From Candidatus Latescibacterota bacterium (lineage in GTDB: Bacteria > Latescibacterota > UBA2968 > UBA8231), in contig OZ242318.1 in assembly GCA_965208105.1 (NCBI GenBank), positions 736,001 through 800,000 of the forward strand: a DNA stretch of 64,000 nt, read 5' to 3'. How positions within the stretch are numbered: the first letter of the stretch is position 1; each line of letters begins with the position of its first letter. The notes under the pieces are model-generated. The model searched no databases, had not been told where the DNA came from, and was given only the letters and a program-made list of their open reading frames with translations. Positions 1-64,000 of this stretch are shown here, piece after piece. Position numbers and translations under genes: made by a program.

Positions 1-1
1 C

Positions 2-1099
2 GGCGAGCGCGCCGCCCTGGATGCCTATATCCTCAACCTCAAGGGCCAGCTGGCGGGCATCGCCGCCGCCGCGGACGGCCGGCGCCGACCCGCCCGGGCG
101 GCCGCCGGACGCGGCCGGGCAGCCATGGCCGTCAACCGCGAGGAACGCAACGAGGACGGCCGAATCCTGGTGGGCCGCAATCCCGGGGGCAGCAGCGATC
201 AAAGCGTGGAAGTGCTCCGGTTGGACGATCTGGAGGGCAATCCCATTGCGGTGCTCACGGGCTACGCCGCCCACCCGGTGGTGATGGGAATGGGCACCTG
301 CAAAATCAGCCAGGATTTTCCAGGGGTAGTGCGCCGAATCGTCGAGCGGGTCACCGGCGCCACCTGCCTCTACCTGACCGGGGCTGCCGGCAACCAGGCG
401 TGCTTTTCCTTCCTGCAGAGCGATTGGGGCGAGAAGGAGCGCATGGGAGGCCTGGTGGGATGCGAGGCCGCCCGCGTCTTCTTCACCATCGAGACCCGGC
501 CCCACCGCGAGGTGCGCCAGGTGGGGGCCTCCCTTTCCAATCTCGCGCTCTACCACAAGGAATTCCACGAGGGCCCGACCCACCAGGTCCTCAAGGCAGC
601 CAGCCGCGAGGTGACCGTGCCCCTGCAACCCCTGCCCGCCATTCGGAAGGCAGAGTCCCAACTGGCCGAGGCCAGGGCAAACTTGAGAAAGCTCGAGGAG
701 GAAGGGGCTCCCACCACCCAGACCTATCCGGCCCTCCTGGTGGTGGACTGGGCGAGGTTCCTGCTGGAGAAGGTGAAGGGCGGCGCGGCGCGGGAAGAAC
801 TGAAATTCGAAATCGTGGGGTACCGTCTCGACGACTTCGTCCTGGTGGGAATGCCAGGCGAGCCATTCGTGGAGATCGGACTGGGGACCAGGGAACGCTC
901 CAAGGCCAGGCACACCTTGTTCGCGGGCTACTGCAACGGGGTCCTGGCCTACTGGCCCACCGCCGAGACGGTTGCCCAGGGCGGTATGTCAGTCTCGGCC
1001 GCGGTCAGGTCCTACAAGATCCCGGCGCCGCCCACGGCCGAGACGGTTCCCATCATCGTGGCCGCCTTCGGGGAGCTGCTCGAGGAGCTGGGCTGCTAG
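2..1099 (+). CDS. neutral/alkaline ceramidase-like hydrolase (5'-partial)
   Basis: Frame is open from base 2. Motifs VNR, YAAHPV, ISQDFPG, YLTGAAGN, GMPGEPFVEIG and GYCNG are typical of the family. Confidence 0.7.
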   Translation, partial: GERAALDAYILNLKGQLAGIAAAADGRRRPARAAAGRGRAAMAVNREERNEDGRILVGRNPGGSSDQSVEVLRLDDLEGNPIAVLTGYAAHPVVMGMGTCKISQDFPGVVRRIVERVTGATCLYLTGAAGNQACFSFLQSDWGEKERMGGLVGCEAARVFFTIETRPHREVRQVGASLSNLALYHKEFHEGPTHQVLKAASREVTVPLQPLPAIRKAESQLAEARANLRKLEEEGAPTTQTYPALLVVDWARFLLEKVKGGAAREELKFEIVGYRLDDFVLVGMPGEPFVEIGLGTRERSKARHTLFAGYCNGVLAYWPTAETVAQGGMSVSAAVRSYKIPAPPTAETVPIIVAAFGELLEELGC

Positions 1100-1860
1100 A
1101 CGCAGCCCTCGTAGTCGCGGCCGCGGAGCAGGGGGTAGTCTGGCTTGGCGCCGGGCTCTCCGGTCCAGCGCGAGCGCGCAGTCATGTAGTGGGTGGCCAA
1201 TCCGCGGCGACGGTGCGGGGTGAGGTTGGGGCCGGAGCGGTGAAGCAGGAGACTGTGGTGAAAGGAGCAGCCTCCCATCCTCATGGTGATGGCCGTCTCC
1301 TTGCCGCGGTCGAAAGCCGAATCGGGTACGTGCTTGTCCTCCCGATCGCCCACCATCCAGGCCTCGCTGTGATCGACCAGGCCATCCCGGTGGCTGCCCG
1401 GAACAACCCACATGCAGCCGTTCTCGATGGTCACGTCGTCCAGTGCGACCCAGGAGCTGACCAGCGCCATGGGGTCGATGTTGAAATAGGCGGAGTCCTG
1501 GTGGTAGGTCTTCTCCATGCCTCCGGGCGGCTTCATGAACAACTGGTCGCCGAAGAACTTGATATCCTGTCCGAGCAAGGCCTCAACCACCTCCAGTATG
1601 GCGGGGTTGCGGGCATGTTGCAGGAAAAAGGGATCGTGCTCGGCGCAGCTGTTGATCTTGCGCAAATTATCTATGTTGCGCCTGTGTTCCTTCGCCCCGG
1701 GCTCGTATTCGAGACCTTCCTCCGGGAAGGGAACCCGACCTGCGGCAATGTCCTCCACCCGCTGCCGCAGCGTCCCCACCTCGGTCTCGCTGAGCAGACC
1801 CTCCAGCACGAGAAAACCATCCCGGTGGTACTGTTCCACCTGCTCCTGGCTGAGCCTCAT
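1096..1860 (-). CDS. phytanoyl-CoA dioxygenase (PhyH) family Fe/2OG enzyme
   Basis: HQD facial triad, WVALDD..ENGCM.VVPGSH, distal HRSGPN..RR. Confidence 0.9.
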   Translation of the reverse strand: MRLSQEQVEQYHRDGFLVLEGLLSETEVGTLRQRVEDIAAGRVPFPEEGLEYEPGAKEHRRNIDNLRKINSCAEHDPFFLQHARNPAILEVVEALLGQDIKFFGDQLFMKPPGGMEKTYHQDSAYFNIDPMALVSSWVALDDVTIENGCMWVVPGSHRDGLVDHSEAWMVGDREDKHVPDSAFDRGKETAITMRMGGCSFHHSLLLHRSGPNLTPHRRRGLATHYMTARSRWTGEPGAKPDYPLLRGRDYEGCV

Positions 1861-1914
1861 GGTCCATTCCTCCTTATTTCCAGATTAGTAGAGAGGACAG
1901 TGTCCGTTTCTGCG

Positions 1915-2856
1915 CTAATGGCCGTGGGACAAAAAGCGCTCCGCCTCGATGGCTGCCATACAGCCGGTACCGGCCGCGGTCACGGCCTGGCGGTAGACGT
2001 GATCCTGGGCGTCCCCGCAGGCGAAGACCCCTTCGATTGCGGTGGCCGTTGCATCCGGCCTGGTGCTGATATAGCCCTGCTTGTCCATCTCCAGGTAGTC
2101 CTGGAAGAGCTGGGTGTTGGGGACGTGGCCTATGGCCATGAATACCCCCTCGCACGAATGCTCCCAGGTCCTGCCGCTGGGCACATCCCTGAGTCGCACC
2201 CCGCGTACGCTGAGTTCGCCGTCATTCTGCAGGATCTCCTCCACCACCGCATTGGTGACGAATTCAATCTTGGCGTTGTCCTCGGCGCGCTTGAGCATGA
2301 TCCTCGAGGCGCGGAACTCATCACGCCGGTGGACGATGGTTACCTTGGTGGCGAACTTGGTGAGGAAGGTCGCCTCCTCCATGGCCGAATCGCCGCCGCC
2401 CACCACCACGATATCCTTGCCCCGGAAGAAAAATCCATCGCAGGTGGCGCAGGCGGAAACCCCGTGCCCCATGAGCCGCTCCTCCGATTCCAGCCCCAGC
2501 AGCCTGGCGGACGCTCCGGTGGCGATGATCAGGGCGTCCCCGCTGAATGAGAGACCCTCCGCTTCGACCTTGAAAGGGCGCTCCCCCAGGTCCACCGCCC
2601 CTGCCGTCTTGTAGATGCACTCGGCTCCGAAGCGCCGCGCCTGGTCCCGCATCTTGTCCATCAGCTCCGGACCCATGATCCCGTCCGGAAATCCCGGATA
2701 GTTCTCAACGTCGGTGGTGATGGTAAGCTGTCCGCCCGGCTGCAGTCCTTCAAGGACCAGTGGTCTCAGGTCCGCGCGGGCGGCGTACAGGGCCGCTGTG
2801 AGCCCGGCGGGGCCGGAGCCGACGATGATCACCTTGTAGTGCTTCCTTTCCTGCAT
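1915..2856 (-). CDS. trxB: thioredoxin-disulfide reductase
   Basis: [47 protein letters not shown] 2856 chosen for an upstream CAGGAG SD. Confidence 0.97.
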
Positions 2857-3209
2857 CCGCGACTCCTGGCCGGCACGGCCAACCATTTCACTAGCCCGAC
2901 TCCGGTGGGTCGGGCAAACACCTGCCGGCGGCGAACAGGCACGCCCCTTCGACAGCCTTCAACGCGGGCGGCCTGGAGAAATATAGACATAAATCGGTGC
3001 GCGCCAACCTGCCTGTCCCGGCATGAAGGAGGGGGGGATGGCGCGGGGCATTCCCCCAGCGAGAGAGCCGACCCGGCGGGAGTTGGCTCCGGCTCTTCCG
3101 GTGGACCCCAGCTTTCTCGCGGCGAATTGACAGCAGGACCACCTTTAATTACGATTGACGCAACACTGAGCAAGCTACCTTAAAGCAATGCAGAAGGAGC
3201 AAGGTGGAA

Positions 3210-5525
3210 ATGGCCAACAGTTACTCGGACTATCCGGAATTTACCGGCAACGGCAAGTACAAAGTGATCGGAACCCGGCCTGTGCGCCACGATGGGGTGG
3301 ACAAGGTCACCGGCCGCGCCATCTACGGCGCCGACGTTCGCCTCCCCGACCTGCTCTACGGCAAGGTCCTGCGCAGCCCCCATTCCCATGCCCGCATCCT
3401 CTCCATCGACACCAGCAAGGCTCTCGGCCTGGCCGGGGTCCGCGCAGTGGCAACGGCTGACGATCTCGTGGAAACGGTGGACAAGCTCTCCAGCATCGGC
3501 GAGACCCAGGTCAACATCCGCGAAGTCGCCCAGAATTCACTGGCCTCCGGCAAGGTCCTCTACAAGGGCCACGCGGTAGCCGCAGTGGCCGCCACAAGCC
3601 CTCACATCGCCGAGGAGGCCCTCGACCTGATCGAAGTGGAGTACGAGCCCCTGACTCCCGTCACGGACGTGCGCGACGCCATGAGGGACGACGCTCCCCT
3701 CCTCGACGAGGACAGGACGACCACGTCCATGGGCGAGGACACCGGCAAGAAGAGCAACATCGCCAGCCACATCCAATTCAAGATGGGCGACACCGGCCAA
3801 GGCTTTGCCGCAGCCGACATCGTCGTCGAGCGCGAGTTCACGACGGCCATGGTGCACCAGGGGTACATCGAGCCCCACAACACGACGGTCATCTGGAAGA
3901 ACGACGGAACAATTACCGTCTGGGTCAGCACTCAGGGGCCCTTTCAGATCCGCGCTCAGCTGTCCGAGGTCCTCCAGGTGCCCATCTCCAAGATCAAGGT
4001 CATTCCCTGCGAAATCGGGGGCGGCTTCGGCGGGAAGTTCCCCATCTACATGGAGCCGGCCGCGGCGGTCATGTCTCACAAAACGGGCCATCCGGTCAAG
4101 ATGATAATGAGCCGTTCCGAGGTTTTCGAGGCCAGCGGACCGGCGCCGGGCAGCTACACCCGGGTCAAGATGGGGGCCAGGGAGGACGGCACCATCGTCG
4201 CCGCCGAGATCTACACGGCCTACGAGGCAGGCGCCTTTCCCGGGTCGTCGGTCGGCGCCGGAGCACAGTGCATCCTGGCGCCATATTACATTGAGAACGT
4301 GATCATCGACGGCTACGACGTGGTCTCCAACAAACCCAAATCCACTGCCTACCGCGCCCCGGGCGCGCCCCAGGCCGCTTTCGCCTCGGAGAGCGTCATT
4401 GACGAAATCGCCGCGAAGCTGGGTCTGGACCCGCTGGAGCTGCGACTGAAGAACGCCGCGCGCGAGGGCACCCGCCGGGCTGACGGAACGGTATACAGCC
4501 GCATCGGCTGCGAGGAGACGGTGCAGGCGGCCATCGCCAGCGATCACTTCAAGTCCCCTCCGCCACGGGGTCCCTGGCGCGGCAGGGGTGTGGCCTCGGG
4601 CTTCTGGTTCAACGGCGGCGGCCAGTCCTCGGCCACCATAAGCGTCAGCACGGACGGCACCGTCAACCTCCTCGAGGGTTCGGTGGACATCGGCGGCTCG
4701 CGCGCCGCCATGGCGATGATCGTGGCCGAAACCCTGGGGCTCAAGGCGGACGAGGTCAACCCCATGGTGGCCGACACCGACTCCATCGGTTACCACGACG
4801 GAACGGGCGGCAGCCGGGTGGCATACGCCACAGGTTACGCCTGCTACCTGGCCGCCCGGGACATCTCCGAGAAAATGTGCGTGCGCGCCGCCCGCCAGCT
4901 TGAAGTGGAAGAGGGCGATGTGCAGTTCGACGGCGGCACCTTCGCGTGCAAATCCGATCCGGGGAGGAAGCTGACCTTCAAGGAGGTGGCAGCCGAGCAG
5001 GGAAGCACCGGCGGCCCCATTGAGGGCTCCGGATCGATCAACAGCAACGGGCCGGGGAATGCCTTTGCCACCCACATTGTCGACGTGGAGGTAGACCCCG
5101 AGACCGGCAAGGTCAAGATTCTGCGCTACACCGCCGTGCAGGACGTGGGCAAGGCCATCCATCCCAGCTACGTCGAGGGTCAGATGCAGGGCGGGGTTGT
5201 CCAGGGCATCGGCTGGGCCCTTACCGAAGGCTATTTCTTCAACCAGGACGGCAGCATGGCCAACTCAACCTTTCTCGATTACCGCATGCCCACCACCCTG
5301 GACCTGCCCCTGGTCGAGACGGTGCTGGTGGAGGTTCCCAATCCGGGAAGTCCACACGGTATTCGCGGCGTCGGCGAAGTGCCCATAGTACCGCCAATGG
5401 CCGCCGTCGGCAACGCCATCTACCAGGCGACCGGATGCCGCCTGCAGGACCTGCCAATGACTCCCGACAACATAGTCGCCGCCCTGCAGGCCAGACGGGG
5501 AGAATTTCAGGAAGCTGCCGGATAG
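3210..5525 (+). CDS. xanthine dehydrogenase family molybdopterin-binding subunit
   Basis: DKVTGRAIY, STQG, GGGFGGK, AYRAPG, GQMQGG, GVGE motifs. Confidence 0.93.
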   Translation: MANSYSDYPEFTGNGKYKVIGTRPVRHDGVDKVTGRAIYGADVRLPDLLYGKVLRSPHSHARILSIDTSKALGLAGVRAVATADDLVETVDKLSSIGETQVNIREVAQNSLASGKVLYKGHAVAAVAATSPHIAEEALDLIEVEYEPLTPVTDVRDAMRDDAPLLDEDRTTTSMGEDTGKKSNIASHIQFKMGDTGQGFAAADIVVEREFTTAMVHQGYIEPHNTTVIWKNDGTITVWVSTQGPFQIRAQLSEVLQVPISKIKVIPCEIGGGFGGKFPIYMEPAAAVMSHKTGHPVKMIMSRSEVFEASGPAPGSYTRVKMGAREDGTIVAAEIYTAYEAGAFPGSSVGAGAQCILAPYYIENVIIDGYDVVSNKPKSTAYRAPGAPQAAFASESVIDEIAAKLGLDPLELRLKNAAREGTRRADGTVYSRIGCEETVQAAIASDHFKSPPPRGPWRGRGVASGFWFNGGGQSSATISVSTDGTVNLLEGSVDIGGSRAAMAMIVAETLGLKADEVNPMVADTDSIGYHDGTGGSRVAYATGYACYLAARDISEKMCVRAARQLEVEEGDVQFDGGTFACKSDPGRKLTFKEVAAEQGSTGGPIEGSGSINSNGPGNAFATHIVDVEVDPETGKVKILRYTAVQDVGKAIHPSYVEGQMQGGVVQGIGWALTEGYFFNQDGSMANSTFLDYRMPTTLDLPLVETVLVEVPNPGSPHGIRGVGEVPIVPPMAAVGNAIYQATGCRLQDLPMTPDNIVAALQARRGEFQEAAG

Positions 5526-5599
5526 CACTTCGACCGCCATTTACGGAGAATTGCCCGAGCCACCTCTCCGGGTGGCCGGGCATTTTCCTGCCGCAACCC

Positions 5600-6448
5600 A
5601 TGTCCGCCTCGATAGACCCCCAATTCTTTCTTCGAACCATGTTGCCGGTGGTGCGGCAGTGCGCCCGCGCCTCCCTCATTTTCTATGGACAGATCGCCGA
5701 TATCGGCAAGGCCGCCGACACCAGCCTGACCGGCTCGTTGGCGCAGCGGGCTTCCAGCGTCCTTACCGCCATCGACAGCGCCGTCCAGGACATAATCCTC
5801 AGCGTCGTGCTCCAGCACTTCCCGGGCATCAGGTGCATCGCCGAGGAGAACACTCCTCTCAAAAGGAGATTCGCCGGCAACGACTCCCCCTACGCCCTCA
5901 TCCTCGACCCGATTGACGGCACCGTCCACTTCCAGAAGGGGGACGCGCCCTACCACATCTCACTTGGTCTTGCCCGTGAGGGAGGAATGGTCGCTGCCAT
6001 AGTGGCCCGTCCCAACGAGGACAAGATCTTCACCGCGTTGCGCGGCCGCGGCGCCTACCTTCGCCAGGGCAATGGCCGGCCCCGGCGCTTGCGCCTGGGC
6101 AAGAGGCCGCGCACCAACAGGATCTTCATCTCATCGAAAGCGCGAGCCTACCAGGAGGCGGTGCGTCCGGACCTGGAGCCCCGCGAGTACCCCATCGGTG
6201 CCGCCCTGGTACTGACCCAGGTGGCAGAGGGCGAGCTGTGCGCCTACCTGACCCGCCAGGTCGAGGTCTACGACGTGGGGCCTCCCTCCCTGATCGCCAC
6301 CGAGGCCGGGGCGCGCTGCGCCCTCAGGGGAGGCCAGGCGCCGCGCTATCACCACAGCCGCAAATTCTCCTACTACATGTGCACTGCGTCCCGGGAACTC
6401 GAATCCACCCTCGCCCAGCTCCTGCAATCGCGCAGGAAACAGGCATAG
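5600..6448 (+). CDS. inositol monophosphatase family protein
   Basis: AEE and LDPIDGT metal-binding motifs; YDVG..LIATEAGA. Confidence 0.85.
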   Translation: MSASIDPQFFLRTMLPVVRQCARASLIFYGQIADIGKAADTSLTGSLAQRASSVLTAIDSAVQDIILSVVLQHFPGIRCIAEENTPLKRRFAGNDSPYALILDPIDGTVHFQKGDAPYHISLGLAREGGMVAAIVARPNEDKIFTALRGRGAYLRQGNGRPRRLRLGKRPRTNRIFISSKARAYQEAVRPDLEPREYPIGAALVLTQVAEGELCAYLTRQVEVYDVGPPSLIATEAGARCALRGGQAPRYHHSRKFSYYMCTASRELESTLAQLLQSRRKQA

Positions 6449-6507
6449 ATTGATCAACATACTGTAAATTAAAATCTTACATCAAGTACCAGGAAATGGG
6501 CTTGCGC

Positions 6508-6536
6508 TTGACACGGCCATGGTAATTACTTATTAT
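6508..6536 (+). promoter_or_regulatory. sigma70-type promoter
   Basis: TTGACA-17 bp-TATTAT. Confidence 0.7.
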
Positions 6537-6542
6537 CTGTGG

Positions 6543-6656
6543 ACGAGAGTGGCCTGAATTCACGTCGGGAATGCCCCACCGGAAGTTTTCCACTAATATG
6601 TGGAACTTCGACAATACTTTCGCGGCATTCTGGTGAGTTGGTCGCTCTTTTTTTTT
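6543..6656 (+). ncRNA. candidate structured rod-shaped ncRNA or leader ending in a U-tract
   Basis: Nested complementary segments gagagtggcc/ggtcgctctt, aattcac/gtgagtt, gaatgcc/ggcattc and gaag(tt)ttccac/gtggaacttc. Lies directly after a promoter and ends in T9. Confidence 0.5.
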
Positions 6657-6665
6657 ATTTTCACC

Positions 6666-9410
6666 ATGAACCCTCCCCGACACTTCATCCTTGTCCTGCC
6701 CCTTCTGCTTGGGGCCTTGCCCCGGGTGGAAGCCGGGGCGCAGATTCTGCAAATCCACCCCCAATCCCTGGATTTCGGCACGGTGAAAATCGGCCTCCGG
6801 CTGCAGGAGAGGGTTCTGCTCAAAAATACCGGGGAGGCGGACCTCGAGGTCCTGGTGCGCCTGCGGGGAGACCGGTTCAGCGCATCTCCCGACACCTTGC
6901 TTCTCGAGAGCCAGGCCGAGGGATCGGTGGAGGTCGGCTTCACCGCGGCGGCAGAGGGTTCCTACACGGGCGAACTGGCCTTGCAGGCAATGGGGCTCCC
7001 CACCAGTGAGAGTCTCACGGTAACTTTGCGGGGGGCTGCAGCCCGTTCCGGCTTGCGCATCACCCCCGACCCCGCCCGGGGTCTCCAGGTTGAGCCCACG
7101 GCCATAGGAGCCAGGAGCCGGCACAGTCTCACCCTGGCCAACCCCAGCCCGGTTCCACTTTGCGTCGACAGCCTCACCCTCCACCCTGCCACCGGTCCCT
7201 TCCATCTCGGTCACCGCGGACCTCTGCAGCTGCATCCGGGCCAGGAAAGGAAGGTGGACCTGATCTTCGCACCCGGGCACGGCGGGAGATTCGAGCACAG
7301 GCTCGTGGTCCACTCCGCCGATCTGGACCCGGAGGATGTCGGAATTACCCTCGAGGGAGAGGGACTGGCTCCCATCGCCTCCTTCTCTCCCCATCCCCGG
7401 GTGGGAATGGACTTCGGCAGCGTGGAGCTGGGCAAGAGCGTGGAGCGCCCACTCACCGTCCTCAACCTGGGAAGGTCCAACCTCCGCATCGAGGGGCTCC
7501 ACATATCCGGACAGTCCTTCACCGCTTCCTGGGAGGAATCGCCGGACACCTCGGTGGCTGCGGGGGCCCAGGTCCAGGTGGGAATCGCCTTTAATCCATA
7601 TCGGGAAGGATCGTCCAGCGCCACCCTGACCCTGCGCACCAACGACCCCGACCAGCTCAGCGTGGAGATTCCTCTGTCGGCCACTGCCCGGATCAGCCCG
7701 GCGCAGATCGAAATCCTCAACGAGGACCCCATCGACTTCGGCGGGGTAGCTCTCGGCGACTATGCCAGGGACCGCCTGCTGTTGTGGAACAGGGGCGGCC
7801 GTCCCCACGCGGTGGAGGCGCGCATCGAGGACGGCAGGGAGCGGGAGTTCCTCCTCGAATCGCCGGCGCCGCTGCTGCAGGCCGGAGGCAGCAAAGGCAT
7901 CCCGCTCAAATTCTCTCCGCGCGAGGGAGGCGAGCGCCGCGCCGTGCTCGTGGTGGAAACCGAAAGGGGTCCCCGGCGGGTTTCCTTGCGAGGCTATGGT
8001 CAGTTTCTCAAGCTGAGCCCCGCCGCGCTCGACTTCGACCGCGTCGCCGTGGGGGAAAGCAACAGCCTGGTAGTCGAGCTCCTCAACGAGGGCAACGTCG
8101 ATTTCACCGTAGAGGGGATCGATTCCTCCAACGAGGACTTTACCGCCCACACCGAGATAGGCTCCGCAGACAAGGTCATCCTGCCTGCCCACGGCCAGCG
8201 CTCCCTGCCCCTCGGGGTTACCTTCTCTCCTTCCGCCCGCGGCGCCGTTTCCTCCGCCCTGCGCGTCGCAGGCTACTGGGAAGAAGGCAGGGAAACCCTG
8301 GAGATTCTGCTCACCGGAAAAGGGGTTGCGGGACAGATCGACCTGCATCCGCCAGGACCGCTCGAGTTCGGCCACGTGGTGCTGGGAGAAAGAGAGGCAC
8401 TAGCCCTTGTCGCGACCAACAGCGGCGACAGCGAATCCAGGGTAGAGGGGCGTTCCCTCAGCAGCGAAGCCCGCCTTGAGCCGGCGGTCTTCACCCTGCA
8501 GCCGGGGGAGTCAGCCCCCCTGAAGCTATACTTCAGTCCTGCGGCATTGGGGGAGCGCCACGCCCAGGTCCTTTTGATCAGCGATGGAATCAAGGAAAGG
8601 GCGCGGCCCATCCAGATCAAAGGCAAGGGGGCCCTCGAGGACATCGACCTGTCCAGAATCACCACCATCACCACGGTGCGCCGGTCGCGGACCGACACCC
8701 TGGAGGTGGAATGGGACAATACACCGTTCATCGTCCCCGATGAAAGCAAGATCCATCTGTTCTTCTCAAGCGTGGATTCTCTGCGCAATGCCCTGGTGGG
8801 GCGCAAGCTGGCGGTGGAGTGGGTAAAGTTGGACCACAACTACGACCCCAAGGGCAGCGTCAGGAGGACCGAGCTGCGGATCTACGAGTCGAGCCGGGGC
8901 GACCTCGAGTTGGAGGACTTCAACCTTCGCCTGCAGGAATCATCCAACAAGCGGGTCAGGCTCCAGGTGACCAGCCGCAGTCACCCCGGCGCCGCGCCCC
9001 AGAGCATCTCGCAAATCTTTGAGGTCGGCGGCTGGAAATGGGAATTCGAAGCCAAGCCCCTGGTATCGTTCCTGACCATACGTCCGGGACGCAGCCACAG
9101 GAACGCGGACGGGACGATTGTGAAAGGAAAGACCGAGCGTCTGATCGGCCTTCCCGGCCTTGCCTTCGCCGGGTGGCACAATCCGGAAAATCAATCCATC
9201 TCGGGGATTCATTTCACCGCCATCGGCAACGTTCTCGAAGCCCTGTCCACGGACAACTCCATCGCCATCTCCCTGGGTCTCGCGGTCTCCCTCTACAAGG
9301 ACAAATTTCTCATAGGCTGTGGATGGGACGTCTACGACAGCCGCCCCAGGGCCAGGCGCGAGGGCACCCAGGACTACCTCATGACCTTCAAGTACTCAGG
9401 GCTGTTCTGA
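6666..9410 (+). CDS. secreted/surface protein with ~6 choice-of-anchor-D (ASH/Hydin-type Ig-like) repeats
   Basis: Signal peptide. Repeated LDFG.V.xG....L.l.N.G...L.v...F.P units. Beta-rich C-terminus ending in Phe. Confidence 0.75.
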   Translation: MNPPRHFILVLPLLLGALPRVEAGAQILQIHPQSLDFGTVKIGLRLQERVLLKNTGEADLEVLVRLRGDRFSASPDTLLLESQAEGSVEVGFTAAAEGSYTGELALQAMGLPTSESLTVTLRGAAARSGLRITPDPARGLQVEPTAIGARSRHSLTLANPSPVPLCVDSLTLHPATGPFHLGHRGPLQLHPGQERKVDLIFAPGHGGRFEHRLVVHSADLDPEDVGITLEGEGLAPIASFSPHPRVGMDFGSVELGKSVERPLTVLNLGRSNLRIEGLHISGQSFTASWEESPDTSVAAGAQVQVGIAFNPYREGSSSATLTLRTNDPDQLSVEIPLSATARISPAQIEILNEDPIDFGGVALGDYARDRLLLWNRGGRPHAVEARIEDGREREFLLESPAPLLQAGGSKGIPLKFSPREGGERRAVLVVETERGPRRVSLRGYGQFLKLSPAALDFDRVAVGESNSLVVELLNEGNVDFTVEGIDSSNEDFTAHTEIGSADKVILPAHGQRSLPLGVTFSPSARGAVSSALRVAGYWEEGRETLEILLTGKGVAGQIDLHPPGPLEFGHVVLGEREALALVATNSGDSESRVEGRSLSSEARLEPAVFTLQPGESAPLKLYFSPAALGERHAQVLLISDGIKERARPIQIKGKGALEDIDLSRITTITTVRRSRTDTLEVEWDNTPFIVPDESKIHLFFSSVDSLRNALVGRKLAVEWVKLDHNYDPKGSVRRTELRIYESSRGDLELEDFNLRLQESSNKRVRLQVTSRSHPGAAPQSISQIFEVGGWKWEFEAKPLVSFLTIRPGRSHRNADGTIVKGKTERLIGLPGLAFAGWHNPENQSISGIHFTAIGNVLEALSTDNSIAISLGLAVSLYKDKFLIGCGWDVYDSRPRARREGTQDYLMTFKYSGLF

Positions 9411-10400
9411 TGTCACCTGGGCACCTTGCCCCGCAACGAGCTTCTCGTAAATCCCGATGGCCGAACACAGGTCCTGTACCGCAAGTCCGGTCAGGTAGAC
9501 CAGGCGAGGGACTTCCGTGCGGGGCTGCAGTCGACCGCAGGCGGCATCGCCCACGTTAAGTATCCTTCCCGCTTCATCCCTGGCAAAGGAAATGAGCTCG
9601 AACCGTCCCGCTGCCAGCGCATGTTTGAACTCGCCGGAATGCCTGGCCTGCCCCAATTCATCAACCACAACCTCCCGCTGCTCCATAACCTCCTGAGGCA
9701 ACTGACGGGTGCGGCCGTCTCCCCCCAGGACCACTAGACAGGGAATCCCCTCCAGTGCTTCAACGGAGAAGATCGGCCGGGGGGTTGGCACCGCCGCGAT
9801 CACGGCGTCGGCGCCGTCGATGCAGGTTTCAATGCTGTCGGCGAGGTTCAGTGAAGCTCGCAGACGTTTCTCCATGGCCAGGGCGAACTTCTCCCGGTTC
9901 CGGGTGCTCCGGCTGGTGACCCCGATTTCCTCGAGATCGAAAAGCCGGTCCAGGGCGGGGGCCAGTGCCCTTGCTATGCGGCCCGTGCCGACAAGGCCGA
10001 CCCGGCGCAGCGGCAACGGCGCGAGGTACTTGAGGCCGAGGGCGCCGGCGGCGCCCGTCCGCATGTCGGTGAGGTAGTCGGCCTCCATGGAGACCGCTCT
10101 GTCCCGGCGCAAATCTTTCAGGGTGAGGGAGGCGGTGCGCGTTTCCAACCGGCCCCGACCCACGTCCGACCATTCCTCTATAATCTTGCAAGCCCGGTAT
10201 CTCCCGGGCCATCGCGCCGCCATCTCCAGGCGAAAGTATCCCAGCCCCTTCTGCTTTTCGATCACCTCCAGTCTCGGCGAGTTCAACAACACCCCCTGTC
10301 CATGAAGCCGAAACGCCCGGTCGCAGGCGGCAAGAAAATCGTCGACGCGGAAAAGGGATCGGAGCTCATCTTCGCCTATAGAAAGCAGCGTGTCCACCAC
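9396..10400 (-). CDS. ornithine cyclodeaminase/mu-crystallin family protein
   Basis: LTDMRTGAAGALG, GTGRIAR, GLAVQD. GTG start at 10400/10397 after GGAGG. Confidence 0.8.
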   Translation of the reverse strand: MVDTLLSIGEDELRSLFRVDDFLAACDRAFRLHGQGVLLNSPRLEVIEKQKGLGYFRLEMAARWPGRYRACKIIEEWSDVGRGRLETRTASLTLKDLRRDRAVSMEADYLTDMRTGAAGALGLKYLAPLPLRRVGLVGTGRIARALAPALDRLFDLEEIGVTSRSTRNREKFALAMEKRLRASLNLADSIETCIDGADAVIAAVPTPRPIFSVEALEGIPCLVVLGGDGRTRQLPQEVMEQREVVVDELGQARHSGEFKHALAAGRFELISFARDEAGRILNVGDAACGRLQPRTEVPRLVYLTGLAVQDLCSAIGIYEKLVAGQGAQVTSEQP

Positions 10401-10540
10401 TCTTCCTCCGGGCCAGGCCCGCGGTGGAGTCGGCAGAAATTCCCCCGATTCCCGGGGTCCACCCGCTCGCCGCAGCCTTGCCAAATGCTTCAGGGATTCC
10501 GAAACGGAGTCTCGATAAAGATATGCGGACCAGGATCCTC

Positions 10541-10569
10541 TTGACACCTAAAATAATGTTCACTATTAT
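10541..10569 (+). promoter_or_regulatory. sigma70-type promoter overlapped by a direct repeat
   Basis: TTGACA-17 bp-TATTAT, with a second TATAAT at 10582-10587. Confidence 0.7.
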
Positions 10570-10610
10570 ACATGTGTTCATTATAATCCACTTTTCCAAG
10601 GCTGGAAACC

Positions 10611-10718
10611 ATGCTTCAGATACCCAATGACCGAACCGAAAGATTCGCCCAGATCCTCGCCTTGCTGGGTTTCTTCTATCTTTTCCTGCGCGTCGGGCTG
10701 GACCTCTTCCGGGCATAG
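10611..10718 (+). CDS. 35-aa small membrane protein (below the ORF-track cutoff)
   Basis: MLQIPNDRTERFAQILALLGFFYLFLRVGLDLFRA. One hydrophobic helix, directly downstream of a consensus promoter. Confidence 0.5.
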   Translation: MLQIPNDRTERFAQILALLGFFYLFLRVGLDLFRA

Positions 10719-10945
10719 GGCCCGCTCTCTCCTACCATCGGTTCCGGCCATTCCCGGCACTGGTCCCAGGAAAACATCCCTGCCGCGGCCACAGCACCCC
10801 TGCAATACCCATTCCCCGCCTTGCCGCCGTTCTCAATTTTGATTGACTTAATGGATCAATTCATATTCTTTTATGTATCGGTTCGCATTGGTTCCAAATT
10901 GCGGAAACAGCACCCGTCCTTTCTTCGAGCTTCTCCTGTTTCTCA

Positions 10946-11425
10946 TTGAAACGAGATAACCTACAGCGGAAACTCCTTTGGCTTCTGGCTGGCGTATCGG
11001 CCGTTGTGCTGTTGGCCGGATTTGTTGGAAACGGCGCCGAAGATCCAGAAGAACATGCGAGCGCTCCCGCCGTATTTCCGAAATTATCCGAACCTGTTCG
11101 AGTAGAAGTGCTGAATGGCTGCGGCGTGCCTCAAGTGGCCGCGCGCCTGATGAAGAAAGCACGGGCTTTGGGTCTGGGGGTGGACGTAATTCACGAGGGC
11201 AATGCCGAAAGCTTCAACTTTCTCCACACAGTGGTCCTCGACCGCAGCGGGGATATGAACAAGGCGCTGCAAGTGGCCTCGGCCCTGGGAATCCCCAACT
11301 ACGCCCAACAGATCGTAGAGGACTCATACCGCCTTGCCGACGTCTCGATCATCGTCGGCAGAGACTACCATCGTCTCTGGCTGTTCAACGAGAGTACAGG
11401 AAGGGAGCCTTCAGCCCCCGAATGA
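10946..11425 (+). CDS. LytR C-terminal domain membrane protein
   Basis: N-terminal TM; VEVLNGCG..A..GNA...DVSIIVGRDY; typical neighbour of rsfS. Confidence 0.85.
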   Translation: MKRDNLQRKLLWLLAGVSAVVLLAGFVGNGAEDPEEHASAPAVFPKLSEPVRVEVLNGCGVPQVAARLMKKARALGLGVDVIHEGNAESFNFLHTVVLDRSGDMNKALQVASALGIPNYAQQIVEDSYRLADVSIIVGRDYHRLWLFNESTGREPSAPE

Positions 11426-11835
11426 CCTGGCACGAAGATGCAAGGGTGGAAAAGATAGTCGAGGTTCTGCAGAGCAAAAATGCGGTGGACCTCCTGCTCA
11501 TGGATCTGCGCACCGTATCCGATGCGGCCGACTATTTCATCCTCTGCAACGGCACCTCCGATCTGCACGTGAAGACATTGGCTGAGGAAGTGAAGGAACG
11601 ACTCAGGCTGGACGACTGCATCCCCTGGCACATCGAAGGACTGAAGACCAGGCGGTGGGTGCTCATAGACTACGTCGACATCGTGGTGCACATCTTCCGC
11701 AGAGAGACCCGGGAGTACTACGGACTGGAGCGCCTGTGGGGTGATGCGGAAAGCACCGTGTTTGCAGGTACATTGGAAAATGCCATGGAAACACAATCGC
11801 CGGATGGTGACGATTTTGTTTTCTCCAGGTCCTGA
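11422..11835 (+). CDS. rsfS: ribosome silencing factor
   Basis: DYFILCNGTS..HVK, WVLIDYVDIVVHIF, YYGLERLWGD. ATGA overlap with the upstream gene. Confidence 0.95.
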   Translation: MTWHEDARVEKIVEVLQSKNAVDLLLMDLRTVSDAADYFILCNGTSDLHVKTLAEEVKERLRLDDCIPWHIEGLKTRRWVLIDYVDIVVHIFRRETREYYGLERLWGDAESTVFAGTLENAMETQSPDGDDFVFSRS

Positions 11836-12884
11836 TGCCCATCCAAACCCTTAAATGGAAGGACGACGCCCTCGTCCTTCTCGACCAAACCGCTCTTCCC
11901 TCCGAGGTCAACCACCTCACTTGCCGCGAGGTGGAAACCGTTGCCTCGGCGATCGAGGACTTGAAGGTTCGCGGCGCACCCGCGATCGGCATAGCCGCCG
12001 CCTACGGGGTGGTCCTCGGAGCCTTGAAGGCAGTTGAGGACACTCCAGGTAATTTTCGCCGCCAGGTTGGCAGGGCAATCGCCCGTCTCGAACGCACCCG
12101 GCCCACCGCGGTCAACCTGTTCTGGGCGCTGGAGCGCATGCGGCGCATCCTCGATGCGGGAGCGGAACAGGGAAACCGGGAACTGTGCGAAGGGTTGCTG
12201 GAGGAGGCCGAGCGCATCTTTGCGGATGACCGGGCAATCTGCCGCCGACTCGGCCGCCACGGTGCCGAACTGCTCGAAGATGGCCAGACCGCTCTTACTC
12301 ATTGCAATGCCGGCAGCCTGGCCACGGCCGATTACGGTACCGCTCTCGGGGTGATCTATGCCGCTCTCGAGCAGAAAAAAAAGATCAAGGTTTTCGCCGA
12401 CGAAACCCGGCCTCTGCTGCAAGGCGCGCGACTCACAGCCTGGGAGCTCAAGGAAAGCGGCGTGGACGTCACCTTGATCTGCGACAGCATGGCAGCGACG
12501 GTCATGCGCCAGAAGAAGGTCGACTGCGCCATCGTAGGAGCGGACCGAATCGCCGCCAACGGCGACGTGGCCAACAAGGTCGGCACCTATGGACTTGCCG
12601 TTCTTGCGCGTGAACACCAAATCCCCTTCTATGTCGCTGCTCCCGTCTCGACCCTGGATATCGCCCTCGAATCGGGAGCCCGGATACCCATTGAAGAGCG
12701 CCGCGGCGATGAGATCAGCGATGGTTTCGGTATGAGGACGGCCCCGCCGGGCGTGCGAACCTACAACCCGGCATTCGATGTCACTCCCAACGACCTGGTG
12801 ACGGCGATCATTTCCGAAAAGGGTATTGCCAGGCCGCCCTACGAGCCTGTCCTGCGCGACTGGGCAGCGTCAACCAGCAGATGA
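11835..12884 (+). CDS. mtnA: S-methyl-5-thioribose-1-phosphate isomerase
   Basis: LDQT.LP, VRGAPAIG, RPTAVNL, THCNAG, ETRPLLQG, NKVGTY, NPAFDVTP. Confidence 0.96.
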   Translation: MPIQTLKWKDDALVLLDQTALPSEVNHLTCREVETVASAIEDLKVRGAPAIGIAAAYGVVLGALKAVEDTPGNFRRQVGRAIARLERTRPTAVNLFWALERMRRILDAGAEQGNRELCEGLLEEAERIFADDRAICRRLGRHGAELLEDGQTALTHCNAGSLATADYGTALGVIYAALEQKKKIKVFADETRPLLQGARLTAWELKESGVDVTLICDSMAATVMRQKKVDCAIVGADRIAANGDVANKVGTYGLAVLAREHQIPFYVAAPVSTLDIALESGARIPIEERRGDEISDGFGMRTAPPGVRTYNPAFDVTPNDLVTAIISEKGIARPPYEPVLRDWAASTSR

Positions 12885-12919
12885 GGGCATCCCTTTGGCA
12901 AGCGACCTGGATCAGAACC

Positions 12920-13711
12920 ATGAGACGATGTAATGCATTGATTCTGGCTCTGGCACTGTGGACCGGCTGCGCCACAACCCCCCGGGCAGAGAGATCGGAG
13001 CTGAAGCCGCCTCAGGCAGAGCGCTTCGACCCCCGGTCCCTGGGTGAAGACCAGGTGCTGATCCAACCGGAATTCGATCGCCCCGCCGCGGCCCAGGGAG
13101 AAGAACCCGGGGGCATTCAAGTTTACCGGGTTCAAATCATGAGCCTGAGCTTCGAGGCGAAAGCACGGCAGAAGGCGGAAGAACTGGAAAGGGTTCTTGG
13201 AGTGCCGGTCCTGGTAGAGTCCGAGCGAGGGCTGTTCATGGTGCGCGCCGGCGCATTTCGATCTGCCGCCGAAGCCGCCATTCTCCTGCAACGGCTCCGG
13301 GAAATGGGCTCCCGCTACGCGGACTCCTTCGTGGTGGTTCGCGAGCAGAGCATCGATCCGGACAAGGCCGGCTCCGGTCCCCTGGACCTGACCGCCGAAA
13401 CCCCGACAGCGGCGGGCACCGTCGGTGAATCTTCGGTTTCGGACTCAGTCCTCGTTCCCGCCTTCGGCTGGCGCGTTCAGATCGGACAGTTCAAGACCCA
13501 TGAGGAAGCTGCCCGCTTGAAGGAAAAGGCCCGTCGCCATCTGAAGCGCAGCGATATCGACGTTATCTTCAAGGCACCCTGGTACAGGGTCCAGGTCGGC
13601 CACTATCGCTATGAAGCGGAAGCCCGCGAGTGGGCCGAAAGGCTTGGAGCCAGAGGATATCACACCCTTCGGGTAAGGGGCCAGGTGTTTCTGCCGCTGG
13701 AGCGAAGATGA
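12920..13711 (+). CDS. lipoprotein with two SPOR domains
   Basis: Lipobox WTGC; two YRVQI/WRVQIG..F...A SPOR repeats. Confidence 0.8.
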
Positions 13712-15678
13712 TCAGGAAGTCCCTGCCGCTTCATCTGCTTCTTGCCGGGCTCCTGCAGGCCGCCTGCTCCCCCCCCTGGCCTGCTCCTCCTCCCGCTCCT
13801 CGTCCCGCAGCAGTAATCCCCGATACCACATCCGTTCTTCCCGACAGCACCTTCGACGACAGGACGGCCGTCCAGGCGGCGCGCTGGCACCTGCTGCGCG
13901 CTGAGGAAGCCCTGGCCTGCAGCCTGTTCGAGGTGGCTCAGGAGGACCTGGACCGCGCCCTGGACATCCTGACGGGGATCGAGACGGGTGACGGGGACCA
14001 GAACGTGGCGGAAGCAGAGCTGGACTTCCTCGGCGAAGCCGTCGAAAGAACCTACCTGACACTGCTCCCGAACCTTCGGCACCTTTCCCCGGACAGCCCC
14101 CTGACACTCCTCCTCGAAGGAGTGTCCGAGGAGGTGATTGAAGACCTTCCCCCCGACGCGGCGCCCTTCGTGCGCATCCACCAGTTGAGCGGACAGTGCG
14201 ACGTACCCATCGACGCCAACCCCAAGGTGGCGGCCAGCATTCACTTTTTTCAGTCCCGGGGCAAAAAGACATTTGCCGCATGGATGAAGCGCTCCGGACG
14301 CTACCGCTCCCTCATCCTCGACGCCCTGCGCGCAGAGGGCCTGCCGGAAGATCTATTTTACATCGCCATGATCGAAAGTGGGTTCAATCCCCGGGCGCGC
14401 TCCCGCGCTCATGCGGTGGGCCTCTGGCAATTCATGGAATCCACCGCCCGGCTCGAAGGCCTGCACAGGACCCACTGGGTTGACGAACGGCGGGACCCGG
14501 GAAAATCCACCCGGGCAGCCGCCCGGCATCTCAAGGACCTGCACCGCCAATTTCGCGATTGGCGTCTGGCCCTCGCAGCCTACAACGCAGGCCGGGGCCG
14601 CGTTTCGCGAGCCGTAGAGCGGGCGGGAACCCGCGATTTCTGGAGCTTGAATCTGCCGCGCGAAACCAGAAACTACGTGCCCCTTTTCATGGCCGCCGCC
14701 ATCATCTCCAAGGACCCCGGACTCTTCGGCTTCCCGCTGATCGAAGAAGACTCTCCCATGAGTTTCGAAGGTGTTGAGCTGCCACGGCCCACCATGCTGG
14801 AAACCGCCGCAAGGTGCATGCGCACAAGTGTGGCAACCCTCCGTCACCTCAACCCCGAACTGCGCCGGTCCATAACTCCACCCCACTTTGAGAATGCCTA
14901 TAACCTGAAGGTCCCTGCCGGCAAGGGGCAGAGCTTACTCCAATGTTATTCCCGGCTCCCCGAAAGCGAGAAACATCTCGCCTGGTTCGACTACCGGGTG
15001 AAGCCAAGGGACAACATCTCGAGCATCGGGCGCAATTTCGGGGTCTCACCAAGGCTCATCATAGCCGCCAACAATCTCCGCAATCCCAACCGCATCTATC
15101 CCGGGCAACTTCTTCACATTCCCGCTCCCGGGGCGCACCGACGGGTCCGGGCGCCCGCCTCCGGCGGCAGGACGATCTACACCGTCAAGCCCGGAGACTC
15201 CCTGAGCCGAATCGCCTCCGAGCACGGTGTTGGGGTCGGCCTCCTGAAAAGTTGGAACACCCTCGGCAGTGACGTCATTCATCCGGGGGACCACTTGATC
15301 GTCCGGAAGCCGCCACAGGCACACCCGGAAGGGCAGCCTGACCCTCTCCCTTCCAATGGGGGCAAAATCCACATCGTCCAAGCCGGGGAAACCCTGTGGA
15401 ATATTTCGCGGCGTTTCGCCGTCGGTCTGGAGAACCTGAAACTGCGCAATAACCTGAAGGGAACCCTGATTCATCCGGGGCAGAAACTGATCATCCCACC
15501 AAGGTATCTACTCGGCAAAATTCTCTATGTAGTGGCAAAAGGGGACACGCTCTACAGTATCGCGCGCAAATTCGGGCTGCGGGCAAGGGACATTGCCCGG
15601 GAGAACAATATCAGCCTCTCCACCACTCTGTTGCCGGGAATGACCCTGGAAATAAACAAGCAGGGAGCAGCCGATTAA
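13708..15678 (+). CDS. mltD: lytic murein transglycosylase with LysM repeats (MltD-like lipoprotein)
   Basis: MIES, AVGLWQF, AYNAG, ETRNYV; four LysM repeats. Confidence 0.85.
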
Positions 15679-15681
15679 AAC

Positions 15682-16167
15682 ATGACGGTAATGAAACTCG
15701 CCCTGTTCCTGGCATTGGCATTCATTCTGCAAACTACCTGGATCCGTCTTTTCGAAATTCTCGATCTGAAGCCTGACCTGATCGTCCTGGCCCTGGTGTA
15801 CGTCGCTCTCGCCGCCGGGGCAATCAAGGCCACCATTTTCGGTTTCTGCATTGGTTTCACTCAGGACATCCACGCTCCGGACGATCTCGGCCTCAATGCC
15901 CTGATCGACTCCATTATCGGCTTCGCCGTAGGTTGGTGCCGCGTGGGCATCATGGTCGACAACATCCAGGCCCAGGTCGCTCTCGTCGTCGGTGCCGTGC
16001 TGGTGCACGACTTGATCTACTACGTGGGCCAGAGCGGCACGGCACTGGGGGACGTTCCACTTTTCTGGCTGCGATACAGTCTGGGGAGATCCCTCTACAC
16101 CGGGTTGATCGGCCTGCTCCTGTCCTACCTGCTGCTCCTGCGCCGCCGGCGTTTATTCGAGTCCTGA
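15682..16167 (+). CDS. mreD: rod shape-determining protein MreD
   Basis: KPDL.., GF.IG..QD, G.NAL motifs; hydrophobic; precedes mrdA. Confidence 0.85.
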   Translation: MTVMKLALFLALAFILQTTWIRLFEILDLKPDLIVLALVYVALAAGAIKATIFGFCIGFTQDIHAPDDLGLNALIDSIIGFAVGWCRVGIMVDNIQAQVALVVGAVLVHDLIYYVGQSGTALGDVPLFWLRYSLGRSLYTGLIGLLLSYLLLLRRRRLFES

Positions 16168-16174
16168 ACAAATC

Positions 16175-17953
16175 ATGATGGGCCCTGCAATCCCGAACGA
16201 GAAACCGGCGAAGATGATCGGCCTGTCCGCCCTGGTTTTGGCCGCCTTTGCCATTCTCATTTTCCGCCTCTTCTATCTGCAGGTAACGACTTCGGAAGAC
16301 TATGCGCGCGAATCGGATGAAAACCACATCGCCCAGAAGCGCATCAAGGCTCCCCGCGGACTGATCTACGACCGAGAGGGAAAAGTCCTCGTCCGCAACC
16401 GCCTTTCCTACACCATCTTTTTGATTCGCTCGACACGCCAGAACGACGCAAGGGCGGTGGCCGCTCTGCAGCAGGCTACCGGTTATTCCGAGATCAGCCT
16501 GAACCGGAAGCTGCGCTCCATCCCCCTGAAACGCGACGTGGACTTTCGCACCGTTTCCATAGTCGAAGAGCGCCTCCGGGACGAATGGCCGCTGGGGATC
16601 GAGATAGAACTCCAGCGTTCCTATCCCTTCAATAGTACTGCCGCCCATTTATTGGGATACCTGGGTGAGTTGCAGGAGGAAGACAAAGGATGGGCTCGAG
16701 ACAGGAATTACGTCCCCGGTGACTTTGTCGGGAAAACGGGCATCGAAAAGGTTTACGAAGACCATCTGCGCGGCAAGGATGGTGTTCGCTTCATCGAGGT
16801 GGATGCCAAGTACCGAATCAGAAAAGAATTTCCCGGGCGGGGACAGCCCGCCCAACCGGGTCGTGATTTGCAACTTACCATCGACCTGGGCGTGCAGAAA
16901 GCCGCCGAGAAAGCACTGCCGGACACCCTTGCCGGCAGCGTGGTTGCCCTCGACCCCCGGACCGGAGCCATCATCGCCCTGGCCAGCAAGCCTTCCTTCG
17001 ACCCCAACGACTTCGTGTCCTTCCAGGCTCAACTAGAGCGCACCCAGGTTTTGCGCAACAGGGCCAAACCCCTCCTCAACCGGTCAATTTCCGGCCACTA
17101 TCCTCCAGGCTCCACCCTGAAAATGGTGACGTCGATCGCCGCGCTTGAGACCGGAATCATCGATGGCCGCGGCACATTCAAAAACTGCACCGGAGCACTG
17201 AAGGTCGGCGACGTCATCTTTCGCTGCTTCAAAAGAGACGGCCACGGCAAAGTCAACCTCCTGGAGGCGACTGAAACCTCCTGCAACATCTTTTTCCAGC
17301 AACTGGCTCAGGCCATGAGCATCGAAACCTGGAGGGAATACGCGGCGAAATTGGGGTTCGGCCACCCCACGGGGATACTCCTGGATCCGAGGGAGAACGA
17401 CGGTCTGCTGCCTTCACGCCAGTACCACCGTGAAAGGGAGGGATGGAGCCAGGGACATCTGCTGAATCTGGCCATCGGCCAGGGCGCAATGCTCGTCACT
17501 CCCATACAAATGGCGCGTTACGCAGCCGCCCTCGGGAACGGAGGTTACCTGGTGACCCCCTTCGTCTCCGGAACACCTCCGCCTCCCAAACCAATCCAGG
17601 GTATCTCGGCAAGGACCCTCGAAATCGTCAAGAAGTCCATGCTCCGCGTCATCCACGGTAAACGTGGGACCGGCAGAAAGGTGCGGATAGACGGGCTCGA
17701 AATCGCCGGGAAGAGCGGAACCGCTGAGGGGCCCAGGTCCGACAGCGATGCCTGGTTCGTGGCGTTTGCTCCTTTCGACAAGCCCACCATTGCCGTGGCC
17801 GTGGTGGTAGAAGGCGGAGGGGGAGGAGGATCTGTGGCCGGTCCCGTCGCCCGGAAGGTGATGGAAGCATTCTTCGAAGACCGACTCGCCGTCCCTCCGC
17901 CGGTGGACCACCTCCCACCAGGAGTCCGGGAAACGGGCTGGGCTCTGCGCTAG
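16175..17953 (+). CDS. mrdA: penicillin-binding protein 2
   Basis: APRGLIYDR, STLK (SxxK), SCN, KSG motifs. Confidence 0.93.
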   Translation: MMGPAIPNEKPAKMIGLSALVLAAFAILIFRLFYLQVTTSEDYARESDENHIAQKRIKAPRGLIYDREGKVLVRNRLSYTIFLIRSTRQNDARAVAALQQATGYSEISLNRKLRSIPLKRDVDFRTVSIVEERLRDEWPLGIEIELQRSYPFNSTAAHLLGYLGELQEEDKGWARDRNYVPGDFVGKTGIEKVYEDHLRGKDGVRFIEVDAKYRIRKEFPGRGQPAQPGRDLQLTIDLGVQKAAEKALPDTLAGSVVALDPRTGAIIALASKPSFDPNDFVSFQAQLERTQVLRNRAKPLLNRSISGHYPPGSTLKMVTSIAALETGIIDGRGTFKNCTGALKVGDVIFRCFKRDGHGKVNLLEATETSCNIFFQQLAQAMSIETWREYAAKLGFGHPTGILLDPRENDGLLPSRQYHREREGWSQGHLLNLAIGQGAMLVTPIQMARYAAALGNGGYLVTPFVSGTPPPPKPIQGISARTLEIVKKSMLRVIHGKRGTGRKVRIDGLEIAGKSGTAEGPRSDSDAWFVAFAPFDKPTIAVAVVVEGGGGGGSVAGPVARKVMEAFFEDRLAVPPPVDHLPPGVRETGWALR

Positions 17954-18104
17954 TGTTCCGTCGCAGAGATAGGTTGACGAAATCGGGCCGCCGAGGCGGC
18001 CGGCTCACAAGGCGCCTGAGCGAGTCGTACCAGGGGTGTACGGCGAGTGAAGGCAACGCCGTGAGCCGGGATGGAGCGGCGGAATAATGGCGACATATTT
18101 CTGC
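17950..18104 (+). mobile_element. MITE copy with truncated right end, inserted at the mrdA TAG stop
   Basis: About 94% identical (9 mismatches in ~155 nt by hand) to the reverse complement of 20625-20792. Confidence 0.85.
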
Positions 18105-18273
18105 TAGGGCCCCGGCAGGCGGGAATCGCGCAGATTTCGGCGCCGCGGCCGGCTCGCCCTGCCATCAGGGGAGTGCAAGGAGATGGATCGGCGCCGAAAT
18201 GGAACCTGGGCATACCTCAGATAGAATCGAAGTCACCGGTATTGGCGTGCAACCTGACTTTGTGAGCCCGTGA

Positions 18274-19518
18274 GTGAAACTGGTACGCGACATCGATTAC
18301 CTGCTGCTTGGCACTGCCCTGGTGACCATCCTGACCGGGGTCGTCATGATCTACAGTGCAACCCTTCACAGCGAAACCTTCGGAGCGGTATGGCAAAAAC
18401 AACTGAGCTATGCACTCATATCCGGTCTGGTTGCCATCCTGATCCTCTACCTCCCCAACAAGCTCCTGTACGGACTGGCCTATCCTGTCTACACCGTAAG
18501 TCTGCTTAGCCTGGTGGCGGTCCTGTTCTGGGGTACGGGTGAAGACGCCGCGCGCTGGTTGAGCCTCGGTCCTGGAAGCTTCTTCAGCCTGCAGCCCTCC
18601 GAATTCGCCAAAATCAGCACCGTCATCGCCCTGGCGCGCTACCTGAGCGATTCCGCCGTATCGGCCATCAACGGTGCCCGCGGCTTTCTCGGCACCCTTT
18701 TCATCACCCTGGTCCCCATGGTCCTCGTGGTCTACCAGCCAGACTTGGGAACGGCGGTTTTCTTTGCGGTCATTCTGTTCCCGATGCTCTATTGGGCCGG
18801 CATGCGCCGCCTGTCCATTTTTCTCATGATAGCTCCCCTGCTCAGCGTGGCCTTTTCCTTCGAGCCCTTGTGGCAGTCGGCATCTCCATTTCTCTTCGCC
18901 GCCTTCATAATCATCAGCTCCGTCGCCGTTCATTTGATCGCGGTCAACCTGTGGCTTACCACAACGGTGGTCGTAGTCAACCTTGCGGCCGGCCTCATCA
19001 CCGTGTACCTGTGGACCAGTTTTCTTCACGATTACCAGAAAGCACGCATACTCACCTTTCTCGATCCGGAGAACGACCGCCTCGGGACTGGATGGAACAT
19101 CATTCAGTCCAAGATAGCCATCGGCTCCGGAGGGTCCACGGGGAAAGGATTTCTTCAAGGCACCCAAACCAAGTACGAATTCCTTCCTGCCGCCCACACG
19201 GATTTTATTTTCGCAGCCATTGGCGAGGAGTTCGGCTTCCTGGGCGCCTTGTTTGTGCTGGCGCTCTTTTTCGCCCTTATCAGCCGAGCCCTGTATATCG
19301 GGTTCATTGCCAAAAACCGCTTCCACAGCCAGATCGCAATCGGCCTGGCCTTCATGTTTGCATTTCACGTCTTCGTCAACATCGGCATGACCGTCGGAGT
19401 CATGCCGGTGACGGGCTTGCCCCTGCCCTTCCTGAGCTACGGTGGTTCTTCCCTGATGTCCAACTCGATCGCCGTGGGCCTGCTTCTTCACACCTACGCC
19501 AATCGCCACGAATATTAA
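18274..19518 (+). CDS. rodA: rod shape-determining protein RodA (SEDS)
   Basis: QPSEFAK, QPDLGT, QSKIAIGSGG, PAAHTDFIF, GLPLPFLSYGGSS. Confidence 0.95.
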   Translation: MKLVRDIDYLLLGTALVTILTGVVMIYSATLHSETFGAVWQKQLSYALISGLVAILILYLPNKLLYGLAYPVYTVSLLSLVAVLFWGTGEDAARWLSLGPGSFFSLQPSEFAKISTVIALARYLSDSAVSAINGARGFLGTLFITLVPMVLVVYQPDLGTAVFFAVILFPMLYWAGMRRLSIFLMIAPLLSVAFSFEPLWQSASPFLFAAFIIISSVAVHLIAVNLWLTTTVVVVNLAAGLITVYLWTSFLHDYQKARILTFLDPENDRLGTGWNIIQSKIAIGSGGSTGKGFLQGTQTKYEFLPAAHTDFIFAAIGEEFGFLGALFVLALFFALISRALYIGFIAKNRFHSQIAIGLAFMFAFHVFVNIGMTVGVMPVTGLPLPFLSYGGSSLMSNSIAVGLLLHTYANRHEY

Positions 19519-20628
19519 ATGAAATCCCCTCTCCCTACATTTGTTTGCCTGGCATTGGCGGGGGTCTTTGTCATCGATCACCCGCATTGCGGCAACAAGG
19601 TGGTCAACCATCGCCAGCTGGCCATACTCTACCTGGAAAACGGGCAGTACAACCGTTCTCTGATGGAAGCCGGGCGCGCCCTGCGCAAGGACGGGGGCGA
19701 TGCCACCATGCACATGATTGCCGCCTTGGCACATCGCGGACTGGACCAAATGGAGGGGGCTTACGACTCCTTTGAAAAAGCCATTATGCTCGATCCCGAC
19801 AACGAGAGAATCCACGCGACCCTGAGGAGGATCTGCCAGCAGGACGAGGGCTTCGCCCGGGCACGCCCAATTTTGGAACGATTGCATCGGAAATATCCCG
19901 ATAGCGCCAGGATCCAGGTCAGCCTGGGCTGGGCCTGCAGCAACCTGGATGAAGAAAGCAGGGCCATCGAGCTATTGGAGGAAGCCATCTCCGGAGGCAA
20001 TGCCGAGATCTTCGCCTACATCCACCTGAGCCGCATATACCTCCAAACAGAGCGTTTCAACCGGGCAACCCGGCTATTGGAGGAAGCCCTGAGCATTTAT
20101 CCGGAGAATGGGCAGTTGCACATCATCCTGGGGGAACTCCACCTCGGGCAAGGCCGTTTCCAGGAAGCGGAATCCAGTTTTGCCAATGCCATGGAGAAAG
20201 ACAGGGCTCCAGCGAAAGCTGCCATCCAGATCGCCCGTCACCACTACGACCTGGGCATGCGCCGCAAGGCCATCGAGTACTACGAGCACGCCATGGAACA
20301 GGGAAGTCCGGGCGCCCTCCTCCTCAACAACCTGGCATGGGCATATGGCGAAGAGAACATTCATCTCCAGCGGGCCCTCGAGCTGTCTCTTCAGGCTGTA
20401 AAGCTGGAAGCAGAAAACGTGGTTTACCTCGATACATATGCCGAACTGCTCTTTTTAACCAGCCAGTACCCGCAAGCCATCGCCATCATGCGCCGGGCCC
20501 TGGAGCTGGAACCGGAGGAGGGAGATCACTACGAGTATCTGCACGCACAGATGCGTAAATTCCGCCAGATGGGAGCGCCTGCTGCCGCGGCCACCGGAGA
20601 TGTAGATGATTCCCAAGGTGGAAACTAG
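19519..20628 (+). CDS. tetratricopeptide repeat protein
   Basis: Multiple TPRs; LNNLAW...YLDTYA C-terminal signature. Confidence 0.85.
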   Translation: MKSPLPTFVCLALAGVFVIDHPHCGNKVVNHRQLAILYLENGQYNRSLMEAGRALRKDGGDATMHMIAALAHRGLDQMEGAYDSFEKAIMLDPDNERIHATLRRICQQDEGFARARPILERLHRKYPDSARIQVSLGWACSNLDEESRAIELLEEAISGGNAEIFAYIHLSRIYLQTERFNRATRLLEEALSIYPENGQLHIILGELHLGQGRFQEAESSFANAMEKDRAPAKAAIQIARHHYDLGMRRKAIEYYEHAMEQGSPGALLLNNLAWAYGEENIHLQRALELSLQAVKLEAENVVYLDTYAELLFLTSQYPQAIAIMRRALELEPEEGDHYEYLHAQMRKFRQMGAPAAAATGDVDDSQGGN

Positions 20629-20792
20629 TGTCCCGTCGCAGAAATTTGTCGCCATTATTCCACCGATCCATCCCGGCTCACGGCGTTGCCTTCACTCGCC
20701 GTACACCACTGGTACGACTCGCTCAGGCGCCTGGTGAGCCGGGCGCCTCGGCGGCTCAATTTCGTCAACCTATCTCTGCGACGGGACACTAG
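20625..20792. mobile_element. complete 168-bp MITE with terminal inverted repeats
   Basis: 18-bp perfect TIR CTAGTGTCCCGTCGCAGA...TCTGCGACGGGACACTAG (CTAG included). No coding capacity; internal ccggctcac/gtgagccgg stem. Confidence 0.9.
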
Positions 20793-21950
20793 TGCTCTGT
20801 TAAGGATTCAGGCTTGTACTTTTTCGTACATGTTGGTATCATGGGGACCTATGTCCATTTTTCTGGGAGGGTCCTGCCATGTGCCTCCATGCTCGAACAC
20901 CGGATGCTGCCGAATCGAAAGAACTGGGCCGATGGCTGAAGCGGCCACGCAATGCCGTACAGATGCGACGAGGGCAATTGATCTCCCTCAGTGCCCAGGG
21001 TATGCGGGTCCAGGAGCTGTCGGCGACGCTGCATCTGCACGAGGAATACATCCGCTCCCTGGTCCGACGATACAACGAGGAAGGGCTGGCGTCGCTTCGC
21101 ACGCGAGCCCACCCGGGGCGCACCCCAGCGCTGACGCCCGAAGACGAGTCCGTGGTGGTGGAGATCGCCAAGATGCCCCCTCGGGCTTTCGGCCAACCCT
21201 TCAACCAGTGGTCGCTGCGCAAGCTGACCGACTGTCTGGTCGGGCGCAAGATGATCCCCAAGGTCTCGCACGTGACCATCGCCAAGGTCTTGGACCGGCA
21301 TAAGGTCACCTACCAACGTACCCGCACCTGGAAGGAGTCGAAGGATCCGGATTTCTCCTCGAAAAAAAACGCATCGACCGCCTCTACCGGCGTGCGCCGA
21401 AGGACTCGGTCGTAGTCTGCTTCGACGAAATGGGGCCCGTGCAGATCAAGCCCCATGCCGGCTCCTCCTGGGCGCCGCAGAAGCACCCGGTGCGGCACCG
21501 AGCCACCTACACCCGGCACGCCGGGGTCAGCTATTTCTTCGGCGCCTACAACGTCCACGAGGACGTCCTGTGGATGCATCACAAGCGAAAGAAGCACGCC
21601 TCGGAGGTGCTCACTTTCCTCAAGGCCATCCGGCACCGCTACCGCAAGGCCCAACGCATCTACCTCGTTCTGGACAATTTGTCGACGCACGCGACCCCAA
21701 AGATTCGGCAATGGTGTCGGCAGCATCGAGTCTCCCTCGTCTTCACCGCTACCAACGCCTCCTGGATGAACCGTCTCGAATGCCATCTGACCGCCGCCCA
21801 CTACTTCGTCATCAAGAACAGCGACCCAAGGGACCATCGAGACATCGGCCAGCGCATGCAGGAATACCTCGTATGGAGAAATCGAAACCAGGACGATGCC
21901 AAGCTCGCCAAAATACAAAATTCAATGCCCACTCTTTAACAGCGCACTAG
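20789..21950 (+). mobile_element. IS630-family insertion sequence
   Basis: Ends CTAGTGCTCTGTTAA / rc CTAGTGCGCTGTTAA; encodes HTH and DDE frames. Confidence 0.92.
20879..21939 (+). CDS. IS630 transposase (orfA 20879-21415 plus orfB to 21939, joined by a -1 frameshift)
   Basis: HTH with GR.P..T, WSLRKL and TWKESKDPDF. A8 run at 21362-21369 leads in the -1 frame to VCFDEMGP...LVLDNLSTH...SWMNRLE. Confidence 0.88.
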
Positions 21951-22105
21951 TGCCTGCCAGCGCCGTTCCTCGTGAATTCGGCCGCCGCGGCATTCCGTCC
22001 TCCGGCGTTCGCCGTACACCATCCCACGACGCGCTCGGGTAGCCTTCCGAGCCGGACGCCTCGGCGGTTCCCGTTCCAACGCTCAAGTTCGCACGAGGGG
22101 ACTAG
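21947..22105. mobile_element. degenerate MITE relative bounded by CTAG
   Basis: Shares core words cgccgtacacca, acgac.cgctc and gagccgg.cgcctcggcgg with 20625-20792; imperfect cctcgtg/cacgagg ends. Confidence 0.6.
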
Positions 22106-23149
22106 CTAGCAAACGCGAAAGTACTTGTAGTCAATTTCCAGATCGTCCAGCCTCATGTAGAGATTCTTGCGCGACATGCCGATGGCGGAGGCCACACGGC
22201 TGATCACTCCGTTGTGCCGCCGCAGGGCATTGCACAGGAAACGCCTTTCAAATAGAATCCTGGCTTCCCGGAACGAGGCGACCTCCAGTTCTCCCCATCC
22301 ATCCCCCGGCAGCTCCAGGACCTCCGGGGGGATATCTTCCACCCCCAGTTTTCCGTTGCACGCAAAGATCACCATCCTCTCCATTATATTCTCCAGCTGC
22401 CTTATATTTCCCGGCCAGGGATAGGCCTGGAGCCTATCCAGGGCAGCCGCGTCAATATCGGAGATCGGGCGCTGGTGTTTGCTCGCAGCTGCTTGCAGGA
22501 AATGCCGGACCAGCAAGGGAATGTCCTCGGGTCTTTCGCGCAGGGGAGGCAATCTGACCGGAACCACGTTCAGCCGGTAGAATAAATCCTCGCGGAAATT
22601 TCCCTGCTTTACCTCTTTTCCCAGATCCGCATTGCTTGCGGCCAGCACCCTCACGTCAACCTTCAGGGTCCGGGTACCGCCCACTCGCTCGAATTCCCGC
22701 TCCTGCAAAACCCTCAACAATCGCAACTGCACCTTGGGATCAGCAACGCCAATCTCGTCCAAGAACAGCGTCCCGCCATCGGCAAGTTCAAACCTGCCCG
22801 TATGTTGGCGAACAGCCCCCGTAAATGCCCCTTTCTCGTGTCCGAACAGTTCGCTCTCGAGCACTCCATCGGGCAAGGCAGCACAGTTCAGCCGTACAAA
22901 GGGTTTGTCGTGTCGGGGACTACAGTAGTGAATTGCCTGGGCGAACAACTCTTTCCCGGTGCCGCTCTCTCCCTGAATCAAGACCGTAGCACATGCCGCT
23001 GCCATGCATTCCAGTTGCTCCAGCAGTTTCAACATGCGCGGATTGCACGTGGTAAATCGAACCGCCTTCCGGGACGGGAAGCGATGAGTGGAATCATCCC
23101 GCAGATCGCCAGCATGGTCCTGGCTGGCACTTTGCCGAAACATGGTCAA
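22106..23149 (-). CDS. sigma54-dependent enhancer-binding protein (AAA+ plus Fis HTH, no sensor domain)
   Basis: [37 protein letters not shown]; only ~30 aa before the AAA+ domain. Confidence 0.92.
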
Positions 23150-23252
23150 GTCCCCTCCTTTGTGAAATCTAGTGGTAACCTGTTCCTTGGGTCAATTGCG
23201 GTCGCCGGATTCTGGACTGGAACGGGTCTCACTTCCAGTTCGCCCCTTTTCT

Positions 23253-23268
23253 TGCAATTAGTATGCCG
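23253..23268 (-). promoter_or_regulatory. sigma54 (-24/-12) promoter for the left activator gene
   Basis: Minus strand CGGCATACTAATTGCA = GG-N10-GC with TTGCA. Confidence 0.6.
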
Positions 23269-23409
23269 TTTTGCCGGGACCTCGGAGCAGGGTAAAGCCG
23301 CACTTCCGTTCGTCCATGGAGGATCTTGAAGGACATGATCTTCTGTGAATTACTTCACATATCCTGCCTTCTCCATTTTGCCGCTTGCCTGTCAAAAACC
23401 GTCGGACTT

Positions 23410-23446
23410 TCGGTACCGGAGACCTATTCCCGGTACCGGGACCGGT
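23410..23446. promoter_or_regulatory. repeated palindromic sites (candidate upstream activator sequences)
   Basis: CGGTACCG palindrome occurs twice 20 bp apart, ~150 bp upstream of the -24/-12 element. Confidence 0.4.
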
Positions 23447-23602
23447 GCAGAAAACGCATTCCCTCATGGGGAGGCGGGGGACACGGAATTAGAGTCAGGA
23501 TAGCGGAAAAACCGCATGAAAACGGAAACAATTCTCCTTGAATTGTCTTTTCTTTTTGGACATTATAACAATCCCTTGCCAGAAAGGACTTGATAAATCC
23601 CC

Positions 23603-24595
23603 ATGCTCCCCCAGGATAGCCGAAACTATGCCCCCTTTTCCATTGCACAGTGCGAACAGCAACTGAAGAAAATCATCGGAAGCCGGGGCGGGCTGGCGGG
23701 AATCGTCGGCAACCTGAAGCGGGTCCTGGGTCTGCCTATCAATATTCTGATCCAGGGAGAGAGCGGCACCGGAAAGGAGGTGATCGCGCGGGCAATCCAC
23801 GACTGTGACCCGCTGAGGCGCAGCCACCCCTTCATTCCGATCAACGCCGCAACCATTCCCGAGAATTTGGTCGAGGCGGAATTGTTCGGCTATCACAAGG
23901 GGGCATTTACCGGTGCCTCGCATACCCGGGACGGCTACTTCCAGATGGCACATGCCGGCACCCTGTTCCTGGATGAAGTGGGCGAACTTCCCCTGGCACT
24001 TCAGCCCAAATTCCTGCGCGTCCTACAGGAAAAAACGGTCTGCCGCCTGGGCGAATTCAGGGAACGTCCTATCGACGTACGGGTCGTGGCGGCCACCCAT
24101 ATAAACCTGAGGCAGGCCATTGGTGAAGGCTGCTTTCGCACGGACCTCTACTATCGATTGGCGGAATATATCATTGACCTGCCGCCTTTGCGCCAGCGGC
24201 GGCAGGACATCGGCCCTCTGGCTCGACATTTTCTGGATCAATACCGCAGGGATTTCTGCAAACCTGAAATCAAACGCCTCTCAGGCGAGGCTCTGGCTTT
24301 GCTCGAAGCACAAGACTGGGAAGAGAACAACGTGAGAGAACTGAGTCTGACGATAAGGCGTGCAGTGATATTTTGCGACAGCTCGGAAATCACTCCGGAC
24401 CATCTGACCCTTTCCGCGCCAGGGACCGGCCTTTCTCACAGAAAGCAGCTGCAGAAATTCGACCGGCAGCAACTGGAACAGACCCTGACCCGGACCCGCG
24501 GCAACATTGCCGCTGCCGCTCGGCTGCTTGGCATGAGCCGCTCCACTCTCTACGACCGCCTGAAGAAACTCGACATTCAGCGCGGATCTTCCTGA
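23603..24595 (+). CDS. sigma54-dependent enhancer-binding protein (no sensor domain)
   Basis: [29 protein letters not shown], variant WEENNVREL, GNIAAAARLLG HTH. Confidence 0.92.
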   Translation: MLPQDSRNYAPFSIAQCEQQLKKIIGSRGGLAGIVGNLKRVLGLPINILIQGESGTGKEVIARAIHDCDPLRRSHPFIPINAATIPENLVEAELFGYHKGAFTGASHTRDGYFQMAHAGTLFLDEVGELPLALQPKFLRVLQEKTVCRLGEFRERPIDVRVVAATHINLRQAIGEGCFRTDLYYRLAEYIIDLPPLRQRRQDIGPLARHFLDQYRRDFCKPEIKRLSGEALALLEAQDWEENNVRELSLTIRRAVIFCDSSEITPDHLTLSAPGTGLSHRKQLQKFDRQQLEQTLTRTRGNIAAAARLLGMSRSTLYDRLKKLDIQRGSS

Positions 24596-24744
24596 GAATA
24601 GTTCCTTGACGGCCGCTTCCTCAACTTGCCGTGCTTGAATCTTTCAGAGGATATGGGACCAGGTGAGGCAGGTTCGCAGGTTGGCCAGGATCGGGGGGCA
24701 GGTCGGGACTGACCTGTAGATCCAGGTGTCACTGTACTGTGAAT

Positions 24745-25338
24745 TTATGTGGCCGATTGATAGTACGGATTTTTGCCGTCTGCGTGGTCGGTCACATCGT
24801 AGACTTCAGTGATCTCCGGCACGGCTTCCTTGATAGCCGTTTCGATGCCTTGTTTGAGGGTAACGTCCACCATGCCGCATCCCTGGCACCCACCACCGAA
24901 TTGCAGGAAGACGGTATCATCCCTGATATCGATGAGGGAAACGTAGCCACCATGGCTCGCCACAGACGGGTTGATCTGCTGGTCGAGGACGGTCTGCACC
25001 CTCTCGACCAGGGGCCCGGAAAGGTTGGGAGGCAGCTTTCTGCCGCTCTCGATCTTGAAGCCCGACCCCATGAGGCCGTCGACGTAGTCGATCCTGGCCT
25101 CTTCGAGATAAGAAGCGCTCTGGGAATCGATATAGACGTCGAAGGAATCGAAGTGCACAACCATGTCCTCTGGTATTTCCTGCTCGGCGGAAATAAAGGC
25201 CAGCTTGTAATCGACCTTGAGAGGTGATTGCGCTTTGGCACTAACCCGCAAACCCTTGACCGGTTTGTTGTTCTGCTTCTCGCTCTGCTCTATGAGCTCG
25301 GCGATCTTTTTCTGGGCAGCTGCAGCGATTTCAATCAT
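24745..25338 (-). CDS. nfuA: Fe/S biogenesis protein NfuA
   Basis: Degenerate A-type N-domain plus NifU domain INPSVASHGG..GGGCQGC..DVTDH..NPYY. Confidence 0.9.
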   Translation of the reverse strand: MIEIAAAAQKKIAELIEQSEKQNNKPVKGLRVSAKAQSPLKVDYKLAFISAEQEIPEDMVVHFDSFDVYIDSQSASYLEEARIDYVDGLMGSGFKIESGRKLPPNLSGPLVERVQTVLDQQINPSVASHGGYVSLIDIRDDTVFLQFGGGCQGCGMVDVTLKQGIETAIKEAVPEITEVYDVTDHADGKNPYYQSAT

Positions 25339-25485
25339 GGGGCCTCCATTGAAAAGGTAAATATCCCGAGCCTTCGCGCAAGGACTCGGGGCTGAGGCCT
25401 ACCCCGGGAGGAAGCCATAGGAAAAGCCAAAAAAAACCAACCCCTTGCAGAGTCGGTCGCCGCTGTCCTTGTCCCCCGGATCCGA

Positions 25486-26271
25486 TTAAGACGCCTCTGC
25501 GAAATCCCTGATTGCCACCCCACATACTTCCTCGGCCAATCTCGAATAGTTCTCGGCGCCGGCCGACGACGGGTCGTAAAGGGCAATGGGTCTGCCGAAG
25601 CTTGGAGCCTCGGCCAGGCTGATGTTGCGCTTAATGACGGTCCGGTAAACCTTGTCACCGAAGTAGTCTCTGATTTCTGCAGCTACGCGGCGGGAGAGAT
25701 GCAGCCTGTGGTCGTACATGGTCAGGAGGACACCCTCGATACGCAAAGAAGGGTTGAGGTAGCGCTGGACCAGCCTCACCGAGCCCAACAGCTTGCTGAC
25801 TCCTTCCATTGCAAAGTACTCACACTGGACCGGAATCAGAACCGAATCTGCAGCACTGAGCGCGTTGATAGTGAGAATCCCAAGCGAAGGAGGACAGTCC
25901 ACGATCACGAACTCGTAGGCCTCTTCCACCTCTTCCAGGGCATCAGCCAGCTTCTTTTCGCGGCCTACCATGGAGGTCATTTCGACCTCGGCGCCAGCCA
26001 GGCGTACGTGGGCGGGAACGATGTCGAGAAGGGTTGGAGCGACCGAGCAAATGACCGAGGGCAAGGTAGTCTTTCCCAGGAACACCTCGTAAACCGACCC
26101 GTGAAGACTATCCATTCCAGCGCCGCAACCACTCGTGCTGTTGGCTTGAGGGTCGACATCCACCAGAAGGGTCTTGTGCCCTGCGAGGGCCAGGCAGGCG
26201 GCCAAGTTGACCGCAGTAGTGGTCTTGCCCACACCACCTTTCTGATTTGCAATGGCGATAACTCTACCCAT
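25486..26271 (-). CDS. ParA/Soj family ATPase
   Basis: [33 protein letters not shown]. Confidence 0.95.
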
Positions 26272-26778
26272 ACCAGACGCTAGCAGACGCTCCGGTTAAG
26301 CAGCTCGAAAAATCAAGAGGCAATTTGGATGAAATTGCGTGAAAAAAATTTATGTGAAAGTCTTCGGATCCTCGCGGCGGGAGAGGCGAAAAGAACAGAC
26401 CTCCCCCTCCTGAATGAGGGGAGTCATTCAGTCACGCAAAACTTCTTTAGAATTAGGGAGAATCTCTGGCGGACAGAGACAAATGCTCTTGTTTCGGACC
26501 TCAATATAATTCTTGAAAATGGGCCGGTCAAGCGTTAATGTAACCAAATTGTAAAAGAAATTTGTGCCGCAGATGAAACACTATTATGTAAACTCATTCG
26601 GGCTCATCTCGACCGGAATTCGAGCCACTCGGCACATCCTTTCCCTGCCAGACGCGTCCGCGGCGGGACGCGATTTCATCCTGTACTTCCAATGTTTCCG
26701 GTTGACAGCAAATGTGCTGATTCTCACATTGAGCCAGGCTTTGGGGTTGCGCCCACCAGTCTGACCAGGTGATGCTGC

Positions 26779-27171
26779 ATGCCAGGAGCAGATGACCAAA
26801 CGAGGACGATTGCCGAGCTGACGGCGCAGGTGCGTCACTTCGTCCAGGAGCGGGACTGGGACCAGTACCACCTGCCCAAGGATCTGGCCTTGGCTCTATC
26901 CATCGAGGCGGCGGAAGTTCTGGAGCATTTCCGATTCCGCAGCGACGCTGAGGTTGCCGCCCGCCTGCAGGACGATACCCACGTGGAAGAAATTGGCCAC
27001 GAGCTGGCCGATGTCCTCTACTTCGTTCTCCTGATGTACCACCGTCTCGGCCTGGATGTTGCAAAGACGCTCGATGGAAAGCTGGCCATTTCGGCGAGGC
27101 GCTATCCGGTTGACAAGGCCAGGGGAAGGAATCTGAAGTACACCGAACTGAACGCGATCGAACCGAAGTAG
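26779..27171 (+). CDS. MazG-like nucleotide pyrophosphohydrolase (dCTPase-type)
   Basis: ERDWDQYH.PKDL...EAAE..E.F, ELADV, RYPV.KA.G..KY. Confidence 0.9.
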   Translation: MPGADDQTRTIAELTAQVRHFVQERDWDQYHLPKDLALALSIEAAEVLEHFRFRSDAEVAARLQDDTHVEEIGHELADVLYFVLLMYHRLGLDVAKTLDGKLAISARRYPVDKARGRNLKYTELNAIEPK

Positions 27172-27172
27172 A

Positions 27173-27955
27173 ATGAGCAATAAATCGGATTTCGATAAAC
27201 TTGTGGAGGTCATGGACCGCCTGCGGTCCGAGGATGGCTGTCCCTGGGACCGCGAGCAGACCCACGCCAGTCTCAAGCCATTCCTTTTGGAAGAGACTTA
27301 CGAGGTCCTCGAAGCCATCGACCTTCAAGATGACAATGAACTCTGCAACGAGTTGGGAGACCTGCTGTTACAGGTAGTCTTTCACGCCCAGATCGCCCGT
27401 GAGGAGAATCGCTTCTGCGCCGCGGAGGTCTGCCGCGCCATCGTCGACAAACTCGTCCGCCGCCACCCCCACGTTTTCGGCGACGTCCAGGCTGAAAACC
27501 CCGATCAGGTCCTGGCCAACTGGGAAGAGATCAAAAGAGAGGAACGGTCGACCCGGGGTGAGCCCGCCTCTATCCTCGACGGCGTCCCCAGGCATCTGCC
27601 GGCCCTGCTCCGCGCCCAGCGCCTTCAGGCCAAAGCCGCGCGGGTGGGGTTCGACTGGGAGCATGTCGACGGCCCCCTGGACAAGGTGGAGGAAGAGTTT
27701 GCCGAGTTGCGCCAGGCCAGGGGCCGCGGAGATGGGAAGGAGGTGGAGGAGGAGTTCGGCGACCTGCTCTTCGCGCTGGTCAACACAGGCCGCTTCCTAG
27801 ATCTCTGCCCCGAGGATGCCCTTCGCCGTGCCGCCGGCAAGTTCGAGAGCCGCTTCCGCGCCGTGGAAACCATCCTGAAGGAACAGAATAAGGATATCAA
27901 TGAAGTTTCCCTGAAGGAGATGGACCGCATCTGGGACCAAGTCAAGGGCAGCTGA
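27173..27955 (+). CDS. mazG: nucleoside triphosphate pyrophosphohydrolase
   Basis: GCPWDREQT, EETYE, ELGDLLLQ, RRHPHVF, GFDW, EFGDLLF. Confidence 0.95.
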   Translation: MSNKSDFDKLVEVMDRLRSEDGCPWDREQTHASLKPFLLEETYEVLEAIDLQDDNELCNELGDLLLQVVFHAQIAREENRFCAAEVCRAIVDKLVRRHPHVFGDVQAENPDQVLANWEEIKREERSTRGEPASILDGVPRHLPALLRAQRLQAKAARVGFDWEHVDGPLDKVEEEFAELRQARGRGDGKEVEEEFGDLLFALVNTGRFLDLCPEDALRRAAGKFESRFRAVETILKEQNKDINEVSLKEMDRIWDQVKGS

Positions 27956-28023
27956 CCCTGGTTCCGCCAGGGACTTTCCAGCGCCGTCCCGGGGACTCAC
28001 CCCAAACCAGGAGTTGCTAAACG

Positions 28024-29055
28024 ATGACCTCTGCCGACAACCGCCGCAACGTCCTCTTTGCCGCCCTGACCGGGGACGAGGAGATCAAGCTCTACGACAT
28101 CGATCCCGGCTCCGGTGCCCTGGGGCTGGTGAAATCGAGCAATGCCCACGGGCCCGTCGGTCCCCTCTGTCTGCATCCCTCCCGCGAGGTGATACTGGCC
28201 GCCCACGTCGATTCGACCACCCTGGCCAGCTTTCGACTCGAGGCGGGGTCCGGCGAACTCGACCTCATCAATAAAATCGACACCGGGATCGAGATTCCAG
28301 CCCATCTCACTACCGACCTCGCCGGCCGCTTTCTGCTCACGGCCTACTACGGCGGCGGCGGGCTTACGGTTCACCGCCTCGATGCCGGGGGGGCCATCGG
28401 TGAGCTGGTGCAGCGCATCGACACCGGCCCCAAGGCCCACGCCATCCTCACCGCTGCCTCCGACCGCTTTGTCTTCGTCCCCCACGTGTGCCCTACGAAC
28501 AAGACCTGCCAGTTCCTTTTCGACCGGGAGTCGGGGGAGCTGACTCCAAACGACCCGGCCACCGTCCCTCCTCCCGACGATACCACGGGACCGCGCCACA
28601 TCTGTTTCCGGCCCGGCGGGGACATCGCCTATATCGTCAACGAGCAGGGCAACACCGTGACCGCCCACCGCTTCGACTCCGAACAGGGCACCCTGGGCAT
28701 GGTCCAGCATCTGTCCACCTTGCCGCCGGACTATGAGGAAGGAGGCCATACGGCCCATATCGAGGTCCATCCAAACGGGAAATGGGCATATGCCTCCAAT
28801 CGAGGCCACGACAGCATCGTTGGATTCAATGTGAACCCGGGAGGGTTTCTCAGCCCGTTCGGACACTTTCCCGTCCCCGCGAGCCCGCGCTCCTTCAACA
28901 TCGATCCGGGCGGCAGCTATTTGTACTGCGCAGGTGAACTCGCCGACAGGATGACCGCCTACCGGGTCGACTCCGCCACCGGCGAGCTGCATCCCATGCA
29001 GGACTATGCGGTGGGTCAAAAGCCGTTCTGGGTTACCGTGGAAAATCTCGCTTGA
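28024..29055 (+). CDS. lactonase family beta-propeller (6-phosphogluconolactonase-like)
   Basis: AH, GPRH, YIVNE, YASNRGHDSI, PRSF motifs. Confidence 0.9.
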   Translation: MTSADNRRNVLFAALTGDEEIKLYDIDPGSGALGLVKSSNAHGPVGPLCLHPSREVILAAHVDSTTLASFRLEAGSGELDLINKIDTGIEIPAHLTTDLAGRFLLTAYYGGGGLTVHRLDAGGAIGELVQRIDTGPKAHAILTAASDRFVFVPHVCPTNKTCQFLFDRESGELTPNDPATVPPPDDTTGPRHICFRPGGDIAYIVNEQGNTVTAHRFDSEQGTLGMVQHLSTLPPDYEEGGHTAHIEVHPNGKWAYASNRGHDSIVGFNVNPGGFLSPFGHFPVPASPRSFNIDPGGSYLYCAGELADRMTAYRVDSATGELHPMQDYAVGQKPFWVTVENLA

Positions 29056-29098
29056 CAATTCCTGCGGAACTCCCGGCGGCCGGTTTCTGCAGAATGGG

Positions 29099-30127
29099 TC
29101 AGGCCCTCTCCCGGGCGATCCTTGTGCCGGCGACCAAAGCCTGGAGCTTTGCGAAGGCCACCTCCCGCGGCAGGTATTTCATGCCGCAGTCAGGGGCGAG
29201 TACGAGGCGCTCAGGAGCGACGAATTCGAGCGCGCGCTCGATTCGGCCGGCGACCGTCTCGGGCGTCTCGACCTGATGATTGCCGTTGTCGATGACACCC
29301 AGGATGACCGTCTTGGTGGAAATCTCCCTCAGTATCCCCAGGTCCAGATCGGGCTGGGCGGCCTCTATGGAAAGTTGATCTACGGCGGCCGAGTTCAACT
29401 CCCCGAGAAATGAGTAGCCGGCCGGCTTGTCCTTGATGAAGTGGCCGTAGCCGAAGCACATGTGCAGCGCAGTGGTACCTTCGACTCCCTCCAGCGCCCG
29501 GTCGATGACCTCGACCCCGTATTCTCTGGCTTTCTCCGGACGTGCCTGGAGATAGGGTTCGTCCAGTTGGACTATGTCGGCTCCGGCGGCGAACAGGGCC
29601 TTGACCTCGGTGTTGACCGCGGACGCGAAATCGAGAGCCATGGCTCTCTCGTCCCGGTAGTATTCATCCTGGGTCTGCTGGGTCATGGTAAACGGGCCTG
29701 GAACCGTGATCTTGATCGCCCGGTCGGTGTTGGCGCGCAGGAACTGGACGCTGCCCACCTCCACCGCTCCAGCACGTCGAATTGGGCCGATGATGCGAGG
29801 TGCGATGTTTTCCCGCCCGTTGCGCTCGATGAACCTGCCCGGATTGTCGAGATCAATGCCGGAGAGGGAGTTGGCGAAGTGATTCGAGTAGCTTTCGCGG
29901 CGCACCTCGCCGTCGGTAATCACCTCGACCCCGGCGCGTTCCATGTCGCGGATCGCCAGCAGGGTCGCGTCGTCCTGAGCCTGGGCAAGGTATTCCTCCG
30001 CCACGCGCCAGAGTTCGCGGGCGAGAGCCCGGGGGGGAGGCCGCTTCTGCAGCCGCTCCCTGTCTATGAGCCAGTCGGGCTGGGGATAGCTGCCAACCAC
30101 CGTGGTGACCAGTGTGTTCTCGTTCAT
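29099..30127 (-). CDS. cobalamin-independent methionine synthase II family (core catalytic domain)
   Basis: VGSYPQP, TDGE.RR, GPFT, QLDEP, HMCFG, PDCGMK zinc ligands. Confidence 0.9.
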   Translation of the reverse strand: MNENTLVTTVVGSYPQPDWLIDRERLQKRPPPRALARELWRVAEEYLAQAQDDATLLAIRDMERAGVEVITDGEVRRESYSNHFANSLSGIDLDNPGRFIERNGRENIAPRIIGPIRRAGAVEVGSVQFLRANTDRAIKITVPGPFTMTQQTQDEYYRDERAMALDFASAVNTEVKALFAAGADIVQLDEPYLQARPEKAREYGVEVIDRALEGVEGTTALHMCFGYGHFIKDKPAGYSFLGELNSAAVDQLSIEAAQPDLDLGILREISTKTVILGVIDNGNHQVETPETVAGRIERALEFVAPERLVLAPDCGMKYLPREVAFAKLQALVAGTRIARERA

Positions 30128-30414
30128 CGGTTCATCCTCTAGTTTATTGCAGCGTCTCGAATGATTGCCTGCGGCGATCCGGCAGGTACAGGGATGAGGG
30201 CTGACTGCGGCCGGAAGCCTTCCAACTCCCCTCCCTCCCGAATATGATAGGAGCCGGACCCACGATTAGCAAGGCGGGGGAACTCCTGCTCGGAACCAGA
30301 TGCACCAAGCGGGCAAGAAGGGGGATTTTGACCAGGTGTGCTGGGCACTGTAGCCCCGAGTCCGGCGGAAAATTGGATGAAATCAAGCTTGACAACTGTG
30401 AAAATAGGGATTTT

Positions 30415-30443
30415 TTGACAGAAGCGTCCAAAGTGGCTAGGTT
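30415..30443 (+). promoter_or_regulatory. sigma70-type promoter upstream of the TonB receptor
   Basis: TTGACA-17 bp-TAGGTT. Confidence 0.5.
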
Positions 30444-30654
30444 ATTTTATTTTGCTGTATTAAGAGGGGTGAACAGGAAGCAGATGCAACCTGCCACCTG
30501 CCGTAATCAATCATCCCGATGCCGGGGCGCTTCCGCCAGGAAGAGAAAGACCGCCCCGGGACTAAAATGGCGTTTTCTGGTACACACGACTATTCGTCGA
30601 GATATAGAGCCACCTCCCCAACCCAACCAAACCCCCATAGGAGGAAAGCAGCAA

Positions 30655-33282
<2,628 letters not shown>

Positions 33283-33311
33283 GAACTGCGAACCGCAGTC
33301 CGGAGTTCTAC

Positions 33312-33348
33312 AAAGGCCGAGTACCGGTTCCGGTACTCGGCCTTTATT
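33312..33348 (+). terminator. intrinsic terminator
   Basis: 16-bp perfect inverted repeat aaaggccgagtaccgg/ccggtactcggccttt followed by a T-rich tail. Confidence 0.85.
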
Positions 33349-33381
33349 GTCCTATTTCTTCGCTATATCGAGGTCCCGGAC

Positions 33382-35019
33382 ATGTCCGCATCATACCACG
33401 ACACTTTGGAACACATCCGCCGAGCCTTTCCCCAGCCCGTATCCGACCCCATCCACGATTCCTACTTCGTCCACTCCATCATGCGCGCCCTGGACCAGGT
33501 GGACGGCCTCAAAATGAAGCTGCCGACCCTCGGTCCCGTGATTTCCGGCGACTTCGCCGAGGCCCGTAACGCCGCCATTCCCGCCTCCGTCTCTTCGGTT
33601 GAGGAAGTCACCTCGGACCTTGTGAAGTACCTCCGCGGCATGACCATCTCCAGTCATCCCCATACCCAGCAGAACGTCATCGCGCCGCCGACCATTCCCA
33701 GCCTCATCGCCGTCCTCCTCGCCTCGCTGCACAACCCCAACATCGCCTGGGACGAGTACAGCCGCCTGGTGGCCCTCGCCGAGGTCGAAGCCGTGGGCAT
33801 CACTGCTCGCATGGCCGGCTACGATCCAGAGAAGGCGGGCGGCGCCTTCACCTTCGGCGGCACCGGCACCTCCTTGTACGGGGTCAAAATCGGCCTGGAA
33901 AAGGCCTGTCCGGGTGCCATGCGAAGGGGCGTTTCAGACGAGGCGGCCGTCATTGTTTCGGACGCGGGCCACTACTGCGCCCACAACATCGCCGGATGGC
34001 TCGGAATCGGCACCGACCAGTTGATCACCGTTCCCACCAACGCCGAGAACGAAATCGACCTCGACCTGCTCGCCGAAGCGGCGCGGGAGGCCATTGCCAG
34101 CGGCCGAAAGATCGCCGCCATCATCGCCACCATGGGGACCACCGATGCCTTCGGGCTGGATGATCTGGAGGGGATCGCGGCCCTGCGCGACTCCCTGGTG
34201 GAGGAATTCCAGCTCCCCTACCGACCCCACATTCACGCCGACTCGGTCATCGGCTGGGCATGGTCGGTGTTCAACGACTACGATTTCAAGGAGAACCCTC
34301 TGGGGTTTAGGCCGCGGACCCTGCGCGCTCTCGCCGGGGCCTGCCGCCGCATACGCCACCTGCCCCTGGCCGATTCCCTCGGAGTCGACTTTCACAAAAC
34401 CGGCTATGCTCCCTACATCTCCAGCCTCGTCCTGGTGAAAGAGCGGCAGGACCTGGAATTGCTGATGCGGGATGCGAAGCAGATGCCCTACCTCTATCAC
34501 TTCGGCGACCATCGTCCCGGGATGTTCACCCTCGAGACCTCCCGGGCGGGGACCGGGCCCCTGGCCGCGCTGGCCAACTACCGCCTCCTCGGAGAGCAGG
34601 GGATGCGCGTCGCCCTCGGCCACATCGTGGAGATGACCCAACTCCTGCGCGAGCACCTCGAAGGACACGAATCCATTACCGTGCTCAACCGCGACAACTT
34701 CGGCACCGTTACCCTGTTCCGGGTATATCCCCCCGAGGTGGACACCTTCGCCATCAAGCGCCAGGAATTCGACGATCCCGCCTTCCGCGACAGCCTGCTG
34801 GCACACAACGAATACAACCGCAAGGTCTTCGACTACGTGCACGCCGAGGCCATGGCCGGCCGAGGCATCGTCATTTCCTCCACCGACTGCTACCGCCACA
34901 CCCTCTACCAGGAACCCATCGTCGCCCTGAAATCCTTCATCGTGTCCCCGTTCGTCGACGAAAGCCACGTCCACACCGTGGTGGCAAAGGTCCTGGAAGC
35001 CAGAGAAAAGGTGGCCTGA
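33382..35019 (+). CDS. group II PLP-dependent decarboxylase
   Basis: FTFGGTG, GHY, TMGTT....D, HAD, DFHK (PLP lysine), LETSR. Confidence 0.88.
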   Translation: MSASYHDTLEHIRRAFPQPVSDPIHDSYFVHSIMRALDQVDGLKMKLPTLGPVISGDFAEARNAAIPASVSSVEEVTSDLVKYLRGMTISSHPHTQQNVIAPPTIPSLIAVLLASLHNPNIAWDEYSRLVALAEVEAVGITARMAGYDPEKAGGAFTFGGTGTSLYGVKIGLEKACPGAMRRGVSDEAAVIVSDAGHYCAHNIAGWLGIGTDQLITVPTNAENEIDLDLLAEAAREAIASGRKIAAIIATMGTTDAFGLDDLEGIAALRDSLVEEFQLPYRPHIHADSVIGWAWSVFNDYDFKENPLGFRPRTLRALAGACRRIRHLPLADSLGVDFHKTGYAPYISSLVLVKERQDLELLMRDAKQMPYLYHFGDHRPGMFTLETSRAGTGPLAALANYRLLGEQGMRVALGHIVEMTQLLREHLEGHESITVLNRDNFGTVTLFRVYPPEVDTFAIKRQEFDDPAFRDSLLAHNEYNRKVFDYVHAEAMAGRGIVISSTDCYRHTLYQEPIVALKSFIVSPFVDESHVHTVVAKVLEAREKVA

Positions 35020-35024
35020 AGCTC

Positions 35025-36389
35025 CTACTTCTCTCCGTCAGCCACGGCCTCGCGGATCTCGCGGATGCTGCTCTCGAGCCGGTCCAGGCGCTGGTTGGCG
35101 TCCTTGATGTCTTCTTGAATTTTGCTCACCATACCGGCCTGCTCCTCGAGCTCGTCGGCCTTCAGGGAGTCCTCGTCCTTGACCAGGATGCTGGTCAGGG
35201 TAGCCGTGAACACCCCCACTAGGACCATGCCGGTGATCACCAGGAAAACGGTGAGGATCTTGCCCGAAGCGGTTTCGGGATTGTGGATGTCGGCGTAGCC
35301 GCCGGTGACAAGGGTGGTGAAGCTCCACCAGAGGCTGGGCCCGAATCCCGAGCCGGTCTCCATGCGCTCCAGGCCCATGAAGATGAAGGCGCCGAACAAC
35401 AGCGACAGCAGGCCGTAGAGCAGGGAGCGCTTGAGGAGCCTGACGTCCAGGGTGGAGCTCAGGTGGTCCATGCCGCGCCAGAAGAAAAGCCCGATGCGGA
35501 ACAGCCTCAGCGCCCTCAAGATCCGCACCGCACGGAGCAGCCGGCCCAGGCGCACGATCCCCAGGTCGCCGGAGGCGGCGATGACCTGGACCGGAGGCAG
35601 GGGAATGGAGGTTATGAAGTCGATCCAGTTGTTCTTCCAGTACCACTTCTTGGAGGCGGCGAGACGGTGCTCGAAGAAGAAGTTGGCCATGAAAAGACCG
35701 CAGCACACCACGTCGATGATCCAGAATATCCACAACGTGCTCACCGGGAAGTGCGGCAGGACCTCCACGACGGGCTCGGCATAGTTCTCCCCGCCGTCGA
35801 TGATCTTCACCTGCGCCAGCCTGCCATCCACCACTTCTCCCGAGGCCAGAGCGTGGGAGCCTTGCTCATCGGCAATGTGAATGTTCACCCGCTCATACCC
35901 TTCTCCCCCGTTCACGATGGCGATGCGGGATATCCTTCCATCCTTCACTTCGGCGGTTGCAACCGCACCCCCGCCGGCGGCCCCGATGCCGAGAAGGTCG
36001 ACGACCAGAATCGTAACCAGGAAGAGAATGAGGAAGAAGATGATCAGGTCCTTGACCCTCACCCGGGCGGCGCTGCCCAGAACCCTGGCCTGCTCCTCGA
36101 AGAGATGTTTCTTCTGGCGCGCCTGCTCGAGCACCCTGACCTTGTCCAGCAATTTCTCCTTTTCCTCGTTCAGCCTGGAGATCCGCCCTTCGGCCTTGTC
36201 GAGGTTCAGCTCGTACTGGCCGTGCCTCTTGATCAGACTGACCGTTTCAACTTCTCCGGTCATGGCGTCGATCGCCTTTTCTTCGGCCGATAGCTGCAGG
36301 TCGATCCGCTCGATCTCCTGCATTACCACGTCCTTCATCCGGGTAATGCGTTCGAGGGAGCAGGATTCCAGTCGCTTCAAGAATGACAT
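35025..36389 (-). CDS. 6-TM voltage-gated cation channel-like protein
   Basis: WIDFITSIP (S3), RLGRLLRAVRILRALRLFR (S4), WWSFTTLVTGGYAD pore, S6 and C-terminal coiled coil. Confidence 0.85.
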   Translation of the reverse strand: MSFLKRLESCSLERITRMKDVVMQEIERIDLQLSAEEKAIDAMTGEVETVSLIKRHGQYELNLDKAEGRISRLNEEKEKLLDKVRVLEQARQKKHLFEEQARVLGSAARVRVKDLIIFFLILFLVTILVVDLLGIGAAGGGAVATAEVKDGRISRIAIVNGGEGYERVNIHIADEQGSHALASGEVVDGRLAQVKIIDGGENYAEPVVEVLPHFPVSTLWIFWIIDVVCCGLFMANFFFEHRLAASKKWYWKNNWIDFITSIPLPPVQVIAASGDLGIVRLGRLLRAVRILRALRLFRIGLFFWRGMDHLSSTLDVRLLKRSLLYGLLSLLFGAFIFMGLERMETGSGFGPSLWWSFTTLVTGGYADIHNPETASGKILTVFLVITGMVLVGVFTATLTSILVKDEDSLKADELEEQAGMVSKIQEDIKDANQRLDRLESSIREIREAVADGEK

Positions 36390-36529
36390 TGCGGTCTACT
36401 CTGACTCCGGTTCAGGCTCGGTTCGAGACCGGGTGCGCTTCGAGCAGGATTGCTGGGTATGACTGCTATGTAAGAATAAAATAACAGGGATGGGAGAATG
36501 GGGAAAGAACAGGGCGCCCGGGAGCTCGG

Positions 36530-37465
36530 TCATCCACCGTTCAAGGTGGCGCAGGCGAGGGCGAGGATGGCATCGGGCGCCTGCCAGAACCCCGACCAGC
36601 TCCGGCCTCCATCCTCACTGCGATAGAGCCGGTCTTCGACAGCCGCCCACGCGGTCCCCCCGGCGTCGAAAGCGAGGTGGAAGGTATCGATATTGCCCCT
36701 GACCTCGGGGAACCCGGCGACCGCCCGGGTCCAGGTGCGGGCGGCGTCGCCGGAGAAATAGAGCTGGCCCTTCACGTCACCTCGGCCGCCGGGCCCGAGG
36801 CTGACGCTGGCCAGCAGGCAGTCGGAATCGCGCGGGTGGACCGCGACGGCGCGGCCGTAGCGGTTTTCCAGTCCCTCGGCGCGATGTTCCCAGGAATAGC
36901 CGTAGTCGTCGCTGACGAATACCGCGTCAGCGGTGTTGGCGTAGAGGCGCCCTTCGGTGCCGGGAGCGGCGGCCACTTGATGCACGTCAGGGTGCAGGTC
37001 GGGTGTCACCGGCTCCCAGGTGGCGCCGAGGTCGGGCGAGCGCATGATGCTGCCCACGTGGATGTCGGCGAAGACCCAGTCCCCGCTGCGCGCCAGGCTG
37101 CGCACCGCCGGAGGGCCGCCCCAGGGGGTAAACCAGGTGCTGCGGCAGTCCAGGGCGTCGAAGGACTCCAACCGCTGTGCCGGCCCTTCTTCTCCGTCGA
37201 GGAGGTAGAGGTGGGGCGGCTCGGTGCCCAGCAGCACCTGCAGGGGATCCTCGGACACAAGCGCCATGCACTCCACCGGGCCGTCCATGCCGGTCGCCCT
37301 CGTTTGGGAGCGGCTGCCGGCGAGAACAACCACCTGGCCGGCGGCCAGGCCGACGGCGGAGGAGCGGACGCCCTCGGCGAGGCAGCGGATGCCCTCGCAG
37401 GTCAGGATTGGGATGGGGGTTCCCTCCTCCAACGAGAATACCCGGGTGCTGGTGGCTATGAGCAC
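36530..37465 (-). CDS. BNR/Asp-box beta-propeller protein
   Basis: S.D.G.TW repeats; HVG and DVH motifs; GTG start after AGGAGG. Confidence 0.8.
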   Translation of the reverse strand: MLIATSTRVFSLEEGTPIPILTCEGIRCLAEGVRSSAVGLAAGQVVVLAGSRSQTRATGMDGPVECMALVSEDPLQVLLGTEPPHLYLLDGEEGPAQRLESFDALDCRSTWFTPWGGPPAVRSLARSGDWVFADIHVGSIMRSPDLGATWEPVTPDLHPDVHQVAAAPGTEGRLYANTADAVFVSDDYGYSWEHRAEGLENRYGRAVAVHPRDSDCLLASVSLGPGGRGDVKGQLYFSGDAARTWTRAVAGFPEVRGNIDTFHLAFDAGGTAWAAVEDRLYRSEDGGRSWSGFWQAPDAILALACATLNGG

Positions 37466-37720
37466 GGCCGTCCTCCTTGCCAAGGTTCCGAAAAGCCGAA
37501 CCCGCCGGCCCTCGGCAAGACGCCCCGGGGCCGGCGGGTTCGGTAGCAGCCTGTTGCCCCTATGAAACCAAGCTCTCCTCCCCATGTCAAGCCCGCATTG
37601 CGTCCACTGGATGGGATCTGACTCCAACAATCCAGATTCCCCCGGCTTATCCGCCTGCTGGCATGGCCGGCCCTGCATGGTTAGATTGCACACCCTGCCA
37701 CATTCCAAGGAGGACAGGCC

Positions 37721-38131
37721 GTGAAAACCCCCACCCTGCTCGTCGTCCTGGCGGTCTTGGGGATCTCTTGTTCCCCCCTGACCACGAAGACCGATATGGT
37801 CTTCGATCCCCTGCCCGAGGGTCCCGCCACCTTCGACCTGGTGCAAAAGACCGTATTCAACGGCTCCTGCGCTCTGAGTGGCTGCCATCGAAACAACGTC
37901 GCCCCAGACCTTTCGGCGGGCAGGTCCTACGCCGCCATCGTCGACGTGAGGAGCAGCCGCCGCATGGCCCTGGTGGAGCCCGGCGATGCGGACAACAGCT
38001 ACCTATATCTCAAAGTCATTGCGGACGCCGAGATCTCCGGGCGCCGAATGCCTCCCGGTGGACCGTACCTTAGCGCCGAGGAGATCGAACTGGTGCGCGC
38101 CTGGATAGAACGGGGCGCTCCCGACGACTGA
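37721..38131 (+). CDS. lipoprotein cytochrome c with CX4CH motif
   Basis: Lipobox GISC; SCALSGCH; VEPGDADNSYL; RMPP (distal Met); WIERGA. Confidence 0.75.
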   Translation: MKTPTLLVVLAVLGISCSPLTTKTDMVFDPLPEGPATFDLVQKTVFNGSCALSGCHRNNVAPDLSAGRSYAAIVDVRSSRRMALVEPGDADNSYLYLKVIADAEISGRRMPPGGPYLSAEEIELVRAWIERGAPDD

Positions 38132-38180
38132 TCGGTATTCGGACTGCCCGCCTCCCGCCAGACCAATTTTGGAAAAACTC

Positions 38181-38756
38181 ATGTGCCGATTTATTCCCGT
38201 GCTCATCTGCCTGCCCATCGCGGTCTTCGGAGTTGAATGGCAGGTGGACAAGAATGCCGCCGACAACAAGGTGAAGTTCACTTCCAAGGTGGCGGGCTTC
38301 GCCTTCTCGGGCGTCACCGACCGGATCGACGGCTTCATCTACCGGGAAGAAGCGCCTGTCTTCGCAACCGGGAACCAGCTTCACTTCGAGGTGGACCTGG
38401 CCAGCTTCGCCACCGGCATTGGCAAGCGCGACCGGGACATGCGCCAGGTGCTGGACACCGACAGGTGGCCGAAGGCGGTGTTCAAGGGGGAAATCGCCGG
38501 GCACGCCGCGGTGGATTCGAGCGTGGCCGCCCATCGCCTCCAGACCAAAGGGATCCTTTCGCTGCACGGAGTGGACCGCGCCGTGGAAGTTCCCGGCACC
38601 TGGGTAGTGGTGGATGAAGGGAGAGCCAGGGTCCAGGCCTCCTTCACCCTGGAGCTGGCCGACCACCGCATCGAGGCGCCTTCCCTGGCGGCCTTCGTCA
38701 AGGTGAGCCAGGAGATTGCCCTCGAAGTTGCGTTCCACCTGAAGCAGGTCAAATGA
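38181..38756 (+). CDS. YceI family lipid/polyisoprenoid-binding protein
   Basis: TGIGKRDRDM..L.T..WP...F, G.LSLHGV. Confidence 0.9.
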   Translation: MCRFIPVLICLPIAVFGVEWQVDKNAADNKVKFTSKVAGFAFSGVTDRIDGFIYREEAPVFATGNQLHFEVDLASFATGIGKRDRDMRQVLDTDRWPKAVFKGEIAGHAAVDSSVAAHRLQTKGILSLHGVDRAVEVPGTWVVVDEGRARVQASFTLELADHRIEAPSLAAFVKVSQEIALEVAFHLKQVK

Positions 38757-39646
38757 GAAAGGAGGTATGGACCGTGAATTTCCGCGCCATTTGCATCGCC
38801 GCTCTTTGTGGAGGGCTGTCGCCCTCCCTGGCCGCTGCCCAGCCGTCGTGGCAGGCCAGCGCGACTGCCGCCCCTGCCAGAGTCGAGCTCTTCCGCGCCA
38901 TCAGGACGGCCAACTACCCCACCACCGAAACCCTGTACCGGGGCGACTTCCACTACGAGATTTCGCACCGCTTCCTGCCTGCCATCGAGGAGGGCTACAG
39001 GGCGAACTTCGGGTTCGACGGTCCGGCCAACATCCGCACCTCCCTCAGCTACGGTCTCAGCGACCGCCTGATGGCCACCCTGGGAAGGAGCAACGTGCTG
39101 GACAATCTGGACCTGCAGCTGCAGTACCGCTGGCTGCAGGTCCCCCAGGCGACCGCACCCCTGGTCCTGGCCCTCAACGCCGGTCTGGCCTGGAACACGG
39201 ACATGCCGGCCTACGTCAAGCGCGGCGCCGCCTCCCGCGACAATCTGCAGTACTACTTCCAGCTCGTGGTCAATACCCTGGTGCAGGAAAGGCTGGGACT
39301 GGGGCTGGTACCTTCCTACCTGCACAACAGCTCCATCTTCAGCGTCGACAGGCAATACACCATCACCCTGGGGACCTACGTCCACTACTACTTCGACCGC
39401 ATGTGGGGCGTCTGGGTCGAGTACAGTCCTACCCTGGCCGGGTACCAGGGAATCATCCAGCGCCAACCGGGCCGCTCCCACAACTCCCTCGCCTGGGGCC
39501 TGTCGCTGGATACCGGGGGCCATACCTTCTACGTTTTCGCCACCAACAATACCCGCCTGAGCCCCGCCCAGTACCTGGTTGGAGCTCCGGACAACGCCGC
39601 CCCGGCAAACTGGCGCCTGGGCTTCGGGATTACCCGCTTTCTGTAA
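38753..39646 (+). CDS. outer-membrane beta-barrel (DUF5777-like)
   Basis: ISHRF, FGFDGPANIR....YG, DTGGH.F....TN and GF.ITR C-terminus. Confidence 0.75.
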   Translation: MRKEVWTVNFRAICIAALCGGLSPSLAAAQPSWQASATAAPARVELFRAIRTANYPTTETLYRGDFHYEISHRFLPAIEEGYRANFGFDGPANIRTSLSYGLSDRLMATLGRSNVLDNLDLQLQYRWLQVPQATAPLVLALNAGLAWNTDMPAYVKRGAASRDNLQYYFQLVVNTLVQERLGLGLVPSYLHNSSIFSVDRQYTITLGTYVHYYFDRMWGVWVEYSPTLAGYQGIIQRQPGRSHNSLAWGLSLDTGGHTFYVFATNNTRLSPAQYLVGAPDNAAPANWRLGFGITRFL

Positions 39647-39743
39647 GCTCCGGCACCGTGAGAAGCCCGGGGACTCCCGGTTGACAGTGCGGGCGGCGGC
39701 GGTCTAATTTTGGGCTCCAATCATCAGCGAAAGGAGCGATGCA

Positions 39744-40298
39744 ATGCCCGATGTAATCGTGGTGGGGGATGGTCCGGGTGGATTGAGCGCGGCCCTCTTC
39801 CTGGCAAAAAACGACATGAGCGTAACCGTCTTCGGCCAAAACGAGACCCTGATGCACAAGGCCATGCTCTACAATTACCTGGGAATCCCCAAGATCGAGG
39901 GGCCCGAGTTCCAGCGCATCGGCCGCGAGCAGGTGCGCGGCTTCGGAGGCCGGATCGAGGACATCGAAATCAGCCGGGTCGAAAGGAGCGCTGACGGGTT
40001 TGCGGTGGAGACCGCCGACGGGGGCAGCCACCATGCCCGCTATCTCATTCTGGCCACCGGGCCCAGCAACCCCCTGGCGGAAAGCCTGGGGGTGGCCAAG
40101 GGCTCGGAGGGGCTGGAGGCCGACCGCAACGGCCGGACCGGTGTGGATGGGCTCTACGTCCTGGGATGGAGCAGCCGCCTCAAGAAGATCCAGGCGATCA
40201 TCTCCGCCGGCGACGGGGCCTGCGCCGCCCTGGACATCCTCTCGGCCAGGGCCGGAGAGGATATGCACGACTTCGATCTGATCGCAGACGAGGCTTAG
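39744..40298 (+). CDS. short FAD-dependent oxidoreductase (TrxB-like FAD domain only)
   Basis: GDGPGGLSAA, NYLG, LATG, QAIISAGDG; lacks CxxC and the NADPH domain. Confidence 0.85.
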   Translation: MPDVIVVGDGPGGLSAALFLAKNDMSVTVFGQNETLMHKAMLYNYLGIPKIEGPEFQRIGREQVRGFGGRIEDIEISRVERSADGFAVETADGGSHHARYLILATGPSNPLAESLGVAKGSEGLEADRNGRTGVDGLYVLGWSSRLKKIQAIISAGDGACAALDILSARAGEDMHDFDLIADEA

Positions 40299-41263
40299 TC
40301 CTGGAACGAAAGGACCCGACCTCCATGGGCCGAGCGGGTGGCGGCCAGGGTCAGCTCCAGGGTGCGGACCGCTTCGGCGTAGTCGCAGCGGATCTCCCCC
40401 GCATCACCGGACTGCACCGCATCGATGAAGGCACTGTCCTCGGCGCGCGTCGGATCGTTGCCGAGCTCGACCACCTCGCGGCCATCCGGGCGCTCGATGG
40501 TGAGGGAGCCTGGGTCGAGGCGCAAAACCTGGCTGCGCTGGTAGAGGTCCAGGCCGACGTGCCCGCCCGCGGTGAGCATGCAGGCCGAGGTGATGCTGGC
40601 CACCGCGCCGCTTTGAAAGCGCAGATTGGTGACGGAGGCGTCGTGCACATCGTAGTTTTCCACCTCCTGCATCAGGCCGCTGCGCGCCATGGCGTGAACA
40701 TCGGTGACCTCGCCGAGCAGATAGCGGGCAAGGTCGAAAATGTGGGTGGTCTGCTCCACCATCTGACCGCCGCTCTCGGCCAGGACCCGCCACCAGGAGA
40801 CCCCGGGCATGCCTCCCATCCAGGCGCCGAGAGCATAGCCCACCGGCTCGTCCCCGAGACACTCGGCGGCGCGCTCGGTGGTGTCCATGTAGCGCCAATG
40901 GTAGCCCACTGCGCTCGGCAGATTTTTCTCCGCGATCGCCGCGGCGATGCGGCGCGCCCTGTGCAGCGAGGTGGCCACCGGCTTTTCGACGAAGATGGGA
41001 AGGCCGCGCTCGATGGCTGCAAGCTCCTGCTCCTGGTGGGCAAAGGGGGGCAGGCAGATGAACACGGCGTCCAGATCCCCACCGTCGTACATGTCTTCGC
41101 AGCGGCCATAGGCCTTCCCTCCGTAGGTCGCGGCCGCTTCCCGCGCCTTCTCCTCCACCACGTCGCTGAAGGCCACCATCTCGGCGGCGTCGATGGCGGC
41201 CAGGGTCCGCATGTGGTGGTTGGCGATGCCGCCGGCGCCCACGAATCCTATTTTTACCGTCAT
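40295..41263 (-). CDS. Gfo/Idh/MocA oxidoreductase
   Basis: GAGGIA, EKP, GG..VEQ.TH.FD. Confidence 0.92.
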   Translation of the reverse strand: MTVKIGFVGAGGIANHHMRTLAAIDAAEMVAFSDVVEEKAREAAATYGGKAYGRCEDMYDGGDLDAVFICLPPFAHQEQELAAIERGLPIFVEKPVATSLHRARRIAAAIAEKNLPSAVGYHWRYMDTTERAAECLGDEPVGYALGAWMGGMPGVSWWRVLAESGGQMVEQTTHIFDLARYLLGEVTDVHAMARSGLMQEVENYDVHDASVTNLRFQSGAVASITSACMLTAGGHVGLDLYQRSQVLRLDPGSLTIERPDGREVVELGNDPTRAEDSAFIDAVQSGDAGEIRCDYAEAVRTLELTLAATRSAHGGRVLSFQD

Positions 41264-41368
41264 GAATAACTCCTGTGAACGATGGGTGAAATACCGGCGC
41301 GAGCGCATCCGGAGCCGCGCCCGGTGGATGGCATGGTATGGCCGCCCACCAGGGCTGTCAAGTCAGCC

Positions 41369-42130
41369 ATGGAGATGAAGACCGCACCGACCTCATCACC
41401 TGGGGGCCGACTGAAGGACTACAAGGCCCATTACCGGGCGGACGCCGAGGCCATCGTCGACCCGAGCGCCCTGGAATCCGGGCGGCGCGCCTCGGAGCAA
41501 CGCCGGCTGGAAACCCTGGTCCGCATGCTCGCTCCGCGCCGCGGCGAGCGCGTCCTCGACATCGGCTGCGGATCGGGCTGGCTGGGGGCGTGCTGCCAGC
41601 CCCGCGGAGCCAGGGTCTGCGCCATGGACATCGGCAGGGTGGGGGTTTCCGGCGCCAGGGCGCGCTTCCCGGAGGCGGCCTCCTACCAGGTCGGAGACGT
41701 CTACCACCTTCCCTTCGCGGCGGAGAGCTTCACAGCCGTGGCCCTGTCCGAGGTAATCGAACATCTGGAGGACATTGACGCGGCCCTGGCCGAGGCGCGC
41801 CGGGTCCTGCTCCCGGGGGGAAGGATGGTGGTGAGTGTTCCCTACCGCGAGACCATCGTCGAGCACCTGTGCATCCACTGCAACAGGCCGACCCCGGCCA
41901 ACGCCCACCTCCACCGCTTCGACCGCGAGGCCCTGGCCTCCTGCCTCGAGCGCCAGGGCCTGGAAATCAGGGCGGTGCGGCTGATGACCAACAAGCTCCT
42001 GGAGCTGGCCGGCTTCCCCCGCCTCAGCACCGGCTGGCCCTACCCGGCCTGGCGCCTCGCCGACGCGATCCTCAACAGGATCCTGCCGAAGCCGGCCTTT
42101 CTCTGCATGCTCGGCATACGCCCCGAATGA
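41369..42130 (+). CDS. class I SAM-dependent methyltransferase
   Basis: VLDIGCGSG, GD...LPF, SEVIEHL, RVLLPGG; CIHC motif. Confidence 0.9.
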   Translation: MEMKTAPTSSPGGRLKDYKAHYRADAEAIVDPSALESGRRASEQRRLETLVRMLAPRRGERVLDIGCGSGWLGACCQPRGARVCAMDIGRVGVSGARARFPEAASYQVGDVYHLPFAAESFTAVALSEVIEHLEDIDAALAEARRVLLPGGRMVVSVPYRETIVEHLCIHCNRPTPANAHLHRFDREALASCLERQGLEIRAVRLMTNKLLELAGFPRLSTGWPYPAWRLADAILNRILPKPAFLCMLGIRPE

Positions 42131-42275
42131 CCCGCGGCCCCGGCCACCGCGCCGGACCACCCGCCCACGCTGCGGATGCGGGCGGAGCCAGGAAACCAGG
42201 GACAGGCCGGGCGATAGGAGAAAAATCAGGCCATACCCTCCCTTCCGGAAGTGCATCTCGAACAAGGAGAAAACC

Positions 42276-42905
42276 ATGCCAGCTCTCGCCGCCCTTTTCC
42301 GCTTGACCGCAGTGGGCAGCCGGGCAGTCGTAAGCAAATGGACAACCACTGGCCAACGTCCTCGCCCGCCGAGATCTGCATGGTCGGTAACGATGTTGTT
42401 CGCCGTCTCCCTGTCTTTCGCATCTTCGTGCGGCCGGGACGACCCCGTGCAACCGACGGGCGCCGAGGAAGAGCAACGGATCAAGGCGGAGCTGGAGAAT
42501 CGTTCCTTTCGCCAGTTCGATCCATCCAGGGACGCCAGCCCGAGAAAGGGAGTTGTGCTCGATTTCTTCAGCGGGGTTCAACTGTGGGCACAGTACGCCA
42601 GGGACGGCAGGGCGGTGAACGAGTGGGAAATCGGCGCGGCTGACTATCGGATCGAAAAGGGCAGGAATTTCAAATTCTCGAATCCGGAATACATAATTCA
42701 TTTCGACCAGCCGTCTTCAGCGCAGGAGTTCCCTTCCCGCTGCGACAACTGTATTCCGTCCGAGGGCTTCACCATTTCGGTCAGAAATGTTTTCGACAGC
42801 GAAAAAATAACCTTCAAGCTGAACGACTCCGGCAACAGTCTGCCTCCACCTTTCCCCGTTTTTGGTTCCTGGACCCGATTCAGGGAGGATGAGTATTTCG
42901 AGTGA
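42276..42905 (+). CDS. hypothetical lipoprotein
   Basis: AAGGAG SD; lipobox-like ASSC. Start uncertain; no family recognised. Confidence 0.55.
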   Translation: MPALAALFRLTAVGSRAVVSKWTTTGQRPRPPRSAWSVTMLFAVSLSFASSCGRDDPVQPTGAEEEQRIKAELENRSFRQFDPSRDASPRKGVVLDFFSGVQLWAQYARDGRAVNEWEIGAADYRIEKGRNFKFSNPEYIIHFDQPSSAQEFPSRCDNCIPSEGFTISVRNVFDSEKITFKLNDSGNSLPPPFPVFGSWTRFREDEYFE

Positions 42906-42973
42906 ACTCGGCCAGTTGGATGGACGCGATTCAGTGTTGCCACCAAACCCTGTCAGGATGGAGATCCGGCGCC

Positions 42974-43168
42974 TGCGAATTCGACCAGGCCGCCGAACGC
43001 TGTCCGATTTTCCCGGGGCGCGGCCGGGTGGTCCACCTGGTTTTCGACGACCCGCCGAAGCTTGCCCAGAATGCCCGCGGCAGGGAGGAAACGCTGGCCC
43101 TCTACCGGCGGGTGCGCGACGAGACAGGCGCCTTCATCGAGACCTTGCCGGAGGGATTGGAGGACTGA
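42974..43168 (+). pseudogene. arsC: 3' remnant of a thioredoxin-coupled arsenate reductase (ArsC/LMW-PTP)
   Basis: A.ERCPIFPG...H..FDDP......YRRVRDE...F; the N-terminal CX5R loop is absent. Confidence 0.75.
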
Positions 43169-43263
43169 GCCCGGGGACATGTGCTCCTGTTTCGCCTCCC
43201 GCGCGATGATTATCTGCTCTTGAAGAAAGATGGATTCCGCCACTTCGAGGCAAGTCCTCCCTC

Positions 43264-43560
43264 CTATCCCCCATCTTCCAGGAGCGCCGCGGCGATCTCC
43301 TCCCACTCGGCGGCGAGGGGCGCCTTGCTGTGGGGCTTGCCGGCGCGGCGGTACCAGTAGCCGGCGTTGCTTTCGTCCCCCTCCACCCGGTGCAGGTAGG
43401 CATGGACCCAGGCCCCGTCGGGATCGGGGGCCTGCTGGGCGAGTTCATGGGCCCTGTCCCACTGGCCCCGGGCTTCGTACCAGAGAGCGGCCAGGGCATG
43501 GACGGTCCCGGCGGGCGGCTCGTCCCGGGCGGTGCTCTCCCTGAAGGTTGCAAGATTCAT
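43264..43560 (-). CDS. conserved hypothetical helical protein
   Basis: WDRAH..AQ.....AWVHAYLHRVEGD..NAGYWY..AG signature. Confidence 0.8.
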   Translation of the reverse strand: MNLATFRESTARDEPPAGTVHALAALWYEARGQWDRAHELAQQAPDPDGAWVHAYLHRVEGDESNAGYWYRRAGKPHSKAPLAAEWEEIAAALLEDGG

Positions 43561-43832
43561 GGAACTTTCTCCTGTTTTTCGGCTCCTATATTATGGCCTC
43601 TCCATCCGCGGCCAGGAAAGCCGGCGCTGGCCGAAGTCGTCTCGGATGGAAAACGCCGCCGCGGTCCTTCCAACTCTCCCGGCAGCGGGCAAGGTAATTG
43701 ACGAAAGACTGCCCTGCAACCAGCTTTTGAACCGAACCAACGCCGATTGAATTTTAGCATCCAGGCAGTTTGCACCGAGTCGCAGGCACCCCGTGCCCGG
43801 CCAATTCCCACCTCGATTCCAAGGAGAAACCC

Positions 43833-44270
43833 ATGACAACCCGACCCACTATCTTCCTCTTCTCCCTGTCCCTTCTGCTCAGCGCCACTTCCGCCCGCGC
43901 CGCCGCGGTGGAGGTGGAAGGCCAGGGCGGTCCGGACCTCTACGTGGTCAAGGTTCACGCCGACTGGTGCGGCTCCTGCAAGGCCCTGGCTCCCATCCTC
44001 GACGAAGTGCGCCAGGCCGTAGCCGCCGAGTCCGTTCTCTTCCTCAAGCTGGACGTAACCGACGCCGCCCTCACCGCCCAGTCCCGCCTGCTGGCAGCCG
44101 CCCTCGACATCGAGGAAATCTTCAAGGCCAACAACAAGACCGGGCTGGTCCTGCTGGTCGACCCGGAAGACGATACTCTGCTCGAAGTCCTGACCCGGAA
44201 AAATCCCGCCGCCGATATGACCGCCAGGATCAAGGGTCATCTTGCTGCCATGGCCGATACCGAAGGGTAG
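43833..44270 (+). CDS. exported thioredoxin-domain protein
   Basis: Signal peptide; HADWCGSCK; AAGGAG SD. Confidence 0.85.
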   Translation: MTTRPTIFLFSLSLLLSATSARAAAVEVEGQGGPDLYVVKVHADWCGSCKALAPILDEVRQAVAAESVLFLKLDVTDAALTAQSRLLAAALDIEEIFKANNKTGLVLLVDPEDDTLLEVLTRKNPAADMTARIKGHLAAMADTEG

Positions 44271-44460
44271 CCGATAGAGGGAGGACGAGGGCCTCGCCCA
44301 GGATGAACCGCCTGCAGGCACCGATGCCGGTGGAGGCCACCCCGGGGCCAGGGGATCGAGGCCTTCGGTGATGGATCGCCTCCCGCAGGCCGGAAGGCGG
44401 TGGCGTGGCGACACAGGGTCTGCGGTCTCGCGGAGGGGGCCCAATCGAATCCGGCGCCCC

Positions 44461-45435
44461 TCACTCCTGCAGGATCAGCCTCCTGCCCTGCGCCGCCGCC
44501 CGCTCGGCGCCTAGGCCGATGCGGATCGATTCCAGGGCCATATCCAGTTCGGCGCTCCAACCATCACCGGCCCCCTGTACTTCATCCAGAAACAGCCTTT
44601 CCAGCGAGAGTTCTCCCTCCTCCGCCGGGGGCAGGGGCACCACCCCCTCCGGCGTGGAGCGCAGCCAGCCGCCGTCCTCGTGCACCAGGGCGCCGCCCTC
44701 CAGCACCAGGCGCTGGTACTGCTCGGCCCGGTGGATGGCGATGCCGCCTGCCCAGGTCCACTCGGCGCTGCCGCCGCCGGCGAATCCCACCACCGCCCGG
44801 TTGACGAAGCGCTCGTAGGTCCCCTGCCGGTCCAGGCCCTCGTAATGGGTGTAGCCCTCGACCCAGGCCGCCGGTCCGAACAGGTCCACCAGGGGATAGA
44901 CGTGGTAGACGAAAAACAAGGCTGGCGGACCCGATACGGGAAGGTTGAACAGAACCTCGGGCCGCGCCCCTCTCCCCGGTGTCAGGCGCGTGAACATGGC
45001 CACCAGAAGACCCCCCATCTCCCTGGCCGTCTCCTTGAGCCGGCGGTGTGCGGGAGCGGCCGCCTCGCCGTGGGCGACGCGCAGCACCTTGCCGCTGGAT
45101 CGCGCCGCCTGCAGCAGGGCCTCGCCTTCTTCGAGGCGGCGCGCCAGTGGGTACTCGAGGAACACGTGCTTGCCCGCCTCCAGCGCGGCGCGGGAGATGG
45201 GACCGTGGCTGTCGTTGCTGGTGCAGACCGCCACCGCGTCCACGTCGGAGCGCTGAATAAGCTCTTCCCAGCTTCCCAGCAGCTCCAGCCCGTGGCGCCC
45301 GGCGAGCTCCTCCCCGGTGCTCCGGTTGCGGGCGGCCAGGACTACGGGGCGGCAGTCCTCCAGGGATGCAAAGGCGGCCGCCCGCTTCGCCGCCATGCCT
45401 CCGGAGCCCACCAGACCCAGGCGAACTGCTTTCAT
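44461..45435 (-). CDS. Gfo/Idh/MocA oxidoreductase
   Basis: GSGGMA; H.....ALEAGKHVFLEYP. Confidence 0.88.
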   Translation of the reverse strand: MKAVRLGLVGSGGMAAKRAAAFASLEDCRPVVLAARNRSTGEELAGRHGLELLGSWEELIQRSDVDAVAVCTSNDSHGPISRAALEAGKHVFLEYPLARRLEEGEALLQAARSSGKVLRVAHGEAAAPAHRRLKETAREMGGLLVAMFTRLTPGRGARPEVLFNLPVSGPPALFFVYHVYPLVDLFGPAAWVEGYTHYEGLDRQGTYERFVNRAVVGFAGGGSAEWTWAGGIAIHRAEQYQRLVLEGGALVHEDGGWLRSTPEGVVPLPPAEEGELSLERLFLDEVQGAGDGWSAELDMALESIRIGLGAERAAAQGRRLILQE

Positions 45436-45530
45436 CGGCTGATTCCCTCCTGCTATTCTGATCGAGAGTTTTTATGTTTATTCAAGCCAAACACGGCAAC
45501 TTCCCTGTCGAGCGCGAAACGGAGAAGGCG

Positions 45531-47186
45531 ATGAACGCTTCGGACTTATTCGTCAAAGCACTGGAAAATGAAGGTGTGGCCTGCGTATACGGAGTGCCGG
45601 GGGAAGAAAACCTCGTCTTTCTGGAAGCGCTGCGCAAGTCCGGCATCCGGCTCATCCTGACCCGGCACGAACAGGGAGCCGCCTTCATGGCGGCGACCTA
45701 TGGCCGGCTCACCGGCAAGGCGGGTGTGTGCCTGTCCACCCTGGGCCCGGGCGCGACCAACTTCGTCACCGGAGCCGCCTATGCCCAGCTGGGGGGCATG
45801 CCCCTGCTCATGATCACGGGACAGAAGCCGATCAAGAAGAGCAAACAGGGCCAGTTCCAGATCATCGACGTGGTGAGCATGATGGAGCCGCTTACCAAAT
45901 ACACCCGGCAGATCGTCAACGTGGACATGATCCCCTCCCAGGTGCGGGAGGCCTTCCGCCTTGCCCAGGAGGAGCGCCCCGGCGCCGTGCACCTCGAGCT
46001 TCCGGAGGACGTCGCCGAGGAGCCGGTGGACGCACACACCACCCCGGTGTTCGCCATCAGCCGGCGGCGGCGCGGCGACGCCAACGAGCAGGCGATCGAA
46101 GATGCGGTGGCCATGGTCAAGTCCGCGGTCCGTCCGTTGCTCCTTCTGGGGGCGGGGACCAACCGCAAGCGCATCTGGGAATCCGTAGCCTTCTTTCTCG
46201 ACAAAACGGGTATCCCTTTCTTCAACACCCAACTGGGCAAGGGGGTGGTCGGTGGTTACCATCCCCTGTTCCTCGGCACCGCGGCCTTGTCCGAGGGCGA
46301 CTACCTCCACTGCGCCATCGAGCGCTCCGACCTGATCCTCAACGTCGGCCACGACGTGGTGGAAAAACCGCCGTTCTTCATGTCCCACGACGATGAGGCC
46401 ACCCGGGTCATCCACATAAACTTCCAGTCGGCGATGGTCGACAACGTCTATTTCCCCCAGTTGGAGGTGGTCGGCGACATCGCCAACACCCTCCGACGCC
46501 TGGCCGACAAGGCCGGCAGGACCGAGTCCCACGACTTCGCTTACTACATGAGAGTCCGGGACCAGATCCAGGAACACATCCACCTGGGGGAAGACGACGA
46601 CAGCTTTCCGGTCAAACCCCAGCGCCTGGTCTGGGACGTGCGCAAGGTCATGCCCCAGGACGGCATCGTCGCCCTGGACAACGGGGTCTACAAAATCTGG
46701 TTCGCGCGCAACTATCCCACCACCCAGCCCAACACGGTGTTGCTGGACAATGCCCTGGCGACCATGGGCGCCGGGCTGCCCGCGGCCATCGAGGCGGCGC
46801 GGCTCCATCCCCGGCGGCGGGTGATGGCGATTTGCGGCGACGGCGGCTTCATGATGAACAGCCAGGAGCTGGAGACCGCCATTAGGCTGGGCATCAACCT
46901 GGTAATTTTGATACTGAGAGACAACGCATACGGAATGATCCGCTGGAAGCAGTACGCCATGGGACTGGCCGACTTCGGCCTGGAATTCGGCAACCCGGAC
47001 TTCTCCATCTACGCCGAGAGCTACGGCGCCCGCGGTCATCGGGCCGAATCCGCCGATGCCATCGCGCCCTTGCTGGATCAATGTTACGCCGAGGGCGGGG
47101 TCCACCTCGTCGACATACCGGTGGACTATTCGGAGAATCAGAAGGTCCTGGTGGACGAGCTCCAGGCCAAAGTTTGCCTGCTCTGA
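45531..47186 (+). CDS. acetolactate synthase large subunit (ThDP enzyme)
   Basis: GVPGEEN, RHEQGAAFMA, GPGATN, ATMGAG, GDGGF....N motif. Confidence 0.93.
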   Translation: MNASDLFVKALENEGVACVYGVPGEENLVFLEALRKSGIRLILTRHEQGAAFMAATYGRLTGKAGVCLSTLGPGATNFVTGAAYAQLGGMPLLMITGQKPIKKSKQGQFQIIDVVSMMEPLTKYTRQIVNVDMIPSQVREAFRLAQEERPGAVHLELPEDVAEEPVDAHTTPVFAISRRRRGDANEQAIEDAVAMVKSAVRPLLLLGAGTNRKRIWESVAFFLDKTGIPFFNTQLGKGVVGGYHPLFLGTAALSEGDYLHCAIERSDLILNVGHDVVEKPPFFMSHDDEATRVIHINFQSAMVDNVYFPQLEVVGDIANTLRRLADKAGRTESHDFAYYMRVRDQIQEHIHLGEDDDSFPVKPQRLVWDVRKVMPQDGIVALDNGVYKIWFARNYPTTQPNTVLLDNALATMGAGLPAAIEAARLHPRRRVMAICGDGGFMMNSQELETAIRLGINLVILILRDNAYGMIRWKQYAMGLADFGLEFGNPDFSIYAESYGARGHRAESADAIAPLLDQCYAEGGVHLVDIPVDYSENQKVLVDELQAKVCLL

Positions 47187-47297
47187 CCAGGGCCGTGGGG
47201 AAGCCGCGGCTTCGAGCCATTCAGCCCGACCGTCGCGGCTGAACCCAAGCATGGATCAGGCCAGCTCCCGGATGGCCGTTTGCAGATCCTTGCCAGG

Positions 47298-48068
47298 TCA
47301 GATCCCGATCTCGCCTCTCAGGTAGCGCTTCCAGAGCCTCTCGGTGATGTCGACGTAGTCGGCATCAACACCAAAGCGCCCGAAATATTGGCACAGCCGC
47401 TGGATATCCCGGGCGAAAAAGCCGAATGCGTTCCGATTGCAAAGCGTGTCCACCGCTTGCGGGAAGTCGATAATCTTCAAGCTTTCCTTCCAATAAAGAA
47501 CGTTGAAGGCGGACAGATCACCATGGACCAGATTACAGGCCAGAAACAATTCCACGTTGCGGATCAGCCTTTTGAACATCCTCTGTGCTTCATCCCGCTC
47601 CAAGGCCACCTCCTGTAGCAAGGGAGCGGCGCGTTCCTCGTCGCCTATGTAACCCATCAGCATCGCATGCCCTCCGCTGGCCACCGGTTCAGGCACGTCG
47701 GCGCCGATGTCGTGCAGCCGCTGCATAGTTGTGAATTCGTGGCTGATCCAGGCTGCGTCCTCGGTCGCCTTGCCGGTTCTGCTCTTCCTCTTGATTGCCC
47801 TCAGCAGCCGCTTGTCGGTGGTGACTGTGCGGCCAGCCTTATAGGCCGAGTAATTCTTCATCTCCCGATGGCCCCTGTGACGGTAGACCTTGGCGGCCAG
47901 TAGATCGTATCCGACGGCCGGGTTGGCTCGGCAGCAGTATACGTTTGCTTCCTTGCCTCCCTTTGCCCTGTAGAGCACGTCGGTGAACCAGCCATCCGCG
48001 TAAAATTCCTCCATGGCCTGGCGAACCCATGCGCGCTCGAATTTGGTCCCTTCGAAATGAAAATCCAA
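47298..48068 (-). CDS. RIO1-family Ser/Thr kinase
   Basis: GGKEANVY, AAKVY, VHGDLSAFNVL, IIDFPQAV. Confidence 0.92.
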   Translation of the reverse strand: MDFHFEGTKFERAWVRQAMEEFYADGWFTDVLYRAKGGKEANVYCCRANPAVGYDLLAAKVYRHRGHREMKNYSAYKAGRTVTTDKRLLRAIKRKSRTGKATEDAAWISHEFTTMQRLHDIGADVPEPVASGGHAMLMGYIGDEERAAPLLQEVALERDEAQRMFKRLIRNVELFLACNLVHGDLSAFNVLYWKESLKIIDFPQAVDTLCNRNAFGFFARDIQRLCQYFGRFGVDADYVDITERLWKRYLRGEIGI

Positions 48069-48152
48069 GACGGTCTCCTGTAGCGTAGTACATCAATTTT
48101 ACCCGATGGCGAATGCACTTAAGCGTCACCCAGGGACTCCGTTCAGGGGGAG

Positions 48153-49076
48153 TCATGTGCTCAATTCCTTGAAGTAGGCAAGTGAAGTGTCGGCCGTGGC
48201 ATAACCCTCCGATTCGTAAAGCGATAGGGCAGCAAGATTCTTCACCCGGCAATTAAGAACACTCGTTTTGTAACCTTCAAACCGCATTTCGCGAAGCGCG
48301 CGGCGCAGAAGACAGCGCCCGAATCCCCTTCGACGATAGACTTCCTTCACCCCGAGCCACCGCGTATAGCTACACGACTCCAGGGCGTCGATGCCCGCGT
48401 AGGTGCGTCCGGATTGGGATCGGCAGCTGCCCATGACCTCGCCGTCGACAGTGACTTTAACCCAGATGTTCGGACGGGCGCCGGCACCCTCGGTCTTCTC
48501 TATGACGACATCGGCCTCCGGAGGCAGGTCGGCGAGGGGAACAGATTCCAACGATCGTTCCATCGTCAGGTGCTCATCGTGGGCCCTGTACCCGCTCTCC
48601 CGCAGCAGAGACGAAACGTGGCTAATACGGGTCGAGAGGATACCGACCTTATGGTTGTGAAAGGGGTATCCATGATACAGCGGGAAGGCGTCTATACGGG
48701 GTAGGCCCTCCGCCTGGAAGATCTGCTCCGAATGGCTTAGAAGCACATGACCGACTTCCCTCCGATCCGGTGAGAATGCAAGGAATCGGATGATTCCGCA
48801 CTCGATATCCTCACCGTCGACCTCGACATCACTGCTGGCGCAGAGATGGGCGAATCCAACAGGTCTCCTTGCATCCGACGCGGTGATCAGTCTTTGTGAC
48901 CGCGCGGTGGCACAGGATTCGTCGTCGGACTCCACCGGGATTATTCCGGTCGCGAATTCGTCCGGCCAGACGGCGTAGTAGTACGGCGCGTCTGCCGTCG
49001 ATTCGACCCACAGGGCATGAAGCTCGGCTGCCCGGTCCATGTCCCACTGTTCAATCAATTTTGTCCCCACCGACAT
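48153..49076 (-). CDS. tandem GNAT acetyltransferase
   Basis: V...YRRRGFGR.L and N..A.SLYE..GY; degenerate N-terminal GNAT. Confidence 0.8.
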   Translation of the reverse strand: MSVGTKLIEQWDMDRAAELHALWVESTADAPYYYAVWPDEFATGIIPVESDDESCATARSQRLITASDARRPVGFAHLCASSDVEVDGEDIECGIIRFLAFSPDRREVGHVLLSHSEQIFQAEGLPRIDAFPLYHGYPFHNHKVGILSTRISHVSSLLRESGYRAHDEHLTMERSLESVPLADLPPEADVVIEKTEGAGARPNIWVKVTVDGEVMGSCRSQSGRTYAGIDALESCSYTRWLGVKEVYRRRGFGRCLLRRALREMRFEGYKTSVLNCRVKNLAALSLYESEGYATADTSLAYFKELST

Positions 49077-49226
49077 GGATCCCGTCGAGCGTGAGCATGG
49101 ACCCATGATGATTGCTTCCCCGGCAAGAACCCAGGTAATACAGCCAGGTGATCAGTCGAGAAAACGGTGTCTGTCTTGCAGTTTGGCATGTTTAATTCCG
49201 TGTCCCAAGGTCGAAGAGGTGATATT

Positions 49227-49258
49227 CCTGGGGCAGCGGTCGCCGCCGCTGCCCCAGG
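49227..49258. repeat. 13-bp perfect inverted repeat (hairpin)
   Basis: cctggggcagcgg / ccgctgccccagg; no U-tract. Confidence 0.8.
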
Positions 49259-49293
49259 CCGGTTTCGCAATGCCGCTGCGCGTCAAAGAGCCA

Positions 49294-49386
49294 TTATCTG
49301 AGTAAGCGCAGGAGCGGCATCATAGCGAATACCAAAAGGCTGATGAGTCCGTACATCAGTCCCTGGTTGATGATCTCGCGTCGCAT
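49294..49386 (-). CDS. 30-aa small membrane peptide
   Basis: AAGGAG SD; MRREIINQGLMYGLISLLVFAMMPLLRLLR. Confidence 0.5.
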   Translation of the reverse strand: MRREIINQGLMYGLISLLVFAMMPLLRLLR

Positions 49387-49489
49387 CGTGTGGTTGCTCC
49401 TTGCGATGAGGTTCCTGGTTGGCTTGGTGAACGTCGCGCAGACCCGTCGCCGCCCGCCCGGGCAGGGCGGCAACGACGAGCATCTTTCA

Positions 49490-49535
49490 CAAAAAAAGAG
49501 GCCGCGGCGCTTTGTTCTTCGCGCCGCGGCCTCTT
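49490..49535 (-). terminator. intrinsic terminator
   Basis: 15-bp inverted repeat aagaggccgcggcgc/gcgccgcggcctctt plus a T-run on the minus strand. Confidence 0.8.
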
Positions 49536-49565
49536 GCCACGTTGAGTTTCTCGCAACAGCGAGCC

Positions 49566-49718
49566 TCAGTCGGGAGGGATGGATCCCCCTCCTCTCGGCG
49601 CGAATTGGGTCTTTTCGAGCTGCATACCGGCGGCCAGAATGGCGCACCCGCCATAAAGATTTCCCCCTGCAGCCCTGCGCGGCGTCCCGCGCATTTCGAA
49701 GCGATCTACACTTTTCAT
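49566..49718 (-). CDS. 50-aa small ORF / possible leader peptide
   Basis: AGGAGG SD 6 nt before ATG; TTGACA at 49812-49817 upstream; terminator downstream. MKSVDRFEM...APRGGGSIPPD. Confidence 0.45.
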   Translation of the reverse strand: MKSVDRFEMRGTPRRAAGGNLYGGCAILAAGMQLEKTQFAPRGGGSIPPD

Positions 49719-49894
49719 TTTCATCCTCCTGAGCGCGCTCTCAAAAGCGTCGTGGAGTCTGTCATTCGCCCTTGTGAATCTGATTTAGAGTTACGAGGAG
49801 GCGTGAAACAATGTCAAGAGAGGGCGAAAAAAAATCACAAAAAAACAAAATGAGGTTACATCAAATTCCTGGGCAGGCTCGGGCAAGATGGCAA

Positions 49895-51235
49895 TTAGAG
49901 AGGGTCCATGCGCATGGGCATGAGCACCGCGCTATGCTTCCCGTCCTCCACGTCGAAGTGAAGCGCCGAGAGACCGTCCTTGAAGCGGATGCGGATTTCA
50001 TCGGCTGCCTCCCCCAGTGCCGACACGATGGTCTTCAGGAAATGGTGGTTGACCCCCACCCGCAAGCTATCCGCGTCGAGACCGGTCAGGCGGATCGGAC
50101 AGCCCACCGCGTAAGCCCACTCAGGCTCTGCTGGACTCAGGTTTGGCGCGGCTTCCTCGATCTGGTAGAATCCCTGATCGCGGCTGGTGCGCAGGGTGAG
50201 TCTCCCCTCCAGAGCGCATAGGCGCAGCTCAACCAGAGGTCTGTATTCCCATCCTTCGTCCTCGACCCGGTGCCTCGGCCCCAGGTACGGCTCGATTGCT
50301 TCCACACATCCCATCAGCTCGGCGCTTCCCACGACGGCGGAGATGGGTCCCGACCGTCCCACCGCCTTCTCGTACTGAACGTAGGGGCCGGGGACTACCG
50401 GAAACGTCACCCTGGCTCCATCCGCCGTCTTCAGGGTGGTTTCCTCCTCTTCGATCACCAGGGTGGCACCCTGCGCCGGCGGTACCTCCCCGCAGTCCAC
50501 CGAGCTCAGTATCACCGGGCTCGCCAGGGAACTCAGGCCCGCGCTCGACCAGTTGAGCAGGCGCATTCCATCGCAGGCTACCATCCTGCCCCCGGCGTCC
50601 AGGCAGACACACTCCAGAATCGGCCGGTTGGGATCATCGCTGCGAAAGCGGGACAGGTGACGCAATCCAACCAGATCGGCGGCGGTGAGCTCGAAAGTTT
50701 GGGAGCAGCTGGACTCGGACATGGCGATTACCTCCTTTTGCAGACGTGACCGGGCCTTCTGCAGGCGGCTGCGGACGGTATCCGTTTTGAGGTCGAGCAG
50801 AACTGCCGTCTGGCGGTAGGAATAGCCCTTCAGGTAGTGGTGTACGATCACCTCTTGCTGCGCCGCGGACAGCCGGCCCAGCGCTGCCCGCATCAGGCTG
50901 CGAAGCTGCCTCTCCTCCGGTACGGGCGCAGGAACCGTGTCGACCCGTTTGAGCAGATCGAGCTGAACGAGACGCCGGCGCTGCCACATGCGGACATGGT
51001 TATCGGCAATGGAACACAGCCAGGCACCGAAGCTCGCGGGATTGCGCAGGGTGGCCAACTGCTGAAACGCGGCCATGAATACTTCCTGCAGCAGATCCTC
51101 CGCCGTCTCCCGCGAACCCAGTTTCGGGGCGATCCGGGCCATCAGCCAACCTGCGTGCTCTTCGACCAGCAGGGCGAAAGCTCCGGCGTCCCCGGCGGTG
51201 GCAGCTCTGACGCGATTTTCCTCATCCACACACAT
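49895..51235 (-). CDS. ECF sigma factor fused to beta-sliding-clamp (DnaN) domains II-III
   Basis: Sigma2 AEDLLQEVF..F.AWL..IA.N and sigma4 GYSY...A..L.....VRSRL.KAR, followed by SDDPNRPIL, VACDGMRL, GPYVQY, VGVN..FL and VLMPMRM. Confidence 0.85.
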   Translation of the reverse strand: MCVDEENRVRAATAGDAGAFALLVEEHAGWLMARIAPKLGSRETAEDLLQEVFMAAFQQLATLRNPASFGAWLCSIADNHVRMWQRRRLVQLDLLKRVDTVPAPVPEERQLRSLMRAALGRLSAAQQEVIVHHYLKGYSYRQTAVLLDLKTDTVRSRLQKARSRLQKEVIAMSESSCSQTFELTAADLVGLRHLSRFRSDDPNRPILECVCLDAGGRMVACDGMRLLNWSSAGLSSLASPVILSSVDCGEVPPAQGATLVIEEEETTLKTADGARVTFPVVPGPYVQYEKAVGRSGPISAVVGSAELMGCVEAIEPYLGPRHRVEDEGWEYRPLVELRLCALEGRLTLRTSRDQGFYQIEEAAPNLSPAEPEWAYAVGCPIRLTGLDADSLRVGVNHHFLKTIVSALGEAADEIRIRFKDGLSALHFDVEDGKHSAVLMPMRMDPL

Positions 51236-51497
51236 GATCTACCATATAGTTGCACCGCATCACCGGAAGTATCCCGTGGTGGAAATTCTATTGCGACCTG
51301 AGGATCTTCCGCCTACAGGATGTGGCCTTGCGAGGACGGTTGTCACCGGGCCGCCGAGTTCCCTGAATTCTATTCTGACCAAGCACAGCCTGGTGTGTCG
51401 GCGGTCTTCCGTATTCGGACCCGGTGCCCGAAGATTGCTTCGCTGCCATGCATTTTGTAAAATTGCCCATCCAAAGCAAAATTCAATTGACTTGTTC

Positions 51498-51617
51498 GTA
51501 TACAAGAAAATCGAAGAGGTGACGGCGGCCCAGACCCACCTGGCGGACGTGCTGGCCCGTTTCGACCCCAGGCTCGTCAACATGCCCCCCCCACGGCGAG
51601 CGACCCCGGAGGATTGA
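51498..51617 (+). pseudogene. probable 3' remnant of RNA ligase RtcB
   Basis: YKKIEEVTAAQTHLADVLARFDPRLVNM resembles the RtcB C-terminus YKdI.eVm.aQ.dLv.v...f.P..v.m. Confidence 0.5.
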
Positions 51618-52768
51618 AGGCCATGAGGATTACCGACGTCGAGGCCTTCGCGATACGGATACCGAGGAACGGCGGCTCCGACGAACCCGGCAGGTCTCCC
51701 GTGTATTCCATTCCCGATGGAAGGCACCCGATCAAGTCCGATATGCACGAAACCCTGGTGGTGCGCGTAACCACGGACGCAGGTCTGGCGGGTTACGGCG
51801 AGGGCCAGAGTCCTGTTTCACCCGAAACTCCGAAGACCATCGTGGATAACCTGTGTCGACCCCTGCTGGTCGGGGCGGATCCCTTCGACGTGGACTACAT
51901 CTGGCAGCGCCAGTTCGACGGCATGCGGGAGCGGGGACACTTGACCGGGTTCTACGTGGATGCCCTGGCCGCCTGCGACATCGCATTGTGGGACTTGATG
52001 GGAAAGGCGACGGGAAAAGCCGTACACAAGCTGCTGGGCGGCAGGTTCAGGGACCGGATCGAGTTGTACACGGGATGCGCGGGGCGGGAACCGGACACCG
52101 CCGCGGACCGGGCGGAAGCCCTCGTTGCGGTGGGCTACAGGGGACTGAAACTGTCACCCGAGAGGGACCGCCGAAAAACGCTCGCAATCGTCGCCGCGGT
52201 GCGCGACCGCGTCGGACCGGGTATCGCCGTCATGGTGGACCTGCACACCGAGTTCGGCACGGTTGAAGCGATAAAACTGGGCCGGGAGCTTGAGAAGCTG
52301 GACGTCTACTGGCTGGAAGCGCCTGCCGTGCCCGATGACATAGCCGGGCACGCGGCCGTGACCCGGGCCCTCAACATGAACGTGGCCAGCGCCGAGTGGT
52401 ATCGCACGCGCTACGAAATGAAGGAAGCCTTCCAGCGGCGGGCCTTCGACGTGCTCATGCCGGATATCGGCCGGACCGGTTTGACCGAGGGCAAGCGCAT
52501 CGCCGTGCTCGCGGACACCTACAACATCGCCGTCTCGCCCCACGTGGGCGGTGGAGGCCTGCTGTCCATCGCCGCGACCATCCAGCTTTCCGCGGCAATC
52601 CCCAACTTCCTGGTCATGGAACACGGACACGGGTCCTATCCCACCGCATGCCGCATCGCGCTGGATGCGCCGCAACCCGTTGACGGCGCCTTTCCCGTGA
52701 ACGACGAACCCGGTCTCGGGGTTCGGATCGACGATTCGGCGCTCAGGCGTTTTTCCCGTTCGACATAG
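51614..52768 (+). CDS. mandelate racemase/muconate lactonizing (enolase superfamily) enzyme
   Basis: G.GE, DIALWDLMGK, KxS, D..E..E metal ligands, PH, E, PGLG. Confidence 0.92.
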   Translation: MKAMRITDVEAFAIRIPRNGGSDEPGRSPVYSIPDGRHPIKSDMHETLVVRVTTDAGLAGYGEGQSPVSPETPKTIVDNLCRPLLVGADPFDVDYIWQRQFDGMRERGHLTGFYVDALAACDIALWDLMGKATGKAVHKLLGGRFRDRIELYTGCAGREPDTAADRAEALVAVGYRGLKLSPERDRRKTLAIVAAVRDRVGPGIAVMVDLHTEFGTVEAIKLGRELEKLDVYWLEAPAVPDDIAGHAAVTRALNMNVASAEWYRTRYEMKEAFQRRAFDVLMPDIGRTGLTEGKRIAVLADTYNIAVSPHVGGGGLLSIAATIQLSAAIPNFLVMEHGHGSYPTACRIALDAPQPVDGAFPVNDEPGLGVRIDDSALRRFSRST

Positions 52769-52853
52769 CGCAGGCTCTGGCCACCGGGGTGCTTACACTG
52801 CCATTGTACTTTGGCTCGAGCGGCACCCGCTGCATGCGGCGACGCGGGTCGCG

Positions 52854-52897
52854 GACCCTTGACAATGGTTTCAGCGAATGCCATCGTACCGAAATCG
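52854..52897 (+). repeat. ~44-bp promoter-like repeat, copy 1
   Basis: gacccTTGACAatggtttcagcgaatgcCATCGTaccgaaatcg; near-identical to 58029-58073. Confidence 0.75.
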
Positions 52898-52970
52898 GTG
52901 CCTTATTTTCCCACACATCCCTTCGGCGTTCGTAAATCGTGAAGCCATAGACGCAACAGCAAGAGGAGAA

Positions 52971-54035
52971 ATGGTCTCGACTAAGACCAACCAAACACCC
53001 AACGATGGAGCTGACTTCGTAAGCGGCATTGATTTGGCCCGGATGTTCTACCTTGAAGTTGTGCGCCCACTCATAGAAGGACGATCTCATAGTGCCGCAA
53101 GGCTAGGTTCGGGATCTGATGTCCTCGGTTTTGATACTCCTCGATCCACTGATCATGGCTGGGGACCACGACTACATGTTTTTGTGGCAGCCTCCGAGGC
53201 AGATGCCGTTCGCTCGATTATCGATTCCAGTCTGCCAGATGAGTTTCACGGATGGCCCGTATACTTCGGTTGGGACGAGGTGGCCGTTCAGCACCATGTG
53301 ATCGTTGCACCCCTTGGAGAATGGCTTGAATCGCATCTGGGATTCGATCCGCAAGTGGATATCACGGTCCGGAACTGGCTTACGACACCACAACAATTGC
53401 TGCTGGAGGTGACAGAAGGTGCGGCCTTTCACGATCCCGACGGAGATTTGAAACGGGTTCGAAATAAACTGGAGTGGTATCCAAACGATATTTGGCTATG
53501 GCTCTTGGCTTGTCAGTGGCGTCGGATCGCTCAAGAAGAGGCGTTTGTCGGCCGCGCGGCTGAAGTAGGCGATGAACTCGGTTCACGAATCCTGACAGCC
53601 CGAATCGTACGCGATCTCATGAGACTCTGCTTTCTTTTCGAGCGGCGATATACCCCGTATAGCAAGTGGCTAGGCAGCGCATTCTTAAACCTTGGAATTG
53701 TCTCTGAACTCGCCCCGCATTTGGATGCAGCACTCAAGGCCGCGGACTTTCCTACAAGAGAAACGGCGCTCTGCTCTGCCTATGAGTATATCGCCCGTTG
53801 CCACAATCAACTGAACCTCACCCCTCCCGTCGATCCCGAAACCCGCTTGTTCTTTAAACGTCCTTTTCGAGTGCTCGGAGGAAATCGATTTGCCGAGGCC
53901 TGCTTGGCCGCTATCCAAGACGAGTGGTTGAGAAAGCAACCGCTGGTAGGCAGCGTCGACCAGTTTTCGGACAGCACGGATGTCCTGAGCAGTGCAAACC
54001 GATCTGGGTGTCTTACCAACATCTATGACGACTGA
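52971..54035 (+). CDS. DUF4037 domain (nucleotidyltransferase-like) protein
   Basis: GSGSDVLGFD..S.DHGWGPR, T.G..FHD, QEEAF.GR, Y.PY.KWLG; lower GC than flanks. Confidence 0.8.
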   Translation: MVSTKTNQTPNDGADFVSGIDLARMFYLEVVRPLIEGRSHSAARLGSGSDVLGFDTPRSTDHGWGPRLHVFVAASEADAVRSIIDSSLPDEFHGWPVYFGWDEVAVQHHVIVAPLGEWLESHLGFDPQVDITVRNWLTTPQQLLLEVTEGAAFHDPDGDLKRVRNKLEWYPNDIWLWLLACQWRRIAQEEAFVGRAAEVGDELGSRILTARIVRDLMRLCFLFERRYTPYSKWLGSAFLNLGIVSELAPHLDAALKAADFPTRETALCSAYEYIARCHNQLNLTPPVDPETRLFFKRPFRVLGGNRFAEACLAAIQDEWLRKQPLVGSVDQFSDSTDVLSSANRSGCLTNIYDD

Positions 54036-54101
54036 GCTCCTTTTTCTGACATTCTCACTGTCCAATGACATCTGTTGAAGATTTGTCTGTAGGAGGCCAC
54101 C

Positions 54102-54916
54102 TTGCCAGCCCAAATACATATCGGTCCGCAGAATGGCTCCCTGGTCCTTGCCGGCGGCGGGGAGCTCGGTGAGATCTATCGTAAATTCGTTGCCTTGGCC
54201 GGAGGCAGCAGCGCACCCATAGCCCTCGTGCCCACCGCGGCCGAAAGAGACTACTCCGGCCTGTACGCGCCGGATATGGAGGCGTTCATGCAGGCTGGAG
54301 CGCACAATCTCAACTTGCTGCATACCCGGGACAGAGAGGTCGCGGACTCTGAGAAATTCTCGTCCAGGCTTCGAGACGCTCAAGGTGTGTGGTTCTCGGG
54401 GGGGAGACACTGGCGGGTTACTGATGCGTATCTGAACACCCGGACCCACGATGCACTATTCGCTCTGCTCGACCGAGGCGGCGCAATCGGCGCTCCTCCG
54501 CCGGAGCTACTCTGCAGGGCACATTCATGATCAGAGGGGATATCAGTGGCGCTGAGATCGTCATTGGCGACCACGTTAAAGGGTTTGGGTTTCTTCGCAA
54601 TGTATCAATCGACCAGCATCACCTGGTCCGCAACCGCCATTATGACATGCTGGAGGTAGTTGAGGCCCATCCCGAGCTACTTGGCATTGGGATAGACGAG
54701 GGCACGGCAATTGTGGTTCAGGGCGATGAGTTCGAGGTTCTTGGGAAAAGCTATGTCGCCATCTATGACAACCAGCGGACTTTCGGACGAGCAGGGCGGT
54801 TTTACTTTCTTCGCTCGGGTGACCGATACAATATGCACACCAGAGAAATACTGGAACCAGAGGTCAATGTCAGAGGGTTTGATCGGCTACGGAGCGAAAC
54901 CTGGGAGGGCAAATGA
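54102..54916 (+). pseudogene. cyanophycinase / peptidase S51, frameshifted
   Basis: L.LAGGG, PTA, WFSGG, IDQH..RNR, GIDEGT. A 1-nt deletion near 54492 breaks the GGSSAG nucleophile motif. Confidence 0.8.
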
Positions 54917-55027
54917 CCGCGCTTGCGGACAGGTCCCTGGCTTCGAAACGAGATGCGACGTCCACTTGCCCGTCCAATGCCAAGCACAGAACCTCGTAAA
55001 GTCGTTCATAGCCCGACAACCCCTTGT

Positions 55028-56665
55028 CTAGCCCTTGTAGTTAACAAATAGCTGTACCGCGTCCAGGACGAGGGGTGTCTGCATGGATTCATCCCGCTTC
55101 CTCACCACTATCTCAACCCTGTTCTCCCCCCTGTGGACCTGAGAGGGTCTTGGCTGGCACTCCAGCCACTGTCCCCCCGAGTGTGCCTGCGGAGGGCCGG
55201 CTGGCTCGAGGCCGTCGAGAGGTTCATTATTGAGTTTCACATCCAAGTCGTCATTGCTCGTGAACTCCCAGAGGTGGAGACGAAACCGCAGCTCGGGGGC
55301 ATTGCCGGACGCCACATCCTCGCCCACTTGAAAATGGATGCTGACGGGTCCTCCTTGCTTCAGCTCCATTTCGTGCACGTCATTGAAGCTGGAGCCACCC
55401 CCGAACCGGTCCACGCCGAATATCTTGTCCTTGCCAGCCATAGTTGCGGGATCTCCGATCTCGTTCCAAATGCCTTGCTGGGCGAAAAAGGCGTTGAAGG
55501 TGTAGATACCGTCCGCGTCGGCGTTGAACAGGTTCGTCGCCGCAGCCCGCCATGCCGCCATGGTTCCTTCCCACGAATTGAACGTCACCGCGTATGATGG
55601 CCTGTTCCTGCGCGCAGGCTGTCCGCCGTACAGGGTGCCCACCCACGACTCAAATCTCCGGTGGTCTTCCGCCCCCTGATCGAGAAAAGCCCAATGGTTC
55701 CAGAAACTCCACTCGATACAGGGATACACCGGTACTTCGTATTTGTGCCCCAGGTCCACGATCTCCTTGAACGACTCCGTCATTTCAGACTCGTAGTAAC
55801 CGCCTGCAATCAAAATGTCGACAAGGTCTTCCTGCAGCCATGTTTCCAGGTCCAACCCGACGAAACGCGCGTCCGGAAGATTGAACGGTACGCGCGCCGC
55901 CAGCAACACCGGGCGCCCTCTTTGCCGACCTGTTTCGTCTGCCATCCTCCTCAGTCGCCGCACCAGGTCTGTCATCATGTCCAGGTGCTGCTGCTCCACG
56001 GCAAGCCAGTCCAGCGTCTCGCGGAAATACGGGAATCTTTTGAAGAAATCCATTTCTATCCCATCCACGTCGTAGTTCTGGACTACCTCCCGGATCAACG
56101 AGAATATGTGCTCCCGCACCTGTTCATAGCTGAAGTCAAGGTAGGACCAGTATTTATTGTGCGCCTTTCCCTCAATCCAGTCCCCGGGGTCACCCATCAC
56201 ATATTCCGGATGTGCCCGCTTGAAGTGGTCGAGAGGGAATGTCCATCTACGCGAACCCTCGGGAAAGGAATCGGCCGCGTCGTTCATGCGCAACGACCAG
56301 AATACCTCCAGGTCATTCTCGTGGCAGAAATCTGTCTGAAGCCGCAGGTTGTCTCTTCCATAGGTCTCCACGAGCTCCTGCGGTACTCCTTTTCCGTAGA
56401 ACCCGCCCAATTTCGTGTGGTGCGAGAACATGACCCCGGCCATGCAACTGCAGTACCAGATACTGTCCACCTGCGTCCCAACCAGCGGCCTGCTGCGGGC
56501 ATTGAGAAAGTCATCGATCAGCTCGCCCCCGCTGCGCGCGAACAGCTTTTCTTCGAGATCATGACGACGTTCCACTCCGGTCCACGCCTCTCTCACGTCG
56601 TTTCCATCATTGTTGTAAATGATACGGCGCTTGCGCCAACGCGCGGCTCTCCTGTCATCGTCCAC
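55028..56665 (-). CDS. glycoside-hydrolase-like TIM-barrel protein (GHL10-related)
   Basis: IIYNNDG, SLRMND, LDFSYEQVR, YDVDGIEMDF, DGIYTFN; GTG start after AGGAGG. Confidence 0.65.
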   Translation of the reverse strand: MDDDRRAARWRKRRIIYNNDGNDVREAWTGVERRHDLEEKLFARSGGELIDDFLNARSRPLVGTQVDSIWYCSCMAGVMFSHHTKLGGFYGKGVPQELVETYGRDNLRLQTDFCHENDLEVFWSLRMNDAADSFPEGSRRWTFPLDHFKRAHPEYVMGDPGDWIEGKAHNKYWSYLDFSYEQVREHIFSLIREVVQNYDVDGIEMDFFKRFPYFRETLDWLAVEQQHLDMMTDLVRRLRRMADETGRQRGRPVLLAARVPFNLPDARFVGLDLETWLQEDLVDILIAGGYYESEMTESFKEIVDLGHKYEVPVYPCIEWSFWNHWAFLDQGAEDHRRFESWVGTLYGGQPARRNRPSYAVTFNSWEGTMAAWRAAATNLFNADADGIYTFNAFFAQQGIWNEIGDPATMAGKDKIFGVDRFGGGSSFNDVHEMELKQGGPVSIHFQVGEDVASGNAPELRFRLHLWEFTSNDDLDVKLNNEPLDGLEPAGPPQAHSGGQWLECQPRPSQVHRGENRVEIVVRKRDESMQTPLVLDAVQLFVNYKG

Positions 56666-57120
56666 CGGGTTCCTCCTTTTGTGCGGAATCGCCGCGCCCA
56701 TCTGCCGCAAAAACGCCGGGCAACAGACGCGGCCAGCCTTGCCGTAACCAGCGATAAGGTGCCCTATAATTACTAAAGCCCTATCAGCTGATCAAGACCC
56801 AACGGGATGGCACGTTTCTATTACTCTGCGATGGCCATAGCAGATTCCTTTCAGTGAGCAAGGCCGCTCCCGTCACGTCGCGAAGGTCTGCGACCAGAAC
56901 CGGGTGCTCCGGGCACGCCATCCGGCCGGCACGTTCCAACTGTAGAGCTGGACTTTCAGGCCGCGGCGGTCCGGCCCCACCCTGGCCTCCCATACCTGCC
57001 GCTCTCCGTCGCTGACCTCCAGGTCAGTCCGGTAGGTGAATGAACCCTGGGAATTCGTCCGTCGATAGCTCATCGAGCCTTGATCCTCCCCCAGGATGTC
57101 GGTTCAACGTTGGTGTTGAA

Positions 57121-57810
57121 CTAGAAGATACTCCCGTCCAAGGGAGGCTGTCCGCTGTCCGGCACATAATCCCGGAACGCGCCCTTCGAGACCTGTACCG
57201 CCTTTTTCTGATTGAACCTCTCTATCTCCTTGATCGGCAGGTCCGTATCCGGGACGTCCAGAAGCTTCCAGTCCACGGCTCCCTCCAGGTATTCGCCCGA
57301 CAGCGCCACCTCCAACTCGGCAATGTCCGCCCCTTCCTTCTTCACCCACTCGCTCCCGGTGTGGCGCCAGTAGAACTCCTTGGTCAGGGCGCCGTTCTTG
57401 CCAGTGACTCCGAACACGTAGTCCGGGCGGAATTCGCTCCACGGCGGCTGCGGCGCGCCGTAGGTGGCAGCCACCGACGTGTCGAAGAACAGCTCCACCG
57501 TGGTCTCCTCCGAGCCATTAAAGGGCGGGGCCAGAAAATCGAAGAGGAAGGCGAACAGGGTGTCCGGTGCTTCGTTTATCCCGTTTAGGTGGAAGGGGCA
57601 GGAGCCGCAGAATTCGAAGCCTCGAAGGTCAACGGTGCTGTTGGTGACGGGGATCACGTCGTGACGCCCGTCGTAACGACCCGGACCTCCGCCCCAATCC
57701 TCCGGGTCTCCGTCCACGACGAAATTCACTGCGTCCTGAGCCAAAGCCGAACCCATTAAAATCAAGGCAAGCAAAGCGGTCAGCATGAGTTGAAGCTTCT
57801 TTGTTGGCAT
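57121..57810 (-). CDS. secreted hypothetical protein (DOMON/CBM9-like start VDGDPEDW)
   Basis: GGAGG SD; signal peptide ending ALA; VDG..EDW. Confidence 0.6.
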   Translation of the reverse strand: MPTKKLQLMLTALLALILMGSALAQDAVNFVVDGDPEDWGGGPGRYDGRHDVIPVTNSTVDLRGFEFCGSCPFHLNGINEAPDTLFAFLFDFLAPPFNGSEETTVELFFDTSVAATYGAPQPPWSEFRPDYVFGVTGKNGALTKEFYWRHTGSEWVKKEGADIAELEVALSGEYLEGAVDWKLLDVPDTDLPIKEIERFNQKKAVQVSKGAFRDYVPDSGQPPLDGSIF

Positions 57811-58028
57811 CGGTGTCCTCCCTTGTTAGGGAGTGAATAATACAATTGGAAATTGGGGGAAAGGATAAATAATTATGAATTGCTTGAGGAGTCGACCGCG
57901 GCCTCCCGCGCTACGCCGTGAGCCTTAAGCAGGAGTGCGCCCTCAATATCAGGTCGACCTCTGAAACGCGACAAATCCTTTAAATCGTTGCCCGGTGCGA
58001 AGACCAGCGATTCATCAGGGACCTGCCT

Positions 58029-58073
58029 GACCCTTGACAACGGTTTCAGCGAATTGCATAGTACCGATAATCG
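58029..58073 (+). repeat. ~44-bp promoter-like repeat, copy 2
   Basis: gacccTTGACAacggtttcagcgaattgCATAGTaccgataatcg. Confidence 0.75.
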
Positions 58074-58154
58074 CCGGAGAAGAAGGTGCTGTCCGATGCG
58101 CGCAGGCAGTTTCGTGGGATCTGACAGGCGCAGAGCGCTGCCCATGGTGAGAAA

Positions 58155-58976
58155 ATGAGGGCGGAATCAAAAAACGAACGTGAAACTGTCGAAGATATCC
58201 TTCTGCGCCTGCGGATAGACGGATGGTGTGTCGTCGACGGCGTCATTCCCGCAGAGCGCGTCGATATCGTGCGCAATGAGGCCGAGCAGGCCACGGCGAC
58301 GCATGGCGTCAGCCGTACATACGACGGTCTGCGCAGCGCCTGGGGCATTCTCGGGTTGCTGCCTTCGTTCTGGCATTGCCTCGCCGATGACAGGGTATTG
58401 GGCATCGCCGCAACCTGGTTTGGACCCCATGTCCGCATCTCCTACACTAATACCCTGATTACGGAGAAGGGAAACGAACGCGGCGGTTGGCACGCCGACT
58501 GGCCGTACAACCAGGAGAAAGCGGGCCGCATTCCCGCCCCCTATCCCGACTTTCCGGTGCAGCTGTCCAGTCTTTGGATGCTGACCGACTTCACGGTGGA
58601 AAATGGCGGCACCTGGATCGTATCGGGAAGCCATCGCATGTCCGATAACCCCACGGGTTCGCTGAAGATAGATCGTTTCGAACCCTACCCGGCCGAGATG
58701 CAGGTAACGGGCAAGGCGGGCAGCGTCCTGGTCTTCGACAGCCGCCTGTGGCACGCAACCGGCACCAACAACACTGATCGATTGCGAATCGGAGTGGTGG
58801 TGCGCTACGTTCCGTGGTGGCTCAACGTGGAGGTCCTGATGCCGGGCTCGGACCAGCGTAAACAACTCGTGGAGGAAACCGGATCGAAGGAGAACGAAGT
58901 CCCTCCCGTAGCGGCCGAGGTGTACGACAAACTGCCGGCAAAGGTGCAACCGCTGTATCGACACTGGGTTAGATAG
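58155..58976 (+). CDS. phytanoyl-CoA dioxygenase family
   Basis: WHAD, WMLTDFT.ENGGT..SGSH, LWH...N...R. Confidence 0.9.
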   Translation: MRAESKNERETVEDILLRLRIDGWCVVDGVIPAERVDIVRNEAEQATATHGVSRTYDGLRSAWGILGLLPSFWHCLADDRVLGIAATWFGPHVRISYTNTLITEKGNERGGWHADWPYNQEKAGRIPAPYPDFPVQLSSLWMLTDFTVENGGTWIVSGSHRMSDNPTGSLKIDRFEPYPAEMQVTGKAGSVLVFDSRLWHATGTNNTDRLRIGVVVRYVPWWLNVEVLMPGSDQRKQLVEETGSKENEVPPVAAEVYDKLPAKVQPLYRHWVR

Positions 58977-59012
58977 GTATGTTGAACCCCTACCAGGAGT
59001 AGCACGCCCGAT

Positions 59013-60536
59013 ATGGAAAAGCGCGGCGCCATGGTATCTATAACCCGGCACATCGAGAAGGTGCTCGGGGAGAGATCTATCGATCCCGATGAGTTCTCCT
59101 TCGCGGTCCTGTCCGACGTGCACATATGGGAGCGCAAGACAAACTGGACCGACCAGGTATTCCGCGATCTTCTCCAGCGCTGCACCGATGCAGGCGCTGC
59201 GTTTATATTCCTCGCCGGGGATTTCGGCACTCAGCAGACGGAGGCGCCCCGGGGCGCCGGGGTCGCAGGGCTTGGGGATGTGGTTGTGGAGACCATCGGT
59301 TCGGTGTCGAACTGTCCGCCGGTCTTCTTCGGCATCGGCAATCACGAGCTGGACGGCGCCGGCAAACGTCACTGGCTGGAGGCGATCTATCCGAATGTGG
59401 TTACCGGCCTCGAGGGTTCTGGAAACGACAGGTTCATCTATTTTTCATTCAACGTCGGCGCCTGTCACTTCGTCAGTCTGGACAGCCACGGCACGGTTCC
59501 CGGCATGGAGCCGATGCGCATCAAGACGGGAAATTCGCACTTTGCCCGCATTCCCGACGAGCAGTTCGCCTGGCTCGAGCAGGACCTGGAGGCGCATCGG
59601 GGTGAGTTGACCTTCGTGTTCATGCACGAACCTTCCGAGCAGGTCGAACATCAACGCCCCTGGCACATGCTGCAGACCCGCGGCCGGTTGATCGGAACGT
59701 TGCAGCGGTTCCCCCATGTGCGGTGGCTCTTTCACGGCCACACCCATCACTATTCGCAAGTGGAGGGCTACGGTCTGAAGATCTGCCACATGGACTTTCA
59801 AAGCGGTTACCTGGTGCGCATCCGGGATGGCGCCGCTGCGCTCCACGATTTGAACGACGGGCTGACGCGGCCGACCTTTCTCGACCTGGCAGCTCACCAG
59901 CAATCCCGCTGGCTGGAAAGAGCCGGACGTCGCGTCTTCCAGGTGGCACCCGACGGGCCCGAGGTAGAGTTGTCGCTGTTTGCTCGGACAGAAGTGATGA
60001 AAGAGGACGGTCTGGTGAAGTCGCCGGATGGCGGTTCCATGCTGCGCGTCGAATCACCGGTTGCGGTCCCTGGGGAAGAAGGTCCGGACCGGGTCGGATT
60101 TCTGTCCACGGACTTCATTCTGGATATCAAACCCGGCACCACGTTCAGCTACAAGATCTATTTTGACCCGGAGTCGGCACACGACCATTTTGCCCTGTCG
60201 CCGTTGATCAATACCCGCGATGAGAGCCCGTTTCCGCTCCTGAGGGATCAGAACGGCGTGCTCATCGACACGGAACCGGAACGACTCCTGGAAAGGGAGT
60301 ACCACCTGATGGTCCAGAGCAATGGAAACTTCCGGGCGCCGACCCTGGAAGGGCGGGCCAACGGCCGATGGTACGAGCGGGTGTGCGATCTGTCTTCGCT
60401 GGCAGGGGGTTGGGTGGTGGGGGTGGTGGCAAGCGCCACGCCGCCACCTGAAAACAGTTATGCGGAAGGTGTCTTGAGGTTCTACCTGAGCTCAATAGAG
60501 ATCTCGACGCCGACCGAGGCCACTACTTCAGGATAA
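59013..60536 (+). CDS. calcineurin-like metallophosphoesterase with C-terminal beta domain
   Basis: DVH, GD, GNHE, MH, GHTH motifs. Confidence 0.85.
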   Translation: MEKRGAMVSITRHIEKVLGERSIDPDEFSFAVLSDVHIWERKTNWTDQVFRDLLQRCTDAGAAFIFLAGDFGTQQTEAPRGAGVAGLGDVVVETIGSVSNCPPVFFGIGNHELDGAGKRHWLEAIYPNVVTGLEGSGNDRFIYFSFNVGACHFVSLDSHGTVPGMEPMRIKTGNSHFARIPDEQFAWLEQDLEAHRGELTFVFMHEPSEQVEHQRPWHMLQTRGRLIGTLQRFPHVRWLFHGHTHHYSQVEGYGLKICHMDFQSGYLVRIRDGAAALHDLNDGLTRPTFLDLAAHQQSRWLERAGRRVFQVAPDGPEVELSLFARTEVMKEDGLVKSPDGGSMLRVESPVAVPGEEGPDRVGFLSTDFILDIKPGTTFSYKIYFDPESAHDHFALSPLINTRDESPFPLLRDQNGVLIDTEPERLLEREYHLMVQSNGNFRAPTLEGRANGRWYERVCDLSSLAGGWVVGVVASATPPPENSYAEGVLRFYLSSIEISTPTEATTSG

Positions 60537-61764
60537 ATGAACTGGCGGCCATGTGGCGGGTGCCGCCGAAGTTGTTGCCGTCCTCCTCCATGAAGTAATA
60601 GGCGGCGAAGATGCGGCCGTCGTCCAACTCTGTGCCCACCACGTATCCCAGATCCCAATCGCTGGCATCCCCGCGAATTACGGCCTCTGCCGACCAGGTA
60701 TCTCCCTGATCCTCGCTCACGATCACGCCGATTCCGCCCGGAAGCTGCCGGCGATCGAACAGCACCGCGATGCGCCCGTCCCTCAGCAACAGCGGCCAGC
60801 AGGAGCGATAACGCGGACCGGACCGGGCCCCGGACCAGATCGGGTCGCGGCTCAACTTCGTCCACGGAGACTGCCCCCACCCTACGATCGATTGCGGCTC
60901 GCTCCAGGTGTAACCTCCGTCGTCCGAGTGGTTCAGGTGAAGTGCCGTTCGCACGCCGCCGTTGTTCAGGGCGTAACATTGGAGACGGCCGGAGGGCAAG
61001 ACCAGCAGGTTGGCGTAGACCGGCCGTCCGTGGCCGGTGGTATCGCGCATCACCTCGCTCACGTAGTGCCAGGTGAGCCCGTTGTCGTCGGAACCGTAGA
61101 GAACGGTAACACTCTGATCGAGCCGTTCGAGTTGCGAGCGGGGTACCGAACCTCCGGTGTTGCGGTTGTCCGCAGTCGCGGGTACCAGTACGGTACCGTC
61201 TTCGAACCTGGCCACAGGATAGCAGTCGGCGTGAACGTAGCTGTAACCCAGCGGTGGGTTTATCCGAGAGGCGGGCGATGTTTCCCAGGTGCGGCCCCGG
61301 TCACCCGAGCGCCAGGCCAGGCATTCCATGGTGGGCTCTCCGTCCTCGTTCTCTCTTCCCGTCATCGGCCGCCCGAAGTAGATCGCCGAGTCCGCGCTGA
61401 TCAAATCGATTTCCTCGCGCACCTCCCCCGGATCATCGCACTTCCACAGCACCTTTCGATGTGCCTCCAGCGGTCGATCGTAGTCCCACACCACCACCTC
61501 GTTTTCCTTCTCCCAGGTCGCGCCATGGTCGAGGGAGCGCTGCAAAAGGATCTTGCACCGGCTTTTGTATCCACGGGAATCCCAACCGTGCCTGACGTCT
61601 TCGCGGTTCTCGTAGCTGCAGTCCGCGTGGTGGTGGAGAACCGCAATTTCTCCGCTGCCGAAGTTGTAGATACCACACTGGCGCGGGTGGCCGCAGTAGC
61701 GGTCTTTGCTGTAACAGAGCTTGAGGTGTCGTACATCGGAGACTTCCAAGGGCGCGCGTTTCAT
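60523..61764 (-). CDS. sialidase-like BNR beta-propeller
   Basis: Five S.D.G.TW Asp boxes; DLGY....L.DG...YY end. Confidence 0.8.
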   Translation of the reverse strand: MKRAPLEVSDVRHLKLCYSKDRYCGHPRQCGIYNFGSGEIAVLHHHADCSYENREDVRHGWDSRGYKSRCKILLQRSLDHGATWEKENEVVVWDYDRPLEAHRKVLWKCDDPGEVREEIDLISADSAIYFGRPMTGRENEDGEPTMECLAWRSGDRGRTWETSPASRINPPLGYSYVHADCYPVARFEDGTVLVPATADNRNTGGSVPRSQLERLDQSVTVLYGSDDNGLTWHYVSEVMRDTTGHGRPVYANLLVLPSGRLQCYALNNGGVRTALHLNHSDDGGYTWSEPQSIVGWGQSPWTKLSRDPIWSGARSGPRYRSCWPLLLRDGRIAVLFDRRQLPGGIGVIVSEDQGDTWSAEAVIRGDASDWDLGYVVGTELDDGRIFAAYYFMEEDGNNFGGTRHMAASSFILK

Positions 61765-61818
61765 TGCTCCTCCACGAGAAAGCCGCCTAGGCGAGCCCGG
61801 GACTGGGACCTGGTTTTG

Positions 61819-62709
61819 TTATCCATGGGCTCTCAATCCAGGCCGCTGGTCTTTCTCCGTTATGCGGTGATACTCGGGGATGCTATCGCTTTCGTAAAGT
61901 CTGGTCCAATCGCGGTAATGGTCGGTGGCGACGCGTTCGGGATGGTCTTTGCTGCGCACCAGGAAACCAGGATAGCCGCGCCCCGTGGGTGCGTTTGCAT
62001 CGCTGTAACGCAAATCCAGACTCCAGCGCGCTTTGTCGGTTTGGTTGGGCAAGGAGCGGTGAGCAGTCATCTTGTTGAACAGCAGCACGCCTCCCAAGGG
62101 GACCGGACAGTCGACGATGTCACCCGACTGCAGATCCTCCTCCATGATCCTGGACTCATCCTTGTGTGGAACGATACCCCACCTGTGGCTGCCCGAGATG
62201 ACCTGCATTCCGCCCATCTCCATGGTCACATCCACGAGCGGAATCCAGCAGTTCACCATCGCGGTGTGCTCCGCGTCGCCGGCGAGCAGCGCCCCATCCT
62301 GGTGAAAGGTCCCTGCGGACGATTCCAGAAAGGCCGGCTTCGCCCGCGTATTGAACTGCGGATGGGCAAGGACCTCCGGGCCTATCAGCTGCTCCGCCAG
62401 ATCGACGAGAGCAGGAAGGGTCCACACCTTGAACAGACCGGCGGTTTTGTGCCGTTTGCCGAAGATCACCCTGTAGATGTCATCCGGATCGTCCGCGTCC
62501 TCGCACAGGTAGTGCAACCTGGTCTCGAACGGTTTGTCCAGATGCAGATCGCGCAGGCCGCCGGCGGCGTGTACCTCCCTTGCCTTGGCATCGATGACCT
62601 GTGCCAGTTCCCGGATGAGCGGCTGGAGCTCCCCAACTGGCAGCACGTCGTGCAGAAGCAGGTAGCCTTCGTCGCGGAACTGCCTGGTCTGTGCGGTGGA
62701 TAGTTTCAT
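61819..62709 (-). CDS. phytanoyl-CoA dioxygenase family
   Basis: FHQD, WIPLVD....GGM.V.SGSH, HRSLPN...RWS.DLRY. Confidence 0.9.
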   Translation of the reverse strand: MKLSTAQTRQFRDEGYLLLHDVLPVGELQPLIRELAQVIDAKAREVHAAGGLRDLHLDKPFETRLHYLCEDADDPDDIYRVIFGKRHKTAGLFKVWTLPALVDLAEQLIGPEVLAHPQFNTRAKPAFLESSAGTFHQDGALLAGDAEHTAMVNCWIPLVDVTMEMGGMQVISGSHRWGIVPHKDESRIMEEDLQSGDIVDCPVPLGGVLLFNKMTAHRSLPNQTDKARWSLDLRYSDANAPTGRGYPGFLVRSKDHPERVATDHYRDWTRLYESDSIPEYHRITEKDQRPGLRAHG

Positions 62710-62959
62710 CGTGTATTCTCCTGCTTGTCGCTTGCGGTGGAGAAGCGCAGCCCACATTGGGGCCCGCCAGGTCCTTACAAAACAGTAACCTATAAACCCG
62801 CGGTGTCCATACCCGTGGACCTGGCCGGCGCCGCTCACCACGACCACGTGCGATCCATCCAGCGCGGGCCCTGCTTGACCAGACAGGCGACATTGCGGTT
62901 TATTTCACCGGAACATCCCTACTGACCCTGGCACGACGCCTGTCGACGGGTGCTGAAAG

Positions 62960-64000
62960 ATGAGCTCATCGCCCAGTCCCGATTTTGCCTCACCCGGCGA
63001 TATCGCCGCGCGGCAGGGCGAGCGCTGGCGCGAGCAGCGCCGCTATGTGCTCGCGCACTCGCCGTTCTTCAAATCGCTGTGGTCCACCCAAAGAGTTCCG
63101 CTGTGTCTCGAAGACCTGCCGTCACTGCCGCTTTGCGACAAGGAGATGTTGCGGCGCAGTCAGGCCGAGACGCCTCCCTTCGGCGACTATCTGGCAGCCC
63201 CGGACCAGGCGGTGATTCGCGTTCACCGGACCTCTGGAACGACCGGCGTGCCGATGAATCTGGCATTGAGCGCCGCCGATGCCGAGCAAACGGCAGAGGT
63301 GGGGGCGCGCGCGCAACGGGCCGCCGGATTGGGGCCGGGGCATCGCGTCGTTCACTGCCTCAACTACCAGCTGTGGATCGGCGGCCTCACCGATCACACC
63401 ACCCTGGAGATGACGGGTGCGGCGGTCATACCGTTTGGGGTCGGCAACAGCGAGTTGTTGATACGCTCCATACGGGATTTGGGCGTCACCGCGATTTCGT
63501 GCACCCCGTCATACCCCATGGTGTTGGAGCGGACCATCGAAAAGCACTTCCCCGAGTTGTCCCCATCCGAACTGGGCCTGCAACTGGGGCTTTTCGGCGG
63601 CGAAGCAGGGTTGGACAACGATAGTTTCCGCGCCCGCCTGGAGGCGACCTGGGGATTCAAGGCGCGCAATGCCAACTACGGGGTTTCCGACGCGCTCTGT
63701 AACTTTGCAGGTCAGTGTGAGCACTCGAACGATCTCCATTTTGTCGCTCCCGACCTGCTCTATCCAGAGCTGATCGACCCGGATTCGGCAGAGTCCTTGC
63801 CCTGGAAGGAAGGAGTCGAGGGAGAGCTTGTGCTTACCCACCTGGCGAGGGAATGCCAACCGCTGGTGCGTTTCCGCACCGCCGACATTATCGCCATCAC
63901 CAGCACCTGGCCCTGTGCTTGCGGCCGCACCGTGCCCCGGTTCAGGGTGACGGGACGCAGCGACGACATGGTGGTAGTGCGGGGAATCAACGTCTTCCCG
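62960..64000 (+). CDS. phenylacetate-CoA ligase family protein (3'-partial; absent from the ORF track)
   Basis: Hand translation from ATG 62960 gives HRTSGTTG, CTPSY, GGEAG, GELVLT, PLVRFRTAD, GRSDDM.VVRG.NVFP. Confidence 0.88.
   Translation, partial: MSSSPSPDFASPGDIAARQGERWREQRRYVLAHSPFFKSLWSTQRVPLCLEDLPSLPLCDKEMLRRSQAETPPFGDYLAAPDQAVIRVHRTSGTTGVPMNLALSAADAEQTAEVGARAQRAAGLGPGHRVVHCLNYQLWIGGLTDHTTLEMTGAAVIPFGVGNSELLIRSIRDLGVTAISCTPSYPMVLERTIEKHFPELSPSELGLQLGLFGGEAGLDNDSFRARLEATWGFKARNANYGVSDALCNFAGQCEHSNDLHFVAPDLLYPELIDPDSAESLPWKEGVEGELVLTHLARECQPLVRFRTADIIAITSTWPCACGRTVPRFRVTGRSDDMVVVRGINVFP

Follow-up and report, generated by a model that had tools for sequence, protein, structure and literature searches.

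The open reading frame at positions 49895-51235 of the window (the whole 64-kb stretch of DNA that was analysed) codes for an ECF sigma factor that carries, as its C-terminal regulatory extension, a two-domain pseudo-clamp descended from domains II and III of the beta sliding clamp DnaN. As far as the alignments tell, the peptide-binding pocket of the clamp (subsites I and II) is selectively retained in this extension. Our preferred reading, which is tentative and which we hold somewhat short of an even chance, is that the pocket would bind the linker of its own sigma factor in cis, and that a competing ligand would switch it.

Gene and domain architecture

The 446-aa frame lies on the minus strand with its ATG at 51235, as given by both the ORF list and the translation; a plus-strand reading of the same interval was rejected because of stops throughout. 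The motif strings quoted in the first-pass annotation, made from the sequence alone, are all present in the translation of the minus-strand frame. The features are the following.

49895..51235, minus strand: whole coding sequence, 446 aa and stop, ECF sigma factor with a clamp-derived module (ORF list, translation, homologues of the same length and architecture)
50972..51169, minus strand: sigma region 2, residues 23-88 (Pfam PF04542, E 4e-11)
50894..50971, minus strand: sigma2-sigma4 linker, residues 89-114 (gap between the Pfam r2 and r4_2 boundaries)
50951..50965, minus strand: QLDLL, residues 91-95 at the start of the linker, a canonical clamp-binding-type motif (translation)
50741..50893, minus strand: sigma region 4, residues 115-165 (Pfam PF08281, E 8.7e-13)
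50354..50710, minus strand: clamp domain II-like part, approximately residues 176-294 (structural alignment from E. coli beta residue 122, DSSP, pocket table)
49904..50353, minus strand: clamp domain III-like part, approximately residues 295-444 (structural alignment to E. coli beta residue 366)
51246..51274, minus strand: upstream conserved bipartite element GGATAC-N15-GCAACTAT, ending 10 nt before the ATG, a candidate promoter

The boundary between the domain II-like and domain III-like parts is approximate. The former carries the pocket elements R204, VACDGMRL and GPYVQY, and its second channel helix is shortened; the latter carries N396, F399 and the terminal LMPMR, as well as family-specific insertions at approximately residues 318-333 and 352-373. 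H322, Y331, P333, W373 and P440, all in the domain III-like part, are conserved in the fusion family.

The sigma half

The protein is an ECF (group 4) sigma-70 factor, with regions 2 and 4, without regions 1.1 and 3, and with a short linker of 26 residues (89-114). Residues 1-171, which had been proposed to form a complete ECF sigma factor, indeed do so, with Pfam matches to Sigma70_r2 (E 4e-11) and Sigma70_r4_2 (E 8.7e-13); Sigma70_r3 and r1 had no Pfam match in the 446-aa protein at E ≤ 10. The NCBIfam model TIGR02937 scored 82.1 bits against a cut-off of 42.9, and the family profile matched ECF sigma factors of the PDB at E values down to 2e-18. Among the 77 aligned fusions, the ECF motif residues Q50 and W72 are invariant, while D47 and N79 are nearly so. 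The protein does not fall into ECF41, as Pfam gave no SnoaL match in its 446 residues and the extension has the clamp II+III fold.

The C-terminal half has the fold of DnaN domains II and III

Sequence searches of the 446-aa protein gave no significant clamp match in Pfam, NCBIfam or the PDB. In the HMM comparison, Sigma70_r2 and r4_2 were matched, whereas the clamp Pfam domains (DNA_pol3_beta, _2 and _3) remained without a match even at E ≤ 10. The family profile reached a clamp among the PDB sequences at an E value of only about 1.3; the sole match of a whole-genome PF02768 search was the ordinary dnaN and not the fusion gene, and some divergent relatives scored 19-29 bits against the clamp Pfam cut-off of 27. 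ESM Atlas yielded only leads below 0.9, to short clusters named 'putative DNA polymerase III beta'. Matches to ankyrin repeats (P0140, P0150) were discarded as spurious.

The fold became apparent at the level of structure. Two AlphaFold2 models were built (mean pLDDT 77.6 with 42 sequences, and mean pLDDT 90.7, pTM 0.72, with 77 sequences), and the C-terminal halves of both matched beta clamps only (Foldseek E of about 2e-13). VIA-align to 7evp_A gave, for the two models respectively, Z of 23.6 and 24.8 with an rmsd of 2.3 and 2.2 Å over 231 and 232 residues. Structural alignment to the E. coli clamp (8vat_G, Z 24.0) placed model residues 176-443 on beta residues 122-366, and overall model residues 176-444 correspond to DnaN domains II and III. 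In profile-profile comparison by hhalign, the family profile was aligned with the 390-aa DnaN of the same genome at a probability of 94.4% (E 8.4e-8, 208 columns, DnaN residues 157-388), and with E. coli DnaN at a probability of only 37.8%, limited to the final 54 columns. When 1.84 billion representatives were searched with the profile, canonical three-domain DnaN was reached at E values from 1e-7 to 1e-4. Hence, the prediction that the C-terminal half would model as a clamp fold is borne out, as is its assignment to domains II and III with domain I absent (Z up to 24.8; hhalign 94.4%).

Distribution and genomic context

The architecture recurs in other genomes. At E ≤ 1e-3, the C-terminal half was matched by 53 clusters, nearly all of 440-470 aa and with sigma Pfam domains. 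Both Sigma70_r2 and r4 are present in each of the 33 divergent long relatives examined (403-494 aa, 23-41% identical), and the 275-aa extension is kept across the 77 aligned fusions. One fusion copy per genome is found in 67 of 168 Latescibacterota genomes (E ≤ 1e-10). Thus, the proposed fusion of an ECF sigma factor with a two-domain clamp module is real and conserved, and the search for the same architecture elsewhere returned homologous fusions. That the gene is an assembly chimera or a mis-called frame is next to inconceivable, as the same unbroken architecture is found on numerous independent long contigs and on complete chromosomes, and the fusion frame is continuous in a single-contig genome of 4.85 Mb.

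Free-standing two-domain clamp proteins were considered and set aside: the matches of 260-290 aa whose records were inspected lie on contigs of about 1-2 kb, and a 466-aa member belongs to one of their clusters, hence these matches are probably fragments.

No anti-sigma Pfam family was found in the 18 neighbouring frames, a search that divergent anti-sigma factors may escape; this agrees with the earlier statement that no anti-sigma gene is adjacent, and fits regulation in cis. Synteny with the 18 neighbours in the window was observed only in one locus of the same genus (L024). The genes found repeatedly next to the fusion within one clade have housekeeping roles (enoyl-CoA hydratase, HAD, CDP-alcohol phosphatidyltransferase, GNAT, Ffh). 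The 788-nt gap downstream contained no protein-like frame, and Rfam had no match within the window.

The peptide-binding pocket

The set of 20 pocket positions includes S346 and L366, which we take to be pocket positions of E. coli DnaN. The other 18 were adopted from the available text of PMC11139829. Mean identity to E. coli DnaN was 0.55 at the pocket positions and 0.15 elsewhere (n = 57 family sequences), a contrast that is inflated, since the pocket motifs are the best conserved in DnaN generally and anchor the low-identity alignment. The same tendency was observed relative to the genome's own DnaN (0.52 in the pocket vs 0.18 elsewhere, n = 57). Individual pocket residues are kept in the majority of the 57 sequences (R152, 49; G174, 47; R176, 47; N320, 53; M362, 51; P363, 56), and the family consensus coincides with the E. 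coli or own DnaN residue in 15 of 19 pocket columns vs 61 of 217 other columns. The retention of the pocket that had been proposed earlier is therefore confirmed at the sequence level (0.55 vs 0.15).

A clamp-binding-type motif in the sigma linker

The clamp-binding motif (CBM) is given as Q-phi-x-[L/M]-[F/L], lying in a flexible region, in the available part of PMC11139829. QLDLL (residues 91-95), within the sigma2-sigma4 linker, fits this canonical form. The motif had not been spotted in the first-pass annotation; it would offer a concrete ligand in cis. The N-terminal part of the linker is conserved (n = 42: Q91 in 41, L92 in 40, N/D/S93 in 40, L94 in 36, L95 in 41), whereas residues 99-110 vary and are modelled with the least confidence; the pLDDT falls below 50 for residues 97-114 in the first AlphaFold2 model, and averages 52 for residues 101-110 in the second one.

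Across the 77 fusions, we observe a canonical CBM in 37, a MutL-like QPx[LM][FLI] in five, a partial Q-phi-x-[LMFW] in 23, and none of these in 12. The window's clade accounts for most of the canonical motifs (35 of 41 fusions), while the 36 divergent fusions comprise two canonical, five MutL-like and 22 partial motifs, and seven without any. A strict QLxL[LFI] was rejected as a family-wide feature, being present in only about 4 of 33 divergent fusions. With the canonical CBM occurring mostly in the window's clade, the feature of the whole family is the looser Q-phi-x-[LMFW].

Among the 72 anchored fusions, 61 have this looser motif at the fixed position W72+19, compared to none of 28 clamp-less ECF factors that share the AWLxSIA anchor, although this contrast overstates independence, since the fusions and the controls are each groups of kin. 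The expectation by chance per 26-residue stretch, with the background rate taken from the genome's own frames of at least 250 aa, is 0.0097 for the canonical CBM and 0.0003 for QL[DNS]L[FL].

Possible functions of the pocket

If the pocket acts in cis, its preferred ligand would be the clamp-binding-type motif between sigma2 and sigma4 of the same protein (QLDLL in this gene, Q-phi-x-[LMFW] across the family). Once captured, the linker would fix sigma2 and sigma4 in a conformation unfit for loading onto the RNA polymerase core, in the way reported for the SnoaL extension of ECF41 and its linker motif; alternatively, capture would be required for the active conformation. The switch would be flipped by any competitor for the pocket or for the linker motif, candidates being a CBM-bearing protein, a small molecule that occupies the pocket, or the beta clamp of the cell itself.

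Complex prediction for the clamp module (residues 172-446) with the linker (residues 84-115), in which the family's own alignment was used, gave a score of 0.46 (runs 0.40, 0.46 and 0.52), which the predictor rates as weak support, the best of three controls scoring 0.02; the pLDDT of the partner was at least 44, and contacts agreed between the runs at 58% or more. In the predictor's calibration, 58 of 80 solved complexes attained the mark, as did 2 of 110 mismatched pairs; scores up to 0.60, the range that includes the 0.46 of the linker complex, were obtained for only 7 of the 80 solved complexes, yet for both mismatches. As the own alignment was supplied, the score of 0.46 may in part be the predictor's recall of clamp-peptide structures, of which many have been solved.

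In both full-length AlphaFold2 models, residues 91-95 lie inside a long helix (66-100) and not in an extended peptide bound to the pocket, the pLDDT of residues 91-100 being 49 in the first model and 67 in the second one. The hydrophobic pattern of the looser family-wide motif (i, i+1, i+3, i+7) could be that of an amphipathic helix packing elsewhere. Covariation between the linker and the clamp module (Neff of about 42) placed two pocket positions in the top 50 pairs, against an expectation of 3.3; the strongest pairs involve the domain III insertion and follow clade splits.

These last observations, the helical and undocked linker motif and the covariation without a linker-pocket link, are what one would expect if the pocket binds an external ligand only, as a sensor or decoy acting in trans, and the linker motif serves another purpose. 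In this case, which we consider somewhat unlikely, the ligand may be a CBM-carrying protein, a toxin or phage protein, or a natural product targeting the pocket, and the linker motif may contact RNA polymerase or sigma4. Sensing in trans would also be in line with the kept pocket positions and the lack of an anti-sigma gene among the neighbours. It leaves unexplained, however, both the motif at a fixed position in the fusions and not in the clamp-less factors, and the textbook CBM of the window's clade, and no conserved neighbour gene that could be a linked partner was found across 30 loci.

A related possibility, to our mind unlikely, is that the linker CBM toggles between the fused pocket, where sigma would be off, and a released state, so that transcription would report the occupancy of the cell's clamp-interaction network. 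Release would follow once the pocket or the motif is occupied, whether by proteins of the replisome or of repair, the DNA-loaded beta clamp, or antibiotics or toxins that target the pocket.

The module might instead have lost ligand binding altogether and persist as a structural or oligomerisation remnant, serving as a scaffold only, for example in dimerisation, stability, or contact with RNA polymerase via the domain III insertions. The family-specific insertions with their conserved residues (H322, Y331, P333, W373) and the mapping of the top covariation pairs to the domain III insertion region are consistent with such a role, and the gene is dispensable: two close relatives carry a truncated form, and 101 of the 168 genomes of the phylum lack it. 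Against this, the pocket is conserved far above the rest of the module among members that are only 23-41% identical, and with the pocket so much better conserved than the remaining module, selection on it is hard to avoid. We thus regard a pure scaffold as quite improbable.

Finally, the linker motif may bind the cell's DNA-loaded beta clamp, as in transcription of the T4 type, with the fused pseudo-clamp masking the motif as an intramolecular competitor. This would couple sigma to sites of replication or repair. The motif is a canonical CBM, and the genome keeps one separate, ordinary dnaN with intact pocket motifs. In ECF holoenzymes, however, RNA polymerase buries the linker, a position at odds with clamp binding at initiation, and the full CBM is missing from most divergent family members; tethering of this kind is hence very doubtful. 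Clamp-dependent transcription has precedents, according to the parts of the reports available, in the activation of T4 late transcription by the gp45 clamp (PMC2988020) and in the late genes of phage Mu (bioRxiv 10.1101/2025.01.04.631326).

Loss of ring features

PCNA has two clamp-fold domains per chain, and the first-pass annotation had suggested that the two-domain units trimerise in the same manner, as a ring round DNA that tethers sigma. This arrangement of domains, and the superposition of the domain II+III geometry on beta with an rmsd of 2.2-2.6 Å, would suit such a ring. According to the available text of PMC11139829, the interface of the beta ring is stabilised by I272/L273 of domain III together with I78 and F106 of domain I. 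In the fusion, I272/L273 of E. coli align to P316/Y317, a Pro followed by Tyr or Phe that is conserved family-wide, with a family-specific insertion of 11-13 residues right after it.

The channel helices have also changed. The second channel helix of domain II, 17 residues long in E. coli and 20 in the DnaN of the same genome, has a family median of 13 and is reduced to a 3-residue helix in both AlphaFold2 models. The mean net charges of the four would-be channel helices in the family are -0.33, -2.18, -2.26 and -0.05, compared to +1, 0, +1 and 0 in E. coli and 0, +3, +1 and +1 in the genome's own DnaN; the median pI of the clamp module is 4.93. Thus, the clamp module has lost ring features, namely domain I, I272/L273, and the basic channel helices. 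With the interface pair replaced, one channel helix shortened and the channel helices neutral to acidic, the idea of a PCNA-like trimer tethering sigma to DNA is not upheld, and we consider such a ring highly improbable. We infer that the module is a peptide-binding regulatory domain rather than a clamp that encircles DNA.

The upstream element

The bipartite element upstream of the gene is a candidate promoter that would give a nearly leaderless mRNA, and it is possibly autoregulated. Elements of this type were observed at 29 of 30 related loci, regardless of the upstream neighbour, and the exact pattern occurs in a single copy in the 4.85-Mb genome. A mismatch-tolerant scan of the genome for a regulon showed no enrichment, with 10 matches at up to two mismatches vs 7 and 10 in two controls, and 121 at up to three mismatches vs 131 and 106. 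Both copies with one mismatch fall within long open frames.

Comparison with known systems

Several ECF groups (ECF41 with a SnoaL-like domain, ECF42 with TPR, ECF238 or CorE with a Cys-rich domain) likewise combine the sigma2-sigma4 core with a C-terminal domain of more than 50 aa and have no cognate anti-sigma gene, and in ECF41 and CorE the extension works together with a linker motif specific to the group (PMC8999054, PMC7826278, as far as their text was available). According to the former source, the ECF41 extension contacts the linker motif and prevents core binding, while CorE requires the linker CXC motif and its C-terminal domain. The fusion differs from these groups in that its extension has the DnaN domain II+III fold. 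The terms clamp, DnaN and polymerase III do not occur in the main texts of PMC8999054 and PMC7826278, whose full lists of extensions are in the supplements. In the literature searched, we found no ECF factor with a sliding-clamp or DnaN extension, nor a 'DnaN-like' fused domain or a 'clamp-like domain' with sigma, and no MerR-clamp fusion was among the matches listed, judged by title and abstract.

With DnaN the module shares the homologous domain II+III fold and most residues of subsites I and II, including the C-terminal MPMR. Unlike DnaN, it has no domain I, scores below the Pfam gathering thresholds, has its ring-interface residues replaced, has lost one channel helix, has acidic channel helices, and is joined to a sigma factor.

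In T4 late transcription, the gp45 clamp reportedly acts with the gp55 sigma and gp33, the sigma partner contributing a short clamp-binding motif. The coupling of a clamp-fold protein to sigma via such a motif would be common to both systems, whereas the T4 clamp is a separate, DNA-loaded trimeric ring acting in trans, and the fusion unit is covalent, incomplete and probably off DNA. The herpesvirus processivity factors UL42 and UL44 also have two clamp-fold domains per chain, work without a closed hexa-domain ring, and bind DNA via a basic face; the fusion module, in contrast, is acidic and attached to sigma.

Significance

ECF factors with fused regulatory domains are an already recognised class, whose signals are mostly obscure; a domain derived from the replication clamp is undescribed in the texts searched. 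Here, the parent protein of the regulatory domain has a single conserved biochemical activity, the binding of short QLxLF-type peptides, and a peptide of this type is present in the own linker, hence the mechanism proposed is unusually specific and directly testable. The family would represent a sliding clamp exapted as a peptide-sensing module, and it could yield a compact, engineerable peptide-responsive sigma factor. If the linker motif does toggle between the fused pocket and the clamp-interaction network, the protein would parallel clamp-activated transcription in T4, but in a cell and within one polypeptide, and would bring a new class of ECF signal. Should clamp ligands be what the pocket senses, transcription in this uncultured and little-studied phylum would be coupled to replication stress or to antibiotics that act on the clamp.

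Domain composition of the fusion protein

The fusion gene was located from the ORF listing and translation:

49895-51235, minus strand: ECF-clamp fusion ORF, 446 aa

All motif strings quoted in the first-pass annotation were found in this minus-strand translation; the plus-strand reading of the same interval was rejected, as that strand is closed. Residues 1-171 form the complete ECF sigma factor described there, with Sigma70_r2 at residues 23-88, Sigma70_r4_2 at residues 115-165, no Pfam match to region 3, and a TIGR02937 score of 82.1 bits (cut-off 42.9). Solved ECF sigmas matched the profile of the fusion family with E as low as 2e-18.

For residues 172-446, no match was found in Pfam, NCBIfam or PDB sequences, and hence the clamp assignment of the first-pass annotation was tested via structure and profiles. 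AlphaFold2 models were based on 42 homologues (model 1, mean pLDDT 77.6) and on 77 more diverse ones (model 2, mean pLDDT 90.7, pTM 0.72). Foldseek with model 1 retrieved bacterial beta clamps only among the matches listed (E ~2e-13), and VIA-align to 7evp_A gave Z of 23.6 and 24.8 and rmsd of 2.3 and 2.2 A over 231 and 232 residues for models 1 and 2, respectively. In the alignment to E. coli 8vat_G (Z 24.0), model residues 176-443 correspond to beta 122-366, which are precisely domains II and III; domain I has no counterpart in the model, as had been claimed.

The profile A2, built from 24 C-terminal modules, aligned to the genome's own 390-aa DnaN with the hhalign probability of 94.4% (E 8.4e-8, 208 columns, DnaN 157-388), and to E. 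coli DnaN with 37.8%, over the last 54 columns only. When 1.84 billion representatives were searched with a profile, 168 matched at E<=1e-3, and canonical three-domain DnaNs appeared among the matches at E 1e-7 to 1e-4. By these structural and profile matches, residues 172-446 are homologous to DnaN domains II and III. The module is present in the genome in a single copy, and the only ordinary dnaN adjoins recF.

For the pocket comparison, E. coli DnaN and the DnaN of this genome were placed in one alignment with 57 modules of the family; the 20 pocket positions were defined mainly from a review (PMC11139829). The mean identity at pocket positions and elsewhere was 0.55 vs 0.15 for E. coli DnaN and 0.52 vs 0.18 for the genome's own one, and the family consensus coincided with one of the two DnaNs at 15/19 pocket columns vs 61/217 other columns; the pocket motifs are, however, the best-conserved DnaN motifs anyway and the anchors of the alignment. 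Largely kept are R152, T172, D173, G174, R176, L177, N320, Y323 (as F or Y), M362, P363, M364 and R365; H175 and R246 are variable.

Distribution and conservation

The search for the same architecture across genomes, proposed in the initial annotation, showed that the fusion recurs. Exactly one match (E<=1e-10) was observed in 67/168 Latescibacterota genomes; at this threshold, carriers comprise 15/52 high-quality genomes and 11/49 genera, and are confined to four families (31/75, 2/3, 18/22 and 15/31; 0/36 in the other ten). The C-terminal half was matched by 53 protein clusters, nearly all of 440-470 aa and with sigma domains, and a full-length copy is found in about 30 species-level genomes (Latescibacterota MAGs going by their record titles, a few labelled Gemmatimonadota). 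Distant members are 23-41% identical, with Sigma70_r2 and r4 in 33/33 long ones tested, one of them a named record of Candidatus Handelsmanbacteria. The ECF-clamp fusion is real and conserved.

Short matches resembling a stand-alone module were regarded as fragments, the contigs being 1-2 kb long and one such cluster having a 466-aa member. A metagenomic protein of 348 aa (P0098) combines a clamp-like two-domain module with a SEC-C metal-binding motif after it; as its contig is only 2 kb long, the N-terminus may be cut.

The gene is dispensable, being truncated in the same-genus genome (locus L024) and in at least one other (L027). In L024 it matches residues 1-257 only and then runs directly into a TPP-enzyme gene; this locus lacks the GNAT gene, the RIO kinase and the 788-nt gap that the window has within 47298-49894, so that either the relative lost this segment by deletion or it was inserted in the window.

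Clamp-binding-type motif in the sigma linker

Translation and Pfam boundaries locate the motif:

residues 91-95 of the fusion protein: QLDLL, between regions 2 and 4 (sigma2-sigma4 linker)

It fits the canonical Q-phi-x-[L/M]-[F/L], natural clamp-binding motifs (CBMs) being exemplified by QLNLF of Pol V and QPLLI of MutL (PMC11139829). The expected number of canonical motifs is 0.0097 per 26 residues in long ORFs of this genome. Among 42 aligned sequences, Q91 is retained in 41, L92 in 40, N/D/S93 in 40, L94 in 36 and L95 in 41; linker positions 99-110 are variable. Of 77 fusions, 37 carry a canonical motif at the aligned position, 35 of them among the 41 members of the window's clade; another 5 have the MutL-like form QPx[LM][FLI], 23 show a partial match (Q-phi-x-[LMFW]), and 12 fit none of the three; Q91 is nearly invariant even at 23-41% identity. 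As a control we used every clamp-less ECF with the AWLxSIA anchor fetched in the same scan (n = 28). The motif was observed at W+19 in 61/72 anchored fusions (63/72 at W+16 to W+23) and in 0/28 controls at W+19 or anywhere at W+16 to W+23; both sets consist of kin, so the contrast is not a statistical test.

Genomic context

No conserved neighbours of the fusion gene were found in the window and related loci, nor was any anti-sigma factor or replication gene. The reported lack of an adjacent anti-sigma gene held for these neighbours and for the 788-nt downstream gap; ECFs with extensions typically have no anti-sigma factors (PMC7826278). Local GC is lower (0.57) in this gap (49107-49894), which separates the GNAT gene from the fusion gene and yielded no protein-like ORF and no Pfam or Rfam match.

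Just upstream of the fusion ATG we observed:

51246-51274, minus strand: bipartite element GGATAC-N15/16-GCAACTAT, then GGTGAT(C/T)ATG

Present in the window, it also precedes the ATG in 29/30 related loci (L002-L031), whatever the upstream gene, and occurs once in the genome; a relaxed genome scan gave no enrichment over controls. By sequence, it looks like a candidate (auto)promoter with a nearly leaderless transcript.

Other observations concern the surroundings. A RIO-type kinase domain (47298-48068, minus strand; PF01163, E 3e-37), here in a bacterial genome, adjoins a 317-aa GNAT acetyltransferase. Two adjacent plus-strand ORFs with a 4-nt overlap, 54102-54530 and 54527-54916, correspond to N-terminal (profile 2-113) and C-terminal (147-205) portions of Peptidase_S51, possibly representing one gene that is split or frameshifted. 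In the related locus L002, the ECF-clamp gene lies between two ECF-TPR fusions of ECF42-like architecture (4171-5874, minus; 7803-9707, plus); ECFs with C-terminal extensions seem to abound in this lineage.

Possible modes of regulation

The clamp pocket has a single conserved activity, the binding of CBM-type peptides. For ECF41, the fused extension is reported to touch a motif in the linker and to block association with core, and in CorE both a linker motif and the C-terminal domain are needed (PMC8999054). Because of this analogy and the pocket activity, we tentatively propose, at somewhat less than an even chance, that the pseudo-clamp pocket captures the sigma's own linker motif in cis; if so, the sigma would be switched by whatever competes for either the pocket or the motif. 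The complex prediction for module 172-446 with linker 84-115 lends this weak support (score 0.46; runs 0.40, 0.46 and 0.52; best control 0.02), with partner pLDDT of at least 44 and the runs agreeing in at least 58% of contacts, and its pass may reflect memory of solved clamp-peptide complexes. In both full-length models the motif lies within a long helix (66-100), and the pocket was not singled out by covariation (Neff ~42).

If the module instead sensed a ligand in trans, the linker motif would not have to be its partner; we consider such trans sensing plausible but less likely. That the module is a structural remnant is unlikely, and a T4-like tethering of the sigma to the cell's real clamp slightly more so. 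The PCNA-like trimeric ring or DNA tether suggested initially is highly improbable: models and alignment make a DNA-encircling ring unlikely, since domain I is lost, conserved Pro-Tyr/Phe takes the place of the I272/L273 interface pair, with a family-specific insertion after it, domain II has its second channel helix shortened to a loop, and the would-be channel helices are neutral to acidic, having lost the positive charge.

In the literature searched, we found no ECF described as having a clamp-derived extension, although it may be listed in supplementary tables; the terms clamp, DnaN and polymerase III are absent from the main texts of both the 2021 ECF reclassification (PMC7826278) and the 2022 review (PMC8999054), and databases name the fusion proteins only ECF sigma factor or hypothetical protein. 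We file the fusion in the same class as ECFs with C-terminal regulatory extensions, the extension here being clamp-derived, a type that is new and mechanistically suggestive.
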